Position numbers and translations under genes: made by a program
The notes under the pieces: model-generated
Told to the model about the DNA's origin: nothing
Seen by the model: the letters and a program-made list of their open reading frames with translations, nothing else
Databases searched by the model: none
DNA from: Promethearchaeati archaeon
GTDB taxonomy: Archaea; Asgardarchaeota; Heimdallarchaeia; Heimdallarchaeales; Heimdallarchaeaceae
DNA: 64,000 nucleotides
NCBI GenBank assembly: GCA_013166775.1
Contig: JABLTJ010000015.1
Coordinates: 1 to 64,000 of the forward strand
Direction: 5' to 3'
In this document: positions 1 to 64,000 of the stretch, in pieces
Numbering within the stretch: the first letter of the stretch is position 1
Layout of the letters: every line of letters starts with the position of its first letter

Positions 1-1
1 T

Positions 2-523
2 GGAGAGTATGGTCAATTTAGTGAACCAGCAAAGAAATTTACCACTGTTTTAAACCAATTAGAGTTAAGAGTAAATGCACAAAATCTCAATGCCATATCT
101 AATTCATTGTACTATTTATTCTGGTCAATGGAAGACTTGAATAGTATACAGCAAGATATATGGGATGGCTATGAAGCTTTTAATAACACCGACTATCTTA
201 CAGCCCACAGCCACTTCTCTGCTGCGGAAGCATCACTTGACTCAGCTATGCCAAAAATGTGGAATGCCAGTTATTATATTAATCAAACAGAAACTGGTGG
301 AATGATCCAGTTAGAACTTCAATCTACAAGGGCTTCAATAGCAACAATATACTTTGGGCTAGTCCACATACAAGAAGATGTAAACTATATAACAACGATT
401 GCAGATGGTGGTGCTCCGTCTGGTCCTGAGATTACAGAAGTTGGTAACAGAATCACTAACATTTTCGCTACACTTGCAGACGTAAATACACAACTCCTGT
501 CGATAAATGTACAACCGGGATGA
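2..523 (+). CDS. Hypothetical helical protein, C-terminal part (5'-partial)
   Basis: The frame of the 107..523 ORF stays open back to position 2 (GEYGQFSEPAKKF...), so the gene starts before the window. A T-rich tract follows it. Confidence 0.75.
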   Translation, partial: GEYGQFSEPAKKFTTVLNQLELRVNAQNLNAISNSLYYLFWSMEDLNSIQQDIWDGYEAFNNTDYLTAHSHFSAAEASLDSAMPKMWNASYYINQTETGGMIQLELQSTRASIATIYFGLVHIQEDVNYITTIADGGAPSGPEITEVGNRITNIFATLADVNTQLLSINVQPG

Positions 524-532
524 CAAAAATCC

Positions 533-568
533 TCTTTCCCTCTTTTTTCTCTTTATTTTTCATTTTTT
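533..568 (+). terminator. T-rich archaeal-type terminator
   Basis: ctctttccctcttttttctctttattttttcatttttt directly after the stop at 523. Confidence 0.5.
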
Positions 569-662
569 AGACGTTAAAAGAAAAAAAAACTTTATTGCCT
601 AAAGAGAATACCTTTTTTAACAAATCGTTGGTATTCTAGCTAATGCAAATAGGGGTAAAATT

Positions 663-2096
663 ATGACTCCATCGAATGTATTTCTAGGTTATCATCATAA
701 TACTGGCGAGTTCAAAGAAGTAAAAGAACAAGCTAAGTTTCAACAAGTAATGGATTCAGATCCATCGGAAATCGGAAATAAATTAAGCACTCTAGGAATG
801 GATGGTGTTTTGATCTTTAATAGAGATAAAGACGAATGGCATCTTATTTTTGGAACCCATCTAGGACTTGTAGCCCAACGTACAGCAAGAAGAATGGCAG
901 ACAATATAAGCAGGTCTGGCTTTCTACTCTCTTCAGGAGAGAGAACTGGAGTAAACTGCCGGTTAGAACAAGTTTCTGAGGACAATATTGGAGATTTGTC
1001 AAAAACTGTGCAAGAAAAATATATTGAAACAGATTTAGGTGGTTTTCAAGGTGATTCTAGAGCAGATGCTTTTCCCAAAACAGTTCATGCAAGGACAGAA
1101 GTAGCGGAAGAACCAATATCAGTGGAAAAGCCAGAGGAAGAGCAAAAGCTCTTACCCCCAAGAGAATATCCTCCTCCTGGACCTGTGGTTGAATCTACAC
1201 CAGAACCTGATTTTACTGCTCCTGCCGAACCTGAACCTCTTGAACCAAGTACACTTACAATCGAAACTGAACCTTCAGTTGACGAGATAACAAAACCCGA
1301 ACCAAAAATTAGAGCAATTCCAGAAGTACCACCTCAATCTGTTGTCGAAGAGGTAGTAGACGAAGTCGTTGACGAAGTCGTTGAACAAGTGGTTGAAGAA
1401 CCAGTTTCAGAAGAAATCATTAGCGAGATCGTTGAAGAGGTCGTTGAAGAGCAACCAGTAGAAACTATTGAACGAGTTGTCGAAGAGATAGTAGACGAAG
1501 TCGTTGATGAAGTCGTTGACGAAGTTGCCAAAAAAGTTGCGGAAGCAGTTGTACAAGAACTAGGAGACGAATCTCTAAGAGGTACAGTAATGGAAGCTGT
1601 TGAAGAAAAAGTTGGGGAAGCTGTTGAAGAAAAGATAGATGAAGTTGTCAAAGAAGTCGTTGACGAATCCTATGAAGAAATGGAAGAAGAAATAGAAGAG
1701 GGTATCGAAGAAGCTGAAACAGTAGAAAAAATCGTCGAAGAAGTCGTTGACGAAGTCGTTGAAGAGATAAAAGAAGAAGTTACCGAAGCTATTGAAGAGA
1801 TAATCGAAGATGTTATCGAAGACGTAGTCGAGGACGTAATCGAAGATGTTACTGAAGGAATTAGCGAGGATGTAGCAGAAGAAATTGCTGAAACAGTCGT
1901 TGAAGAAGTTGTCGAAGATATTTCGGAAACAATTGAAGAGGTTGTTGAGGAAAAAGTAGAAGAAATTGCTGAAGCTGTCGAAGAAGCTGTTGAAGAAGAA
2001 TCTAAAGATGCTTTTATTGGTATTTCTGAAGCTATAGAGGAAACAATTACCGAAACCGAAGAATCAGAAGAAGAATCCAAAGAAGATTACTTCTAA
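663..2096 (+). CDS. Protein with a divergent gelsolin-like N-terminal domain, Pro-rich linker and long Glu/Val-rich acidic tail
   Basis: N-terminal DGVLIFNRDKDEWHLIFGTHLGLVAQRTARRMADNI resembles the gelsolin beta-beta-long-helix core. PPREYPPPGP linker. About 300 aa of EEVVDEVV-type repeats. Confidence 0.7.
   Translation: MTPSNVFLGYHHNTGEFKEVKEQAKFQQVMDSDPSEIGNKLSTLGMDGVLIFNRDKDEWHLIFGTHLGLVAQRTARRMADNISRSGFLLSSGERTGVNCRLEQVSEDNIGDLSKTVQEKYIETDLGGFQGDSRADAFPKTVHARTEVAEEPISVEKPEEEQKLLPPREYPPPGPVVESTPEPDFTAPAEPEPLEPSTLTIETEPSVDEITKPEPKIRAIPEVPPQSVVEEVVDEVVDEVVEQVVEEPVSEEIISEIVEEVVEEQPVETIERVVEEIVDEVVDEVVDEVAKKVAEAVVQELGDESLRGTVMEAVEEKVGEAVEEKIDEVVKEVVDESYEEMEEEIEEGIEEAETVEKIVEEVVDEVVEEIKEEVTEAIEEIIEDVIEDVVEDVIEDVTEGISEDVAEEIAETVVEEVVEDISETIEEVVEEKVEEIAEAVEEAVEEESKDAFIGISEAIEETITETEESEEESKEDYF
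1356..1765 (+). repeat. In-frame 12-nt repeats (gacgaagtcgtt, encoding DEVV)
   Basis: Tandem and dispersed copies of gacgaagtcgtt/gatgaagtcgtt near 1359-1383, 1494-1525 and 1740-1760. Confidence 0.7.
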
Positions 2097-2165
2097 AATT
2101 TTTTTCTTTTTTATTTTCTTTTTTTAGACAAAAGTAATTTATAGAAATAATATAATTCTGAGATA

Positions 2166-3176
2166 ATGCATGATTCGGTTTTGACTATTTTGGCTGGAGG
2201 GTCTTCAAGAAGATTCCAATTAAGAAATAGTCAATGGCAAGATAAAGCTTTGCTTGAAATAAATCAAATCCCTTTGCTAATTCATTTATTGGAAAAAAGC
2301 AGTTCACATTATCAGGACATCTGCATTTCAGTGAATTCATCAGACAGAAAAAGAAATTATCTAAATATAATAAAATCTCATGTTCCTCTAAAGATACCGA
2401 ATTTTATAATAGATCATCAAAATACACAATTTAAAGGAGTTTTTTTGGGCATTTATTCCGTTTTAAATAATTACTTTGATAAGAACGTACAACTTATCCC
2501 ATCGGATAGGCCCTTTCTTGATTTTCTAGTTCTAAGCAAAATGAAAACTGAAAAATCTGGAATTAGTGTTTTACAATATGAAAATGGAATGATAGAGCCT
2601 TTACTTACTTTGTATGGATCAGACATTTACTTTCCCAAGGAATTTGAAAAATTATCTTTAACCAGAGCTGATGTATTGATTAGACTCTCGCTACATCTGC
2701 AAGTATACAATGCAACTTCAATACTCGAGAAAAACAATCTCCCTTCCTACATTTTCGATAATATAAACGTTCAAGATGATTTTACTAAAACAAGAAAAAC
2801 AACGTACAATATAGGAGAAATACACATTCCTTCTCCTAAAAAAATAAAGAGAAGTAAATATTCTGTTCCTGACTCTTCAACCAATGTGAATGATTTCTTA
2901 GAAAATCTTATAGAAAACGATAATTTCTATTTAGCTTTTCTCTGGAGTCAGTACTTTATTAAGAGATTATCAGAACCAGTTAGGGGCATTAGTAGTATAG
3001 GAAAAGAATGCTTAAGGAAAGAATACAATTACTGGTTGAATAATAATATGCCTTTTCTTGCTTTACACGCTTTGCAAGATTTAGTTCATTTTTTCCCAGA
3101 GGAAGAAAACAAAGCAACTATTCAAGAAATTATTAAATTGAAAACTAAAATAAAAGTAAAATCTAGAAAAATGTGA
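2166..3176 (+). CDS. mobA: Molybdenum cofactor guanylyltransferase-like NTP transferase with C-terminal extension
   Basis: ILAGGSSRRF, DKALL, SDRPFL, EPLLTLY and NIN motifs. Convergent with a Mo/W-bisPGD enzyme gene. Confidence 0.75.
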   Translation: MHDSVLTILAGGSSRRFQLRNSQWQDKALLEINQIPLLIHLLEKSSSHYQDICISVNSSDRKRNYLNIIKSHVPLKIPNFIIDHQNTQFKGVFLGIYSVLNNYFDKNVQLIPSDRPFLDFLVLSKMKTEKSGISVLQYENGMIEPLLTLYGSDIYFPKEFEKLSLTRADVLIRLSLHLQVYNATSILEKNNLPSYIFDNINVQDDFTKTRKTTYNIGEIHIPSPKKIKRSKYSVPDSSTNVNDFLENLIENDNFYLAFLWSQYFIKRLSEPVRGISSIGKECLRKEYNYWLNNNMPFLALHALQDLVHFFPEEENKATIQEIIKLKTKIKVKSRKM

Positions 3177-3199
3177 TTAAACACATTTTTCAGAGAAAC

Positions 3200-5914
3200 T
3201 TATTTTTTAGAAACTTTAATCGCGCATACTTTAAATTCAGGTATTTTAGCATAAGGATCCAAAGCATCATTTGTTAGTATATTTGCTGCCGATTCTTTGA
3301 AATGGAAAGTCATGAAAACAACACCTTCCTGTATCTGGTCGGTGACATTTGCAACAGTTGAGACTTTTCCTCGCCTTGATTCAATGAAAATCTCATCACC
3401 ATCTTTAATCCCTAATTTCTGTGCGTCCTTAACATTGATTTGACTTCTTTCAATTGGTTTTCTCTTGTGAATACCTTCTACCCTGCGTGTCATTTCACCT
3501 GTATGGAAGTGATATAAGCTTCTGCCGGTAGTTAAAATCAATGGATATTTTTTGTCTGGTAGTTCAGCAGGTTCTAGATATTTGATAGTATGAACTTTAC
3601 CTTTTCCACGAGTGAATTTTTCTGTATGAAGGATTTTTGTACCTGGGTGATTTTCATCTGTACAAGGCCATTGTAAACCAATTTTATCTATTCTGTCATA
3701 GGTGATACCAGCATAAATGGGGGAAATTGTTGATATTTCATCCATTATGTCGCTTGGAGTCTCATAAGTTGTATCGTGTCCAAATCTGTGTAACATTTCT
3801 TCAATAATCTTCCAATCTTGCATTCGATTGCCCTTGGGTTCAATTGCTTTTCTTACTCTTTGTACTCTTCTTTCTGTATTTGTAAATGTACCATCTTTTT
3901 CAGCAAACGATACTCCAGGTAAAACAACATCTGCATATTTAGCAGTTTCAGTGAGAAATATATCTTGAACAACTAGAAATTCAACTTTATCAAGAGCTTC
4001 TCTAACATGATTAAGATTAGGGTCACTCATTGCAGGATTTTCTCCCATAATATATATTCCACGAACATCACCCTTGTGGGCAGAATCCATAATTTCAACG
4101 ACAGTTAGGCCTGTTTTACCATCTAGGCTGCAACTCCAGGAGTTTTCAAATTTACTTTGAACATCTGAATCATCAATTCTTTGATATCCTGGATAAACAT
4201 TAGGCAATCCTCCTAAATCACAAGCTCCTTGAACGTTATTCTGTCCTCTAAGTGGATTGACTCCAGCACCAGGTCGTCCTATGTTTCCAGTAATCATAGC
4301 AAGATTTGCAAGAGATAAAACATTATCAGTACCAGTGGTGTGCTGAGTAATTCCCATTGAATAAACAATAGAGGCTGTTTTTGCGTTAGCAAATATTCTT
4401 GCTGCATTCTTCAAATCTTTAACGTTAATATTAGCGATTTTGCACAAAACATTAAGAGCTGTGTTTTCCAGATTCTCTTTAAATTCATCAAATCCCTCAG
4501 TTCTACTTTGTATAAATTTTTCATCATGAAGGTTTTCTTCAAGAATAACTTTCATCATGGCATTAATTAGAGCAACATCTGAGCCTGGTTTGTGCTGTAA
4601 ATAAATTTCTGCATAATCTGCTAATTCTATCTTTCTTGGATCTGCAACTATTAATTTGGTTTTTTCCGTTATAACAGCTTGTTTAATTTTTATTCCAATT
4701 ATAGGGTGAGCTTCGGTCGTATTGCTTCCAATAATGAAAATAACTTCAGCATCATTTGTTAAGTCAGAAATACTGTTAGTCATTGCACCTGATCCAAATG
4801 CGCGGACTAATCCTGTAACTGTGGAAGCATGACACAAACGAGCACAATGGTCAACATTATTTGTCCCTATACCTGCTCTTGCGAATTTCTGCATAAGATA
4901 ATTTTCTTCATTAGTACATTTCGCTGAGGTTAAAACTGCTAAAGAATCAGGACCACTTTCTTCTCGAATCTTTTTTAGTGTACTTTCAATTAAATCAAAC
5001 GCTTCTTTCCAAGATGCTTCAACAAACTCTCCATCTTTTTTGATTAATGGAGTATCTAATCTATCCTGATGATTTACAAAATCCCAACCATAGCGTCCTT
5101 TAACACATAAAGTCATGCCATTAACTACATTATCATGATTTGAATCAACATAAGCTAGGCGATTTGTTCCTACATCTGAATAAAGATCAAAGCTACAACC
5201 TACCCCACAATAAGTGCATATAGTAGTAGTACAATGTAATTCTGCATCAACTTCGATATTCTTTAAGCTATGACTAACAAGGGCATCAGTAGGACAAAAA
5301 GCAACACAATTACCACAAGATACGCATCCTGATTTTTCAAAACTCTCACCATCTACAGTACTTGGATACCCCTCAAATTTTCCTTTTTCTAAGGATATAA
5401 CGTTACAAACTTGCAATTCATGGGTAACTCTCTCACAACGTCCACACTTAATGCAGTTTTCGTATATAAGAGAAAAGAATTCATTTGTTTCAGATAGTTC
5501 TATTGTTTTTTTTTCTCTTTCAATCTCTTCAATTGCAAATTTTTTTGCTAGTTTTGCAACTTCACATCCATCTGTGTTTTTACAAACATAGCAGTCTGGG
5601 GAATGCGATTCCCACATTTTAGTGATTAAAGCAGTTCTTGTCTTTCTTACTCTTTCTGAATTTGTATTAACTATGACATTAGCTTTTACAAGTTCCTTAC
5701 AAGAAGCATTAATTCTAGTTTTTTCTCCATCGTCAACTTCCACAACACAAACTCTACATTTACCAACAGGTTTCAATTCTGGATGATGACATAAAACAGG
5801 TATTTCTATACCATTCTCTTTTGCAACCTCATAGTATGTTTTCTCAGGGCTACATTCTATTTTTTTACCATCCATTGTTATTGTAATTTTCTCTATTTCT
5901 GACATTTTATTCAC
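3200..5914 (-). CDS. fdhF: Formate dehydrogenase alpha subunit (FdhF-type, Cys form) with N-terminal Fe-S domains
   Basis: 2Fe-2S (LCHH...GKCRVC), HxxxCxxC, two 4Fe-4S (CIKCGRC, CVSCGNC), CTYCGVGC, DHCARLCHAST, PLRGQNNVQG and C-terminal PEFKVCA. Confidence 0.95.
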   Translation of the reverse strand: MNKMSEIEKITITMDGKKIECSPEKTYYEVAKENGIEIPVLCHHPELKPVGKCRVCVVEVDDGEKTRINASCKELVKANVIVNTNSERVRKTRTALITKMWESHSPDCYVCKNTDGCEVAKLAKKFAIEEIEREKKTIELSETNEFFSLIYENCIKCGRCERVTHELQVCNVISLEKGKFEGYPSTVDGESFEKSGCVSCGNCVAFCPTDALVSHSLKNIEVDAELHCTTTICTYCGVGCSFDLYSDVGTNRLAYVDSNHDNVVNGMTLCVKGRYGWDFVNHQDRLDTPLIKKDGEFVEASWKEAFDLIESTLKKIREESGPDSLAVLTSAKCTNEENYLMQKFARAGIGTNNVDHCARLCHASTVTGLVRAFGSGAMTNSISDLTNDAEVIFIIGSNTTEAHPIIGIKIKQAVITEKTKLIVADPRKIELADYAEIYLQHKPGSDVALINAMMKVILEENLHDEKFIQSRTEGFDEFKENLENTALNVLCKIANINVKDLKNAARIFANAKTASIVYSMGITQHTTGTDNVLSLANLAMITGNIGRPGAGVNPLRGQNNVQGACDLGGLPNVYPGYQRIDDSDVQSKFENSWSCSLDGKTGLTVVEIMDSAHKGDVRGIYIMGENPAMSDPNLNHVREALDKVEFLVVQDIFLTETAKYADVVLPGVSFAEKDGTFTNTERRVQRVRKAIEPKGNRMQDWKIIEEMLHRFGHDTTYETPSDIMDEISTISPIYAGITYDRIDKIGLQWPCTDENHPGTKILHTEKFTRGKGKVHTIKYLEPAELPDKKYPLILTTGRSLYHFHTGEMTRRVEGIHKRKPIERSQINVKDAQKLGIKDGDEIFIESRRGKVSTVANVTDQIQEGVVFMTFHFKESAANILTNDALDPYAKIPEFKVCAIKVSKK

Positions 5915-6139
5915 TTAATTTTGCAATTGTGTGATAATGGTTGTGATAACTAGGTATGAAATAAAAAAGTCTTTCGATTTGCTTTTCGATAAGATTTGTT
6001 TCTTTAAAGTCATAAAAATAAAAAAAGTTGATGTAGTCTAAGCAAATTATTTATCTAGACAATTATTCTAAACAATTATATATGCATCTAGATTTTATGT
6101 GATTAAGTAGCCTGCATTCAAGCTAAAAAGAGGAAGAAA

Positions 6140-7180
6140 ATGTTAACAACACTTCATCAATTATACTTCAAAAACTCACAAAATATAAAAGAAGTTGAGG
6201 ATGAATCAGTTGATCTTGTTGTTACAAGTGGACCTTACCCTATGATTGAAATGTGGGATCAGCTTTTCTGTGATCAGAATCCTGAAATCGCTGCATCATT
6301 GGAAAAAGGAAAGGGTTTTGAAGCTTTTGAATTAATGCATAAGGAATTAGATTTGGTTTGGAATGAGGTGTGGAGAGTTTTAAAATCAGGGGGAATAGCT
6401 TGCATAAACATAGGGGATGCAACTAGACGAATAAATAATGAATTTAATTTATATCCTTCTCATTCTAGAGTCTTGAACCATTGTATGAAAATAGGTTTTA
6501 GCTGTTTACCTTCAATTATTTGGTCTAAACAAACAAATGCCCCCACTAAGTTTATGGGTTCAGGTATGATGCCACCTGGTGCCTATGTTACTCTAGAACA
6601 TGAACATATCATTGTACTAAGAAAAGGAGGAAAAAGAGTATTCAAAACTGATTCTGAGAAAAAAGTTAGAATTAAAAGTGCTTATTTCTGGGAGGAACGA
6701 AATATTTGGTTTTCAAATGTATGGGAATTGATGGGTAAACACCAATCTTTGAATAATAATAATGTTAGAAAAAGAAGTGCTGCTTTCCCCTTTGAATTAG
6801 CTTACCGTCTCATTAACATGTTTTCAGTAAAAAGTGATGTTGTTTTTGATCCCTTTTTAGGTACAGGAACTACAATTTTAGCTGCAATGGCATCCATGAG
6901 AAATAGTATAGGCATCGAAATAGAAGAGAATTTTAGAGAAATAATTCTCAAAGGAATAGACGAGATAATAGAATTCGCGAATAAATATAATAAAGATAGG
7001 ATTGGAAAGCATAGGAGTTTCATGAAAAAATACAAAGAAAAACAAGGAGTTCCTAAATACATAAACGAATTTTATAACACTCCTGTAAAAACAAAACAAG
7101 AAACTGAAATAGTGATTAATAAACTAAAAAAAATTAATCAGATAGAAGATAATCTTTTCCAAATCACTTACAATGCTTAA
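6140..7180 (+). CDS. Orphan beta-class N4-C/N6-A DNA methyltransferase
   Basis: Motif IV as DLVVTSGPY, then AAFPFELAYRLI and motif I DPFLGTGTT. Confidence 0.9.
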   Translation: MLTTLHQLYFKNSQNIKEVEDESVDLVVTSGPYPMIEMWDQLFCDQNPEIAASLEKGKGFEAFELMHKELDLVWNEVWRVLKSGGIACINIGDATRRINNEFNLYPSHSRVLNHCMKIGFSCLPSIIWSKQTNAPTKFMGSGMMPPGAYVTLEHEHIIVLRKGGKRVFKTDSEKKVRIKSAYFWEERNIWFSNVWELMGKHQSLNNNNVRKRSAAFPFELAYRLINMFSVKSDVVFDPFLGTGTTILAAMASMRNSIGIEIEENFREIILKGIDEIIEFANKYNKDRIGKHRSFMKKYKEKQGVPKYINEFYNTPVKTKQETEIVINKLKKINQIEDNLFQITYNA

Positions 7181-7258
7181 CAATATAAGATGTTTTCTTG
7201 TTCGCATCCTCTAAATTTATAAAAATACTCCTAGTTGTAATCTTAGTATTAAGCAGAT

Positions 7259-8122
7259 TTGAATGATGTGTCAATTAAAACTAAAGTTGCTGTTATAGTA
7301 CCAAAAAAGGATCTTGCAGCAACAACAATATGGAAAATGTTAGAAGACATGTCATATTTTAGAGAATCTGGGAACACATTTGACAACAATATAGTTTTTG
7401 AGTTTGAGAATGCACCAAATGATATCAAACTAATTCATTCAAATAAAGATGGAGTTGAGAGCAATCATTTAGATAATTATGTTGATGCTGAGCTTTACAT
7501 TTTTGCAAGTAGGCATCGTGCTGCTTCAGGTACTCCAGCATTATTAATTCACCCAACAGGCAACTGGTCGAAAATCACATTAGGAGGAAGAGAAAAACAG
7601 CTTGCACATACATCAGGTTGGGTTTTGAAAGAAGGATTAACCTTTTTACAAGAAAAAAAAGATGAATACAATTTAGAAGACTTCAAAGTGGATCTGGAGG
7701 TAACTCACCACGGTCCAACAGAATTGAAAACACCACTAATTTTCATGGAATTAGGCAGCAGTGAACAGTTTTGGAAGAATGAAGCAGCAGCTTCTGCTGT
7801 GGGAGAAGCTATAATAAAAACAGCAAAAGCATTTACAAAAGAATCATCTTTCTCAGGAGAATACTTCGTAGGTTTGGGTGGAAATCATTATGCATATAGA
7901 TTTCATAAATATGTTAAGGAAACTGAACATGCATTCATGAGCCATATGGCTGCAAAGCATACTCTTGATGATTTAACAAAGGAAATGCTTTTACAAGCTT
8001 TTGAAAAAACTATTGAAGATCCTAAAGCTGCATTAATAGATAAAAAGGGTGCAAGATCTGAGCAGAGAAAACATGCTATTAGTTTATTAGAAAGTATAGA
8101 TAAAGAATATGTTCTAGTATAA
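7259..8122 (+). CDS. dtdA: Archaeal D-aminoacyl-tRNA deacylase
   Basis: FASRH, HPTGNW, EVTHHGPT, FMELGSSE and GLGGNHY motifs. Confidence 0.92.
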   Translation: MNDVSIKTKVAVIVPKKDLAATTIWKMLEDMSYFRESGNTFDNNIVFEFENAPNDIKLIHSNKDGVESNHLDNYVDAELYIFASRHRAASGTPALLIHPTGNWSKITLGGREKQLAHTSGWVLKEGLTFLQEKKDEYNLEDFKVDLEVTHHGPTELKTPLIFMELGSSEQFWKNEAAASAVGEAIIKTAKAFTKESSFSGEYFVGLGGNHYAYRFHKYVKETEHAFMSHMAAKHTLDDLTKEMLLQAFEKTIEDPKAALIDKKGARSEQRKHAISLLESIDKEYVLV

Positions 8123-8306
8123 TCGAATAAATAGAATTTAGAAAAATCTCAGAACTCCTGAAAATACTCGTCGACTTCTATTAACTACTTCTTCATTTCT
8201 TCTGATATTTCTTGATCAAATTTAGGTTCAATAACATCATGAAAATCAAAAGTAAATAATAATTATTGTGGTTTTTATACCATGGTTTAGTTGATTTTGT
8301 GATAGT

Positions 8307-9185
8307 ATGAGTAAGACTATTACAAATAAGAGTAAAGGTTTACTCAAAAACATAACAATAGTGATTACAGGAGCATCGTCTGGGATAGGTAAATCTCTTT
8401 CTTTAGCACTAGCTCCTCTTAAACCTAATCTAGTCATAGTGGCAAGACGAGAAAATAAACTACAACAAACAGCGTATCACCTAAAAAAACAGAAAATTAA
8501 ACACATTTCGATTGTTGGCGATGTACGAAACAGAGAAGATAGAGAAAGTATGATCAAAAAGACTTTGAATACTTTTGGTAGGATAGATGTATTAGTTAAT
8601 AATGCTGGACTAGGAAAAGTGAATTTATTTCTAGAACAACCAGAACAAGAAATAGATGAGCTAATTGAAACCAACGTTTTATCATTAATAAAATTAACAC
8701 ACAGCGTTTTACCAATAATGAAAGAACAAGAAGAAGGACATATCATAAATCTTTCATCAACATTAGCTCTTTTACCCGCATATCCTTTCGCTGTTTATTG
8801 TGCAACAAAATCTGCAGTAAAGACATTTAGTGATTGCATTAGAGAAGAAGTTAAAGAGTATGGTATTAAGGTTTCAACAGTTTTACCGGGACCATATAAC
8901 ACTGAATTTAATCAAGTAGCCAATATTGGAAAATCAGATTTCAGGGGTTATAATGTAGAAAAACTAGTTAAGAAGATTGTTAAATTGATTATGAAACCTA
9001 AAGATAATTTAATACAACCATGGCATTTTGTCCCAGTTGCGTGGTTGGCTAAGATTTCTGAAAGATTCAAGAACAAAGTAACATTTTCGATTGCTGAGTC
9101 AATATTAAAAGCTAAAAAAGAGACTTCTTTGGAACTTGAAAATAAAGTGGAGAAAAAAGAAGAAATAAAATTTTTAACTCATTAA
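8307..9185 (+). CDS. SDR family oxidoreductase
   Basis: TGASSGIG, NNAG and YCATK. Confidence 0.92.
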   Translation: MSKTITNKSKGLLKNITIVITGASSGIGKSLSLALAPLKPNLVIVARRENKLQQTAYHLKKQKIKHISIVGDVRNREDRESMIKKTLNTFGRIDVLVNNAGLGKVNLFLEQPEQEIDELIETNVLSLIKLTHSVLPIMKEQEEGHIINLSSTLALLPAYPFAVYCATKSAVKTFSDCIREEVKEYGIKVSTVLPGPYNTEFNQVANIGKSDFRGYNVEKLVKKIVKLIMKPKDNLIQPWHFVPVAWLAKISERFKNKVTFSIAESILKAKKETSLELENKVEKKEEIKFLTH

Positions 9186-10100
9186 ACATTTTAGAACGGC
9201 CATAACTGTATGAAGTCTGTTTTCAGCTTCATCAAAAACAACACTGTGTTCGCTCTCAAAAACTTCCTCAGTAGCTTCTTTATGTTTATACGGTAAGCAA
9301 TGCATGAATATGTAATCTGATTTTGCATTTGAACAAAGCTCTTCAGTAACTACATAGTTCTTGAATGCCTCTAGTTTTTCTTTCTCTTTGTCTTCTTCAC
9401 CCATAGATACAAATGTATCAGTTACAACTATATCAGCATCAGTTACTGCTGCGGGAGAATCATTAGTTATGACAATCTTTGCACCAGTGTCTTCAGCATA
9501 ATCCTTAGCTAACGCTACAATATCATTGGGCGGTTCATACCCTTTTGGTGTAGCTACAGACATATGCAAACCCATCTTTGCACAACCGATCAGCAATGAA
9601 TTACAAACGTTGTTTCCATCACCAACCCATGCTAGCTTTAATCCTGCTAATTTTCCTTTGTGTTCTTCGATTGTTAACAAATCAGCAAGGATTTGAAGAG
9701 GGTGATATTTGTCAGATAATGCATTGATTATTGGAATTGTAGAGTACTTTGCTAATTCCTCTACATCTTCATGTGCAAAAACTCTTGCTAATACTCCGTC
9801 AACCATTCTAGACAGAACACGGGATGTATCTTTGACAGTTTCACCAGCACCAAGCTGGATATCAGAAGCACCTAAGAAGAGTGCATGACCACCAAGAAAA
9901 TACATAGCAACCTCTGTGGAAACTCTAGTACGTGTTGAAGGTTTTTGAAAAATCATTCCAAGTGTTAAACCTGCAAGTGGTTTATCTCGCTTGTAAGCTT
10001 TAAAATTAGCTTTCAATCGTTTTGACTCCTCAAGAAGATGACGTATTTCTTCTGCTGTATAATCATTTAAGGAAAGAAGAGATCTACCTTTTAGATTCAT
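9174..10100 (-). CDS. argF: Ornithine carbamoyltransferase
   Basis: STRTR, HPLQ, GDGNN, SMG, HCLP and EAENR. Confidence 0.95.
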   Translation of the reverse strand: MNLKGRSLLSLNDYTAEEIRHLLEESKRLKANFKAYKRDKPLAGLTLGMIFQKPSTRTRVSTEVAMYFLGGHALFLGASDIQLGAGETVKDTSRVLSRMVDGVLARVFAHEDVEELAKYSTIPIINALSDKYHPLQILADLLTIEEHKGKLAGLKLAWVGDGNNVCNSLLIGCAKMGLHMSVATPKGYEPPNDIVALAKDYAEDTGAKIVITNDSPAAVTDADIVVTDTFVSMGEEDKEKEKLEAFKNYVVTEELCSNAKSDYIFMHCLPYKHKEATEEVFESEHSVVFDEAENRLHTVMAVLKCLMS

Positions 10101-10222
10101 TTATCTCACAATTCGAAAAATCGAAAAGAGATTTAAAAAATGTTCGATATGAATTTGAGCTGTTTAATATTAATAGTTTTGAGAAAAACCAAGTTTTAAA
10201 AGCAAGGCAGTAGAATAGAATT

Positions 10223-10618
10223 TTGATAATAATGGTAAATTACAAACGACTTGGATTATCAACATTAACTGGTGCAATACTGGGAGTCGTCTGCATTCTT
10301 GGTGCAGTCCAAAGAATTCCTGGGAATTTCAATGATAATCTTGCATATTTAATGGGTATTTGGACTATGAGAGTCATACTGGGTATAGTTATCGGTTTAG
10401 CTGGGGGTGTAGTAATCTTCAAAGGAGAACAATGGCAACCTTGGGTTAATGCAGTGATTCGAGGTATACTATTTGGTCTAATCTTTTCAGTAGCTATCTT
10501 ATTGATAGATCCTTTCAAGGATTATTCAACATTTGCAGCGGGAATAGCATACGGACCAGTAACAGATTTAATTACAACGTTCTTTATTTTCCTTATTCAA
10601 AAGAAGAACCATAATTGA
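10223..10618 (+). CDS. Hypothetical membrane protein (about 4 TM)
   Basis: Four hydrophobic segments. ATG at 10232 is the likely start. Confidence 0.75.
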   Translation: MIIMVNYKRLGLSTLTGAILGVVCILGAVQRIPGNFNDNLAYLMGIWTMRVILGIVIGLAGGVVIFKGEQWQPWVNAVIRGILFGLIFSVAILLIDPFKDYSTFAAGIAYGPVTDLITTFFIFLIQKKNHN

Positions 10619-10661
10619 ATTTACTTTAGAGAATAACTCGCATTCATGTTAGAGGTGCTAG

Positions 10662-10973
10662 TTATTTCATTTCCATTATTTCTGCGACCTCAATTGTACC
10701 TATAACAAGGAATGGACATTCTATAGCAATTTCAAGAGCATCATCCATACTATCAGCTTTAATGATAGAGTATCCTGTCAAAAGATCTGACTCATGACTG
10801 TCTTTTACACTATCAGCACTTACTGTTTTTGAATTTCTTAGGGGATTACCAGGATTAACAACAGCATCTCCTAGATTACTTATCCAAGTTTGCCATTCTT
10901 CCTTATGTTTTGCTCCTTCCTCAGGATTTTCAAACTTCTTTCCACCGTGATAGGCGATTATAAAGTTAGGCAT
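10662..10973 (-). CDS. YciI-like protein
   Basis: W..W...LG..VVNPGNPL, LTGYSIIKADSMDDALEIA..CP...GTIEVAE. Start placed at ATG 10973. Confidence 0.75.
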   Translation of the reverse strand: MPNFIIAYHGGKKFENPEEGAKHKEEWQTWISNLGDAVVNPGNPLRNSKTVSADSVKDSHESDLLTGYSIIKADSMDDALEIAIECPFLVIGTIEVAEIMEMK

Positions 10974-11072
10974 AATTGTATGTTTGGAAATTAAATGATA
11001 AATATTCACTTCTATCAAAATTGGTTAATATAGTATTTAATGAGAAGTAGAAAAGATAAAAGAAAAAAAAGA

Positions 11073-12278
11073 TTAGAAGAAGGTGGGTTGTCCTTCATAT
11101 TGTATTTTAGGAGATTCCATTTTCATGGTCTCTTCGGGAGAAAGAATTTCTATTAATTCGTACTCGGATGTACCCATACCCATTTTTTCAGCGAAAACAA
11201 CGACTTCATATGGATCTTTGTAAGGACCATGGACTCGAGTAAAGGGATGAATATCCTCTTCAGGATTAAGATTAACGTGTTTAAGAAAGGGAGGAATATT
11301 TTTCTCTATCAGACCTTCCTTCTTAATGAGATCTAAGGTTGCCGTTTCAACAGCAACAATATCCTTACTTCCAACAACACCTATGTCATTAATTATAGGG
11401 GCCATACCTAGACCCATGCAATCACACCAAACTGTCATTTGTATCAAGAAATTCAAATACATGATCTTCTTTGGTTCAAAAGTTTCTAGTACTTTTTGTG
11501 TTGCAATAGCCATCATTTCAGAGAACGCAGTATAGCTTTCTCTCGGAAGCTTAATCACCCCTGCACCATGATCCATTTCCAGACATGTCATACATTGACG
11601 ACAATCGTGATAGTTTCTTCTGAGCTCATCTTTTTCTTCATCATAATTTAACGCGCCATATGGACATGCTTCAACAAATTTCTTTGCTAGTTCGGGTGTA
11701 CCTTTCTCTTTATCCCAATATTCATCTGCATGAGCTGCACCATGAATTTTTCTCCATCTAGATGGTCCTGAATAAGCTCCTAGTGCTAGATTCTTAATCG
11801 CCCCTCCATAACCGCATGATCCGTGTCCTTTTGCATGTGATAAGTCAATCAAAACATCAGCATCCTTAAGAGCTCCACCTAGATCAATGGATTCGATTCC
11901 CCTATAATTAACTTCAACTGATGTAACATAACCATCTTTTACACCTGCTACAGGTATTAAAGGACATCCACATGTTTCTTGAGTATACCCCCTGTTTACA
12001 GCGTTATAAACTGCAGTAGGATTATCTGTGATAAATGGATACCCTCCTTTCTTCTTTATAGCTTCTACTAATCTTCTAACGAAAAACACAGGTATAGTTT
12101 GATATCCATCATTAAAACCAAGATGCATTTTAATGGCAACTTTATCCTTCTCTTCTATAGAAATCTCCTCTAATAACAATTCTACAATCTTATCAAACTT
12201 TGCAGCAAAGGAAGCAAATCTAGATGCTTTTCCGTGCTGAACAGATCCGAAATAAACTTTAGCTTTATCAGAAGTCAT
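11073..12278 (-). CDS. DUF362 family Fe-S protein
   Basis: VAIKMHLG, SHAKGH...YGGAIKNL, ferredoxin-like CPYGA/CRQCMTC, CDC and DIVAVETA. Confidence 0.85.
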   Translation of the reverse strand: MTSDKAKVYFGSVQHGKASRFASFAAKFDKIVELLLEEISIEEKDKVAIKMHLGFNDGYQTIPVFFVRRLVEAIKKKGGYPFITDNPTAVYNAVNRGYTQETCGCPLIPVAGVKDGYVTSVEVNYRGIESIDLGGALKDADVLIDLSHAKGHGSCGYGGAIKNLALGAYSGPSRWRKIHGAAHADEYWDKEKGTPELAKKFVEACPYGALNYDEEKDELRRNYHDCRQCMTCLEMDHGAGVIKLPRESYTAFSEMMAIATQKVLETFEPKKIMYLNFLIQMTVWCDCMGLGMAPIINDIGVVGSKDIVAVETATLDLIKKEGLIEKNIPPFLKHVNLNPEEDIHPFTRVHGPYKDPYEVVVFAEKMGMGTSEYELIEILSPEETMKMESPKIQYEGQPTFF

Positions 12279-12372
12279 GATTTTGCATAAACTTCGTCTG
12301 ATTTTAAAGTATTTGGTTGGATTTTTTACTTAAATAACCATTATTTAATACAGAAATAAACCATGTATCATA

Positions 12373-13245
12373 ATGCAGAATGATTCTTGGATAAAAGGGA
12401 AGACATGTATAATTACTGGAGCAAATACAGGCATCGGTAAAGAAATAGCAAGACAGTTAGCTGATTTAGGTGCAAAAGTAATAATGGTTTGTCGAAATCA
12501 AGAGAGAGGGAAAAAAGCTCAAAAAGAAATTATTCAAACAACAAAAAACAGGAATATAGAACTTTCGATCTGTGATTTAGCATCATTGAAAGATGTAAAA
12601 CGCTTTGTTGAGGAATTTATTAAAAATCACTCTGAATTACATGTCTTGATTAACAATGCTGGTGTCTTTAGTATGAAAAGAACTGTAACTAAAGATGGAT
12701 ATGAGAGTGCTTTTGCAGTTAATTACTTGGCACACTTCTATTTAACTAGATTACTTCTCCCCTTGTTAAAGAAGAGTTTCCCTTCAAGAATAATTAACCT
12801 CTCATCCAATATTCATAGATTTTACAAGATTAAATTGAAGGATCCAATGCTTGAAAAGAGATATAATGGACAACAAGCTTACAGCAATTCTAAAGCAGCA
12901 ATGATTCTTTTTACATACAAACTTGCAAGAGAACTGGGTGAATCAGAAGTAACTGTCAACGCAGTGAATCCAGGTCACGTTGAAACACAAATGACTACAA
13001 TTGGTTTACCAAAATGGTTTACAAAGGTTCGAGATTTAGTAGTAGAGCATCAAACTCCCGAAGAAGGAGCAAGAAGCTCTGTATATGTAGCTTCCACAAA
13101 CAGTTTACGAAATATAACTGGAAAATATTTTAACAAAAGTGAAGAGAGAAAGTCCGGAAAATTTACCTATGACATAATTAAACAAAACTTTCTTTGGGAA
13201 TTAAGTGAGAAATTAATAGAAAGAGTTATTGGAAAAGAAAACTAA
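12373..13245 (+). CDS. SDR oxidoreductase, retinol dehydrogenase-like
   Basis: TGANTGIG, CDLASL, NNAG, YSNSK and VNPG. Confidence 0.92.
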   Translation: MQNDSWIKGKTCIITGANTGIGKEIARQLADLGAKVIMVCRNQERGKKAQKEIIQTTKNRNIELSICDLASLKDVKRFVEEFIKNHSELHVLINNAGVFSMKRTVTKDGYESAFAVNYLAHFYLTRLLLPLLKKSFPSRIINLSSNIHRFYKIKLKDPMLEKRYNGQQAYSNSKAAMILFTYKLARELGESEVTVNAVNPGHVETQMTTIGLPKWFTKVRDLVVEHQTPEEGARSSVYVASTNSLRNITGKYFNKSEERKSGKFTYDIIKQNFLWELSEKLIERVIGKEN

Positions 13246-13288
13246 TAAACGTTCATACAAGAAAAACAAAAATAACTAGGTTTTACAA

Positions 13289-14221
13289 ATGCCCAAACCT
13301 TACAGTGTGATTACTGAAGAGATCAAAAATGCTTTGAAAGGAAAAGTGGGAGAAGAAAGAGCTAGAGAAATCAAGCGTTTGCTAAAGGAAATACACTGGG
13401 ATGTTGGAGATTACAAGAGATTAAAAGACAAATTAAGAAGAGAATTAGCTGAAATTGAGAAGGTAGAGCAAGCTAGAAAAGCTTCTCGAAGTCGCACAAA
13501 AACGAAAAAATCTACACCTCAATTTTGTGTAATTGGAGCAGTTAATAGTGGAAAGAGTACCTTAATTAATGATCTAGCAGGTACAAAAATCGCTGTAGAA
13601 CTATATCCATTTACCACAACTGAACCACAATATGGAGCACTAGAATATGACTCGATTAGTTTTCAGCTTGTTGAAATTCCTGCAATTTATGATGGTTGTT
13701 GGAACGGTGATAAGTCAACCCTTGGTATGATTTACTCAACTGATTGCCTTATAATTATAGGCCGTACTCTTGAAGATTTTGAACTAGTTTTGAAAGAATT
13801 GGCTGACCAGAATATAGATCTAATAGGTGAAAGAATTCCTGATGGTTTTACTCAAACAATACCAAGAAAGATTCCAGCTTTCATAGTTTTTGATAAAAAC
13901 ACTGAAATTTTGCCTTCATCTCATCTGAGGAAGATTGCAACAGATAATCTAGAGGAAATTAAACAAAATATGATTAAGCTTGTAAGACCTGTAAGAATTT
14001 ACACCATGAATACTTTTAATGAGATAGAAGAACAACCCATAGTTTTCTACAAAGATCAAGTTACAGTAAAAGAAGCTATTCAGAAAGTATACAGAGGAAA
14101 AGAAGAGTTATTCAAGGATGCTGTTATATTAGAAGGCGGTCCAAATGGAAGAAGAAAAAGAGTAGGAATAGCTTACGAACTTTCTGACAAGGATGTTATA
14201 CATCTAACTTTTCATAAATAA
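13289..14221 (+). CDS. Divergent OBG/DRG-family GTPase with C-terminal TGS domain
   Basis: G1 GAVNSGKS, G2 YPFTT, G3 altered to EIPA, TGS-like end KRVGIAYELSDKDVI. Confidence 0.8.
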   Translation: MPKPYSVITEEIKNALKGKVGEERAREIKRLLKEIHWDVGDYKRLKDKLRRELAEIEKVEQARKASRSRTKTKKSTPQFCVIGAVNSGKSTLINDLAGTKIAVELYPFTTTEPQYGALEYDSISFQLVEIPAIYDGCWNGDKSTLGMIYSTDCLIIIGRTLEDFELVLKELADQNIDLIGERIPDGFTQTIPRKIPAFIVFDKNTEILPSSHLRKIATDNLEEIKQNMIKLVRPVRIYTMNTFNEIEEQPIVFYKDQVTVKEAIQKVYRGKEELFKDAVILEGGPNGRRKRVGIAYELSDKDVIHLTFHK

Positions 14222-14240
14222 AAATAATAAAGGAGTAAAA

Positions 14241-14798
14241 TTACTCAAGATTAGAACCACAACTTTCACAGAACTTCGATCCTGCTGGTGGTTTGTGTCC
14301 ACAGTAGTGGCAGTATTTTATTTCTCCTGCTGGGAAGATGACTTCAGCCTGCTTCTTAGACATTGGTTCAGTAAATTGAGCTGCTTGCTCATACTTGATT
14401 TCTTCTCCAAAGATGATTTCTCCTGAAGTACTATCATAACTGTATTGAAGACCTCTATTAGTGCGAAGGTCAACAAGAATACGAAGCATATTTTTTGGTT
14501 TGTACCCAACTTCTTGAGCAAGGTCCTCGACTTTTACTCTTCCTTTGCGGTTTAAACCAGCAGCATAAACTGAATCTCTCATTTTTTTATCCCAATAAAG
14601 GCTACTAAAGCCCCCTATGAAACTAAAGAAGGCAGGGATGAATAACCAATATCCCCAATAAGCTAAACCTATGAAGTCAATATTGTAAGCTCGGAAAATT
14701 AGTGCTAAAACACCTACTATTGTGAAAGCTATTGCTGCTCCGAAGGCAGAAAAATCTCCCTTATAATCTTTTTTCTGATAATATCTATCTCGAGACAT
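14241..14798 (-). CDS. Membrane protein with wHTH-like segment and C-terminal zinc ribbon
   Basis: Two TM segments, GRVKVEDLAQEVG helix-turn-helix-like segment, CHYCG...CESCG. Confidence 0.8.
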   Translation of the reverse strand: MSRDRYYQKKDYKGDFSAFGAAIAFTIVGVLALIFRAYNIDFIGLAYWGYWLFIPAFFSFIGGFSSLYWDKKMRDSVYAAGLNRKGRVKVEDLAQEVGYKPKNMLRILVDLRTNRGLQYSYDSTSGEIIFGEEIKYEQAAQFTEPMSKKQAEVIFPAGEIKYCHYCGHKPPAGSKFCESCGSNLE

Positions 14799-14924
14799 TG
14801 AATAACCTCAAATAAGTGCGTTCATGGGCTTTTTTAAACTTAAGCATTCAATGTGAAACAAAGAAGAGGAAACGCAACAAAAAACTTTTAATGCAAAGAA
14901 GAACAAAAAGGATAGAACAAAGAT

Positions 14925-15033
14925 GCCCAGATAGCTTAGCAGGGAGAGCGCTGGACTGAAGATCCAGTTGTCGCGAGTTCAAGTCTTGTTTCAGATGCGC
15001 TCTGAAACAGTGAAAATCTCGCTCTGGGCTCCA
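14925..15033 (+). tRNA. tRNA-Phe(GAA) with a 33-nt intron (14984-15016) at position 59/60
   Basis: Acceptor stem gcccaga/tctgggc, anticodon arm ctgga-ctGAAga-tccag, T stem gcgag/ctcgc, BHB (ttca/tgaa helix with agt and aat bulges), encoded CCA. Confidence 0.93.
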
Positions 15034-15540
15034 TTTTCTAAATTAATTTTGACATCCTCCCTTCTTACTCATTTAGTACTGTTATTTATTATTATATCAC
15101 TAACATGTAAAAAGGGAAACCACACAAGTATGACAAAAAATAATTCGTATATATTTATACTTAAAACAAGCTATTACTGAAATGGAAAGCGGAGCCAGTC
15201 TACCTCAAAATCAATCACAATCGGTGAAGATGCAAATGAAAGGAGTATCGACTAGCTCCAACAAATGGTGAGATTACTGATATAAAAGTTTTCTAGTCAA
15301 ACAAGCGAGGAAGGATTCTTTCAGTAGTTTTCTTAGATACTTTCACCACTTTGGCACTTCTCTCCCTTTGAATTTATATGCTATTTTCTATCTAAGTATA
15401 TTGCCTTAAAATGGCAATACACAATCGGTGAAAAACATGCGAAAAAAAAGCAATAAAGTACTGATTATACTGCAAGGAAGGCAACGTGCTTATCCAATTA
15501 ATGCAGTAAAGGCAAAACTGAATAAAGGAGGGTGCGAAGA

Positions 15541-17037
15541 ATGAGAAAAGCTTCAGCACTACTCTTTGTAGCAATAGTAACATTAGGAATGATGTTAGGA
15601 TTCTCTACCTACACAGCGAAAGCAACTTCACCAGGTACTGTTACAATTAATGAACCTACAGGCTCTGAAGAAGTCTTATTCTATGAGAAAATAACTGTGA
15701 ATTTTGATGTAGATTCTAATCCAGGTTGGATCTATCATGATTCTAAAATTTCCTTTGGTGGAGTACAAATTGATTATGTTACAGGTGGGGAAGGCTCATC
15801 ATTTGAAGAAGACTACTTTCCAGAAACATATGTAGGAGTACAAACTGTTACAGTCAAAGCTTATTTCGTAAACTATTTCTTAGAAGAAGATACTGCTTCT
15901 GATAGTGCACAGTTCACTATTAACATTTGTAGCAATAACACAGACCTTACAGATTTAAGAATCGATAAACTTCATAAGGCTGAAAGTGGAAAAAAAGCCT
16001 TGTATGGTAACGGAGTAACTATTTGTATTGTTGATGATTTCCTTGGATGTAAAACCATTGCGAATGAATCTTTCCACATGTCTTTATTTAGAACTTGTAA
16101 AAATGAAATCAATGGTAATGAAAATAGACAATATGTAGACATAGAATACTATGAATGGAATAGTGAAACTGATGAATTTGAAGAACAGTGGGAACCAGGT
16201 GTAGATACAAGACAAGAGAAATGGCAAGAGCTATATGATGAAGGAGCAGGAAATTATGATTCCATTGATGATGTTCATGGAACATATTGTTTAGCGACAT
16301 TGAGAAAAATAGCACCTGCAGCGAAGATTATATTCATAGCTACTGAAGATGATCGAGATGTAGCAAGAGAATCTGTATATTGGTTATATGATAATTATTT
16401 CGACTTAGAATTTGATATTCTAAGTTTGTCAATTGAAGGTTTCGAAGTTTGGAATAGCGACATAGAAAACTTAGCTGTATTCGATGTCACTGTAATAGCT
16501 GCGGCTGGTAACGATGGTAACATAATGACTCCTTTGGACTATAGAACATTCCCATGTACTTATGAGTATGCAATAGGTGTTACTGGAGTAGTAGATAGTT
16601 CTCATGGTTCGTCATCAGATCGGTGGAAAATTGAAAATGGAGTAAACTCTGGCTATGGAGTTGAAATAGCAGCTATTTCTAGTGCAGCGGAACTTGACTG
16701 GGCTCCAGTGCCAACTTTCAATTACTTTATTGGAACTAGCAATGCCTGTCCTATGGTAGCAGGAATCATAGCATTAGTTGAACAATATCAGAAGACCTAT
16801 AAAGGAAACACAAACCTAAATGTTACTATAATTCAAAAACTGTTTCGAAAAACTGGTGATGCCCTAGAATTCCCTCCAAGCCATTGGGGAGATGAAATGG
16901 GTGGAACCATGGAGTGGTATAAAGATATACACCCGCAATTTCCTTATGCGACGCTTGCAGATTATGAAGAATATAATTTTGGTTGGGGAATAATAGACGG
17001 TTATGAGATGTATAAGTATTTCAGGGAAAACTACTAA
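15541..17037 (+). CDS. Secreted S8 (subtilisin-like) serine peptidase
   Basis: Signal peptide. Catalytic triad in ICIVDD, HGT and GTSNACP. Oxyanion Asn in AAAGND. Confidence 0.88.
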   Translation: MRKASALLFVAIVTLGMMLGFSTYTAKATSPGTVTINEPTGSEEVLFYEKITVNFDVDSNPGWIYHDSKISFGGVQIDYVTGGEGSSFEEDYFPETYVGVQTVTVKAYFVNYFLEEDTASDSAQFTINICSNNTDLTDLRIDKLHKAESGKKALYGNGVTICIVDDFLGCKTIANESFHMSLFRTCKNEINGNENRQYVDIEYYEWNSETDEFEEQWEPGVDTRQEKWQELYDEGAGNYDSIDDVHGTYCLATLRKIAPAAKIIFIATEDDRDVARESVYWLYDNYFDLEFDILSLSIEGFEVWNSDIENLAVFDVTVIAAAGNDGNIMTPLDYRTFPCTYEYAIGVTGVVDSSHGSSSDRWKIENGVNSGYGVEIAAISSAAELDWAPVPTFNYFIGTSNACPMVAGIIALVEQYQKTYKGNTNLNVTIIQKLFRKTGDALEFPPSHWGDEMGGTMEWYKDIHPQFPYATLADYEEYNFGWGIIDGYEMYKYFRENY

Positions 17038-17245
17038 TACGTCCTCTCTATCTCTCCCTTCCTTTTTTTTATTCTCTTTTACTTAAGTTGGTGAATAGCT
17101 ATTCGATTTTCAACGTATAATTCCAGTTTCTGATGACTTTAGCTTAATTTTGTAACACTAAAGAACAGATTCCAGAGAAATAACCTCTGCAAAGAAGAAT
17201 ATTATCAAGTTACCAAGAAACATAATCTTGTTTTATAGAAGCAGA

Positions 17246-17826
17246 TTAATCAGGACTGTCTTTATTTGTAGATCTTATTTTAGTAGCTAGTGATGTTCCA
17301 ATGATAGATATCAGTCCAATAATAATGAAAATCCAAAAATAGTTAGAGATAAATGAACCAGTCCTAAGAGTTAGAAAACTGACCCAGTCAGTGGTCATCA
17401 CTATATTAGATAAAGGATCTGTTTTATCAACAAAAAAAAGAGTTTAAGTTCGAGTCTAACTTTTCCCCAGGTACTGTTATAACGGACTATTGTAGATTCT
17501 TTCCGTATTAGATTTTGTTCCAGATTAGCAAAACCTATTGTTTTCTTTATATGAACTTTAGAACTAGTATCTATCAGTCTAATTCTCATTCCTACTTCAA
17601 AAAGCTTAACTACATCAGCAGGTTGTTTTGAAAGTTCAATTGAGAGATTAAGTAAGAAATCTGAAGAGATAAAACTTGAATTAACTGCACACTTAATTGT
17701 AATTTCCATCCCATTTTTATCTTGCACAGTTCTGCTTTTCTCTGCTGCTTGCGTTGGGTAAGAACTTAAAATCAGTATAAAAGCTAATAGTATAAGAAAA
17801 CACTTTTTGTTTGAAATAGTTTTCAT
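17246..17826 (-). pseudogene. Exported, membrane-anchored protein gene frameshifted at an 8-nt homopolymer (17432-17439)
   Basis: The signal-peptide ORF stops at 17401. After the T8 run an alternative frame reads VDKTDPLSN...YFWIFIIIGLISIIGTSLATKIRSTNKDSPD* to 17246. Confidence 0.7.
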
Positions 17827-17844
17827 CGAAGTCCCTCGACTGTT

Positions 17845-18525
17845 TTAATGATTATAATGATCAACTTTCTTTTTCTTTAAGTTACAACTTTTTATTACAA
17901 GTGATACTAGGAAGAATGTGGTTATTAAAGAAGTGAGAAGATAGTTAACCTCTAATGTAATTTTTGGAGAAACAATTCTAGATGTATTATTCCAATCGAA
18001 GTAATAGGTTACACTTGTCTCAGTAACATCAATATACATCTTTTCCGTGATTACAGGAACAGGAGATAAACTGCAATTGGTGTAATCAAACCACATCTTG
18101 TAGTTGCCTATTGGAAGACTATCGTTTACATAATTGTCTATTTCGAAATAGAACTTGTAGGTTTCATTCTTGATACCTGATTGAACTGCATATTCACCTG
18201 CAACCCATTCAATATAAATAGATTGAAACACTTTCAAGCTTTTATCCCTTAGATTTGTTCTTAGATAAGGAAAGGGAAAAGGGGCGCAAACAAAAGGAAC
18301 TATAATGGGTGATGAACTCGGATTCTCAATCTGAATATCCATAGTTACTGTAAAACCTGTAAGATTCTCATCCTCATGCATATTTGCTCTTATAGGATAA
18401 TCAGCATCCATGATTCTAACGATGAGATACTCATCCTCTGCTGTACTCCTAATTGGAGCAAGTACAATTAAGGACACAATAGCAAGAAGAATTACTTTTC
18501 TTTTTAGACATTGAAGCATTCGCAT
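17845..18525 (-). CDS. Exported beta-rich protein with C-terminal TM anchor and basic tail
   Basis: Signal peptide. C-terminal LLTSLITTFFLVSLVI followed by KKKK. Confidence 0.8.
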   Translation of the reverse strand: MRMLQCLKRKVILLAIVSLIVLAPIRSTAEDEYLIVRIMDADYPIRANMHEDENLTGFTVTMDIQIENPSSSPIIVPFVCAPFPFPYLRTNLRDKSLKVFQSIYIEWVAGEYAVQSGIKNETYKFYFEIDNYVNDSLPIGNYKMWFDYTNCSLSPVPVITEKMYIDVTETSVTYYFDWNNTSRIVSPKITLEVNYLLTSLITTFFLVSLVIKSCNLKKKKVDHYNH

Positions 18526-18560
18526 ATAAGCAACATACCTTTCATTTTTGTAATTATAAA

Positions 18561-19027
18561 TTTTCTTCCAATTCGTATTATCTGATTTTTATTACTGTAA
18601 TTACTATAAAAAGGGAGAGGAAAAACAATACTATTCAGATTCAAACTATATCAGGAATGTAAATACCGCATTTAACGAGATTGAATTAGAAAAGATTCTT
18701 TTTTACCAATTTCTAGAAGAGTTTGAAAGAATAAAGGCAATGAATAAAGAAAAATTCGATTATATGTGGCCTTACTCTGAACCTTTAACAAACAAATCCT
18801 TCTTCAAATACTATTCGTTTGGCATCATTAATAAAACAACATGGTATAACTCGAAATCCAGAATTGTTTATGAAGTTTTATCAACAGATTATATAAATTA
18901 TCTATCTAAAATCTGTGAAAGATTAATATTGATGTATTTATGGTCAGAAGAATTTCCTTGGATTAAACCTATTAAGAATCTGATTGTTGAAATGAATAGT
19001 ATTATAGAGAAATTTCAAAGAAATTGA
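18561..19027 (+). pseudogene. Probable 5'-truncated gene remnant (hypothetical)
   Basis: The frame is open from 18561 but has no start codon until 18740. It lies at the edge of the islet. Confidence 0.45.
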
Positions 19028-19115
19028 GAAAAAACACAATTAAAAGTGGGCTCCATATCTTTTCTTTCTTTTCTTTTTCAGCAAATTGTTTGTTAAAAAG
19101 TTTTAAAGACACAGA

Positions 19116-20114
19116 ATGGTTTGTTGTAGTATGGATTACACAAGATTAGGACGTACTGGAATAAAAATATCAAAAATTGTTTTAGGTACAATGCAGATGG
19201 GATGGAGAGTCGAGGAAGAGGAATCCTTCAAAGTAATGGATAAAGCTATTGAACTTGGAATCAATTGTTTTGATACCGCTGATGTTTATACTTATTGGGC
19301 TGATAACAGTTATCCTGGAAAAACAGAAGAAATAATTGGTCGTTGGATAAAAGATAGAGAAACAAGGGACGATTTAATTCTAGCAACTAAACTTCGCGGA
19401 GCTATGAGTGAGGATATAAATGACAGAGGGTTGTCTCGCAGACATGTGCATCAAGCAATTCAAAACTCTCTGAAACGATTACAAACTAGTTGGATAGATC
19501 TGTACCAAATACATAGTTTCGACAGTGATACTCCTATTGAAGAGACACTTCATGCATTAAATCTCTTAGTGGATAAGGGATTAGTAAACTATATTGGTGC
19601 ATCTAATATCCATCCTTGGATGCTAGTAGAATCATTCTGGATAAGTAAATTGAATGGATATGTTCGTTTTGAAACTGTTCAACCCCCTTATAGTATTATT
19701 AGGAGAATGCTAGTCGAACACCAAATGGAACACGTAATCAAGAAATATGGTCTTGGAGTTATTCCCTATAGTCCCTTAGCTGGAGGTTTCTTAACAGATA
19801 GATATTCTTCTGAGGGTCCTCTTCCAGATACACCTAGAAGTGTAGGAGCACAAAAGAGATACTTTACTGAAAAGAGATGGAAAATACATGAAACTGTAAA
19901 GGAAATAGCTCAGAGCAAAGATGTAAAAATGACTCAGATTGCAATTGCTTGGATTTTAACAAAGGAGTTCATAACTGCTCCAATTATTGGTGCTAATTCT
20001 GTCGAGCAATTGGAAGAAAATTTTGTTTCTATAGATATAAAACTAGATGAGGATGAAATAAAAAGATTAGATGAAGTTTCCAACTGGGTTGATGATTACG
20101 AAGCAATCAGGTAA
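19116..20114 (+). CDS. Aldo/keto reductase
   Basis: LGTM, FDTADVY, ATK, IDLYQIH, PYSPLAGGFL and APIIGA. Confidence 0.95.
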   Translation: MVCCSMDYTRLGRTGIKISKIVLGTMQMGWRVEEEESFKVMDKAIELGINCFDTADVYTYWADNSYPGKTEEIIGRWIKDRETRDDLILATKLRGAMSEDINDRGLSRRHVHQAIQNSLKRLQTSWIDLYQIHSFDSDTPIEETLHALNLLVDKGLVNYIGASNIHPWMLVESFWISKLNGYVRFETVQPPYSIIRRMLVEHQMEHVIKKYGLGVIPYSPLAGGFLTDRYSSEGPLPDTPRSVGAQKRYFTEKRWKIHETVKEIAQSKDVKMTQIAIAWILTKEFITAPIIGANSVEQLEENFVSIDIKLDEDEIKRLDEVSNWVDDYEAIR

Positions 20115-20792
20115 TTATTTCCAGAACTGCCACCATTTCTTTCCTTCTTTTTCTTTCTTACTTACAGTAGTCCTGAGTTCTATTACTCCATCTTTAATAC
20201 CTAATTTGAAAACCATATCGCGAAATCCTTCTGGTTCATTTTCTTCTTCAATAACATAAACTAAAGGAGCGAATTTTCTTTCAACCTCAAGCTTTCTTGA
20301 TATTCTACCAGCTTCATATTTTTCTTTGATTTGACTATCTTTTCCTATCCAGATGTAAATATCCAATTGAGCATCTAGTAAAAATGCATCATCAGATTTG
20401 AAATATTGATATCCTATGGGTAAATCTATGATATCAACATCTCCTTTATCATCCTCTCTTAACTGTAGCAATCGCATATCTTTCTGAATTTGCTTTTCGA
20501 AGTGCTTTAGAAAACCTGGAGTATCACCTTCAACAACCTCAAAATCAATAATCTCAGTGAATTTAGCGGGTTCCTCACTTTCCAAGATTGTTTTAATTTT
20601 CAAGTTTTGGTTCTTCTGTTCTAAAATTCTAGCCATCCAAGCCCCAACAGTCTTGTCATCAACATAGGATTTTGAACCTACCCAGATCCACATTTCTGTG
20701 TCTGTTTCAACAACATACACATCACCATTAAGAAATTTGTAAGGTTCTTTGATGGGTATTAGATTTTTTTTCGAAACGTGATATACCTTCAT
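20115..20792 (-). CDS. Two-domain gelsolin-like actin regulator
   Basis: Domain 1: FLNGDVYVVE...WIWVGSKSYVDDK. Domain 2: FKSDDAFLLD...IYIWIGKDSQIKEK...EEENEP. Start placed at ATG 20792. Confidence 0.88.
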   Translation of the reverse strand: MKVYHVSKKNLIPIKEPYKFLNGDVYVVETDTEMWIWVGSKSYVDDKTVGAWMARILEQKNQNLKIKTILESEEPAKFTEIIDFEVVEGDTPGFLKHFEKQIQKDMRLLQLREDDKGDVDIIDLPIGYQYFKSDDAFLLDAQLDIYIWIGKDSQIKEKYEAGRISRKLEVERKFAPLVYVIEEENEPEGFRDMVFKLGIKDGVIELRTTVSKKEKEGKKWWQFWK

Positions 20793-20858
20793 GCAGCAGT
20801 TAATGCACTTAAAGAATATAATGGTTTCCATACAAAGTGACTGAAATCCTGAAGAAAA

Positions 20859-21857
20859 TCAACTCACTTCTTTTAGTTCTTCTATCTTTCCTCCAATATC
20901 TAGACCTGCGTTTCTACCGTTTCCGTCAAAGAGTATTTCTTCTTTATTTTTAGATATTTTAACAAACTTTGCATGAATTTTTGCAGTAATACACTCTATT
21001 ATCCTACCTGTCATTGAACCTTCTATAGGTGAATGTAGATCTACGCTTGCTGATTTTGCAGCTTCAAGTTCAAGTCTGTATTTTTTATCTTGAAAATGAA
21101 CTGTAACTAGATTGTCTGTTAATTGAAGTTTAGTTATTTTTGCTCCTGTATAAGTAGTAAATCTGTAGACTTTTCCATTGAAAAGAAATCCTACAACAAA
21201 TCCATCAAACGAACTACCTAACCAAGGTATTTTTGCTACTGATGCCATTACAGAAATTCCCTCAGTTTCAAAATGATTAGACTGCATCCAAATATAATAA
21301 CTGGGAAAGCTTTTCCCATAATCCTTTTCGATATACCCCCTACCTTCTGTGAAATCGATTTCTTTTTCATTAATGCTAATTTTACCATCTAGAGGATGAT
21401 CAAATCCAATAACTGCGTGGTAGCATTCCATAAAGGGAACGAAAGCATACCCGCCCATTGCTCCTGGTGAAAGAAATTTTACAGGCCAAGGTTTGAGATT
21501 TTTAATACTTATTTTTCCGCTAATTTTCTGATCATCATTATCAATATTTAATTCAAATCCATTCTGATGAAATGAGTTTTTACCAATCCTTACTTGAAAT
21601 CGTTTCTTGGAGTAATGAAATTCTGAGATGTCAAACCTAAAATAATTCATTGAAGCTTTGATTCCATCAAAAAACATTATGAACGCATGTGTATTTCCTT
21701 CCTTATCAAAAGAGACACCTGGGATAATAGCATAGACATTATTTTCGCTTTTATCTACTATCTTGAAATACCAACCTTCGAAATAACGCTTCATATCCCC
21801 TTTTCCTTGATAAACCTCAGGTTTCCAAATCCGTTTTCCTTTTCTAAATTGCATCAA
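20859..21857 (-). CDS. Tocopherol cyclase family protein
   Basis: YFEGWYFK, MECYH and GYIEKDYGKSFP.YIWMQSN. Confidence 0.88.
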   Translation of the reverse strand: MMQFRKGKRIWKPEVYQGKGDMKRYFEGWYFKIVDKSENNVYAIIPGVSFDKEGNTHAFIMFFDGIKASMNYFRFDISEFHYSKKRFQVRIGKNSFHQNGFELNIDNDDQKISGKISIKNLKPWPVKFLSPGAMGGYAFVPFMECYHAVIGFDHPLDGKISINEKEIDFTEGRGYIEKDYGKSFPSYYIWMQSNHFETEGISVMASVAKIPWLGSSFDGFVVGFLFNGKVYRFTTYTGAKITKLQLTDNLVTVHFQDKKYRLELEAAKSASVDLHSPIEGSMTGRIIECITAKIHAKFVKISKNKEEILFDGNGRNAGLDIGGKIEELKEVS

Positions 21858-21993
21858 TGCTCTCTGAACCTTATGATTCTTTTACTTATATTATTTTGTT
21901 ACTCACAAAAGATAATTTGGTCAGTTAATGGTCACTTTTACTCGTCATGTTAAAATGAAGTGACCTGTGCATAGTATATATTAGTGAAAAAAA

Positions 21994-22119
21994 ATGAGTT
22001 CAAAACGAAGTCGAAATAAAAAGGAAAGAATGGTAAAGGAATGGAAAATCAATTCCGAAGGTAGGAAAGAACAGAAGAAAGAATTTGATTACGTTGCTGG
22101 TCAAATGATCTACTACTGA
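21994..22119 (+). CDS. Putative 41-aa basic small protein (not in the ORF track)
   Basis: MSSKRSRNKKERMVKEWKINSEGRKEQKKEFDYVAGQMIYY*. TATA-like tatata about 15-20 nt upstream and a T-tract downstream. Confidence 0.45.
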   Translation: MSSKRSRNKKERMVKEWKINSEGRKEQKKEFDYVAGQMIYY

Positions 22120-22225
22120 ATTCTCCTTTATTTTTTAATAACTCATATAAACTCTCTCTGTTTTATGAGTGCTCTAAAAATTCCTCTCCCAAAGTTTAAA
22201 TTTATGAATAATTCTTGCGTATTAG

Positions 22226-24307
22226 GTGTCTTATTGTTTGAATAAAGCAGAGAGTAAAATCAGAATAGGAATAGATACAGGGGGTACGTTTACTGATTTT
22301 GTAATAGTCTCAGAAGGATTCGTAAAAGCATGGAAAATCCCCACAACTCCTGTTGATCCAAGCGAAGGGATAATTCTTGGACTAAAGGAAGCAGCAGAAC
22401 GATTTGAATTCCACCTAAGCGATATCGAACTTCTAATTCATGGTACCACAATCGGAACTAATGCTTTTCTTGAAGATAAGTGCCCACCAATTTGCTTTAT
22501 TACAACAAAAGGATTTCGCGATATTGTAGAAATTGGAAGACAACAAAGATCAGAATTGTATAACTTAAAATTCGCACAAAAGTATCCAATTTCGTTTTCA
22601 AATGATCTGATACTGGAAGTAGAAGAAAGACTTGATAGCGAAGGTAAGGAGATAAAATCACTTGATATTAACAATCTAGATAGTATCACAGCTTCTATTA
22701 AATCCAAATCGATAGAGAACATAGCTGTATCTCTATTATTCTCTTTCCTCAATCCAACTAACGAAAAGAAAGTATCAGAATTTCTATCAGCAAAGGGATT
22801 TAACATTTTTACATCGCATGAAATAAGTCCTCAAATACGTGAATATGAACGTGCAGTTACTACTATCGTGAACGCCAAAGTAAGTCCAGTAGTAAATGAT
22901 TATTTATATCGCTTAAAATCAAAACTTGTTTCTGAAGGAACAAGCTCCCCTCTGTTAATTATGCAATCAAATACAGGTATGTCAGATGTTGCTTCCATTG
23001 GGAAATCTGGTGTTCAAACTCTTTATTCAGGTTTAGCGGGAGGAGTAATGGCAGCCGCAGATAGTTTGAAACATCTTAATAAATCACATCTAGTTTCCTT
23101 AGATATTGGAGGAACATCAACAGATGTTTCCGCTATTATAGATGGTCCCATTGTTTTACGTTCCAGAATGTTTAGCGGTTTTCCTCTAGTTGCAAGTATG
23201 GTTGATGTGGAAACTATAGGAAGTGGTGGAGGTTCAATTGCAAAGTTCAAGGATGGATTGTTATCGGTTGGACCTGAATCTCAAGGAGCAAATCCTGGGC
23301 CTGCATGTTATTCCTTAGGTGGGAAACAAGCTACTTTAACTGATGCTAATCTATTCCTAGGCTATGTTCATGAGGATAATTTTGCTGGAAATTTGAACAT
23401 CGACAAAGGGAAGTCTGTTTCTTTTTTGAAAAAACTACTAGAAGAAATAAAATCATCAGAACTACCTCTAGAAATAAAATCAATTGATGAACTAGCAATA
23501 TCTATAAGACAAATTTTAAACGATAATATAGCTAACGCAATTCGTGTAGTAACTGTTCAAAGAGGATTAGATCCTAGAGATTTTGCGCTACTTGGCTTTG
23601 GCGGAGCGGGACCTTTACAGGCTTGGGAAATAGCGCAAGAACTTGAAATGAATGGAGTAATTATACCTCCTTTTCCAGGTGTATGGTCAGCTTTCGGTCT
23701 TGTATGCTCTGATATTAAGCATATGGTAACAAAATCCTATTTACAAACAACAGCAGAATTAAATCTAGACGAGATAAATTCCAAATTTTATGAAATCAAA
23801 GAAGAGTTAGTTAGTATTCTAACAAATGAAGCCATAGATAAGAAAGATCAGTTCTTCAACTATTCAATAGATATGAGGTATGTAGGACAATCAGATGCTC
23901 TGACACTTCAAATCAATTTTCCTTTTGAAAGAAAACAACTTGATAAAACAGTTGAGAAATTTCATCCCCTTCACAATCAGAATTATTCTTGGTTTGACAA
24001 AGGGTTAACGGTTGAAATAGTAAATGTTTCAGTAGAAGCTATAGGTCGTGTTCCTCGAATTGAACTTACAAAATTACAATCAGGATCAAGAAATCCTTCA
24101 GAGGAAGCGCATAAGAAAAGCCGAAAAATAAATTTTGAGGGAGAATGGATTGAGACACCTGTATTTGAAAAATCTCTTTTATTAAACGGAAATGTGCTTG
24201 AAGGACCTTGCATAATTGACCAATTAGATACAACAACGGTTATCCCGCCAAATGTAATCGGAAAAATCAATGAACTGGGTTATGTTATAATGGAGGAAAA
24301 GAAATGA
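22226..24307 (+). CDS. hyuA: Hydantoinase A / 5-oxoprolinase subunit
   Basis: GIDTGGTFTD, HGTT, DIGGTSTD, GSGGGS and GFGGAGPL. Confidence 0.92.
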   Translation: MSYCLNKAESKIRIGIDTGGTFTDFVIVSEGFVKAWKIPTTPVDPSEGIILGLKEAAERFEFHLSDIELLIHGTTIGTNAFLEDKCPPICFITTKGFRDIVEIGRQQRSELYNLKFAQKYPISFSNDLILEVEERLDSEGKEIKSLDINNLDSITASIKSKSIENIAVSLLFSFLNPTNEKKVSEFLSAKGFNIFTSHEISPQIREYERAVTTIVNAKVSPVVNDYLYRLKSKLVSEGTSSPLLIMQSNTGMSDVASIGKSGVQTLYSGLAGGVMAAADSLKHLNKSHLVSLDIGGTSTDVSAIIDGPIVLRSRMFSGFPLVASMVDVETIGSGGGSIAKFKDGLLSVGPESQGANPGPACYSLGGKQATLTDANLFLGYVHEDNFAGNLNIDKGKSVSFLKKLLEEIKSSELPLEIKSIDELAISIRQILNDNIANAIRVVTVQRGLDPRDFALLGFGGAGPLQAWEIAQELEMNGVIIPPFPGVWSAFGLVCSDIKHMVTKSYLQTTAELNLDEINSKFYEIKEELVSILTNEAIDKKDQFFNYSIDMRYVGQSDALTLQINFPFERKQLDKTVEKFHPLHNQNYSWFDKGLTVEIVNVSVEAIGRVPRIELTKLQSGSRNPSEEAHKKSRKINFEGEWIETPVFEKSLLLNGNVLEGPCIIDQLDTTTVIPPNVIGKINELGYVIMEEKK

Positions 24308-25884
24308 ATGCTAAATTCAGTTTAATAGAAGCTCAAGTAATTAATCAAGCTCTCAAGAATGTGGCATTAGAGACAGGAATAGTGCTTCAACGTTCAGCAT
24401 TTTCTCCGAACATCAAGGATAGATTAGATTTTTCAAGTGCTATAATGGATCAAGATGGTCAATTAATCGCTCAAGCGGAGCACATTCCAGTTCATCTTGG
24501 AGCTATGCCAAAAGGTGTTCAAGCTATTATTGATTACTTTGGAAAAGAAAATATCTTGGACGGGGATATCTACATAGCAAACAATCCTTACTTAGGAGGA
24601 ACTCATTTACCTGATATAGCTGTTATAAAACCGATTTTCTATGATGAGAAGCTAGTTGGATATATTGCAAACAGATGTCATCATGCCGATGTTGGAGGTG
24701 TAGTCCCCGGCTCTATGCCAAGTGGTAAGTACACCTTAGAGGAAGAAGGATATGTTATAGATCCCACGATTTTTGAAAGAAAAGGTGTTTTGAATCAAGA
24801 GTGGTTTGATGATTTTCTTTCAAACATACGTGTCCCTGTAGAAAGAAAAGGTGACATTCAAGCTCAAATAGCTTCTACAAAGATCGGGGAGAAGAAATTC
24901 CACTCACTCCTTCAGAAATATTCTCTAGATAGAGTTCAACAAGTGATTGATTTTCTTAATGAAAGATCAAAAAATGCATCTTTAGAACTAATAGAACAAA
25001 TACCAGAAAATCAAACTTTTAGCTTTACTGATTGTATGGATAATGATGGAGTGAAGGATGAATCTATTAACATAACAGCTGAAGTAGAAAGAAAAGATGA
25101 CAAACTGATTGTAGATTATAGCAAAACTGATTCGCAAGTAGAAGGTAATATTAATGCAACTTATGCAGTAACGCTTTCAGCGACATACTATATTTTGCGA
25201 TGTCTAATCTCAAGAGAATATGCAACAAATTACGGTCTCTACGCACCTCTAGATGTAATTACAAAAAAGGGGACTTTAGTAGACCCTCTACCTCCTGCAG
25301 GAGTAGCAGCAGGAAATGTGGAAACTAGTCAAAGAATTACTGATGTTATGTTAGGAGTATTTTCAAAGTTGTTCCCCGATGATGTTCCTGCGGCAAGCAG
25401 TGGGACAATGAACAATACCATAATAGGTGGATTGGATTCAACTGGAAAAGAATTCACATATTACGAAACAATAGCAGGAGGAATAGGAGCAGGAAAGAAT
25501 TATTCTCCACCAAATGCAAAACATAGTCACATGACAAATACCAGGAACACTTCAATCGAAGTTCTAGAACGATACTATCCCTTACGTGTAGAAGAATACT
25601 CTATAATACCTGATACTGGAGGAATAGGAAAATGGTCTGGGAGTAATGGTGTTCGTCGATCAATTCAATTATTAGCTGAAGAAGGCGTCCTTTCAATTCA
25701 AAGTGAAAGAAGAGTACATTCTCCTTTCGGATTGTTTGGCGGAAAAGAAGGAGGAAAAGGAAAGAACCTTTTGAAAACATCTAACAAGATTATGCAACTC
25801 CCTTCAAAAATAACAAAGAAAATTATGAAAGGAGACATTGTTGTGATTGAAACTCCTGGTGGTGGAGGATACGGAAAGAAATGA
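24304..25884 (+). CDS. hyuB: Hydantoinase B / 5-oxoprolinase subunit
   Basis: HIPVHLG, GGTHLPD, HHADVGG and ETPGGGGYG. Overlaps hyuA by 4 nt. Confidence 0.92.
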   Translation: MNAKFSLIEAQVINQALKNVALETGIVLQRSAFSPNIKDRLDFSSAIMDQDGQLIAQAEHIPVHLGAMPKGVQAIIDYFGKENILDGDIYIANNPYLGGTHLPDIAVIKPIFYDEKLVGYIANRCHHADVGGVVPGSMPSGKYTLEEEGYVIDPTIFERKGVLNQEWFDDFLSNIRVPVERKGDIQAQIASTKIGEKKFHSLLQKYSLDRVQQVIDFLNERSKNASLELIEQIPENQTFSFTDCMDNDGVKDESINITAEVERKDDKLIVDYSKTDSQVEGNINATYAVTLSATYYILRCLISREYATNYGLYAPLDVITKKGTLVDPLPPAGVAAGNVETSQRITDVMLGVFSKLFPDDVPAASSGTMNNTIIGGLDSTGKEFTYYETIAGGIGAGKNYSPPNAKHSHMTNTRNTSIEVLERYYPLRVEEYSIIPDTGGIGKWSGSNGVRRSIQLLAEEGVLSIQSERRVHSPFGLFGGKEGGKGKNLLKTSNKIMQLPSKITKKIMKGDIVVIETPGGGGYGKK

Positions 25885-26056
25885 ATGTAAATAGCTGAAA
25901 CACATCGTATTCGTACCGTATTATTCGGGTATTTCCGTTTTTGTCGTTTTATTGTTAGAAGCTCTGAGGAGAAAGAAATCCATACTTTTCTCTTTTTCTT
26001 AGGTTTTGTTGAATTATAACCTAAAAATTTAGATATTACTAAGCACAGTTCACTTC

Positions 26057-26848
26057 ATGGCTGAAGAAGAATCTTTAGTGTTTGTTGATAAAGTAGGAAA
26101 AAAAGAGGACATTGCATTAATCACACTTAATCGTCAAAAAGTTTTGAATAGCTTAAACGAATCAATGTTAAATCAATTAGAGAAAACATTCAAAATTCTA
26201 AGAAATGATAAGATGGTTCGTGCAGTAATTATCTATGCTGAAGGAAAGAGTTGGAGTGCAGGTGTCGATTTAAAATGGGCAGCATCCTTGGGGTGGAGAA
26301 TCATGAAAGCAATTAAAATGGGTCAGAAGGTTTTTGCTAAAATTGAAAAGCATCCTGCTCCTGTTATTGCAGCTATTAATGGTTACGCTATAGGTGGAGG
26401 GATGGAACTTGCGCTTTCTTGTGATATTCGTATTGCTTCTGCTTCTGCTACATTTGGACAATCAGAAACTGCAGTAGGTTTACTACCTGGATGGGGAGGA
26501 ACTTACCGTCTTCCAAAAACAGTAGGATTATCCATAGCTAAGGATCTTATTTTTACTAGTCGTAGATTCTCAGCAGAAGAAGCGCTCAAAATGAATCTAG
26601 TTAGTAAAATAGTTTCTGCAGATGAATTGAAGAATCAAGCTATTGAGATAGCTGAAAATGTCTCTGAAAATGCTCCAATAGCAGTAAGAGAAGCTAAGAA
26701 AGCAATAAGAAAAGGTCTTCATAGATCGTTAAAGATAGGGTATTGTGCAGAAGTTAAAGGGATTCGGAAATGCATTAGAACCAAAGATATAAGAGAAGGA
26801 ATTAAAGCTGTTTTCGAGAAAAGAAAGCCGGAATTCAAAGGGAAATAA
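26057..26848 (+). CDS. Enoyl-CoA hydratase/isomerase
   Basis: SAGVDL, GGGMELALSCD and E..VGLLPGWGGT. Confidence 0.93.
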   Translation: MAEEESLVFVDKVGKKEDIALITLNRQKVLNSLNESMLNQLEKTFKILRNDKMVRAVIIYAEGKSWSAGVDLKWAASLGWRIMKAIKMGQKVFAKIEKHPAPVIAAINGYAIGGGMELALSCDIRIASASATFGQSETAVGLLPGWGGTYRLPKTVGLSIAKDLIFTSRRFSAEEALKMNLVSKIVSADELKNQAIEIAENVSENAPIAVREAKKAIRKGLHRSLKIGYCAEVKGIRKCIRTKDIREGIKAVFEKRKPEFKGK

Positions 26849-26877
26849 TCTCCAAATAAACTCTTGAGGTTTTTTAT

Positions 26878-27624
26878 ATGTCTCAATTATCTATATCGGA
26901 AGCTGAGGAAGAATATCTAGAAACGTTTTTTTGGTTTCTTGAATATGGAAATAGACACGTTAAGACAAATCAAATAGCAGAAATGATGAATGTGGATCCA
27001 AGCACTGTCACATCAATGCTCAAAAAATTATATAAAAAAGAATTAATTGACTATAAACCATATTATGGAGCTCAACTCACTGCTAAAGGGGAAAAAATAG
27101 CTCGCAAAGTTGTTAGGAAACATAGATTATCAGAGAGTTTTCTAGAATGGTTAGGTGTTCCATGGTCTAAAATACATGAAGAAGCTTGTAAATGGGAACA
27201 TGTGCTAACAGATGAGATTTCTGAAATGATTGAAAAGAAGATTCAACCCTCTAAGACTCCTTATGGTGCTTTTATTCCTCAGAAAGATGGATCATTATCT
27301 GTAATTCCAGAAAGTAAACCCCTAGCCCTTTTCAGTGAGGGTCATCTGATTGAAATTGTTGAAATTATCGAAAGAGCAATAGCTAGACATTTCCCGCAAG
27401 AAGCAACATTGCAGGAAGTTTACGCAGAACTTGAAAAGAAAGGATTGAAACCAGAAGAAAAGTTTTTGATAATATCAACACATGTTAGAGAAGATGTTCG
27501 TATCGAAAAATGGTCGCTCTCTTATGATCTAGATATGATTCTTAAAAACAAGGAAGAAGAAGTAATAGAGATACCCTATTATCTTATAAATATGATTTTT
27601 GCAAAAGAAATAGAAAGAGAATGA
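26878..27624 (+). CDS. DtxR/MntR metal-dependent transcriptional regulator
   Basis: EEEYLE, RKHRLSE, EACKWEH and a FeoA-like C-terminal region. Confidence 0.92.
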   Translation: MSQLSISEAEEEYLETFFWFLEYGNRHVKTNQIAEMMNVDPSTVTSMLKKLYKKELIDYKPYYGAQLTAKGEKIARKVVRKHRLSESFLEWLGVPWSKIHEEACKWEHVLTDEISEMIEKKIQPSKTPYGAFIPQKDGSLSVIPESKPLALFSEGHLIEIVEIIERAIARHFPQEATLQEVYAELEKKGLKPEEKFLIISTHVREDVRIEKWSLSYDLDMILKNKEEEVIEIPYYLINMIFAKEIERE

Positions 27625-27629
27625 AAATT

Positions 27630-29069
27630 TCATTCTGTTTGTGTCAGTTTCCAAAGAATTCGTTTAGGTGTATCTTCTAAAGTTATCCCTGCTTCCTTCA
27701 AATCATCTCTGATTTTGTCACCCATTTCCCAATTCTTCTCTTTTCTGAATTCTCCTCGGAGTTCAATTAAGAGTTTGATTAATTTCTCTACTAAATCTAT
27801 TGAGAGATAACTATTGAAGTCTTCAAAAAATCCAAAAACATCTCTTAACTCGTCGAAGAAGTTATCTGCTTCATTGATTACAGAACCATTGACATTTTCA
27901 GCCTTTCTTAGGTAGTCATTCACTTCTCTAGAAAAATCAAAAACTACTGCTAAACCGTTAGATGTATTGAAGTCTTCATCCATAGCTTCAACAAAGTTTT
28001 CTCTTGCTTTCTTTATTTTTTCAAGCAAGTCTTTGTCTAAATCAGAATGTTTTGCATCATCTACTTCTTTTGTCTCATCAGCGTAGTTTTTAGTTAATAG
28101 GATAACATCAAAGAGTCTATCTACAGTAACTTGAGTTTGATCCATCGCATCTTCTGTAAATACGATTGGGCTACGATAATGTGTTTGGAGAACAAACAAT
28201 CTAACCGCGTCAGGAGAGTAATACTTCAACAAATCATAGATGTTGACAAAGTTACCTAGTGACTTACTCATTTTCGTTTTGTCGATGTTAATGAATCCAT
28301 TGTGTAACCAGTAATTTACAAATTGTTTACCTGTAAGGGATTCTGATTGAGCGATTTCGTTTTCATGATGTGGAAAGATAAGATCTTGACCACCACTATG
28401 AATATCCAAAGTTTCTCCAAGATAAAGCATGGACATTGTCGAACATTCACTGTGCCATCCAATTCTTCCCTTTCCCCAAGGTGATGGCCAATAAGGTTCT
28501 CCTGGTTTCATTTTCTTCCATAGTGCAAAATCTGCTGGGAACTTTTTCTTTGGATTATCTGCATCTTCTGTTCCTTCTTGTAGAATGTTGTCAAGTTTTT
28601 GATTTGAAAGTTTACCATATTCGTCGAATTTTCTCACATCGAAATAAACATCCCCATCGCTTTCGTAAGCAACACCTTTCTTAATCAATTTTTCAATGGA
28701 TTCTATCATTTGGTTCATATGAAGCATTGCTCTAGGATGTATTGTAGCAGGTTTCAGATTTAAACTAGCCATATCTCTTCTGAAATAACTTAGATACTCT
28801 TCTGCAACCTCTAATACTGGTCTCTGTTCTTGATTCGAAACCTCGATCATTCTGTCCTCAATATCTGTAAAGTTCATAATATACTCTACTTTGTAATCTC
28901 TGTACTCTAAATATCTACGAATGGTATCGAAAGCTATTGCTGAACGAGCATGACCTAGATGCATTAGACCATTAACTGTTGGTCCACAGTTATACCACTT
29001 TACAACATCGGGTTCAATTGTCTTGAACTCTTCTAGTTTTCGTGTAAGTGTGCTGTAGATTTTTATCAT
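27630..29069 (-). CDS. cysS: Cysteine--tRNA ligase
   Basis: CGPTV, HLGH, GWHSEC, FPHHENE and KMSKS. Confidence 0.97.
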   Translation of the reverse strand: MIKIYSTLTRKLEEFKTIEPDVVKWYNCGPTVNGLMHLGHARSAIAFDTIRRYLEYRDYKVEYIMNFTDIEDRMIEVSNQEQRPVLEVAEEYLSYFRRDMASLNLKPATIHPRAMLHMNQMIESIEKLIKKGVAYESDGDVYFDVRKFDEYGKLSNQKLDNILQEGTEDADNPKKKFPADFALWKKMKPGEPYWPSPWGKGRIGWHSECSTMSMLYLGETLDIHSGGQDLIFPHHENEIAQSESLTGKQFVNYWLHNGFINIDKTKMSKSLGNFVNIYDLLKYYSPDAVRLFVLQTHYRSPIVFTEDAMDQTQVTVDRLFDVILLTKNYADETKEVDDAKHSDLDKDLLEKIKKARENFVEAMDEDFNTSNGLAVVFDFSREVNDYLRKAENVNGSVINEADNFFDELRDVFGFFEDFNSYLSIDLVEKLIKLLIELRGEFRKEKNWEMGDKIRDDLKEAGITLEDTPKRILWKLTQTE

Positions 29070-29192
29070 AGGACAAGTTCAAAATTGTCTTAAAAAAGCG
29101 TTTCGCTTGGTAAGAAGTTAAAATAACTTAACTTCAAAGCGTTTTTGCTCTAAAACATTATATAGAACCATACTTTTTTTCACAAGAGGAAA

Positions 29193-30182
29193 ATGACTAT
29201 TTTAGTAACAGGAGCAACCAGTGCTGTAGGTTACTTCATTGCAAAGGAATTAAGAGAAAAATATCCTAAGACAGAGATTAAAGCCTTAACCCGTTCTGAC
29301 AAGAAAGCTCCAGAATTAGAAGAATTAGGTATTAGTTTTGTTAAGGGTGATTTAACTGACAAACCATCTCTTGAAAAAGCCCTCAATGGAATAGATGATG
29401 TCTATAACGCAGCTGGAGAAGCAAGAGATTACATCCCTTCCAGAATTTACTATGAAGTTAATGTGGATGGTACAAGGAACATATTGGATGCTTTTATCAA
29501 AAATAATGGAAGCAGGTTCTTACATGTAAGCACTGTAGGTATCTATGGGTACAAGGTCAAAAATCACCCCATAAAAGAAGATTATCCTAAAAAATCTGAT
29601 CATCCTTATCATGAGAGCAAGTGGGTTGCAGAACAGTTGGTTTTTGAGTATGCAAAAGAGCATGGTTTCTTTGCTTCGACTGTACGACCTCCATACATTG
29701 TTGGACCTCGTGATAGACAAGTTGCTCCCAAAATATTTGATTATCTTCTTAATGATAAGAAAATTCCATTGGTAGGAAAAGGAAAGGCAACTATATCTTT
29801 TGTTCATCATGAAGATGTAGCTAGAGCTTTAGTTATGTGTGGAGAAGCAGAAAAAGCAAACGGAGAAGCATTTCATGTTATTGGTTCGTCTTGTACAGCA
29901 AAAGAATTATTTGAATTAGCAGGAGAGATTAGTGGAAAAAAACCTATATTCTCAGAAATAAGTTTTCCACTGGCTATTTCTGTAGCTGTTATAAGTGAAG
30001 CAATTGCAAAGATGAAAGGATCGAAGCCTAAAATTTCCCGAAGAAGAATAAATCAATTTAGTAGAACTCGTGTTTATGATTTTACTAAAATAAAAGATTT
30101 TGTTGGTTTTAAACCACAGTATGATGTCAAACAAGCTTTTCAAGATGCTTTCAATTGGATGAAAGAACAGAAGCTAGTTTAG
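29193..30182 (+). CDS. NAD-dependent epimerase/dehydratase
   Basis: VTGATSAVG, HVST, YHESK and GPRD. Confidence 0.9.
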   Translation: MTILVTGATSAVGYFIAKELREKYPKTEIKALTRSDKKAPELEELGISFVKGDLTDKPSLEKALNGIDDVYNAAGEARDYIPSRIYYEVNVDGTRNILDAFIKNNGSRFLHVSTVGIYGYKVKNHPIKEDYPKKSDHPYHESKWVAEQLVFEYAKEHGFFASTVRPPYIVGPRDRQVAPKIFDYLLNDKKIPLVGKGKATISFVHHEDVARALVMCGEAEKANGEAFHVIGSSCTAKELFELAGEISGKKPIFSEISFPLAISVAVISEAIAKMKGSKPKISRRRINQFSRTRVYDFTKIKDFVGFKPQYDVKQAFQDAFNWMKEQKLV

Positions 30183-30943
30183 AGTTGTTTCTCAAATCCA
30201 TATCTTTCTTTTATTTCATAAAGAGATTGAGTGGATAAGTCTACTTTCGATGTTAAAGAACGAAATTTGAATAAGTCAAAGAAACCTGAAAATAATCTTT
30301 TGAGCCCATATTTGGATTTTCCACTCAATCTAGGTCTGTGAGTTACACAAATTTCTGTAATGTTAAATCCTCTATTTTCAAGAATCACAGGCAAATATCG
30401 GTGTGCTCTCTTTGGTAGTATTAAATCCTTAACTGTTTTTCTTCTATAAACTCTCAACGTACAATTATTATCGTGCAAGTTGCTTCCGGTAAATCTTCTG
30501 TTCAGAATATTGTAGATTCTAGAAGGAACCTTCTTTGTCAACAAAGAATCATGGCGTTTCTTACGCCATCCGCATACAACATCATATTCTTGTGTCAGAG
30601 CTGAAAGAAGCTTAGGGATATTACTCGGATCATCCTGTCCATCTCCATCTAAAGTTACAATTATGTCTCCTATGATTGATTGGAAACCAGCTGTAAGAGC
30701 TGCACTTTTACCAAACCTTTTACTTAATTGTATTATCCGTAAATATTGTTCTTCATTAGAAAAGAGGGAGAGAAGATTTGATAATGTGTTATCTTTCGAA
30801 CCGTCATCAACATAGATGATTTCAAAATTGTTCGTTATTTCTTGTATTATCCCTTTGAGTTCACTAAAGAGTGGAAGAATATTATCCTCTTCATTAAAAA
30901 CAGGAATAACAACAGATAGCATCATTTCAATTTCATTTAACAA
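30179..30943 (-). CDS. GT2 glycosyltransferase (DPM/ArnC-like)
   Basis: VIPVFNEE, VDDGSKD, LDGDGQDDP and HRPRLSGKSKY. Confidence 0.92.
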   Translation of the reverse strand: MLNEIEMMLSVVIPVFNEEDNILPLFSELKGIIQEITNNFEIIYVDDGSKDNTLSNLLSLFSNEEQYLRIIQLSKRFGKSAALTAGFQSIIGDIIVTLDGDGQDDPSNIPKLLSALTQEYDVVCGWRKKRHDSLLTKKVPSRIYNILNRRFTGSNLHDNNCTLRVYRRKTVKDLILPKRAHRYLPVILENRGFNITEICVTHRPRLSGKSKYGLKRLFSGFFDLFKFRSLTSKVDLSTQSLYEIKERYGFEKQL

Positions 30944-31001
30944 TATGAAACAAAAGTCTTTCTTTAAACTTGAATTATGAAAGCAAATTGTGATTTAGAA
31001 A

Positions 31002-31077
31002 TGGTGGACCGGTCGGGACTTGAACCCGAGGCCTTCTCGGTGCAAGCGAGACGATCTTCCAGCTGATCTACCGGCCC
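31002..31077 (-). tRNA. tRNA-Ala(TGC)
   Basis: Acceptor gggccgg/ccggtcc with G3:U70, anticodon arm tctcg-ctTGCac-cgaga, ttcaagt T loop, CCA. Confidence 0.96.
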
Positions 31078-31296
31078 ATTGGTTATACCAGACTGTCATC
31101 TTTTTCCCCCGTTTTTTAAAGTTTCGATACCAAGAGATTTTCTGTTTAAGAACATATACAAACATAATAAACACGTGAGAAATACTGCTTATAATGTATA
31201 TTACTTTGGTATTACACCTGCCGACAAAAATAACTCTCTCAGAATCCGACAAAAAGCCCTAAGCTTCAAATTTCCAAGTAATAAACCGTAAAACAG

Positions 31297-31411
31297 CCCC
31301 TCCCCCCTATTTCCAATGGAGAAACACGTTTTTTGGTAATTAGGGCTCTGTAGATTAAGAATCTCTGCTTAATGCGAAAAATTCGTTTTTAATTAGATTT
31401 CCATTGGAAAA
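31297..31411. promoter_or_regulatory. ORB-like inverted repeats (candidate replication origin)
   Basis: Minus strand TCCATTGGAAATAGGGGGGAGGGG (31320-31297) and plus strand TCCATTGGAAA (31400-31410), separated by 79 nt of AT-rich DNA. Confidence 0.45.
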
Positions 31412-31491
31412 ACAAAACGTTAACTAAATATATTAGATGGTTTTAAAAGCAAATATTATCTCAGTATAAATAGTAAAAACTTGAAAAATAA

Positions 31492-31812
31492 GTGATGAAG
31501 ATGGTAACAATAAACGAAGCACAAAGAAAACTGCTCGAACTCATCAATAGTAGAAATAGTGTAAAACAATTAGATGTTATGAATATTCCAAAAACACCAA
31601 GCAGAATAATGGGAGAAAAAATGTTAAATGCTTTTGCTAGTCAGATATTGGATGATTGTGAAGGTTTAGAATGTGATCCAACTATTGAAGACGAATTAAT
31701 TGAAAGTCTATTAAGTACACTAGCATTAGCAGGAATAGTGGGAGTAGATTTAGAAAGAAAACTGCTTGAAATTTTAGGATTAATGGAAATTGTAACAGCA
31801 GATAGTGCTTAA
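31492..31812 (+). CDS. Degenerate MazG-like all-alpha protein
   Basis: N-terminal TINEAQ and C-terminal IEDELIESLLSTLALAGIVGVDLE resemble MazG helices. The central EExxE motif is absent. Confidence 0.5.
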   Translation: MMKMVTINEAQRKLLELINSRNSVKQLDVMNIPKTPSRIMGEKMLNAFASQILDDCEGLECDPTIEDELIESLLSTLALAGIVGVDLERKLLEILGLMEIVTADSA

Positions 31813-31857
31813 AACTACGCTAAACGGAGGGAAAAATTCCTCTTGGGTTCTGGAGAG

Positions 31858-32190
31858 TTAATATAGCTTTCCACCTAGAGGAACATCATTATCAGGTTTG
31901 ATAAGAATACACTCTCCATTCTTATCTGGAATCCCAACCACTAATACTTCTGACATTACGGGTCCAATCTGTCGGGAAGGAAAGTTTACTACAGCAAGAA
32001 CTAATCTGTTTCTTAGATCTTCTTTTGTATAATTCGATACTAGTTGAGCGCTTGATTTTTTTACCCCAATCTTTTCTCCAAAATCAATCTTTAATTTGTA
32101 AGAAGGTTTTCTAGCTTTGGGAAAATCTTCAACTTCAATAACTCGCCCAACCCTTATGTCCACTTTTTCAAAATCTCCAAAGTTTATCAT
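31858..32190 (-). CDS. csaA: CsaA/Trbp111 tRNA-binding OB-fold protein
   Basis: DFEKVDIRVG, ARKPSYKL, SSAQL and VNFP.RQIG..SEVLV. Confidence 0.9.
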   Translation of the reverse strand: MINFGDFEKVDIRVGRVIEVEDFPKARKPSYKLKIDFGEKIGVKKSSAQLVSNYTKEDLRNRLVLAVVNFPSRQIGPVMSEVLVVGIPDKNGECILIKPDNDVPLGGKLY

Positions 32191-32278
32191 TACAATTGTG
32201 AAATAATGCTTTAATATAAATATTATACAGTGAAATCAAGTAAGGCGCCAGTTTCATCCTTTATTGATGATGGATCTT

Positions 32279-33397
32279 AAACGTGGTGTTGTTTAAAAGA
32301 CTTCTAAGTCATTGATAAGTAATATACTGCTGAATGGCTTGAGGTATCTATGAATTCAATACTAAAATCATTGTTATTTATTATTTTCTTCAAATTATCA
32401 GGATTAATAAATTCCCTTGTATTTCTATAAATTTGCCTTTCTTTTAGTTTGTAATCTCGAGTTAGTCTGTTGTATGAGGAATAAGTGATTGCTTGCATTC
32501 CATAGTCTTTTTTGATTGCTGGAAATTGATAATGTTCTCCAGCGATAATATCTTTAACTAGTTCTATTAATAACTCTCCACTGTAATTTTTCCTTAAATT
32601 TTTTGCATTGTACTTGTTATCAGTTGCTTTTGGTTTGTAGGTTGAAAAAATCCAGGATCCATTAGGATTCAAGTGTTTCCTAACAGCTGAGAATAAATTT
32701 TCCAACATTGAAAAAGGAAAACTGGGAAATGTATTCATTGATAAAACTATTACATCAAATTGCTTTTGATGCACATTACTGCCTTTCAAGAAATCATCAA
32801 AAAGAATATTACATTTTTCTAACAGTGGGTGTTTTTTTGAATAAGCTTGAAAATATTTCTTACAGTGTTTACATATTTCAATTCCAAACAAATTTGCCTT
32901 TTTAGTTTGTTTTTCGTTTTCAACAGCGATCTTGTTTAGAACGCGTCCATATGCTGTACCAATCTCTAATATAGTTTTTGGATTATTATCAAATATGAAT
33001 TGAATCTCCGGGTCAAATCTTTTAGAATGATTTTCTCTTCGTCTCCAGAAAACATCTGCCCAAATCTCTGAAGAATGTAAATTGTTCCTTATATCTGAAA
33101 TTGTCTCGTTTTCCATCAAAAATCCAAAATCGTTTAATTTCTGTAATTCAAGTTCAATTTCATCCTTTGAATACATTTAGTTCTAATGATTGTGATAATA
33201 TATTAAATCATCCTATCTAAAGCTCTGTTTTGCACATAATCTTCTTTCTAGTAATATTTGATTTTTAGGCAATCTATATGATTTCATATAGCTGTTGTAT
33301 TGCAATGTTTCCATTTTTTAGAGCTAAAGGATAAAAATATAAACAGAATTTGGTTTCTTTGTTTCGATGTTATGATTGGTTTAAAACGTGGTGTTGT
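32279..33397 (+). repeat. 14-bp direct repeat aaacgtggtgttgt (32279-32292 and 33384-33397) bracketing the methyltransferase gene
   Basis: The first copy lies in a stub MMDLKRGVV*. The second is the start of the GrpB gene, MIGLKRGVVK. Confidence 0.65.
32304..33176 (-). CDS. Class I SAM-dependent methyltransferase
   Basis: ILEIGTAYGR, GIEI, FDVIVL and HLNPNG. Confidence 0.82.
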   Translation of the reverse strand: MYSKDEIELELQKLNDFGFLMENETISDIRNNLHSSEIWADVFWRRRENHSKRFDPEIQFIFDNNPKTILEIGTAYGRVLNKIAVENEKQTKKANLFGIEICKHCKKYFQAYSKKHPLLEKCNILFDDFLKGSNVHQKQFDVIVLSMNTFPSFPFSMLENLFSAVRKHLNPNGSWIFSTYKPKATDNKYNAKNLRKNYSGELLIELVKDIIAGEHYQFPAIKKDYGMQAITYSSYNRLTRDYKLKERQIYRNTREFINPDNLKKIINNNDFSIEFIDTSSHSAVYYLSMT

Positions 33398-33896
33398 CAA
33401 ACTCAAAAACCATGATAAGGGATGGAGTAAGTTATTTGAAAAAGAAGCTAAACTCATTTCATCACAAATTTCTGACTACATAGTAGATATTCAACATATC
33501 GGCAGCACTGCAATTCCCAATACCATTGCTAAACCTATAATAGACATAGCCGTTGCAATAGATGACTTATCCAATATTAAGCAAGTTATTACTCTCCTAG
33601 AAGAAGCAGGATTTGAGTATAGGGGAGAACAAGGTATTCCAGATAGGCATATGTTTGTGAAAGGAGATGAAGAAAGTAGAACACACCATATACATGTGAT
33701 GGTTAATACTTCTTTTGAGTGGAAAAAACATATTTTATTCAGAGACTACTTAATACACCATCCTTCAGAAGCAAAACAGTATTCAGAACTGAAAAAGAAA
33801 CTAGCTACTGAGTTCGAGTTTGATAGGGAGAAGTATACTGATGGCAAAGAAGAGTTTATACTAGGAATAATTGAAAAAGCAAAAACGAATGGCTAG
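33372..33896 (+). CDS. GrpB/UPF0157 family nucleotidyltransferase-fold protein
   Basis: HIGSTAI, AKPIIDI, HHIH, FRDYL and YTDGK. Start placed at ATG 33372. Confidence 0.92.
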   Translation: MIGLKRGVVKLKNHDKGWSKLFEKEAKLISSQISDYIVDIQHIGSTAIPNTIAKPIIDIAVAIDDLSNIKQVITLLEEAGFEYRGEQGIPDRHMFVKGDEESRTHHIHVMVNTSFEWKKHILFRDYLIHHPSEAKQYSELKKKLATEFEFDREKYTDGKEEFILGIIEKAKTNG

Positions 33897-33902
33897 ACCA
33901 TT

Positions 33903-34445
33903 TTATTTCTCTTTAGAAAATAATCGCTTTAGTAATTGTATTTGACCTATGTGCATGGCTTCATGCTCAATAAGATGGAAAAGAATCCACTCTATACTGT
34001 ATTTTTCACCCTCTGATTCAACTATCCTATCTAGATCTTCATCTTTGAATTTCTTTAGTCTTTGATAAACTTCTTGTCTAATTTTTTCCAATTTATTCAC
34101 ATAGAATTGTAATCTTTGATTCTTTAACTGAGGAATATTAACTTCTGGATTTAAGGCAAAACCGTGCTTAAATTCCTCGAAATCCATTTTTTGTTCATCG
34201 ATGTCTTCAAAAATCCAACTCCATTCAACAGCTGCGATGTGAAAAAGGAGTGTTCCTATGGTCTCAAATTTTCTTTCATCTGGAGTATAATCTAATTCTT
34301 CTTGTGTTAAATCCCTTAAAACTCTAAATAACCTCTCCCTTGTTTCATACATTAAACTGTACCACAAAGCAACTCTTGGAGATAGTTCTTCAAATTCAGT
34401 TTTTCTAAGAGCTTTCTCACTTTTTCCATCCATATTATACTTCAA
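33903..34445 (-). CDS. DinB/YfiT family protein
   Basis: TIGTLLFHIA..E and WILFHLIEHEAMHIGQI. Confidence 0.9.
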   Translation of the reverse strand: MKYNMDGKSEKALRKTEFEELSPRVALWYSLMYETRERLFRVLRDLTQEELDYTPDERKFETIGTLLFHIAAVEWSWIFEDIDEQKMDFEEFKHGFALNPEVNIPQLKNQRLQFYVNKLEKIRQEVYQRLKKFKDEDLDRIVESEGEKYSIEWILFHLIEHEAMHIGQIQLLKRLFSKEK

Positions 34446-34493
34446 ATAACTGCATTATAATGGTTTTTCTATGAACAAAAACAAAAATTCGAA

Positions 34494-34568
34494 TGGAGCC
34501 TCGGGGGGGACTTGAACCCCCGACTAATTGATTACAAGTCAATCACTCTACCGCTGAGTTACCGAGGC
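34494..34568 (-). tRNA. tRNA-Thr(TGT)
   Basis: Acceptor gcctcgg/ccgaggc, anticodon arm attga-ctTGTaa-tcaat, T arm ggggg-ttcaagt-ccccc, CCA. Confidence 0.96.
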
Positions 34569-34668
34569 TGTCTTCTGCAAAGAGTTTGAAGGTAATCTAA
34601 TAAAAAGTATTTTGATTGTCACTAAATTGTTGGATAAATTCAAGGGAAAAAGATTATAAAAAAAGGAA

Positions 34669-35952
34669 TTGACTTCTTCTTTGATGAAAATTGAAGAAAT
34701 AACTCCTAGTTCTTTTAACAAACTAACTCAATATTTTCAAAATTTTATAGAAATTGAAGAAACAGGAAGTATTTTATTTGCAGCTTATCATAAAGGAAAA
34801 TTAGCATACTGCAACAAATTTGGTTTGAGGGATAGAGAGGAAAAAATTCCTATTGAATTTGATGATATTTTCAGATTTTATTCAATGACCAAACCCATAG
34901 TTTGCCTAGCTGCTCTAACACTCTACGAAGATGGTAAATTTAATCTAGATGACCCTATAGAGAATTTCTTACCTGAGTTCAAAAATATGAAGGTTTTGAA
35001 ATCATATGATCAAAAAACGGATGGTTTTGAATTAATCGATACTAAAAATAGAATAACTATAAAGCACCTCTTTACACATACTTCAGGATTAAGTTATGGT
35101 TTCTACCCTGGCGTTCCTATTGATAAGCTATATGGAAAAGAGTTTGGATATGTGGAAGATAATAGAGCGAAAGAAGTAATTGAAGCAATACCTAAAATGG
35201 AAATTTTAGAGAAGTTCAGTAGGAGGTTGTCAACACTACCTTTATTTTTCGAACCTGGAACTCGCTGGTGGTATGGTTACAATCATGAAATTCTAGGCTT
35301 GCTCATTGAGAAATTGTCAGGTAAGAAATTGGATGTCTTTCTTAGAGAGCAGATTTTCGATAAACTTGGTATGAATGATACTGATTTTTATGTACCTGAA
35401 GAGAAGAGAAAACGTTTAGCAAAACCATACATGAAAAAGCTTGATGAAGTGCTAATTGAAGTTAAAGGGCCTATATCTGAAGGATTTAACTCTAAACCTA
35501 AGTTCTTATCAGGTGGAGGTGGGTTGTTATCAACTCTAGAAGATTATCTCAAATTCTGTATAATGATGATGAATGGAGGGGAATGGAATGGAATACGAAT
35601 TGTTTCCAGTAAAACCATAGAGATGATGACATCTAATCAATTTTCAGATAGGAAAACAACCTTGGATATGCAATATTACGAAATCGAAGACCCTGAAATA
35701 AGAAAACATAATGAAGGATATGGTTTTGGATTGGGTGTGATTGTTAAAATTGCTGATAATATGACTAGAGGTGGGATTGGTGAATATGGTTGGGGTGGAG
35801 CTGCTGATACTGTATTTAAAATCGATCCATCAAAACAAACAATCACTATTATGCTAAGTCAACATATACCACCTGATAACAATTGGATACACCCAATACC
35901 ACAAGATAATATCAAAATTAGTAAGTTAGTCTATGATGCGCTAGGAATATAA
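34669..35952 (+). CDS. Beta-lactamase-related serine hydrolase
   Basis: SMTK (SxxK), LFTHTSG, PGTRWWY and YGWGG. Confidence 0.92.
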   Translation: MTSSLMKIEEITPSSFNKLTQYFQNFIEIEETGSILFAAYHKGKLAYCNKFGLRDREEKIPIEFDDIFRFYSMTKPIVCLAALTLYEDGKFNLDDPIENFLPEFKNMKVLKSYDQKTDGFELIDTKNRITIKHLFTHTSGLSYGFYPGVPIDKLYGKEFGYVEDNRAKEVIEAIPKMEILEKFSRRLSTLPLFFEPGTRWWYGYNHEILGLLIEKLSGKKLDVFLREQIFDKLGMNDTDFYVPEEKRKRLAKPYMKKLDEVLIEVKGPISEGFNSKPKFLSGGGGLLSTLEDYLKFCIMMMNGGEWNGIRIVSSKTIEMMTSNQFSDRKTTLDMQYYEIEDPEIRKHNEGYGFGLGVIVKIADNMTRGGIGEYGWGGAADTVFKIDPSKQTITIMLSQHIPPDNNWIHPIPQDNIKISKLVYDALGI

Positions 35953-36035
35953 AAACAACAAGACAAAGTAGAGACTGAAAAAAAGATTTAAAAACCAAGC
36001 AAGAGTAAGAAAGACGAAAGGAACAAATACGCCGT

Positions 36036-36142
36036 GCCGTTGTAGCTCAGTCTGGTGGAGCAGTCGGCTGTTAACCGACCGGTCGTAGGTTCAAAAATAT
36101 TGACTTGAGGGTCAATAATTGAAAATCCTACCAGCGGCGCCA
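36036..36142 (+). tRNA. tRNA-Asn(GTT) with a 30-nt intron (36096-36125) at position 59/60
   Basis: Acceptor gccgttg/cagcggc, anticodon arm gtcgg-ctGTTaa-ccgac, T stem gtagg/cctac, BHB ttca/tgaa, G73 and CCA. Confidence 0.93.
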
Positions 36143-36150
36143 CCTTTTAC

Positions 36151-37452
36151 TTAGTTTGTTTTACATATCTCATTCAAGGTTTTTAAGAAGATTTTAACTT
36201 CCTCAAGAGTATTATAATGAACCAAACTTATTCTAACGATTTTTTGTTTATTGTAAACATCCTGAGCTAGGGAATAGTAATGTCCAGATCGCGCTGCTAT
36301 CCCACCTTCTTTCCACAAACGAAGTTCTACTTCTTCTTCAGGTACATTTTCAACTTCAAATGAAAAGGTAGGATCTCTTTCATCTAATCTCTTTAAATCA
36401 GTTAAACCATAAACTGTAACTTCTGGTATATCCAGTAAACCAGGAACATTATCAACTCCTGTGAGGACAGCTGATGACAATCCCGTCTCATATTGTTCTA
36501 TAGCATCCATTACTATTTTTAGAGAACGTTTGTTATCTTCAAATTCCAAGTATTGTCCTTCGTAATTGGATTGAACTTCTTCTGAAAGCCAAAGAAGATG
36601 TTCCATTACACCATTAATGGCAGCAAACATCGCTTGATTCCTAGTTCCCCACTCGAATTTACCTGGTGGGGTGGTTGGAGCTGTTCTAACTTTGAATGGT
36701 TGAAGAGCTTCAAGAAGTTCTTTTTTACCATAAAGGAAACTACCGTGAGAAGTAAAAAGTTTGTAACCTGAGAAGACAAGAAAATCACAATCTAAAGCTT
36801 GTACATCAGTTGGACCATGAGGAATATGATGTACTGCATCCACAACAAAATATGCACCAACATCTCGAGCTAATTTACCAATCTCTTTTAGAGGGCTTTT
36901 TGTTCCCAACATATTTGAAGCAGCAGTAATTGTCACTATCTTAGTTTTAGAATCAATCAATTCTTGTAAATGATCCATATCAAGCGTACCTTCTTCCATG
37001 TTTAGTTTAGCGAATCGTACTTGGTTGACTTTACCACGATTCTCTAATTCTACCCAAGGATCAACATTGGTATAGTGTTCATAATCTGTTGTAACAATAT
37101 TCTCACTGCCTGTGAGTTCTTTACCAAAGGCATAGCTTAAATTGAAAAGTAAAGATGTTGCAGATTCTCCAGAAACAATTGTTGATGGATCTGATGCATT
37201 TAGGAAATCAGCTACTGCTTGTCTTCCTGAGCGTATAGTATCAGTTGCTTGTTTAGATTCATCAAAAATTCCACCCACATTAGCACTCCAGTTTATACGA
37301 GCTTCAGCTTCAGCAGTAGCAGCTTTTTCAACAACAAGTGTTGCTGTACCATTATCGAAGAAAGCACGCTTCCGTTCATTGAAATCTGCTGCAGCTCTAG
37401 GAAAGGTTAAACGAATTCGATCAATTAATTTTTTATCAAACATTAATGTCAC
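36151..37452 (-). CDS. Class V PLP aminotransferase (cysteine desulfurase-like, no catalytic Cys)
   Basis: FFDN, EH.TN..PW, VDAVH, FSGYK and RSGHYY. Confidence 0.88.
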   Translation of the reverse strand: MTLMFDKKLIDRIRLTFPRAAADFNERKRAFFDNGTATLVVEKAATAEAEARINWSANVGGIFDESKQATDTIRSGRQAVADFLNASDPSTIVSGESATSLLFNLSYAFGKELTGSENIVTTDYEHYTNVDPWVELENRGKVNQVRFAKLNMEEGTLDMDHLQELIDSKTKIVTITAASNMLGTKSPLKEIGKLARDVGAYFVVDAVHHIPHGPTDVQALDCDFLVFSGYKLFTSHGSFLYGKKELLEALQPFKVRTAPTTPPGKFEWGTRNQAMFAAINGVMEHLLWLSEEVQSNYEGQYLEFEDNKRSLKIVMDAIEQYETGLSSAVLTGVDNVPGLLDIPEVTVYGLTDLKRLDERDPTFSFEVENVPEEEVELRLWKEGGIAARSGHYYSLAQDVYNKQKIVRISLVHYNTLEEVKIFLKTLNEICKTN

Positions 37453-37577
37453 ACTTTATCTCCTCTTTAAATTCATATCGATGGGAAATTGATGAATTTC
37501 AATTAATTCTGCTTGTTATTTAACAAGATAAAATGAAAATCTTCTTATGGAGACCATCAAAAGCAAGATAGAGATCA

Positions 37578-38612
37578 ATGAATGAAAATCAAGAATTAAA
37601 TGTTTTATGCATTTGGCAACCTGATGAACGATTGCACGATTATTTGCTTGATGGACTCAAAGATTATCCACAAGTCAACTTAATTGTTCCTTCAAACACA
37701 TCTCATGAAACATTTTTGAAGTTAGTAAAAGAATATGATCCTGAGATCATAATGGGATGGAGGCCAACAAAGGAATTGTTGGAAACTGCAAGAAATTTAA
37801 GATTGTTCATTAACCCAGGAGCTGGAGTTCAACATCTAATTCCTTTGTTCAAAGATGTAACAAAGAATAGGAAAATAACGTTAGTAAATGGTCATGGAAA
37901 TGCCTATTTCACAGCTCAACACACTGTAACTCTTCTGCTTTCTTTAACGAACAAGGTTATTCTACATCATAATTGGATGATGGAAGGTAAATGGCGTAGA
38001 GGTGATGATTATGCAACTTCTATTCCCTTACGTAACAGCAAAATCGGCTTTTTAGGTTATGGAGCAGTAAACCAAAAAGTTCATCGCTTTCTTTCAGGTT
38101 TTGATGTGGAATTCGCTGTTTTGCGAAATAATTGGAATAAACAAGAAATTCCCTTGCCTACCCCAGTCAACAAGTATACTTTTGATCAACTGAATGAATT
38201 CCTAAAAGCTATTGATATTCTTATTATAGCTGTACCTCTAACATCAAAAACAGAAGGAATGATTGGAAAAACAGAACTTGAACTACTAGGAAACAAGGGT
38301 TTCTTAGTTAACATAGGAAGAGGACAAGTAATAAAAGAAGAAAGTTTGTATTCTTCTTTGAAAAATAAAACTATTTCTGGAGCAGCAATAGATGTTTGGT
38401 ACAATTATCAACCTGAACCTGATATAGATGGGAAAAAATATCCTTTTAAATATCCTTTTTATGAGCTGGAAAATGTTGTTCTATCACCCCATCGAGGTGC
38501 TTCGCCTATGAATAATCTCAAAAGATGGGATGAACAAATAGAAAATATTAGTAGATATGCCAGAGGAGAAAAATATTTTCTAAATATGGTTAATTTAGAT
38601 GAAGAGTACTAA
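37578..38612 (+). CDS. D-isomer-specific 2-hydroxyacid dehydrogenase
   Basis: GYGAV, PLTSKT, VNIGRG, IDVW and SPHRG. Confidence 0.9.
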   Translation: MNENQELNVLCIWQPDERLHDYLLDGLKDYPQVNLIVPSNTSHETFLKLVKEYDPEIIMGWRPTKELLETARNLRLFINPGAGVQHLIPLFKDVTKNRKITLVNGHGNAYFTAQHTVTLLLSLTNKVILHHNWMMEGKWRRGDDYATSIPLRNSKIGFLGYGAVNQKVHRFLSGFDVEFAVLRNNWNKQEIPLPTPVNKYTFDQLNEFLKAIDILIIAVPLTSKTEGMIGKTELELLGNKGFLVNIGRGQVIKEESLYSSLKNKTISGAAIDVWYNYQPEPDIDGKKYPFKYPFYELENVVLSPHRGASPMNNLKRWDEQIENISRYARGEKYFLNMVNLDEEY

Positions 38613-38640
38613 TAAAATAAAAAATGAAAGAAGGAAAATT

Positions 38641-39690
38641 CTATTTTTCTGGGAAATGGCAAGAAACGTAATGGTTTGGATCCATTAATTCAAGCTGTGG
38701 TGTAACCTGAGAGCAAATTTCTTGTGCTTTATAGCATCTTGGATGAAATGGACATCCTGTTGGGGGATCTATCGGACTAGGAACGTCTCCTTCCAAGATT
38801 ATTCTATCCATTTTTATCCTTGGATCAGGACGAGGAATTGCTGAAAGTAAAGAAACTGAATAAGGATGAGCTGTTCTTCTGAAGAGTTCACCTGTAGGAC
38901 ACATTTCCATTATTTTACCTAAGTACATAACTGCAACTCGATCAGAAACATGCTTAATAACACTGAGATCATGTGCGATGAACATAAAAGTTAGGTTGAA
39001 ATCTATTTGAAGATCATGCAGTAGATTAAGAATCTGAGCTTGCACAGAAACATCTAATGCTGAAACAGGTTCATCTAACAAAATTACTTCAGGATTTATT
39101 GCTAAAGCTCTAGCAATTCCTAACCTTTGTCTTTGACCTCCACTAAATTCATGGGGATACCGTAATGCATGATAATCCTCCAATCCTACTTTAGCAAGAA
39201 TTTCCAATACTCTGGATTCTTTTTCCTCATAAGTCATATCAGGGAAATGAATATCGTAAGGCTCTTTAATAATATCAAGAATCATTCTTCTGGGATTCAA
39301 GCTTGAATATGGATCTTGAAAAACCATTTGCAGTTGTCGTTTTATTGCAAGTTCTTCTTCTCGTGTCATGGGACGAAATATATCTATGCCTTTGAAATAA
39401 ACCGACCCTTCAGTTGGTTCTTCTAACTTTACTGCTACTCTTGCAGTTGTACTTTTTCCACACCCAGATTCTCCAACAAGACCAAGTGTTTCACCCTTAT
39501 TAAGAAATAAATTAACACCATCAACTGCTTTAATATTAGCTACCACTTTTGAGAATAGAAGTGCTTGTTGACTCACTGGAAACCATTTCTTAAGGTTAAT
39601 TAGGTTAACGATTGGCTGAGTTTTAGCATCCCAATCAGAGAAAAGATCTACAGTTTCAAATTTTTCGAAAGAATCACTCGCCATTTTCAT
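38641..39690 (-). CDS. oppF: Oligopeptide ABC transporter ATPase
   Basis: GESGCGKST, FSGGQRQR, LDEPVSALD and GCPFHPRC. Confidence 0.93.
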   Translation of the reverse strand: MKMASDSFEKFETVDLFSDWDAKTQPIVNLINLKKWFPVSQQALLFSKVVANIKAVDGVNLFLNKGETLGLVGESGCGKSTTARVAVKLEEPTEGSVYFKGIDIFRPMTREEELAIKRQLQMVFQDPYSSLNPRRMILDIIKEPYDIHFPDMTYEEKESRVLEILAKVGLEDYHALRYPHEFSGGQRQRLGIARALAINPEVILLDEPVSALDVSVQAQILNLLHDLQIDFNLTFMFIAHDLSVIKHVSDRVAVMYLGKIMEMCPTGELFRRTAHPYSVSLLSAIPRPDPRIKMDRIILEGDVPSPIDPPTGCPFHPRCYKAQEICSQVTPQLELMDPNHYVSCHFPEK

Positions 39691-40730
39691 ACCTCCTCTT
39701 TAACTTGATCTCTTTGAACAGTTTTTTCACGTAAAACATCTTTACCTATATATAAATTAAGTTCTTCAAAATGATGACATGCGACACGACGTCCTCTACC
39801 AAATTCAATTTCTGGAGGGCGAATACGACTACAAACTTCTGTTGCAAATTTGCATCTAGGATGGAAACGACAACCTTTTGGAGGATTAATTAATCTTGGA
39901 ACCATTCCAGGAATGGTTTCAAGTCTGGTTTTATCAACTTCTAAACTAGGAATACTTTCGAATAATGCGTAAGTGTATGGATGCTTTGGATTAAGAAAAA
40001 TATCTTCTGTTAGTCCTGATTCTACAACTCTTCCACCATAAAATATGTGTACTCTCTTAGTTATTTCTGCTACCACTCCTAAGTTATGGGTTATGAGCAT
40101 CATAGCTAATCCAAGTTTTTTCTGCATTTCCTTTATGATCTCTAAAACCTGTGCTTGAATAGTTACATCTAAGGCAGTTGTAGGCTCATCTGCTATAAGC
40201 AAACTAGGTTGAAGTGATAATGCTCTTGCTATAAGGATACGTTGTCTCATACCTCCGCTGAACTGATGTGGATAATCTATTATTCTTTTCTCAGCATCTG
40301 GAATACCCACTTGATCAAGCATTTCAATAGCTATTTCTTTTGCTTCCTTCTTTCCACACTTTCTATGTAAAGAAATAACTTCTGTCATTTGATCTTCAAT
40401 TCTGAAGATTGGATTTAAACTAGTCATAGGATCTTGGAATATCATTGCGATTTCCTTTCCTCTTATTCTCCTCATTTGCATATCAGGGAGTTTAAGAAGA
40501 TCCACTCCTTTGTATATGATTTCACCTGAAATTGTTCTTCCGTTTTTATCAAGTATTCGAAGTGCTGATTTTGCAGTAACTGTTTTTCCACACCCAGATT
40601 CACCTACAATACCGACAGGCTCTCTAGGCATAACATCAAAAGAAACCCCATCAAGTGCTTCTACTATTCCTGATTCAGTGTAGAAATAAGTGTAAATATT
40701 TTTTACGTCTAATATCGGGTCCATTTTCAT
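39687..40730 (-). CDS. oppD: Oligopeptide ABC transporter ATPase
   Basis: GESGCGKT, FSGGMRQR, ADEPTTALD and GCRFHPRC. Confidence 0.93.
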   Translation of the reverse strand: MKMDPILDVKNIYTYFYTESGIVEALDGVSFDVMPREPVGIVGESGCGKTVTAKSALRILDKNGRTISGEIIYKGVDLLKLPDMQMRRIRGKEIAMIFQDPMTSLNPIFRIEDQMTEVISLHRKCGKKEAKEIAIEMLDQVGIPDAEKRIIDYPHQFSGGMRQRILIARALSLQPSLLIADEPTTALDVTIQAQVLEIIKEMQKKLGLAMMLITHNLGVVAEITKRVHIFYGGRVVESGLTEDIFLNPKHPYTYALFESIPSLEVDKTRLETIPGMVPRLINPPKGCRFHPRCKFATEVCSRIRPPEIEFGRGRRVACHHFEELNLYIGKDVLREKTVQRDQVKEEV

Positions 40731-41962
40731 TACTCTCTTAATCTTGGATCTAAAGCGTCCCTTAAAGCATCACCTAGCAGATTGAATGCTAGTACTACGA
40801 AAAATATCGCAAATCCCGGTAGTAAAGCTAACTCAGGAGAGATTTTTAGCACCGTTTGTGCTTCATTAACCATTTGTCCCCAGGAAATTGTCGTTGGGCT
40901 TCCTAAACCTAAAAACGTAAGTCCTGCTTCAGCAAGAATACCACCTGCAATTGCTAGAGTCCCTATAACAATTATTGGTGCTAGAATATTTGGGAGAATA
41001 TGAATCATAATAATCCTTCTATTACTAGCTCCTAAGACTCTTGCAGCATTTACATAATCCAAATTATATATCTGCCGTGTATTTGCACTGACTAGTCTAC
41101 ATAAACCCGCCCAACCAAAAATACCTAGAACAAGAATAATTACTACTGACTGAGGTATTTGTCTTAGAAAAACTAATCTTCCTCTTCTTATAAATGCAAC
41201 TGCTAGGATGGCTATTACTAGAAATGGCAAAGCAAGAAACATATCTGTTAATCTCATGATTATTTCTTCTGTCCATCCTCTAAAATATCCAGCTAACGCA
41301 CCTAGAGTTACTCCTATTATTACAGAAAGTATAGTTGAGAAAATACCTACAGTGAGAGAAACCTCACTTCCTGCTAGAATCCTTGAAAACTCATCTCTTC
41401 CCAGAATATCAGTCCCTCCAGGATATTTGAGATTTGGATTTGAGAGCGCACCTCCTCCATTCCATGAATCATATAATGGAGTGATTCCTATAGGACTAAA
41501 TGGTACAATTAAAGGATAAATAATCGCTAAAATTGTAATAACAATTATGATTGCGCCTGATATGAGTGCTATCTTATTTTTCCTATATCTTCTCCAGACA
41601 AGAGACCATTGTGAAGGGCTTCTTTCTCTAAGAGTTCCATCTTTAGCTATAATAATCTCTTGTTTCGTTACTGATTCTCTGAATAATTTCCAACCGATTC
41701 TTAGAACGATCCACACTGCAGCTATTATAATAGCATACACAATTGCGAAGTTTCTTACTTTTGTTGATCCTGTGAGAAAGAAGATAACAAAGAGGGTAAC
41801 TAGGATAGCTAAAAATTCAATAACATATTTAAAGTAATAATGCTTCCAAGATACTACTAACGCTCCAGACCATCTCATGGAGTTCGGAAGTCTTTTCTCT
41901 TTCATGTAATTGTCTACTCTTTTAGAAAAGATTTCACGCATATTTTTACTCGTTTTCTGCAA
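40730..41962 (-). CDS. oppC: Oligopeptide ABC transporter permease with N-terminal TM extension
   Basis: GTDILGRD, YVNAARVLGAS and GDALRDALDPR. Confidence 0.9.
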   Translation of the reverse strand: MQKTSKNMREIFSKRVDNYMKEKRLPNSMRWSGALVVSWKHYYFKYVIEFLAILVTLFVIFFLTGSTKVRNFAIVYAIIIAAVWIVLRIGWKLFRESVTKQEIIIAKDGTLRERSPSQWSLVWRRYRKNKIALISGAIIIVITILAIIYPLIVPFSPIGITPLYDSWNGGGALSNPNLKYPGGTDILGRDEFSRILAGSEVSLTVGIFSTILSVIIGVTLGALAGYFRGWTEEIIMRLTDMFLALPFLVIAILAVAFIRRGRLVFLRQIPQSVVIILVLGIFGWAGLCRLVSANTRQIYNLDYVNAARVLGASNRRIIMIHILPNILAPIIVIGTLAIAGGILAEAGLTFLGLGSPTTISWGQMVNEAQTVLKISPELALLPGFAIFFVVLAFNLLGDALRDALDPRLRE

Positions 41963-41980
41963 TTCATATCACACCTTTTG

Positions 41981-43759
41981 TTATAATTCTAATCTTGGAT
42001 CTACTGCAACATAGAGTATGTCTGTAATTAGATTTCCTATCAATATCAGTATCGTTAGTACTGCCGTCGTTCCTAAAATCATCGGAAAGTCGAGAAAACC
42101 TATTGCTATTATATATTTTTGACCTAATCCTGGCCATGTGAATAAGGATTCGGTAATTGGTGCTCCTGCTAAAGCTGTTGCTAAGAATAATCCAATAAAT
42201 GTTATTACAGGAATCAAGGTATTCCTGAAAGCATGTTTCCATGTAATTATTCTTTCTGATAATCCATTGGCTCTAGCCGCTAGAATATAGTCTTGCTGTA
42301 GTACTTCTAACATAGTTGATCGTACTAATCTTGTGTATAATGCCATGAAAGCAAATGTAAGAGTTACTGTTGGCAGAACCATGTGTACCAAAGAATCTAG
42401 TAATCTATCTGATACATTGCCCCACCAAGCTGACCATCCTAAACCCGTTTTCCATCCACCGCCTCCAAGGAATGCCCATGTTTCACCACTAAATACTTTT
42501 GTCGGTGCCGGAACTCGATGCGCTTTTGCAGCTGGGAACCAACCTAAGCCATATCCACTAAAGATGTATATTAATAATAAACCAAAGACGAAAATTGGCA
42601 TTGATTGTCCTAAAAGTGCAAGTGCACTTGCTGAAGAATCAATCCATGTGTTCTGGTTTTTAGCTGCTATTATTCCCAGAGGAATAGAAATTAAGAGTGC
42701 AATAGCGAATGCAGCTAATTGAAGTTTTAGTGTTTCCCAAACTAATCCCCCAATGATATTACTAATCGATTGACCTGAAGTGAAACTGTTTCCCATGTCG
42801 CCATGCAGTAAATTGTAAAACCACATAATAAATTGAACATAAATTGGTTGATCTAAACCTAATTTTCGCGTAAGATTAATCCTATCTTGTTCCGTTACTC
42901 TTTGTTTTCCAAGTAAAAGCAAAGAAACAGGATCTCCCATCCCACTTACCATCACAAATGTCATGATGCTAATGGCAATGAAGAGCGGAATTAAGGTCAA
43001 GAGACGACGCATAATATAAGTTGTTACTCTTAATGAAGTAACGTGTTTTATCCATTTAAAGAAGCCAAAACCTCCCATTTTTCTAGCCATTTGAGAACCA
43101 GTTGGTTGTTGCCAATTGACGGGTAGAAATATACCAGTAACCATTAACAAAATACCAATGACAAATATATAGAAACCTGGTTGAATCATGCCTAATAACT
43201 CAATATTGAAATAAGATGGCGTTGAATCAAGTGGATTGAAAGTTATCGGATTAAGAATATCCGTTGTTGAGAATTGACCTGCAACAACTGCATTATACTT
43301 ATCCGATGCAATATGCAGAGTTTGATTCATTGCAATGATTGCTGAAACTAACCCCACCAACAGTAGAAGCGATGCAGAAATGTCCGCTACAAGACCTCTC
43401 CTTTTGAAACCACCGCTTTGGAAGACTTGTCCCAATACTGTTGCTAGAATTGCAAAAATCATTACAAACCATAATGTTGCGGATAAGACAATTATACTAC
43501 TTGGAACTTCTTCAACCAAATATCTTGCAGTAAGTTTGTGATCCTCACCTACAAAGGTTAGAAGCCTATAATCAACTTTGAAAGCTAAAACTCTTACAAG
43601 ATTCCCACTATTGACTAATAACCCACTAGGATTATCTGGTATGATTTCTGTGTCCGCAGGTTCAGAATCAAAATCTATTGCATATAATGGTATAAACGCA
43701 GAAGTAAATATAAGAATAAAACCAATAATTTTTAGCGATATTGCTACACTTTTATCCAT
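41981..43759 (-). CDS. oppB: Oligopeptide ABC transporter permease fused to an N-terminal 4-TM domain
   Basis: GLDQP, DYILAARANGL, KHAFRN, TWPGLG and DPR. About 240 extra N-terminal residues. Confidence 0.9.
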   Translation of the reverse strand: MDKSVAISLKIIGFILIFTSAFIPLYAIDFDSEPADTEIIPDNPSGLLVNSGNLVRVLAFKVDYRLLTFVGEDHKLTARYLVEEVPSSIIVLSATLWFVMIFAILATVLGQVFQSGGFKRRGLVADISASLLLLVGLVSAIIAMNQTLHIASDKYNAVVAGQFSTTDILNPITFNPLDSTPSYFNIELLGMIQPGFYIFVIGILLMVTGIFLPVNWQQPTGSQMARKMGGFGFFKWIKHVTSLRVTTYIMRRLLTLIPLFIAISIMTFVMVSGMGDPVSLLLLGKQRVTEQDRINLTRKLGLDQPIYVQFIMWFYNLLHGDMGNSFTSGQSISNIIGGLVWETLKLQLAAFAIALLISIPLGIIAAKNQNTWIDSSASALALLGQSMPIFVFGLLLIYIFSGYGLGWFPAAKAHRVPAPTKVFSGETWAFLGGGGWKTGLGWSAWWGNVSDRLLDSLVHMVLPTVTLTFAFMALYTRLVRSTMLEVLQQDYILAARANGLSERIITWKHAFRNTLIPVITFIGLFLATALAGAPITESLFTWPGLGQKYIIAIGFLDFPMILGTTAVLTILILIGNLITDILYVAVDPRLEL

Positions 43760-43995
43760 AATGAATCAATCCAATATATGGTGACATTACTAATCTTATG
43801 TTTTAAAAAATGCTGAAGTTTTTATAAATGTTGCCTCAAATACCTCAAATACAAAACAATAATTGGAATGAAAAACAATTCTTCTAAAATACAATCATCA
43901 AACTGTGATAAATAAGAGAACCAACGATAACAAAAAATATTTAAAGAAAACCAGAAAGAAAGAAACGAAGGAGAATTTAAAAAGAAGAAATCGAT

Positions 43996-44072
43996 GGGGC
44001 AGTGATCTAGCCTGGAATGATACCTCCTTGACGTGGAGGAAGTCGGTGGTTCAAATCCGCCCTGCCCCACCA
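43996..44072 (+). tRNA. tRNA-Val(GAC)
   Basis: Acceptor ggggcag/ctgcccc, anticodon arm cctcc-ttGACgt-ggagg, ttcaaat T loop, ACCA. Confidence 0.96.
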
Positions 44073-44189
44073 CTAATTTTCCTAATTTTTCATATATTTC
44101 CTGTTATTGGTTTTGTTAATATTGTAATAAATAATAAGAGGATCTTCTTAGAATTTTAAAATGTATTAGAAGAAAAGAAAAAAAAGAGG

Positions 44190-45974
44190 TTAAAGATAGA
44201 AATTTAAGCTTGCGGGTGTAAAAACAAAAGCAAAAGCAAAAAAAGCAACAGTTATTACAGCTCCAATTATAGAAAGCACCAAAGCAATTGTGTTTTTCTT
44301 GTTAATTCCTTCCTTCTTCCTAGCTTTGATTGACATGGGAAGTGTTACTACAGAAAATGCGAAAAATATTGGTATAGCTAAACAACAAATAGAAAGAATC
44401 ATAGAAATTTTAGAATCAGTTTTGGCTTTGTGATAAGCTTCATTCTCTTCAACAATGTTTATCCATGCACCCTTATTGGAAAAAACGTCCATATTAATAT
44501 CCCCTTTCTGATACCATTTCTTTTCTTTTAGAAAACTAATTCTTCGAATTGGAAGTAGGATATAACCAATCGATTTCATGAACCATTCGAATGAAAATTT
44601 ATAATTCACCATTCCCCACAAATAAAGAATTATTGTATAAAAGGCAAGCGTTGTTAAAATCGAAAGAATTGTTCCTCCCCATAACATTTTGCTGCCATTA
44701 GTTAGTCCAAATAATAGAGGGATAAATAAAGGTGGAAGCCAGTTTAACCATTGATTATTATAATTTGAAAATGCGATTATTCCATAACGTCTAATGTAGC
44801 CTGTTTTTTTTGCAAAGTGAGAACCGCGACCACGAAATTCAACTAAGAAAATAACTATCATGCACAACATAATACTAAAGCCGTTTGTGATTAATGTTTG
44901 CCACAGCCATGCAAACGAAGATATATATGGTGCATATATCATGGGAGCATCAGGATACCAATGACGATGAAATGAAATAAATCTGTAGAATGTTATCCCT
45001 CCATCGAAACCCGTATTATTCATAACATTAACTAATTCAATAACAGTACCAATGGCTCCAGCAACAAACATCACAAAACCAGTTAAGAGAATTGTTTTAG
45101 TGAATCCTTTGAAAAGAACTTTCTTGGGCTGAGAGATAGCTATACCAATTATACTACCGATAAAGGATACAGCTAAGTACGGAAAAATTGGTTCCATTGG
45201 AGCAGCAAGAGGATTTATAAAAATACCAATGAGTACAGCGACAAATCCTGCTGTACGAAGATCAGGCAAATCCATTCTGGATCCATCCGTATTAATTCCC
45301 CAGGGGAAACCTATTCCGTTGACACCTTTTAAACCATTATAGATTCCATCCCAGACAAATTTTGTACTTGCAAGAATGATGACAGATAAAATAGCATAGA
45401 TCAATATTTGACGTCTTGGTTTTTTCCAACCACTTTTGATAGAAAGTAATCCTTGAGTAATTCCATTTAATATTACACACCAAGCTATAGTGTGGATTGT
45501 CTCAAAAGTAGCCCACCCAGTCATAGCAATAGATATATTAAAAGTCGGATTTCGTAGGTTTGAAATTAAATTTCCAAAAGATCCATGATAACCTGTTAAC
45601 CCTTCAGTTAACATTGCAAATAGAAGCAAAATAATTCCACCAATAACTTGTTTTATTGCAATAGAACCTGCACTTATCCCTTTCTTCAGATTTTTTTGCA
45701 TACTAACCATATTGGAAATTGCAGAAGCAAGTAAGAACAAACCCGCTAGTCCTCCTAACAAGGGTAAAATCACAAGCGCTATCAAATTTATCAAAGGTAT
45801 ATGATTAATGTTATCTCCAGCAAGAAGTGTATCAATATCAAGGTAATCAGAAATTATATGGAGAATTATCATAACAAAAATCGCTAATCCTCTAAGGAAA
45901 TCTAAACTAGCAAAACGTTTCACTGAAGTATTCTCGGAGAGTCCTGTACTGGTATTAGGATGTGTTTTTTCCAT
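44190..45974 (-). CDS. Polytopic membrane protein, DUF1624/HGSNAT-like acyltransferase N-terminus
   Basis: RFASLDFLRGLAIFVMIILH, PIFPYL and many TM segments. Confidence 0.75.
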   Translation of the reverse strand: MEKTHPNTSTGLSENTSVKRFASLDFLRGLAIFVMIILHIISDYLDIDTLLAGDNINHIPLINLIALVILPLLGGLAGLFLLASAISNMVSMQKNLKKGISAGSIAIKQVIGGIILLLFAMLTEGLTGYHGSFGNLISNLRNPTFNISIAMTGWATFETIHTIAWCVILNGITQGLLSIKSGWKKPRRQILIYAILSVIILASTKFVWDGIYNGLKGVNGIGFPWGINTDGSRMDLPDLRTAGFVAVLIGIFINPLAAPMEPIFPYLAVSFIGSIIGIAISQPKKVLFKGFTKTILLTGFVMFVAGAIGTVIELVNVMNNTGFDGGITFYRFISFHRHWYPDAPMIYAPYISSFAWLWQTLITNGFSIMLCMIVIFLVEFRGRGSHFAKKTGYIRRYGIIAFSNYNNQWLNWLPPLFIPLLFGLTNGSKMLWGGTILSILTTLAFYTIILYLWGMVNYKFSFEWFMKSIGYILLPIRRISFLKEKKWYQKGDINMDVFSNKGAWINIVEENEAYHKAKTDSKISMILSICCLAIPIFFAFSVVTLPMSIKARKKEGINKKNTIALVLSIIGAVITVAFFAFAFVFTPASLNFYL

Positions 45975-46064
45975 CCAAAGCCCTCTTTTTTTGATATTAA
46001 AGCATCTAAAAATCTTATTACATAAAGATTCTTCTCAGTTTTGACTAATTATGTTTATATCGAC

Positions 46065-46982
46065 TTAAATGAACAATCCTTCAACACTCAGGTATCTTTG
46101 CCCCGTATCCGCAAGAATAACTACAATTCTTTTCCCCTTATTCTCTGATCTCTTTGCAATTTGCTTTGCTGCTTCGCAAACAGCACCTGAACTTATTCCA
46201 ACTAAAATTCCCTCTTTCAGTGCAATTTGTCTGCATGTTTCAAAGGCATCATCTTGTTTAACCAAGTAAATTTCATCAAGAATTTCTTTATCTAGTGTTT
46301 CCGGAACAAAACCTGGAGCAGTGCCCATCATTTTATGTGGTTGGAATATTCCTTTAGAGATGTAAGGTGATTCAAAAGGTTCAACTGCAACTAATTTCAC
46401 GCTTGATTTCTTTTCTTTCAGATATTTACCTGCCCCACAAATAGTACCACCGGTACCTAATCCTGCTACCAGAATATCTATCTCTCCCCCAGTTTGTTCC
46501 CACAGCTCTGGACCAGTTGTTAAGTAATGAGCTTTGGGATTTGATGGATTTATATGTTGACCTATGTAGAAATAATCAGGATTATCTGCAAGCATTTCCT
46601 TCAGTTTTTGTCGTGATCCTTCTGTTCCTAATTCAGCAGGAGTTAGAATCAGCTCAGCACCTAGCGCTTTTAGAATTTGACGACGTTCTATACTTTGAAT
46701 TTCTGACATAATTAAAATAGCTTTATAGCCTTTTATTAAAGAAATGAAAGCTACTGCCATTCCTGTATTACCGCTAGTACATTCAATAACAGTGTCCCCA
46801 GGACTAAGTTTTCCCTCTTCTTCAGCAGCTCTAAATATTTGAAGGATTGGTCTATCTTTTATGCTAAAAGGATTCATAAATTCACATTTTCCATAAATAT
46901 CCTTCTTTGGAAACAACCTACTTAATCTCAATAGAGGAGTATTTCCAATCAAATCAGTTAATTTCGAAGCAACATTACCCAA
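46065..46982 (-). CDS. cysK: Cysteine synthase
   Basis: IGNTPL, SIKDR, TSGNTG, GTGGT, GISSGA and DTGQRYLS. Confidence 0.93.
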   Translation of the reverse strand: MGNVASKLTDLIGNTPLLRLSRLFPKKDIYGKCEFMNPFSIKDRPILQIFRAAEEEGKLSPGDTVIECTSGNTGMAVAFISLIKGYKAILIMSEIQSIERRQILKALGAELILTPAELGTEGSRQKLKEMLADNPDYFYIGQHINPSNPKAHYLTTGPELWEQTGGEIDILVAGLGTGGTICGAGKYLKEKKSSVKLVAVEPFESPYISKGIFQPHKMMGTAPGFVPETLDKEILDEIYLVKQDDAFETCRQIALKEGILVGISSGAVCEAAKQIAKRSENKGKRIVVILADTGQRYLSVEGLFI

Positions 46983-47066
46983 ATAAACACCTACTCATTT
47001 CTTTCCTTAGGTTTTGTATATTGAAAATTTAAATAGTTATACATTATTTTATCGATAGAAAATATC

Positions 47067-48032
47067 ATGAATTTAGTAGAAGAAGCTTTGAAAGCCGAAA
47101 AAAGAATAAGGAAATACATTATTGAAACTCCTCTTCAATATTCACAATTCTTAAGTAAAGCAGGAGATTGCGAGGTCTATCTTAAACTTGAAAATATGCA
47201 AACGACAGGATCTTTTAAGATAAGAGGAGCTATGAATAAGATACTTTCAGTACTAGATGAAAAGAAAGATGTGGAATTTGTTACTTCATCATCTGGAAAC
47301 CATGCTTTAGCTTTTGCATATTCTACAGATAAACTTGGTTTAAAAGGAACAGTCTATTTACCAGAATATACTTCTAAAGCGAAAATAGAAGCTCTTCAGC
47401 ATTATAATCTAGAAATTAATTTCTATGGTGATGATTGCGTAAAAACCGAAAAATATGCTCGAAAAGTTGCGGAAAAAAACAATTCTGTTTTCATATCGCC
47501 ATATAACGATTATAAAATCATAGCTGGTCAAGCAACTATAGCTGTAGAGCTTGAAAGGCAATTAAGGATGATAGATTCTATCCTTGTTCCAATAGGTGGA
47601 GGAGGTTTAATTTCCGGTGTTGGAAGTTATTTGAAGGAAATTAAAACGGATGCAAAGATAATTGGTTGTCAACCTGAAAATTCTGCTGTAATGTATGAAT
47701 CTATTAAAGCAGGTAAGATTCTAGATATCCCCTCTAAACCTACCATATCAGATGGAACAGCTGGAGGGATAGAAGAAAACTCTATTACTTATGACTTGTG
47801 CAAGAAATATGTAGATGATTACATACTGTTGTCAGAAGAATCTATAATGGACGCAATCCGGTTGGTGATTGATAAACATCAAATACTAGTTGAAGGTGCG
47901 GGGGCTTTATCAATTGCATCCTTTCTGAAACATAAAAAGAAATTCAAAAAACAAAATATTGTTCTAGTAATAAGTGGTTCGAAGATTAGTTTAGATGTTT
48001 TAAAAGAAATACTATGCCTATCATCTACGTGA
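47067..48032 (+). CDS. Threonine/serine dehydratase family PLP enzyme
   Basis: LENMQTTGSFKIRGA, SSGNH and PIGGGGL. Confidence 0.92.
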   Translation: MNLVEEALKAEKRIRKYIIETPLQYSQFLSKAGDCEVYLKLENMQTTGSFKIRGAMNKILSVLDEKKDVEFVTSSSGNHALAFAYSTDKLGLKGTVYLPEYTSKAKIEALQHYNLEINFYGDDCVKTEKYARKVAEKNNSVFISPYNDYKIIAGQATIAVELERQLRMIDSILVPIGGGGLISGVGSYLKEIKTDAKIIGCQPENSAVMYESIKAGKILDIPSKPTISDGTAGGIEENSITYDLCKKYVDDYILLSEESIMDAIRLVIDKHQILVEGAGALSIASFLKHKKKFKKQNIVLVISGSKISLDVLKEILCLSST

Positions 48033-48551
48033 TTAGTATTGATTCAAGTAACCAATTTCAAGATTTTCTTTCTCTTGAAGCATTTCGATTTCTACAATGT
48101 TTTTTATATTTTCTCTCTTTAGAAGATTCTTAAACATAAAGAAGTCAGATGGAATAATATCTTCTGTTTTCTTTTCTATCTCATTTTCTGAAAACCATCC
48201 TAATTGCCCTTCTTTTGTTTCCTTTAATCTTCCTCCTTCAACAGAAGTATGACATAAAATAATTAGGAAATGTTTCAATTTCTCTCCTGTTTCTTTATCT
48301 CTTAGTATTTCATTAAGAACAGCCTTTACTCCCAACCACTTTACTTCTAATCCTGTTTCTTCTCTAATTTCCCTAATTGTTGCGCTTCTTATTTCTTCAT
48401 TAAAGCACATCTTTCCACCAACAAGAGCCCACTTCTGTCGATAATCTCCCCTCGCTCTTTTGATAAATAACCACTTATCGTTTTTCTGAATACCTGCTAT
48501 CACCACATTCAAGATAGTTTTTTCATCCATACTGGTGCCTATTTTTTCCAA
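48033..48551 (-). CDS. NUDIX hydrolase
   Basis: Nudix box GGK...EE...ATIREIREETGL. Confidence 0.9.
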   Translation of the reverse strand: MEKIGTSMDEKTILNVVIAGIQKNDKWLFIKRARGDYRQKWALVGGKMCFNEEIRSATIREIREETGLEVKWLGVKAVLNEILRDKETGEKLKHFLIILCHTSVEGGRLKETKEGQLGWFSENEIEKKTEDIIPSDFFMFKNLLKRENIKNIVEIEMLQEKENLEIGYLNQY

Positions 48552-48637
48552 TTCTAAAACTTTTAGCCTACTTTTGATATATATTCAAAGTCATAACATT
48601 CTTAAATATTCATTATGATGCTCTTTAGCGAACCCCA

Positions 48638-49237
48638 ATGACTAGCTTTATCCGAAGAACTATTCAAGCAATTCGTAGGAAACTTGGCTATCCTGAAGTA
48701 TCGATTTTAGTAATGGGAGATGATATCCCAGCAACAAGAAATCGTGTTCTTCTTATTAGGTCTAGTACTTCGCTAAATGAATTCATCATTGACAGTGTTT
48801 TAACCAAACTACCCTACTCTGACAAATTTAAGTTTAAGCAGAAACAGTTTGAGCCTTTTGAAAGTGTTCTTTATCTTATTGATGCAACCAAAGAAGAAAT
48901 GATTAAACATGAAAGAAATTATTTCTGGGAAAAAATCGTATGGGATGAGAAAACACAGAAGCTTCCAATTGCTGTATGTGCTTATAATACTAATCTTCAA
49001 GGAGCCTTAACTAGAGGCGAATTAATAGAAAATATGTCCTTAATAAGGCTAACAGATCGTTTATGGAACCTTTTTGAAGTTCCAGATGTACCTTCTATAA
49101 TCACAGCGATGAAATGGTTAAAAAGAATAATTCATATGGGTTATGTAAAGTCTTGGGAAGAGAAAGAGAAATTATTGGTAAAAATTAAACCAATTCAAAT
49201 TCAAATACCTTCAGAAGAAGAAGAAGATATACAATAA
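48638..49237 (+). CDS. Arf-like pseudo-GTPase
   Basis: N-terminal amphipathic helix, ILVMGDD strand, [36 protein letters not shown] and AMKWL align by eye with Arf1. G1, G3 and G4 are lost. Confidence 0.7.
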   Translation: [199 protein letters not shown]

Positions 49238-49254
49238 AAAAAGAGGAACTTACT

Positions 49255-50805
49255 ATGTCACTCACTATTGAAAAATTAATTAAAGATGGATATACAGGAT
49301 TTTCTGTAAGATCAATTCTGATGAACCCAGAATTTCGTGAGAGAGTTATAAAAGATGTTAGTGTAAGAGGTAATATTACAGGTAAAAATCTGGTAATGGA
49401 TAAATTGGCGGTTGGTGGAAAAGTACTCCTAACAGGTCCAACAGGTGAAGCAAAATCACTTTTTGCAAGAATTCTTTTGGATCACGTTGTTAGAGAAATG
49501 AACAATTTTAAATATCATATCGAAGGTTGCCCATTCTTAGAAGATGCGGGTTATATTAAGGATGTAATTGATAATTATGCATCTAATCCCTTTGCAGGAA
49601 TAAGAGTAATGCAATCTCTTTGTCCTTATTGTAGGCATAACATCGAGAAAATTTTGTCAAAAGATGGTACTTCAGTACAACTTGATAATACTAACAGCAT
49701 GCTTGAAATTACACCTAAAGAAGTTGTCGACCGTTTAGGTAAGCTTGGTGCAGCTAAAACTCTTGTAAGGAGAGCACAGTTAGATCCAAGAACTGATCCT
49801 GAAAGCTTATACATGCTATTGGCAGGTGTTGAAAACCTGGAGGAATTATTTGGTAAAGATACATCCACTACATATGCTGCTACATCTCACAAAGTTGGTG
49901 TTCTATCCCATGGTTTTATAGTGGTAAATGAAATACAAAGACTTCCGTTAACCCTTTTAGAATCTCTTATGGGTTTTCTAGAAGAACCTATGGGAATAAA
50001 ATACAATATACAAGGAGAACCAGTATACATTGATGGTGCAGTTCTTTTCACTTCCAATGCTCCATTGACTGTCTTTGGAGAAGAAAGTCAACCTATTATT
50101 AACCGTATACCTGAAGTATTATGGGCCGCTCGTGCTGTTGAAAGTAGAGAACAAATCATCAGAGATATGTTCGAAGAACAAATAATTCTATCAAGAAGAA
50201 GCATTACAGCAAATCCATCAATAATCCAACTTCATGAATTGGAAAAAGAAACCACTGATTTTGTCAGTAGATTAGCAGTAGATTTCTTAGCATATTTGGG
50301 GAACAATTCGTTACCTGAATCGTTGAAGATCAGGGGATTAAGATCAGAAAGCAGAGTAGAAAGAAATGATTTCTACTCCGGTCTTGATGAAATTCATGAT
50401 CCACAAAGAAATCCACACATAGATTTACGTACTATGAATAATATCATTGGAGAAACTGTACTTCTTCAGGCTAGAGAGGCCGATGAAGAAGCAGTTAACG
50501 TAATAACTTTAGAAAGGTTACGAGAAACTATGGGTGCATTTGATATACCTGCTTCAATGGTTAATGATGCTTTACAACAAATCAAAATACTGTTGCGAAC
50601 CTCTATAAAAGAATCAGAAGTTTCTATTAGTGTTCAGGACATCTCTGAAGATATCTCAAAGATGAAAGCTCTCAGTGATTCTGAACTTGCAAATCTAGTA
50701 GTTAAGTTCGAAGGATTGGACAAATACAAAGAGAATATTAGAACTACAATAATTGAAAAACTCAAACCATCTTATGAGCAATTGCTAAAAGTAGACTACA
50801 TTTAG
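49255..50805 (+). CDS. ChlI/MoxR-type AAA+ ATPase
   Basis: Walker A GPTGEAKS, GCPF...CPYC insertion, Walker B FIVVNE, sensor FTSN and arginine finger INRI. Confidence 0.82.
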   Translation: MSLTIEKLIKDGYTGFSVRSILMNPEFRERVIKDVSVRGNITGKNLVMDKLAVGGKVLLTGPTGEAKSLFARILLDHVVREMNNFKYHIEGCPFLEDAGYIKDVIDNYASNPFAGIRVMQSLCPYCRHNIEKILSKDGTSVQLDNTNSMLEITPKEVVDRLGKLGAAKTLVRRAQLDPRTDPESLYMLLAGVENLEELFGKDTSTTYAATSHKVGVLSHGFIVVNEIQRLPLTLLESLMGFLEEPMGIKYNIQGEPVYIDGAVLFTSNAPLTVFGEESQPIINRIPEVLWAARAVESREQIIRDMFEEQIILSRRSITANPSIIQLHELEKETTDFVSRLAVDFLAYLGNNSLPESLKIRGLRSESRVERNDFYSGLDEIHDPQRNPHIDLRTMNNIIGETVLLQAREADEEAVNVITLERLRETMGAFDIPASMVNDALQQIKILLRTSIKESEVSISVQDISEDISKMKALSDSELANLVVKFEGLDKYKENIRTTIIEKLKPSYEQLLKVDYI

Positions 50806-50843
50806 AAAATAAACCTTGAAAATAGCTCGAAGGAGATGAAAAA

Positions 50844-52229
50844 ATGCCCCATCGGATTTATTTCGTAACAGAAGCAGAATTCACCGATCCCTTACAACAC
50901 TATGGTAACGTAGAGTTTGTATTAGACTTCGAAGATGCGGCGCAAGTTCTGAGACTTTGGAGAAACCCACATTTAGGCCGAAGCTCTAGAGAAGGAGCGG
51001 TTCTTTCAATAGCCTCAAAAAATGCTGTGTCAATAGAGAACATTATTCAAAAGATAATGAATACTTATCTAACTCCTGAAGAGGAAGAAAGATTAGTTAA
51101 CGAACTCAAACTTCTAAGATTCATAGGAGATCAAATATTACCTGATGTTCTAGAAAGGGTTAACAGAAATGAACTCCAAACCATTGAAGATATTTTGAAA
51201 TATATTCAAGATTTATTAAGAGATTTGAAATATGAAGGGACCGTTGATTTGCAGCAACTTGCAGAGAAACTTAACCAACTTAAAGACATAGTTGATATAG
51301 AAATAACTGATGCTTTCGGTAGAAAAAAACGTATATCTCGTGAAAGTGTTATGGATTTACTAGGAAAGATACTAGGTCGTTATTTAATCAAACAAGTATC
51401 TGTTGCTCCTATTGATGAAGTTCAAAGACGTCCAAGGGGAACAATACGCTTAAAAGAGACGTACAAAAGTGCTGTATTAAGCTCTCAAACTATCCCCCCA
51501 ACATCTGTTAAACAAGAGGATATTATCAGGGTTAAGAAAGATCGAAGATCGCATGTATATTTAATCGTAGATATGAGTCAATCAATGAGAAAAACTGTAT
51601 TTGAGGGCAGCATGTCCAGATTAGACGGAGCTCTATTGACTAGTTTAAGTTTGTACTATTATTTCAAAATGATTAACAGAAGAAAAAGAAAACGATTTGA
51701 CATGTTCAAACTTGCTGTCGTTCCTATAAGAAAAAATCCTTTTGTGATTGATGATGATCGAAAAATGGAGCAATTGTTATTAACTGCTGAAGCAAGGGGT
51801 AAAACATACATGATACAAGCGGTTCAAGCAGCAATTGAACACGCTAAGAAACAACATAAAGACAAAGATATTGATGTCCAATTTACAATAGTTACTGATG
51901 GAATGCCGAATGTACCTACTTTTCCATTCAATTATAGAACTAGTACTGAATTGAAAAAATATTTTGCAGAAATCCAAACAAAAACAAAACCGGAAACAAT
52001 AGAGTGCTTAACACAATTAAATGCTATGTTCAATAGTCTGAAGAAAGATCGTTCACGAAAATGGAATATATCTTATTTTCTTATGGGTCCTGAATCTTTG
52101 AGAAATAAAGAAATATATATTCACACTACACAAATGCTAAAAGGGATTACACGACCTATTTTGATTGATCCTGCTCAAATTAAGAAACTGGGAGAGCAAA
52201 TACTAAAGGAGAGTATCTTATATGCTTAA
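50844..52229 (+). CDS. vWA (MIDAS) domain protein
   Basis: LIVDMSQSM (DxSxS), GKT and IVTDGMPN. Confidence 0.88.
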   Translation: MPHRIYFVTEAEFTDPLQHYGNVEFVLDFEDAAQVLRLWRNPHLGRSSREGAVLSIASKNAVSIENIIQKIMNTYLTPEEEERLVNELKLLRFIGDQILPDVLERVNRNELQTIEDILKYIQDLLRDLKYEGTVDLQQLAEKLNQLKDIVDIEITDAFGRKKRISRESVMDLLGKILGRYLIKQVSVAPIDEVQRRPRGTIRLKETYKSAVLSSQTIPPTSVKQEDIIRVKKDRRSHVYLIVDMSQSMRKTVFEGSMSRLDGALLTSLSLYYYFKMINRRKRKRFDMFKLAVVPIRKNPFVIDDDRKMEQLLLTAEARGKTYMIQAVQAAIEHAKKQHKDKDIDVQFTIVTDGMPNVPTFPFNYRTSTELKKYFAEIQTKTKPETIECLTQLNAMFNSLKKDRSRKWNISYFLMGPESLRNKEIYIHTTQMLKGITRPILIDPAQIKKLGEQILKESILYA

Positions 52230-53796
52230 AACCGAACTTGGGGACATAGTAAAAACCTATCTAAAAGCTAGAGAGGATTTTGAGCATCTAATTGGAGGAT
52301 CTCCAGAAAATTACCGAATTCTACTTTTTATCAATCCGGAATTACATATATCTATTAACAGAGTAATGGAAATTACTGGAACACCACAAGCGATTCTTAC
52401 AGCAGAACAGATAACTAACCTAAAATCAGCTAGAATCAGTGATTTTCTTCCAATAGGAAAGGAAACAATATATAATTCTCTACCAACTCTAATTTACCTA
52501 TCTGTTCCATCCTATGATCTTAATGAAGAACAAGAACTAACTCTGCGCGTGATGTTAGTCCATGCTTTGGCGCACGCTTACATGAACGAAAAAACTGAAT
52601 CTAATTCTGCAAGAACTCTCGCACAATTATATCAAATTGATGTCATACTGAAGGAATTAATGACAAATAATGTTTTCAAATTAAATCAAAATTCAGCAAG
52701 CAAGCATGTTTGGGCTTGGCAATATTTTCAAGATTTGATAGGTGTTATTCGCTTATTTACTGAATGTGGTGTAGAAGATTTTTACACTCCTCCTGAAAAT
52801 GCAAGGAAATATACACTCTTCAATAATTTCTCCATTGAAGCGATAAATCTCCTTTCTGAACGAGCTAAATTATCTAGAAGAAAGCACCTTCATGAACTCA
52901 TTGATGAAGGTTTTGCTCATTATGTTCAAATGAAGGAGTTGGAATATTTACTTGATAAAGGGGAATATAAACTTGTTAAAAATGAAGAAGGAAAACAAAT
53001 AAAATACCCAAATGATTTGAAAGCATTTCTCGCTCCACCTATAGGAGAAATCAGTGTTGCTATGATTGACAGATTGACAACAAAAATCGATGATGAAAAA
53101 GAAATGTTTGAAAAGTTATTTTCTTATAAATCTGATTTAGAGTTTTTACAAGAATTTACTTGGGATGAAGTAAAGGATTTGCTTGCAGTTAACAAAAATC
53201 TTCACTCAGAACATGTAGTTGAAAGCTGGCATTCTTCTAAGAGCAGATGGACCGATATTTGGTCAGTTTATGCTTATGGTTGGAGAATGATTGAAGAGTA
53301 TACTAGAAAAATATACAGAAAGAAATATACCAATTTTGGTCAACTCTTAGATGATAATCCTGCAATAACGAGTAAGGGATATGTAAGAGTAGATGAAAAA
53401 AAAGTGTATGTGTTTGAGGTAAATGATTATGGAGTTGGAATTGATCAATTATTGATACTTCATAATCATATGTCACTGTATAGAGACGATTTTCGCACAA
53501 TTTTACCTGCTTTTGCGGATATAATTGTTTTTAAGAAAATCGGAGGAATACATGTTGCAACCTTATTTGCAGTTCATAAAACTAAACATCAACCTCTATC
53601 ACCATACAATATACCTGTTATAACAAGAGCAGTTCAAGTTACAAAACGAAAAGACGCATATAAATTTGATTTAGACGAGGAAGAAGAGGATAAAATCGAT
53701 GTGAGTAGAGTAGACTACAATTATTTAAGAAAACTCACACAACCACAAAGAGGTGCTATTAGTTATCTTATCAAAGAGGGGATGTTCGAATTATGA
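52222..53796 (+). CDS. Gluzincin-like protein lacking the catalytic Glu
   Basis: MLVHALAHAYM (HExxH with E to A) and downstream DEGFAHYV third-ligand motif. Overlaps both neighbouring genes. Confidence 0.65.
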   Translation: MLKTELGDIVKTYLKAREDFEHLIGGSPENYRILLFINPELHISINRVMEITGTPQAILTAEQITNLKSARISDFLPIGKETIYNSLPTLIYLSVPSYDLNEEQELTLRVMLVHALAHAYMNEKTESNSARTLAQLYQIDVILKELMTNNVFKLNQNSASKHVWAWQYFQDLIGVIRLFTECGVEDFYTPPENARKYTLFNNFSIEAINLLSERAKLSRRKHLHELIDEGFAHYVQMKELEYLLDKGEYKLVKNEEGKQIKYPNDLKAFLAPPIGEISVAMIDRLTTKIDDEKEMFEKLFSYKSDLEFLQEFTWDEVKDLLAVNKNLHSEHVVESWHSSKSRWTDIWSVYAYGWRMIEEYTRKIYRKKYTNFGQLLDDNPAITSKGYVRVDEKKVYVFEVNDYGVGIDQLLILHNHMSLYRDDFRTILPAFADIIVFKKIGGIHVATLFAVHKTKHQPLSPYNIPVITRAVQVTKRKDAYKFDLDEEEEDKIDVSRVDYNYLRKLTQPQRGAISYLIKEGMFEL

Positions 53797-54560
53797 TGGA
53801 TTTCTTTAGAGGTTTATCAATCAATAAAAAAATAAAAAGCAACGAACCTTTAGATCGTGCCTATTACGCTTTATTTTTACAGAAAAAAGGAAAAGCTAAA
53901 TCTATTAAAAAGCTTCTACCTCTTCTTGAGGACTCAGATTGGAACGTGAGAAATGCAGCAGTATCAACGGTTGTTTATCTAGTAGAAAAGTTACCTGAAA
54001 TAAAGGAAAACGTTCTAAATCATCTTCACAAACTTGTTGATGAGAGCACCTTGGCTGTTAGACTCTCAATATTGGAAGCCATTGGTCAGTTGAAAGATTA
54101 TGCATCAAAGCCTTATCTTATTAAGATTTTAGAAGAAAGTGATTATGATTTACAGTATGCCGCTATAAGAGCCATTGGATATCTGGATGATGTTGATGTA
54201 CTATTCCCATTAGAAAACGTCGTTTATGCACTTGATTATATCACTAGAAGAGCAGCAATTCTATCTGTTGTAAGAATTTCAGAGTCTGCAAACGAAGAAA
54301 CAAGGATAGAGAAATTAACACCCCATATCCATATAATAATAGAATCTTATCTTGAGATAGAAAAACTAGGAAACTTGATTTGCGGTATAATGGATTTTGG
54401 TGATTCAGATCAGTTTCCTGTAATGAAAGGTTATGCTGAATCAGCTATAGTCAAACTTGAAGGGCTTATAGAGCAAAAGGATTATAGTGTAGAATTATAT
54501 CAAAATTTTGCTAAACTAATCTTTCCAATATACTTCCCAATAGATGAAAACTTAATTTAG
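53793..54560 (+). CDS. HEAT/PBS-lyase repeat protein
   Basis: LEDSDWNVRNAAV, VRLSILEAIGQL, LQYAAIRAIGYL and TRRAAILSV. Confidence 0.88.
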   Translation: MMDFFRGLSINKKIKSNEPLDRAYYALFLQKKGKAKSIKKLLPLLEDSDWNVRNAAVSTVVYLVEKLPEIKENVLNHLHKLVDESTLAVRLSILEAIGQLKDYASKPYLIKILEESDYDLQYAAIRAIGYLDDVDVLFPLENVVYALDYITRRAAILSVVRISESANEETRIEKLTPHIHIIIESYLEIEKLGNLICGIMDFGDSDQFPVMKGYAESAIVKLEGLIEQKDYSVELYQNFAKLIFPIYFPIDENLI

Positions 54561-54561
54561 G

Positions 54562-54822
54562 TTACGCTGCGAAAATTTCTCTGCAATGCTCAATAAAGTT
54601 TTTCTTGATACTTTTGAGATTAGTTTCTTGTCTCCATTTTTCTCTAATATATTTTTGGACTTTGTTTGTGCAATAATGGAAACAGGTAGTTAGCAAGGCA
54701 TAACCTCTCATTCTTTCCTCTCTTTCACTAGATTCGATTAACAAAAGAGCTCTTTTTCGATAGGGAAGGATATCATTATATCTAATTGGGTGAACGTGAC
54801 CTTTATTGGTTGTTAATATCAT
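54562..54822 (-). CDS. Hypothetical small helical protein
   Basis: 86-aa ORF filling the intergenic space, with a TATA-like element upstream. Confidence 0.6.
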   Translation of the reverse strand: MILTTNKGHVHPIRYNDILPYRKRALLLIESSEREERMRGYALLTTCFHYCTNKVQKYIREKWRQETNLKSIKKNFIEHCREIFAA

Positions 54823-54892
54823 ATCTCAAATAAGAATAAAGGAAATGAGTATTTAAACTGCAAAAAACCTTTGACAACCCAAAAAAATTGTT

Positions 54893-55096
54893 CTATCGTG
54901 CTCTTTTGATTTTCTCGTCAACTTCGTAAATAGCACAGATCCTCCTCATTCCCTCTTCCTCATGAGGTAAAACTTGCATTGATGTAATCTTACCTTTTGG
55001 TACTTTGATTTTCTTGTAAATTGAATGTAGATATTCCTTAATGTCTTGTGATTTTAGTTCCTCATCAGGTACGTCGAAATAATTTAAGTACTTCAT
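54893..55096 (-). CDS. Small hypothetical protein, tandem paralog 1
   Basis: Shares NYFDxP..EL, PKGKI and LPHEExG..RxC..Y with 55232..55441. Confidence 0.8.
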   Translation of the reverse strand: MKYLNYFDVPDEELKSQDIKEYLHSIYKKIKVPKGKITSMQVLPHEEEGMRRICAIYEVDEKIKRAR

Positions 55097-55231
55097 ATTC
55101 AACCAAACTTATTTCTTTAACATTTTTAAGAATATGTCCTACAACAAGTAAAAAGTTTGTTTTGAAAAACTTTGCGGAGAAAAGATCAATTACTAAGTTT
55201 TGAACTTTCAGATGCTTATTTTCAAAAAAAA

Positions 55232-55441
55232 CTACTTTCCAGCTCTGATTTTTGGCGTTTTTGTAATTTTATAATAAACGCATACTCTCTTTATCCCTTT
55301 TTCTTCATGAGGTAAAATGTACCAAGCTTGAATCTTTCCCTTCGGTGCGCTGATTCTCCTATATAATTCTTCTAAGTAACTTAACATACTCTTGTCTTCC
55401 AACTCCTCAATTGGTATGTCAAAATAATTAGAGAATTGCAT
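55232..55441 (-). CDS. Small hypothetical protein, tandem paralog 2
   Basis: Same motifs as 54893..55096. Confidence 0.8.
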   Translation of the reverse strand: MQFSNYFDIPIEELEDKSMLSYLEELYRRISAPKGKIQAWYILPHEEKGIKRVCVYYKITKTPKIRAGK

Positions 55442-55592
55442 GTATGTGAATTGTGGATAATACTAATTCAATAATTGTAATATACGGCTATTACACGATA
55501 TTTATACTATCTCTTTTTTCCTTCTTTTTAATACGAAATCTTTCTAACAGATAAATATATTTTTTTATTAACAAACATAAAGTGGAATAATA

Positions 55593-57560
55593 ATGCCGTT
55601 AAATCTAGAAACACCTTTAAAACCCAGAGGAGACCAACCAAAAGCTATAAAACAATTGGTAGAAGGTATTCAAAAAGGATATCGACATCAAACACTTCTA
55701 GGAGTAACAGGTTCGGGAAAAACTTACACAATGGCTTCAGTCATTGATAAGATTAAGAAACCTACTTTGATTATTGGTCCCAATAAAACTCTTGTTGCAC
55801 AACTATTTGGTGAATTCAAGACACTTTTCCCATCAGCCAGTGTGAACTATTATGTTAGTTTTTATGATTATTACCAACCTGAAGCATACCTTCCTTCAAA
55901 AGATTTGTACATTGAGAAAGATGTAGATATAAACCGCGAAATAGAGCGTCTAAGGCATACAGCCCTAGAAGCTTTATCTACACGTGATGATGTAATAGTA
56001 TGTGCTACTGTCTCTTGTATTTATGGTACTGGACCTCCTGAAGTTTATCGTTCCCGAAGAATAGTTCTCAACATTGGAGATAACCTTGATAGACAAGATT
56101 TGATGTTGGAATTGGTAAAGAATCAATACTTGAGAAATGATGTAAATCTAGAACGCAAAAGCTTTCGTGTGAGAGGAGATTCGATAGATATTTTTCCCTT
56201 GTATGGCGACTACATTTATCGTATCGAATTCTTTGGGGATGAAATTGAACGTTTAACTGCTAGACATCCTGTATCAGGGGAGAAAATAAAGGAATACGAT
56301 CATTTATCTATTTTTCCTGGTACGCAGTATCTCGCCAATGATGCATTCTTTGAATCAGCACTCGAAGATATCAAATTAGAGCTAGATATGCGTTTAGCTG
56401 AGTTTGAAAAGGAAGAAAAAATAGTTGAAAGACATAGATTACGGCAAAAAACACTATATGATTTAGAACTTCTGAGAGAAACTGGTGGATGTTCAGGAAT
56501 AGAAAACTATTCTCGTCACTTTGATAGAAGAAAACCAGGAGAAAAACCATTTTCTTTACTTGATCATTTTCCTGAAGATTTCTTACTTATTATAGATGAA
56601 TCTCACCTAACGATTCCTCAACTTCGTGGAATGTATGCAGGAGACTATTCAAGAAAGAAAAACTTAATCGATCATGGTTTTAGACTACCATCAGCTTTTG
56701 ATAACCGTCCTTTCAGGTTTGAAGAAACAGAGAAATACATGAAATCTGTAATGTTTACCAGCGCTACTCCAAGACAATATGAGCACGATATTTCTGATCA
56801 AGTTGTAGAGCAAATCATCCGTCCAACAGGACTAGTTGACCCTAAGATTGAAGTGAGGGGAACAGATGGACAGATTACTGAACTAGTAAGTGAAATTAAC
56901 CAACGAGTTAGTAAAGGGGAAAGAGTATTAGTAACCACCATAACAAAACAGAGTGCTGAAATGCTTTCTGATTATCTTCTTGATATGAACATTAAATCCG
57001 TATATCTGCATCATGAGGTAGACACATTAGATAGAATTGAAATTTTAAGAGATTTAAGATTGGGTAAATATGATGTTGTAGTAGGAATTAATCTTCTGAG
57101 AGAAGGTTTGGATCTTCCAGAAGTAGCTCTTGTAGCTATACTTGATGCTGACAAAGAAGGTTTTCTAAGATCTAAGAGTTCTCTAATCCAACTTATGGGA
57201 CGAGCAAGTAGAAATGTTCACGGTAGTGTGATACTCTATGCAGATAACTTGACGGATTCTATGAAAGGGGCTATAACTGAAAATAATAGAAGAAGGCAAA
57301 TTCAGAGGGAATATAATGAGAAACATGGAATCCAACCTACTACAATACGCAAAGAAGTTAGATCGATTGTTGAAACATTGATGCAAGTAACTCCCAAAGA
57401 AGAAGAGAAAATAGAAGTCCCTGAAGACTTAACAACTGAAGACATCTTCTATGTGATAGAAGATCTAAAAGAAAAGATGGCAGAAGCAGCTGGAACATTG
57501 GATTTTGAAAAAGCAGCTCTTTATCGTGATAAAATCAAAGAACTCGAGAAATTGGTGTAA
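55593..57560 (+). CDS. uvrB: Excinuclease ABC subunit B
   Basis: GVTGSGKT, YDYYQPEAY, DESH, GRASRN and C-terminal UVR motif. Confidence 0.98.
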   Translation: MPLNLETPLKPRGDQPKAIKQLVEGIQKGYRHQTLLGVTGSGKTYTMASVIDKIKKPTLIIGPNKTLVAQLFGEFKTLFPSASVNYYVSFYDYYQPEAYLPSKDLYIEKDVDINREIERLRHTALEALSTRDDVIVCATVSCIYGTGPPEVYRSRRIVLNIGDNLDRQDLMLELVKNQYLRNDVNLERKSFRVRGDSIDIFPLYGDYIYRIEFFGDEIERLTARHPVSGEKIKEYDHLSIFPGTQYLANDAFFESALEDIKLELDMRLAEFEKEEKIVERHRLRQKTLYDLELLRETGGCSGIENYSRHFDRRKPGEKPFSLLDHFPEDFLLIIDESHLTIPQLRGMYAGDYSRKKNLIDHGFRLPSAFDNRPFRFEETEKYMKSVMFTSATPRQYEHDISDQVVEQIIRPTGLVDPKIEVRGTDGQITELVSEINQRVSKGERVLVTTITKQSAEMLSDYLLDMNIKSVYLHHEVDTLDRIEILRDLRLGKYDVVVGINLLREGLDLPEVALVAILDADKEGFLRSKSSLIQLMGRASRNVHGSVILYADNLTDSMKGAITENNRRRQIQREYNEKHGIQPTTIRKEVRSIVETLMQVTPKEEEKIEVPEDLTTEDIFYVIEDLKEKMAEAAGTLDFEKAALYRDKIKELEKLV

Positions 57561-57565
57561 ACTGT

Positions 57566-59368
57566 ATGAGCCTTTTCACTGACCTTGAAGAAATTCCAAA
57601 TGAAACAGGAGTTTACCTCATCAAGGACAAAGACGAAAAAATAATCTATGTTGGAAAAGCTAAAAATCTGAGAAACAGAGTAAAACAACATTTTCAGACA
57701 ACAGAATATCAAAAAGAGGCGAAACTTCAAGAATTAGCTCATAGAGTGGATTGGATTATAACAAGAAATGAACCAGAAGCACTTATTCTGGAAAAGAAAC
57801 TAGTGCGACAATTAATGCCTAAATTGAATAGTATGTTAAAGGATGATAAGTCTCATTTATTAATCAGAATCACTTTGGAAGAAGAATATCCACAACTTCT
57901 CATAGTAAGGGAAACAGATCCCAGAAACAAGAAGAGTGTCTATTTTGGACCCTTCCCAAACAACACAATGTTAAGGCAAACTGCAAAGCTTGTCTTGAGA
58001 CTTTTCCCAATATGTAATTGTGGGAAGAATATTGAAAGAGTTGCTAAGAAGGGATCTTCGGTCAGATGTATGCGTGAAAGATTGGGAAGATGTTTATCTC
58101 CTTATAAAAACAATATTACAACAAGTGAATATAATAAAACTGTGAGAAAAGTTGTTTCTTTTCTAAAAGGAGATGTAGCTGATTTACTTGATAGTTTAGA
58201 GGTAGAGATGTGGGAAGCTTCTGAGCAGTCAAATTTCGAAATAGCAGGAAATCTTCGTGATCTTACACAAGCTGTTCGTACAATCCTTAATGTTCAGGAA
58301 GATATTCATTCCGTTCGGAAGAATGTTGATGTTATTACTTATGTAGAAGAAGAGGGAAATATAGCTTTCACCAAGCTAGAAGTGAGAAATCATCGCGTTC
58401 AAAATATAGGTAACTTTCTCTATCTAAAAGAAGAAGCTAAACTTTCAACATTGGGAGAAGTTCTGGCATTTATCTACGGAACTGAAACTACTAAGTATGG
58501 CCTTCTTTTAGTTGAAAATTTCAAGACCCGATTTCAAGTTAATCTGAAAATAACGATTTATACTCCCAGATACAAAACTGATCATGAACTCGTGAAAATA
58601 GCAGAGAGAAATGCAAGGAATGAGATGTTTCGTTATATGAGAGAACTTCAATACCTGCATGATTCTGCTTCTATTCTGGAGGAAATGCAAGAAATACTCC
58701 AACTACAAAATGTTCCTAAAATAATCCATGGTTATGACATTTCAACACTAAAAGGTCAGCATTCTGTTGGATCATGTGTTGTTTTTGAGGATGGAAATCC
58801 AAACAAAAAATTGTATAGACGATTCAGGATTCGGAAGGAATACACTGATCCTGATGATTATGCAATGATGCGAGAAGTGATGACAAGAAGATATACCTCT
58901 GATGTTCTGAAATCAGATCCTTCACCTGATCTTATAATAGTTGATGGAGGAAAGGGACAACTAAATATAGCATTAGAGGTGTTGAAGAAACTAAATCTAG
59001 ACATTCCTGCAATTAGCATCGCAAAGAAGAATGAAGAAATTTTTGTTGAATGGTTAGATACACCTATAATATTTGAACAGAGTTCTCTTATTTTGCGTTT
59101 AATCCAATATATAAGAGATGAGGCTCATAGATTTGCAATAAGCTATCATAAAACGCTTAGAAGGAAAACAGTAAGAGACACTATTTTCGAAACGATTAAG
59201 GGAATCGGAAAAGCTAAGGTTCAGATTCTTTTGCATGAATGCAAGACAATTGAAGATATTGCAGCAGCAAAAGTAGAGGACATACAAAAGCTACTTTCTG
59301 TAAACGAAGAAATTGCAACAAAAGTAGTGGAAGTTGCTAAAAAAAATAGAAACAAATCTCATTTATAA
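57566..59368 (+). CDS. uvrC: Excinuclease ABC subunit C
   Basis: GIY-YIG (GVYL...YVGKAKNLRNR), YDIS, VDGGKGQ, RDEAHRFA and HhH. Confidence 0.97.
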   Translation: MSLFTDLEEIPNETGVYLIKDKDEKIIYVGKAKNLRNRVKQHFQTTEYQKEAKLQELAHRVDWIITRNEPEALILEKKLVRQLMPKLNSMLKDDKSHLLIRITLEEEYPQLLIVRETDPRNKKSVYFGPFPNNTMLRQTAKLVLRLFPICNCGKNIERVAKKGSSVRCMRERLGRCLSPYKNNITTSEYNKTVRKVVSFLKGDVADLLDSLEVEMWEASEQSNFEIAGNLRDLTQAVRTILNVQEDIHSVRKNVDVITYVEEEGNIAFTKLEVRNHRVQNIGNFLYLKEEAKLSTLGEVLAFIYGTETTKYGLLLVENFKTRFQVNLKITIYTPRYKTDHELVKIAERNARNEMFRYMRELQYLHDSASILEEMQEILQLQNVPKIIHGYDISTLKGQHSVGSCVVFEDGNPNKKLYRRFRIRKEYTDPDDYAMMREVMTRRYTSDVLKSDPSPDLIIVDGGKGQLNIALEVLKKLNLDIPAISIAKKNEEIFVEWLDTPIIFEQSSLILRLIQYIRDEAHRFAISYHKTLRRKTVRDTIFETIKGIGKAKVQILLHECKTIEDIAAAKVEDIQKLLSVNEEIATKVVEVAKKNRNKSHL

Positions 59369-59481
59369 AAAAAAGTATTTGAGAGCCAGACGTTTGTTTT
59401 TGTTAGAAATTTCACGTAATAAGGAATAGTATATAAATGAAAATTAGCAAGTATTTATTAAAAGAATCAAATGGTGATTAA

Positions 59482-60366
59482 ATGAAAAGAGGTTTAATAA
59501 TTTCTTATGGGGTTCTACTACTTGTTTTTTCATTGGTCATTACAACTCCTACCAAAGCAGCTACTGATTGGGGTGTAGAAACTGATGAACGTTACAAGTT
59601 TGAATTAAAGAATATGAGTTTATATGGACAAGACTATTCGTTGCTTTTCAAGGAAAATACAACGATGGAAATTGAATTTACTGAATTGCTAGATAATGGT
59701 TATAATTATGATGTGTATGATAAAGATGGTCTTTCACAAAGCAATCAGACATTATTTGAAGACGTACTGGTGGACACAACAAATTATGTCTTACCAATTG
59801 GGCTTCCAATTGCACTTCCACTCACAATAGGGAGTATTTCTGATTATCTTCAATATTATGGGGATTTTGTAAATGCTACTGAAAGCCTTATCTTAATCGA
59901 TGAGCTTTTAACAAATATAAGCGATTATACTACAAATTTCAATATGAAAGTAAATACAACTTTGGATGCAGATTACCTAAGATTATATAGTTACTCTCAT
60001 GCTGATGAAATTAATGCGACTATTCTTTCTGGATTATTAACTGGTGTAGATTTGGGTGATATAGGTAGTGTGTTTGTCATACCTACAAATATTACTGATT
60101 TCGACATGACCATTACTTTAACCTTTAATGCGACTTCAGGTTTGTTCAAAATTCTAAATCTACAAATTAGATCCATTTCTTGGCAAGAAGGATTTTCAGA
60201 TAACTTTAATATTGATATAAAATATGCTCTTTATGTGCCTCCTCCGCCCCCGCCAACTACTCCAACACCTACAGAAGAAAGTGCTTTTCCGTGGGGAATC
60301 TCAACCATGATTTCATTAGCAATTTTAGGTGGAGTTTTCTTCTTAAGGAGAAAACGAAACCAGTAA
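59482..60366 (+). CDS. Cell-surface protein with Pro/Thr linker and C-terminal sorting-type TM anchor
   Basis: Signal peptide, several NxT/S sequons, PPPPPPTTPTPTEESAFPW, TM segment and RRKR. Confidence 0.85.
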   Translation: MKRGLIISYGVLLLVFSLVITTPTKAATDWGVETDERYKFELKNMSLYGQDYSLLFKENTTMEIEFTELLDNGYNYDVYDKDGLSQSNQTLFEDVLVDTTNYVLPIGLPIALPLTIGSISDYLQYYGDFVNATESLILIDELLTNISDYTTNFNMKVNTTLDADYLRLYSYSHADEINATILSGLLTGVDLGDIGSVFVIPTNITDFDMTITLTFNATSGLFKILNLQIRSISWQEGFSDNFNIDIKYALYVPPPPPPTTPTPTEESAFPWGISTMISLAILGGVFFLRRKRNQ

Positions 60367-60432
60367 TCCTTTTTTTTATTCTTTTAGCACAAATATTTTT
60401 TAAGTCCCAAAAGAACTCATAAATGAACATAT

Positions 60433-61548
60433 TTGAGTCTCAAAAACGAAGATTATCTTATTCTTAAACACATACTCCAAGAACCAATATTACCCCATAG
60501 CAAACTTGCAGAAAAGGTAAAATTGTCCCCACCTACTGTAAAAAAGAGAATTGAGGGTCTATTGGATGCAAATATAATAACTAGTTTTCACGCGGAATAT
60601 CATCCTGAATCCGTGGGTCTTGAAAGCCATATTTTTATACTGCGAGTGGATTCAATCGATAAATATTGGATAGTTGAAAGGATAATCGACTACCACCCAT
60701 ATTTAGTCGTACGTCAAAGATGTTATGGAGGGATAACTGGAATATTCATCAAAGTTCATATTCCAATAGACTCAATTAACAAATTTCTGAACTTTTTGGA
60801 TTATCTAAAAGAAAGCAATCTTGTAGAGGAAATAGTTCATTCCACAACAATAGGACGAGGAATTAAAACACGTATTGATTTAACTTATTGGGATCCCATA
60901 TTAAAGAAGTGGTTGTTTAAATGGGATATTTGGAAAAAAAATATAGATAGCGTAGATTATGTACCCCAATTTGATTATTTTCAACGAATTGCGAGAGAGA
61001 AACCTAAGAATGTTATAAGGCAATTGAAGCATCTTGATTTTTTGATACTAAAGGAACTCGTCCATAATCCAACACAAAAGTATGTACTCCTATCAAAACA
61101 GCTAAAACTTCCTCAATATACAGTATCTAGACGTAAAAGATTCCTTAGTAAATATGTAATCCGTAATTATTTAGTAGATTTCGATAGATCGTTCTTTGGT
61201 TTAGAAGATGAATTAGTTTTCAAAGCTATTTGTAGTCAAAGAGCAATGTCCAAGATTATCTATCTTCTACAAAACTTAGATCTCCCATATGAATCAGATT
61301 TTCGTGATACAGAAACAGGTTTTCTCTGGAAAATTCTTCTACCACCAAAAGATAAAATAGAATTAATTAACCTACTCTGGTCTTTATTTCCAGATTTGCA
61401 GATTATGATTCTGGATCCTTATACGACAGTAACTAAGCTTTTCAATCCAGGCAATTACTCATTCATGGATCAATCCTGGAAAGATTCTGAAGATTATATG
61501 ATCAACCAGGTATTGGAAAAAGCAAAAGAAGAACTATTGCTTGCTTAA
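60433..61548 (+). CDS. Tandem (double) Lrp/AsnC-like wHTH regulator
   Basis: HTH 1 LAEKVKLSPPTVKKRI and HTH 2 LSKQLKLPQYTVSRR, each followed by a ferredoxin-like region. Confidence 0.8.
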   Translation: MSLKNEDYLILKHILQEPILPHSKLAEKVKLSPPTVKKRIEGLLDANIITSFHAEYHPESVGLESHIFILRVDSIDKYWIVERIIDYHPYLVVRQRCYGGITGIFIKVHIPIDSINKFLNFLDYLKESNLVEEIVHSTTIGRGIKTRIDLTYWDPILKKWLFKWDIWKKNIDSVDYVPQFDYFQRIAREKPKNVIRQLKHLDFLILKELVHNPTQKYVLLSKQLKLPQYTVSRRKRFLSKYVIRNYLVDFDRSFFGLEDELVFKAICSQRAMSKIIYLLQNLDLPYESDFRDTETGFLWKILLPPKDKIELINLLWSLFPDLQIMILDPYTTVTKLFNPGNYSFMDQSWKDSEDYMINQVLEKAKEELLLA

Positions 61549-61591
61549 CGTACTATATTTTCGCTATATCAGACACATCTTACCTTGGATA

Positions 61592-64000
61592 TCATACAAT
61601 TGCTCGAAGTTCATGTACTATCTCATATTTCATTTGTTTTCTTATGATAGGTATAATCCCAATTAGTGAAGCAGCAAATAAACTTATGATCATCACAATA
61701 AGAATGAGTGCATTAATATGTATGGTCATTGGTACTACTTCCCTTGTAATAAGTAAAGGCTTAATGAAGGTCAAAGTAACCATTGAAGCAAGAAAACCTA
61801 CTGGAATACCAATAGCAAAACTTGTGGTGATGAAGGAAAGAATTTCATTTACAATGCTTTTCCTAACTTTTGATTGTTTTCCACCTAAAGCCAGTAGAAC
61901 CGCATTTTCCTTTCTTCTTTGCTCTAAAATAAAATCTGTGGAAATGAATATATACACAATACCAATAATATTCACAAAAATCGCACCAACTAATAAGATA
62001 TTGTTAGCTGGAGGGATATGTTCACGGATGAAAAAACCAATATAATCGGGATTTATCTTCTCAGGATTTATTACTGCGAACGGATTGATTTTCTTAATTT
62101 CTTCACTAATATATTCAATATCAGCATTTTCCTCTGTTGCTGCCAAAAAGAGTGTTCCATTATTAATTCCTAAACCTCTTATAATCTCTTTATTTACAAG
62201 AACCCACTCAGTAACTTGGCGATTCATTTTTGGATCATAACCATGAGACACACCTAATCCTGGAGCTGAGTTAATAATCGCTGATAATATGAGAGGCTCG
62301 TAAGTACCACCCCTTATATCTTGAATAGTAATTGGGTCACCAATGTTTTTGCGAAATCTCTCTACTAAAAATTTACTCATAATTACTCCAAGAGGATTAT
62401 TCGCAAGTTGAGTTAAAGCTGTTTCAGCTGACATGCCAACAAGACTGGGTTCAATCCATCTTCCAATCTGAAGGAATTTAAGAGGATCAATTCCAAAAAC
62501 CTCAATATCATATAATCTAACTGAGGCTTTTATTGAGTAAAATCCCAAAGCATTTTGAACCCCTTCGATTGATTGTATTTGGTTTTCAAATTTTGTTATA
62601 TTTACTGGTATGGTTGATTGTATTCTTAGGTCAGCTCCTTGTCTATAATCGTCTTCAATATTGTTATTGTGTATACTTGTGGATCGAACAATAATAATTG
62701 TTGTAAGAAGACAAACAATTAGAACTGTAAAGAATGTTAGTTCAGTGAAGCTCTTTCTTATTCTAAGCATGTTTTTCTGAATAAAGAATCCTGTTTTTTT
62801 GAATATTCGATTATATATAGTTTTCATATTTCTTAAGATGAAATTAACACCTAAAGATAGGAAATAACAGGAAAAGAATAGCACTGCAATGAAAAGATAG
62901 AGTGCTCTATAACTTGCTGATATCAAAGATAATCCATAATTTAAACTATTTTCTGCTAACTTTCTGTATTCCAATAAAAGAAAGAACAAAAATCCTGCTA
63001 CTGTCAAAACGAATGCTAAAATTTTTACAGATAGTTCTAAAATCCATTGTCCTTTTTGTGTTACTAGCATAGTTTCTTGAATATCCTTTCTTACATAGAT
63101 AATAACATTAAGGAGAGTAAGTCCTAAATATGAGCCTAAAATAAGAATTGTGAGTATTTCAATATCATAAGGCGATATTTCTATCTCCTGAAAGTACTGA
63201 ATAAAGAGAGACCGATTGAAGAGCTGATTTTGTCCGAAAGAAGGAATTAATGCAGATAGTAGAATTCCAACACCAATGCCTAAGATTAAAGAAATAAAAC
63301 TGATTATAAAAAATTCACCGAAAAAAATTCCGATAATTTGACTACTTGCAGCACCCTTTGATCTAAGAAAAGATATTTCTTCTCTTCGTTTTTTAATCGT
63401 TATCTGTGTTGAAAAGAAAGTCAGAAAAACAGCAGTTGCAATAGTTGGAACAAAGAGATTTGTAGAACCAAAAGCTCTTGCATACTCATTTGTCATTTCC
63501 GCAAGAGCATGATCTAAAACATAGCAGTAAGCATGATAATAACTGACTTGTATTCGATCTCGTAGGGCTAAAAGATTATCTGGCATGTTTGAAATTCCTT
63601 GTTCCCTTAATTGTTGTGCATTTGTCTTAACTAACAATCTTGGAAAAATACCACCACTGTTGGTCATTCTATAAAAATCATAAGGGGTTAAAACATCAGC
63701 TGGGAAGAAGATTGAATCGAAGATTGTTCCCGCGCTTTCTGTTGCTCCTCCACCTACTAACCTGTCAATTATGGTATTATGTCCTACAAATTTGTAGATA
63801 CCCGCAACAGTATAGTTCTCAAAAGTTGTATCTTCTATCTCAAAATCTTGGAACTGTGTTTCCCCTCTATCGGTATTAGGAATCCTTCTGGATATTGCTA
63901 AATTAATTTTATAACCCGGTGTAATCTCTTCATTGTAAATTTCTTCTAATTGTTTTGCTTGAGTATAACTGATTAAGATTTCTCCTGATTGCATACTTGA
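61592..64000 (-). CDS. FtsX-like ABC transporter permease (5'-partial)
   Basis: Two FtsX motifs (KRREEISFLRSKGAS, QRRKENAVLLALGG) and GADL. The frame is open to the window edge. Confidence 0.88.
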   Translation of the reverse strand, partial: SSMQSGEILISYTQAKQLEEIYNEEITPGYKINLAISRRIPNTDRGETQFQDFEIEDTTFENYTVAGIYKFVGHNTIIDRLVGGGATESAGTIFDSIFFPADVLTPYDFYRMTNSGGIFPRLLVKTNAQQLREQGISNMPDNLLALRDRIQVSYYHAYCYVLDHALAEMTNEYARAFGSTNLFVPTIATAVFLTFFSTQITIKKRREEISFLRSKGAASSQIIGIFFGEFFIISFISLILGIGVGILLSALIPSFGQNQLFNRSLFIQYFQEIEISPYDIEILTILILGSYLGLTLLNVIIYVRKDIQETMLVTQKGQWILELSVKILAFVLTVAGFLFFLLLEYRKLAENSLNYGLSLISASYRALYLFIAVLFFSCYFLSLGVNFILRNMKTIYNRIFKKTGFFIQKNMLRIRKSFTELTFFTVLIVCLLTTIIIVRSTSIHNNNIEDDYRQGADLRIQSTIPVNITKFENQIQSIEGVQNALGFYSIKASVRLYDIEVFGIDPLKFLQIGRWIEPSLVGMSAETALTQLANNPLGVIMSKFLVERFRKNIGDPITIQDIRGGTYEPLILSAIINSAPGLGVSHGYDPKMNRQVTEWVLVNKEIIRGLGINNGTLFLAATEENADIEYISEEIKKINPFAVINPEKINPDYIGFFIREHIPPANNILLVGAIFVNIIGIVYIFISTDFILEQRRKENAVLLALGGKQSKVRKSIVNEILSFITTSFAIGIPVGFLASMVTLTFIKPLLITREVVPMTIHINALILIVMIISLFAASLIGIIPIIRKQMKYEIVHELRAIV

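Follow-up and report, generated by a model that had tools for sequence, protein, structure and literature searches.

Our analyses support the identification, within a 64,000-nucleotide stretch of a Heimdallarchaeaceae genome (hereafter the window), of a gene whose 199-residue product is an Arf-derived G-domain that has lost every G motif. We assign this protein, here termed pseudo-Arf, to a pseudo-GTPase branch of the Arf family because it is Arf-derived yet fails in four defining features of a working Arf. Its gene heads a cluster of five that includes a ChlI/MoxR-like AAA+ ATPase and a VWA protein, and we think it fairly probable that pseudo-Arf is an adaptor, permanently bound and free of nucleotide, in an AAA+/VWA machine of a kind not yet described.

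Research on the Arf GTPases of Asgard archaea treats them as forerunners of eukaryotic membrane traffic; the published members all have intact switches. The sequences described here suggest that one lineage of Heimdallarchaeia may have converted the Arf domain into a nucleotide-free module attached to an ATP-driven machine, a route previously described for eukaryotic pseudo-GTPases only. Motif-based censuses of Asgard small GTPases overlook or drop proteins of this kind. A candidate five-protein complex is now defined for reconstitution.

Homology of the C-terminal half to Arf

The gene, and the part of its product that is recognizably related to Arf, have the following positions in the window:

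48638..49237, + strand: Arf-derived pseudo-GTPase gene, 199 aa (ORF call, Pfam, PDB search, orthologs and fold)
48854..49147, + strand: C-terminal half homologous to Arf, aa 73-170; the signature of the family lies here and consists of R..FWE..IW and of G[AS]L[TS]..E[IL]IE with a continuation that ends in.W (Pfam, PDB phmmer and hhalign)

The sole Pfam match of the protein is Arf (PF00025; E 7.2e-5; aa 70-161), with a score of 22.8 bits that is marginally above the cut-off of 22.3 and an alignment to profile positions 78-170 that covers the C-terminal half only. Nearly all chains retrieved from the PDB by phmmer belong to the Arf family; Arl8A/B, Arl3 and Arl1 scored best (E 6e-5 to 1e-3), and the structures of Asgard ArfR were also among them. 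When a profile of 21 orthologs was compared by hhalign with the canonical Arf-type paralogs of the same genome, homology was detected over aa 73-195 (95% probability; E 2e-8). That genome contains 41 matches to PF00025; the family HMM, applied to open frames from 30 of these, matched Arf-type paralogs (GL..[AV]GKT) only, and no paralog of Rab/Ras type was matched in this set. An earlier note on this DNA had proposed from inspection that the C-terminal half is Arf-like, and the Pfam, hhalign and phmmer results (the last to Arl proteins) all bear this out. The residue pairings drawn by eye were likewise recovered: those of the beta4 stretch with AVIFVIDAAD and of YNTN with NKQD by hhalign and MAFFT, that of an 11-residue stretch with LGLHLDLKDRTF, and the A..W pairing of the last helix with its counterpart in Arf. 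The N-terminal half has no detectable sequence similarity to Arf, yet in the predicted structure it supplies the first two strands of the G-domain and helix 1.

Loss of G motifs and retention of the fold

Three segments of the protein occupy the positions of motifs that define the nucleotide-binding site of a working Arf:

48716..48745, + strand: degenerate P-loop and start of helix 1, aa 27-36, with G27, R34, N35 and R36 invariant within Heimdallarchaeaceae (MAFFT/ortholog alignment)
48806..48859, + strand: shortened switch/interswitch, aa 57-74, about 15 residues shorter than in Arf, with no DxxG and with one strand and the switch II helix absent
48983..48994, + strand: degenerate G4, YNTN for NKxD (translation and hhalign)

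In a MAFFT alignment with canonical Arfs, GDDIPATR falls column for column under GLDAAGKT, departing from the G1 pattern GxxxxGK[ST] by replacement of the second Gly with Ala, of the phosphate-binding Lys with Thr and of the Mg-binding Thr with Arg. Switch I (PTIGQN) corresponds to a gap in the same alignment, with deletion of its Thr, and at G3 DVAGQ lies over KLPYS, so that neither DxxGQ nor a full-length interswitch is present. At G4, hhalign places YNTN under NKQD, and orthologs carry YN[ST]x rather than NKxD; the SA motif of G5 was not found in pseudo-Arf when compared by hhalign with the canonical Arf paralogs. Every detail of motif loss reported in the earlier note (the P-loop GDDIPATR, the shortened switch without DxxG, and YNTN) is thus reproduced by alignment. 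On sequence grounds, pseudo-Arf is predicted to be independent of nucleotide.

The AF2 model (the best of five and the only good one, with a mean pLDDT of 73.5, built from a shallow alignment of 21 sequences) depicts a G-domain with five strands, compared with the usual six. Only 18 residues lead from strand 2 to the strand equivalent to Arf beta4 in this model, and the domain as a whole is about 15 residues shorter than Arf6. In Foldseek searches of the PDB the best matches were all Arf/Arl, with Arf6 first (2e-7) and with the Asgard ArfR entries 8oun and 8ouk (GerdArfR1 and HodArfR1, respectively) among them. VIA aligned residues 21-166 of the model with residues 14-174 of Arf6 (Z 16.6; rmsd 2.3 Å over 140 residues), and its best 50 entries were all Arf/Arl/Sar1. 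The predicted fold is accordingly a small G-domain of Arf type, and not the unrelated fold that the earlier note had named as grounds for abandoning its proposal. The protein shows the three properties by which a pseudo-GTPase is recognized: it has the fold of a G-domain, it has lost the G motifs, and selection has maintained it.

Conservation of the family and a wider clade without P-loop

A word-indexed search of 5.8 billion proteins identified 44 relatives at 53-96% identity, all from MAGs of Heimdallarchaeota/Heimdallarchaeaceae except one labelled Thorarchaeota, and bearing the NCBI names 'hypothetical' or 'ADP-ribosylation factor-like protein'. An alignment of 21 of the 44 contains 45 invariant positions, with GK[ST] and NKxD in none of the sequences. 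Median dN/dS (Nei-Gojobori, unsaturated pairs) was 0.10 for pseudo-Arf; the AAA+ and VWA genes gave 0.056 and 0.036, respectively. The reading frame is intact in every genome. Because the motifs are lacking in all 44 orthologs and dN/dS is about 0.10, we regard the protein as functional and the motif-less condition as its conserved state; orthologs with intact G motifs, which in the reasoning of the earlier note would have marked this copy as merely decaying, did not occur among those aligned. The disappearance of all catalytic motifs and a Pfam score barely over its cut-off might suggest that a canonical ArfR gene gave rise to this one as a pseudogene or a paralog in decay, but we find the notion hardly credible, and reject it, given intact frames throughout, 44 orthologs at 53-96% identity, the 45 positions invariant in the alignment, the low dN/dS, and the span of the family across several taxonomic families.

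A HMMER profile search of 1.84 billion representatives ranked about 20 further clusters, at 20-28% identity, before any canonical Arf, and all of these are without the G1 motif and without the G4 motif at the aligned position. The distant subfamilies share a signature consisting of R..FWE..IW in helix 3 and G[AS]L[TS]..E[IL]IE, ending in ..FE, from helix 4 to strand 6; their N-terminal halves vary freely, and some keep a vestigial 'RVGKT'. Across the subfamilies, conservation extends to none of the residues that once formed the P-loop. This is the best argument from sequence that the family does not share an ability to bind nucleotide. The pattern favours assignment of these proteins to the nucleotide-free class of pseudo-GTPases.

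The main rival to a nucleotide-free adaptor supposes that pseudo-Arf binds a nucleotide or phosphate ligand through non-canonical residues, and would thus be an atypical switch or a nucleotide-bound, inactive pseudo-GTPase. Within Heimdallarchaeaceae, T33-R34-N35-R36 is near-invariant at the N-terminus of helix 1, where it could form an anion or nucleotide site, and the former pocket is surrounded by invariant G27, N117, Q121 and G122. Neither TRNR nor these pocket residues are conserved in other subfamilies of the same clade, however; the former P-loop contains acidic residues, and the P-loop Lys, Mg-binding Thr, switch I Thr, DxxG, NKxD and G5 SA are all absent. We consider such binding unlikely.

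The 24 rows without a P-loop group together (SH-aLRT 99) in a maximum-likelihood tree of 74 rows, on a stem of 1.33 changes per column; the 100 C-terminal columns alone again gave a single clade with SH-aLRT 99. Since these trees derive from 'quick' searches and contain long branches, a single origin of the P-loop-less clade is likely rather than proven. The tree singles out no canonical Arf group as sister to the pseudo-Arf family.

A five-gene cluster and its products

The candidate promoter and the four genes that follow pseudo-Arf are located in the window as follows:

48603..48609, + strand: TATA-like TAAATAT, candidate cluster promoter, about 32 nt 5' of the ATG
49255..50805, + strand: ChlI/MoxR-like AAA+ ATPase, 516 aa (Pfam, profile and Atlas neighbours)
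50844..52229, + strand: VWA protein, 461 aa, with intact MIDAS (DMSQS ... TDG) (translation and Pfam)
52222..53796, + strand: 524-aa protein with a zincin-like N-terminal fold (predicted structure and VIA)
53793..54560, + strand: HEAT-repeat protein, 255 aa (HEAT_2, E 5e-15)

Pseudo-Arf is thus the first gene, followed on the same strand by those for the AAA+, MIDAS-VWA, zincin-like and HEAT-repeat proteins; successive genes are separated by gaps of 17 and 38 nt and then overlap by 8 and 4 nt. The upstream spacer of 86 nt is common to pseudo-Arf and a divergent Nudix gene. In eight orthologous upstream regions with an overall column identity of 68%, TAAAnAT is invariant, and we infer that TAAATAT at 48603-48609 represents the archaeal TATA box of the cluster. 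The Nudix hydrolase gene itself (48033-48551, - strand) is the immediate upstream neighbour in nearly all loci of Heimdallarchaeaceae, including those in which the gene beyond it is inverted (L055-L059), and was not detected beside the cluster in other families. On the other side, uvrB and uvrC (55593-59368, + strand) begin about 1 kb after the cluster; uvrB is found downstream in most Heimdallarchaeaceae loci and is relocated in some.

In the AAA+ protein, Walker A is intact (GPTGEAKS; GPTGEAK[ST] in the family) and Walker B, VVNEIQ, contains Asn-Glu instead of Asp-Glu. Between the two lies an insert with conserved H88, C92, C123 and C126, whose pattern of His and Cys looks like a zinc-binding site. 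The protein falls far under most Pfam cut-offs, with Sigma54_activat reaching 21.8 bits (cut-off 20.2) and AAA_5 remaining below its cut-off; the Atlas clusters closest to it, at 0.95-0.97, belong to ChlI/MoxR families (Mg_chelatase, AAA_5 and Sigma54_activat), and neither sequence nor profile searches of the PDB returned a significant relative. In the VWA protein, DxSxS and TDG are present and Pfam VWA_2 is below cut-off. Searches of PDB sequences with the VWA and 524-aa proteins gave nothing significant.

The model of the 524-aa protein (pLDDT 76.7) yielded no Foldseek match below E 0.04. Comparison of the model with 48,161 chains by VIA produced an almost pure list of zincins that match over residues 1-345, middling in score (Z 5.4-9.2) and coherent in content, made up of the catalytic domains of M1, M32, thermolysin, ACE and TAF2. 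HALAH replaces HExxH, the second His not being conserved in other families, and EGFAH is found downstream; all sequence relatives of the protein are from Heimdall-group MAGs. As modelled, it is probably a second pseudo-enzyme of the cluster, zincin-like and without the catalytic Glu.

No gene of the cluster matched the families PF08298, PF04285 or PF04293 (PrkA/YeaG, YeaH/DUF444 and SpoVR/YcgB) in this genome at E values up to 10. Comparison by hhalign of cluster alignments with E. coli YeaG, YeaH and YcgB gave probabilities of 0.4-2.6%, with single-sequence targets that make it a weak probe of very remote homology. The Atlas groups the AAA+ protein with ChlI/MoxR and not with PrkA, and at the sequence level a relation to the PrkA-YeaH-SpoVR module is thus not supported. 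Among the longer proteins searched, none contained pseudo-Arf fused with another domain, a result that constitutes weak evidence.

Distribution and linkage across Asgard genomes

In a survey of 399 Asgard genomes, pseudo-Arf was present in one copy per genome wherever it occurred, with the following distribution:

Family f1 (the family of the window, which holds Ca. Heimdallarchaeum aukensis and endolithica): 29/30 genomes
Family f2 (same order): 1/1 genome
Family f4 (same order): 12/12 genomes
Family f7 (another order of the class): 11/12 genomes
Family f5 (a large family of the same class): 0/22 genomes

The family was found in none of the other Asgard genomes surveyed (about 310, or about 330 with f5). 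It ranges over four to five families of Heimdallarchaeia, including the LC_2/Kariarchaeaceae type: OLS23185.1, from Heimdallarchaeota LC_2, is a member and matches the f4 type, and this organism is assigned to Kariarchaeaceae in a table of the ArfR preprint (bioRxiv 10.1101/2024.02.28.582541). Genomes of family f3 contain a far more diverged member of the P-loop-less clade, 158-170 aa in length. Such diverged members are found at 1516-1992 (- strand) in L106 and at 1366-1878 (+ strand) in L107, apart from the AAA+ gene, which in one genome is about 9 kb off on the same contig.

The AAA+ gene was identified in 29/30 genomes of f1, 1/1 of f2, 3/3 of f3, 12/12 of f4 and 9/12 of f7, and in none elsewhere among the 399. 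The single f1 genome without it is the same one that is without pseudo-Arf, and presence and absence of the two genes are near-identical across the entire set. The order of the five genes is kept in 29/29 Heimdallarchaeaceae loci, as far as contigs reach, and in 8/12 loci of f4 and f7, where identities are about 51% for the AAA+ protein and 32-39% for pseudo-Arf and where homologs of the window's flanking genes were not detected beside the cluster. Linkage is broken in genus g13 and in families f2 and f3, in which pseudo-Arf lies away from the AAA+ gene.

These distributions bear on the possibility that pseudo-Arf is a free-standing membrane-targeting scaffold whose adjacency to the AAA+ gene is mere inherited synteny. 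A basic N-terminal helix that is strongly amphipathic would suit such a scaffold; within Heimdallarchaeaceae, synteny extends to the neighbouring Nudix, cysK and threonine dehydratase-like genes, and in a few genomes pseudo-Arf is unlinked from the AAA+ gene. Adjacency and common strand nevertheless persist into other families and another order, where homologs of the window's flanking genes were not detected beside it, and the two genes are present or absent together across the 399 genomes with few exceptions. Because the linkage is maintained across order-level divergence and the phyletic pattern is the same, a dedicated subunit is likelier than a free-standing scaffold, which we judge quite improbable.

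A further proposal, that the cluster is a MoxR/VWA-type conflict (defence) system with pseudo-Arf as its sensor or adaptor, draws on the bpMoxR cluster that is one of the Atlas neighbours of the AAA+ protein, and on MoxR-VWA modules, which reportedly (Kaur et al. 2020) form the core of some conflict systems. Against it, NCBIfam and PADLOC gave nothing useful for pseudo-Arf or its cluster partners, with no PADLOC match above noise, and none of the domains recognised is an effector. Nearly every genome of the lineages concerned has the cluster, in one copy; its occurrence tracks taxonomic families, its housekeeping neighbourhood is stable, and dN/dS is low. A role in defence is in our estimation very improbable.

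The N-terminal helix and conserved surfaces

One further feature precedes the G-domain:

48644..48685, + strand: basic amphipathic N-terminal helix, aa 3-16 (AF2 helix; hydrophobic moment 0.96, charge +4)

The basic, amphipathic character ascribed to this segment in the earlier note is confirmed by the AF2 helix at aa 3-16 and by an N-terminal 11-mer having an Eisenberg hydrophobic moment of 0.96 and a net charge of +4, values that place it in the top 1% of the protein's own 11-mers. The helix is Arg-rich and of low hydrophobicity (mean H -0.46), and it is not universal, since one subfamily has an N-terminus that is merely short and proline-containing. Its basic charge and strong amphipathicity make a role in membrane targeting plausible, as judged by sequence. 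With switch II deleted and an interswitch of insufficient length for the toggle of Arf, the helix would lie beyond control by nucleotide state, and may be either always exposed, in which case it could bind membrane or another acidic surface, or always docked. The likeliest site for a partner is the surface conserved across the family, formed by helix 3 and helix 4/strand 6.

A proposed route from GTPase to adaptor

If pseudo-Arf is a nucleotide-free adaptor, its ancestor would have been an Asgard Arf-type GTPase. In an early lineage of Heimdallarchaeia, the Lys and Thr of the P-loop, the Thr of switch I, the segment with DxxGQ and switch II, and NKxD would have disappeared. Retained in this process would have been the core fold, the N-terminal basic amphipathic segment, and the strongly conserved surface of helix 3 and helix 4-strand 6. 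Pseudo-Arf would be produced together with the ChlI/MoxR-like AAA+ protein, the MIDAS-VWA protein, the zincin-like protein without catalytic Glu, and the HEAT-repeat protein. Its conserved C-terminal surface would hold a partner, and the N-terminal helix, without an interswitch toggle to retract it, would be constitutively free for membrane or another acidic surface.

A bolder extension, to which we allow only a small chance, is that pseudo-Arf, the HEAT protein and the AAA+/VWA/zincin-like core constitute one membrane-associated remodelling complex, in which the nucleotide-free Arf fold grips a helical solenoid. If true, this would provide a prokaryotic precedent for the Arf-plus-solenoid pairing of eukaryotic coats and adaptors, and one confined to the archaeal class closest to eukaryotes.

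Comparison with known systems

Eukaryotic pseudo-GTPases such as CENP-M and the pG domains of p190RhoGAP reportedly employ the G-domain fold as a structural or adaptor module, as reviewed by Stiegler and Boggon. Pseudo-Arf resembles these in having lost the motifs and kept the fold, and differs from them in GTPase family and in domain of life. Pairs of MoxR-class AAA+ and VWA proteins include RavA-ViaA, NorQ-NorD, CbbQ-CbbO and CoxD-CoxE. The cluster is similar to these in its succession of an AAA+ protein having ChlI/MoxR Atlas neighbours and a MIDAS-VWA protein, and dissimilar in that its AAA+ protein scores well short of most Pfam cut-offs and lacks relatives by sequence in the PDB. None of these pairs is known to us to include a subunit resembling Arf, a zincin-like pseudo-enzyme or a partner with HEAT repeats. 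Literature searches found no relevant paper joining pseudoGTPase and archaea and no archaeal pseudo-GTPase, no paper joining Asgard with MoxR and vWA, and no description of the pseudo-Arf family.

Of the proteins described so far, the closest are the ArfR (AArf) GTPases of Asgard archaea. ArfR (AArf) proteins possess conserved G boxes, bind membranes in a GTP-dependent manner, and are represented by crystal structures with nucleotide (bioRxiv 10.1101/2024.02.28.582541; PMC11914678). HodArfR1 (PDB 8OUK/8OUL) and GerdArfR1 (8OUM/8OUN) have the same fold as pseudo-Arf and are among its best Foldseek/VIA matches; both kinds are Asgard proteins with an N-terminal amphipathic helix that lacks a myristoylation signal, and the C-terminal half of pseudo-Arf is homologous to the ArfR-type paralogs of its own genome. 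Unlike ArfR, pseudo-Arf is without any G motif, has a switch region about 15 residues shorter, belongs to its own long-branched clade, and is tied to an AAA+/VWA cluster. The ArfR preprint deferred 'divergent' and 'unannotated' Asgard GTPases to later study (bioRxiv 10.1101/2024.02.28.582541). The accessions MBY8999406, MCG3215392, OLS23185 and others of the family do not appear in those of its supplements that were examined, which does not imply their omission from the study.

The best sequence match of pseudo-Arf is to Arl8A/B (PDB 4ILE and 1ZD9; E 6e-5; aa 73-148), a preference over other Arf/Arl proteins that is within noise and implies no orthology. Arl8 is not myristoylated and uses an N-terminal amphipathic helix (Vargova preprint, bioRxiv 10.1101/2024.02.28.582541); unlike pseudo-Arf, it is a working GTPase.

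Other Arf-related frames in the same genome

Five further matches to PF00025 that failed an initial motif filter proved to be Rag/Gtr-like or otherwise to have an intact P-loop. The Rag/Gtr-like matches of this genome (L013, L016 and L019) carry HKxD for NKxD and have intact P-loops, and two of them are located within longer proteins of 300-400 aa. Elsewhere in the genome, an open frame of 111 aa (G000:C65, 88375-88656, + strand) shows weak similarity (E 0.005) to the Arf model in its C-terminal half, and could be another degenerate remnant of an Arf gene.
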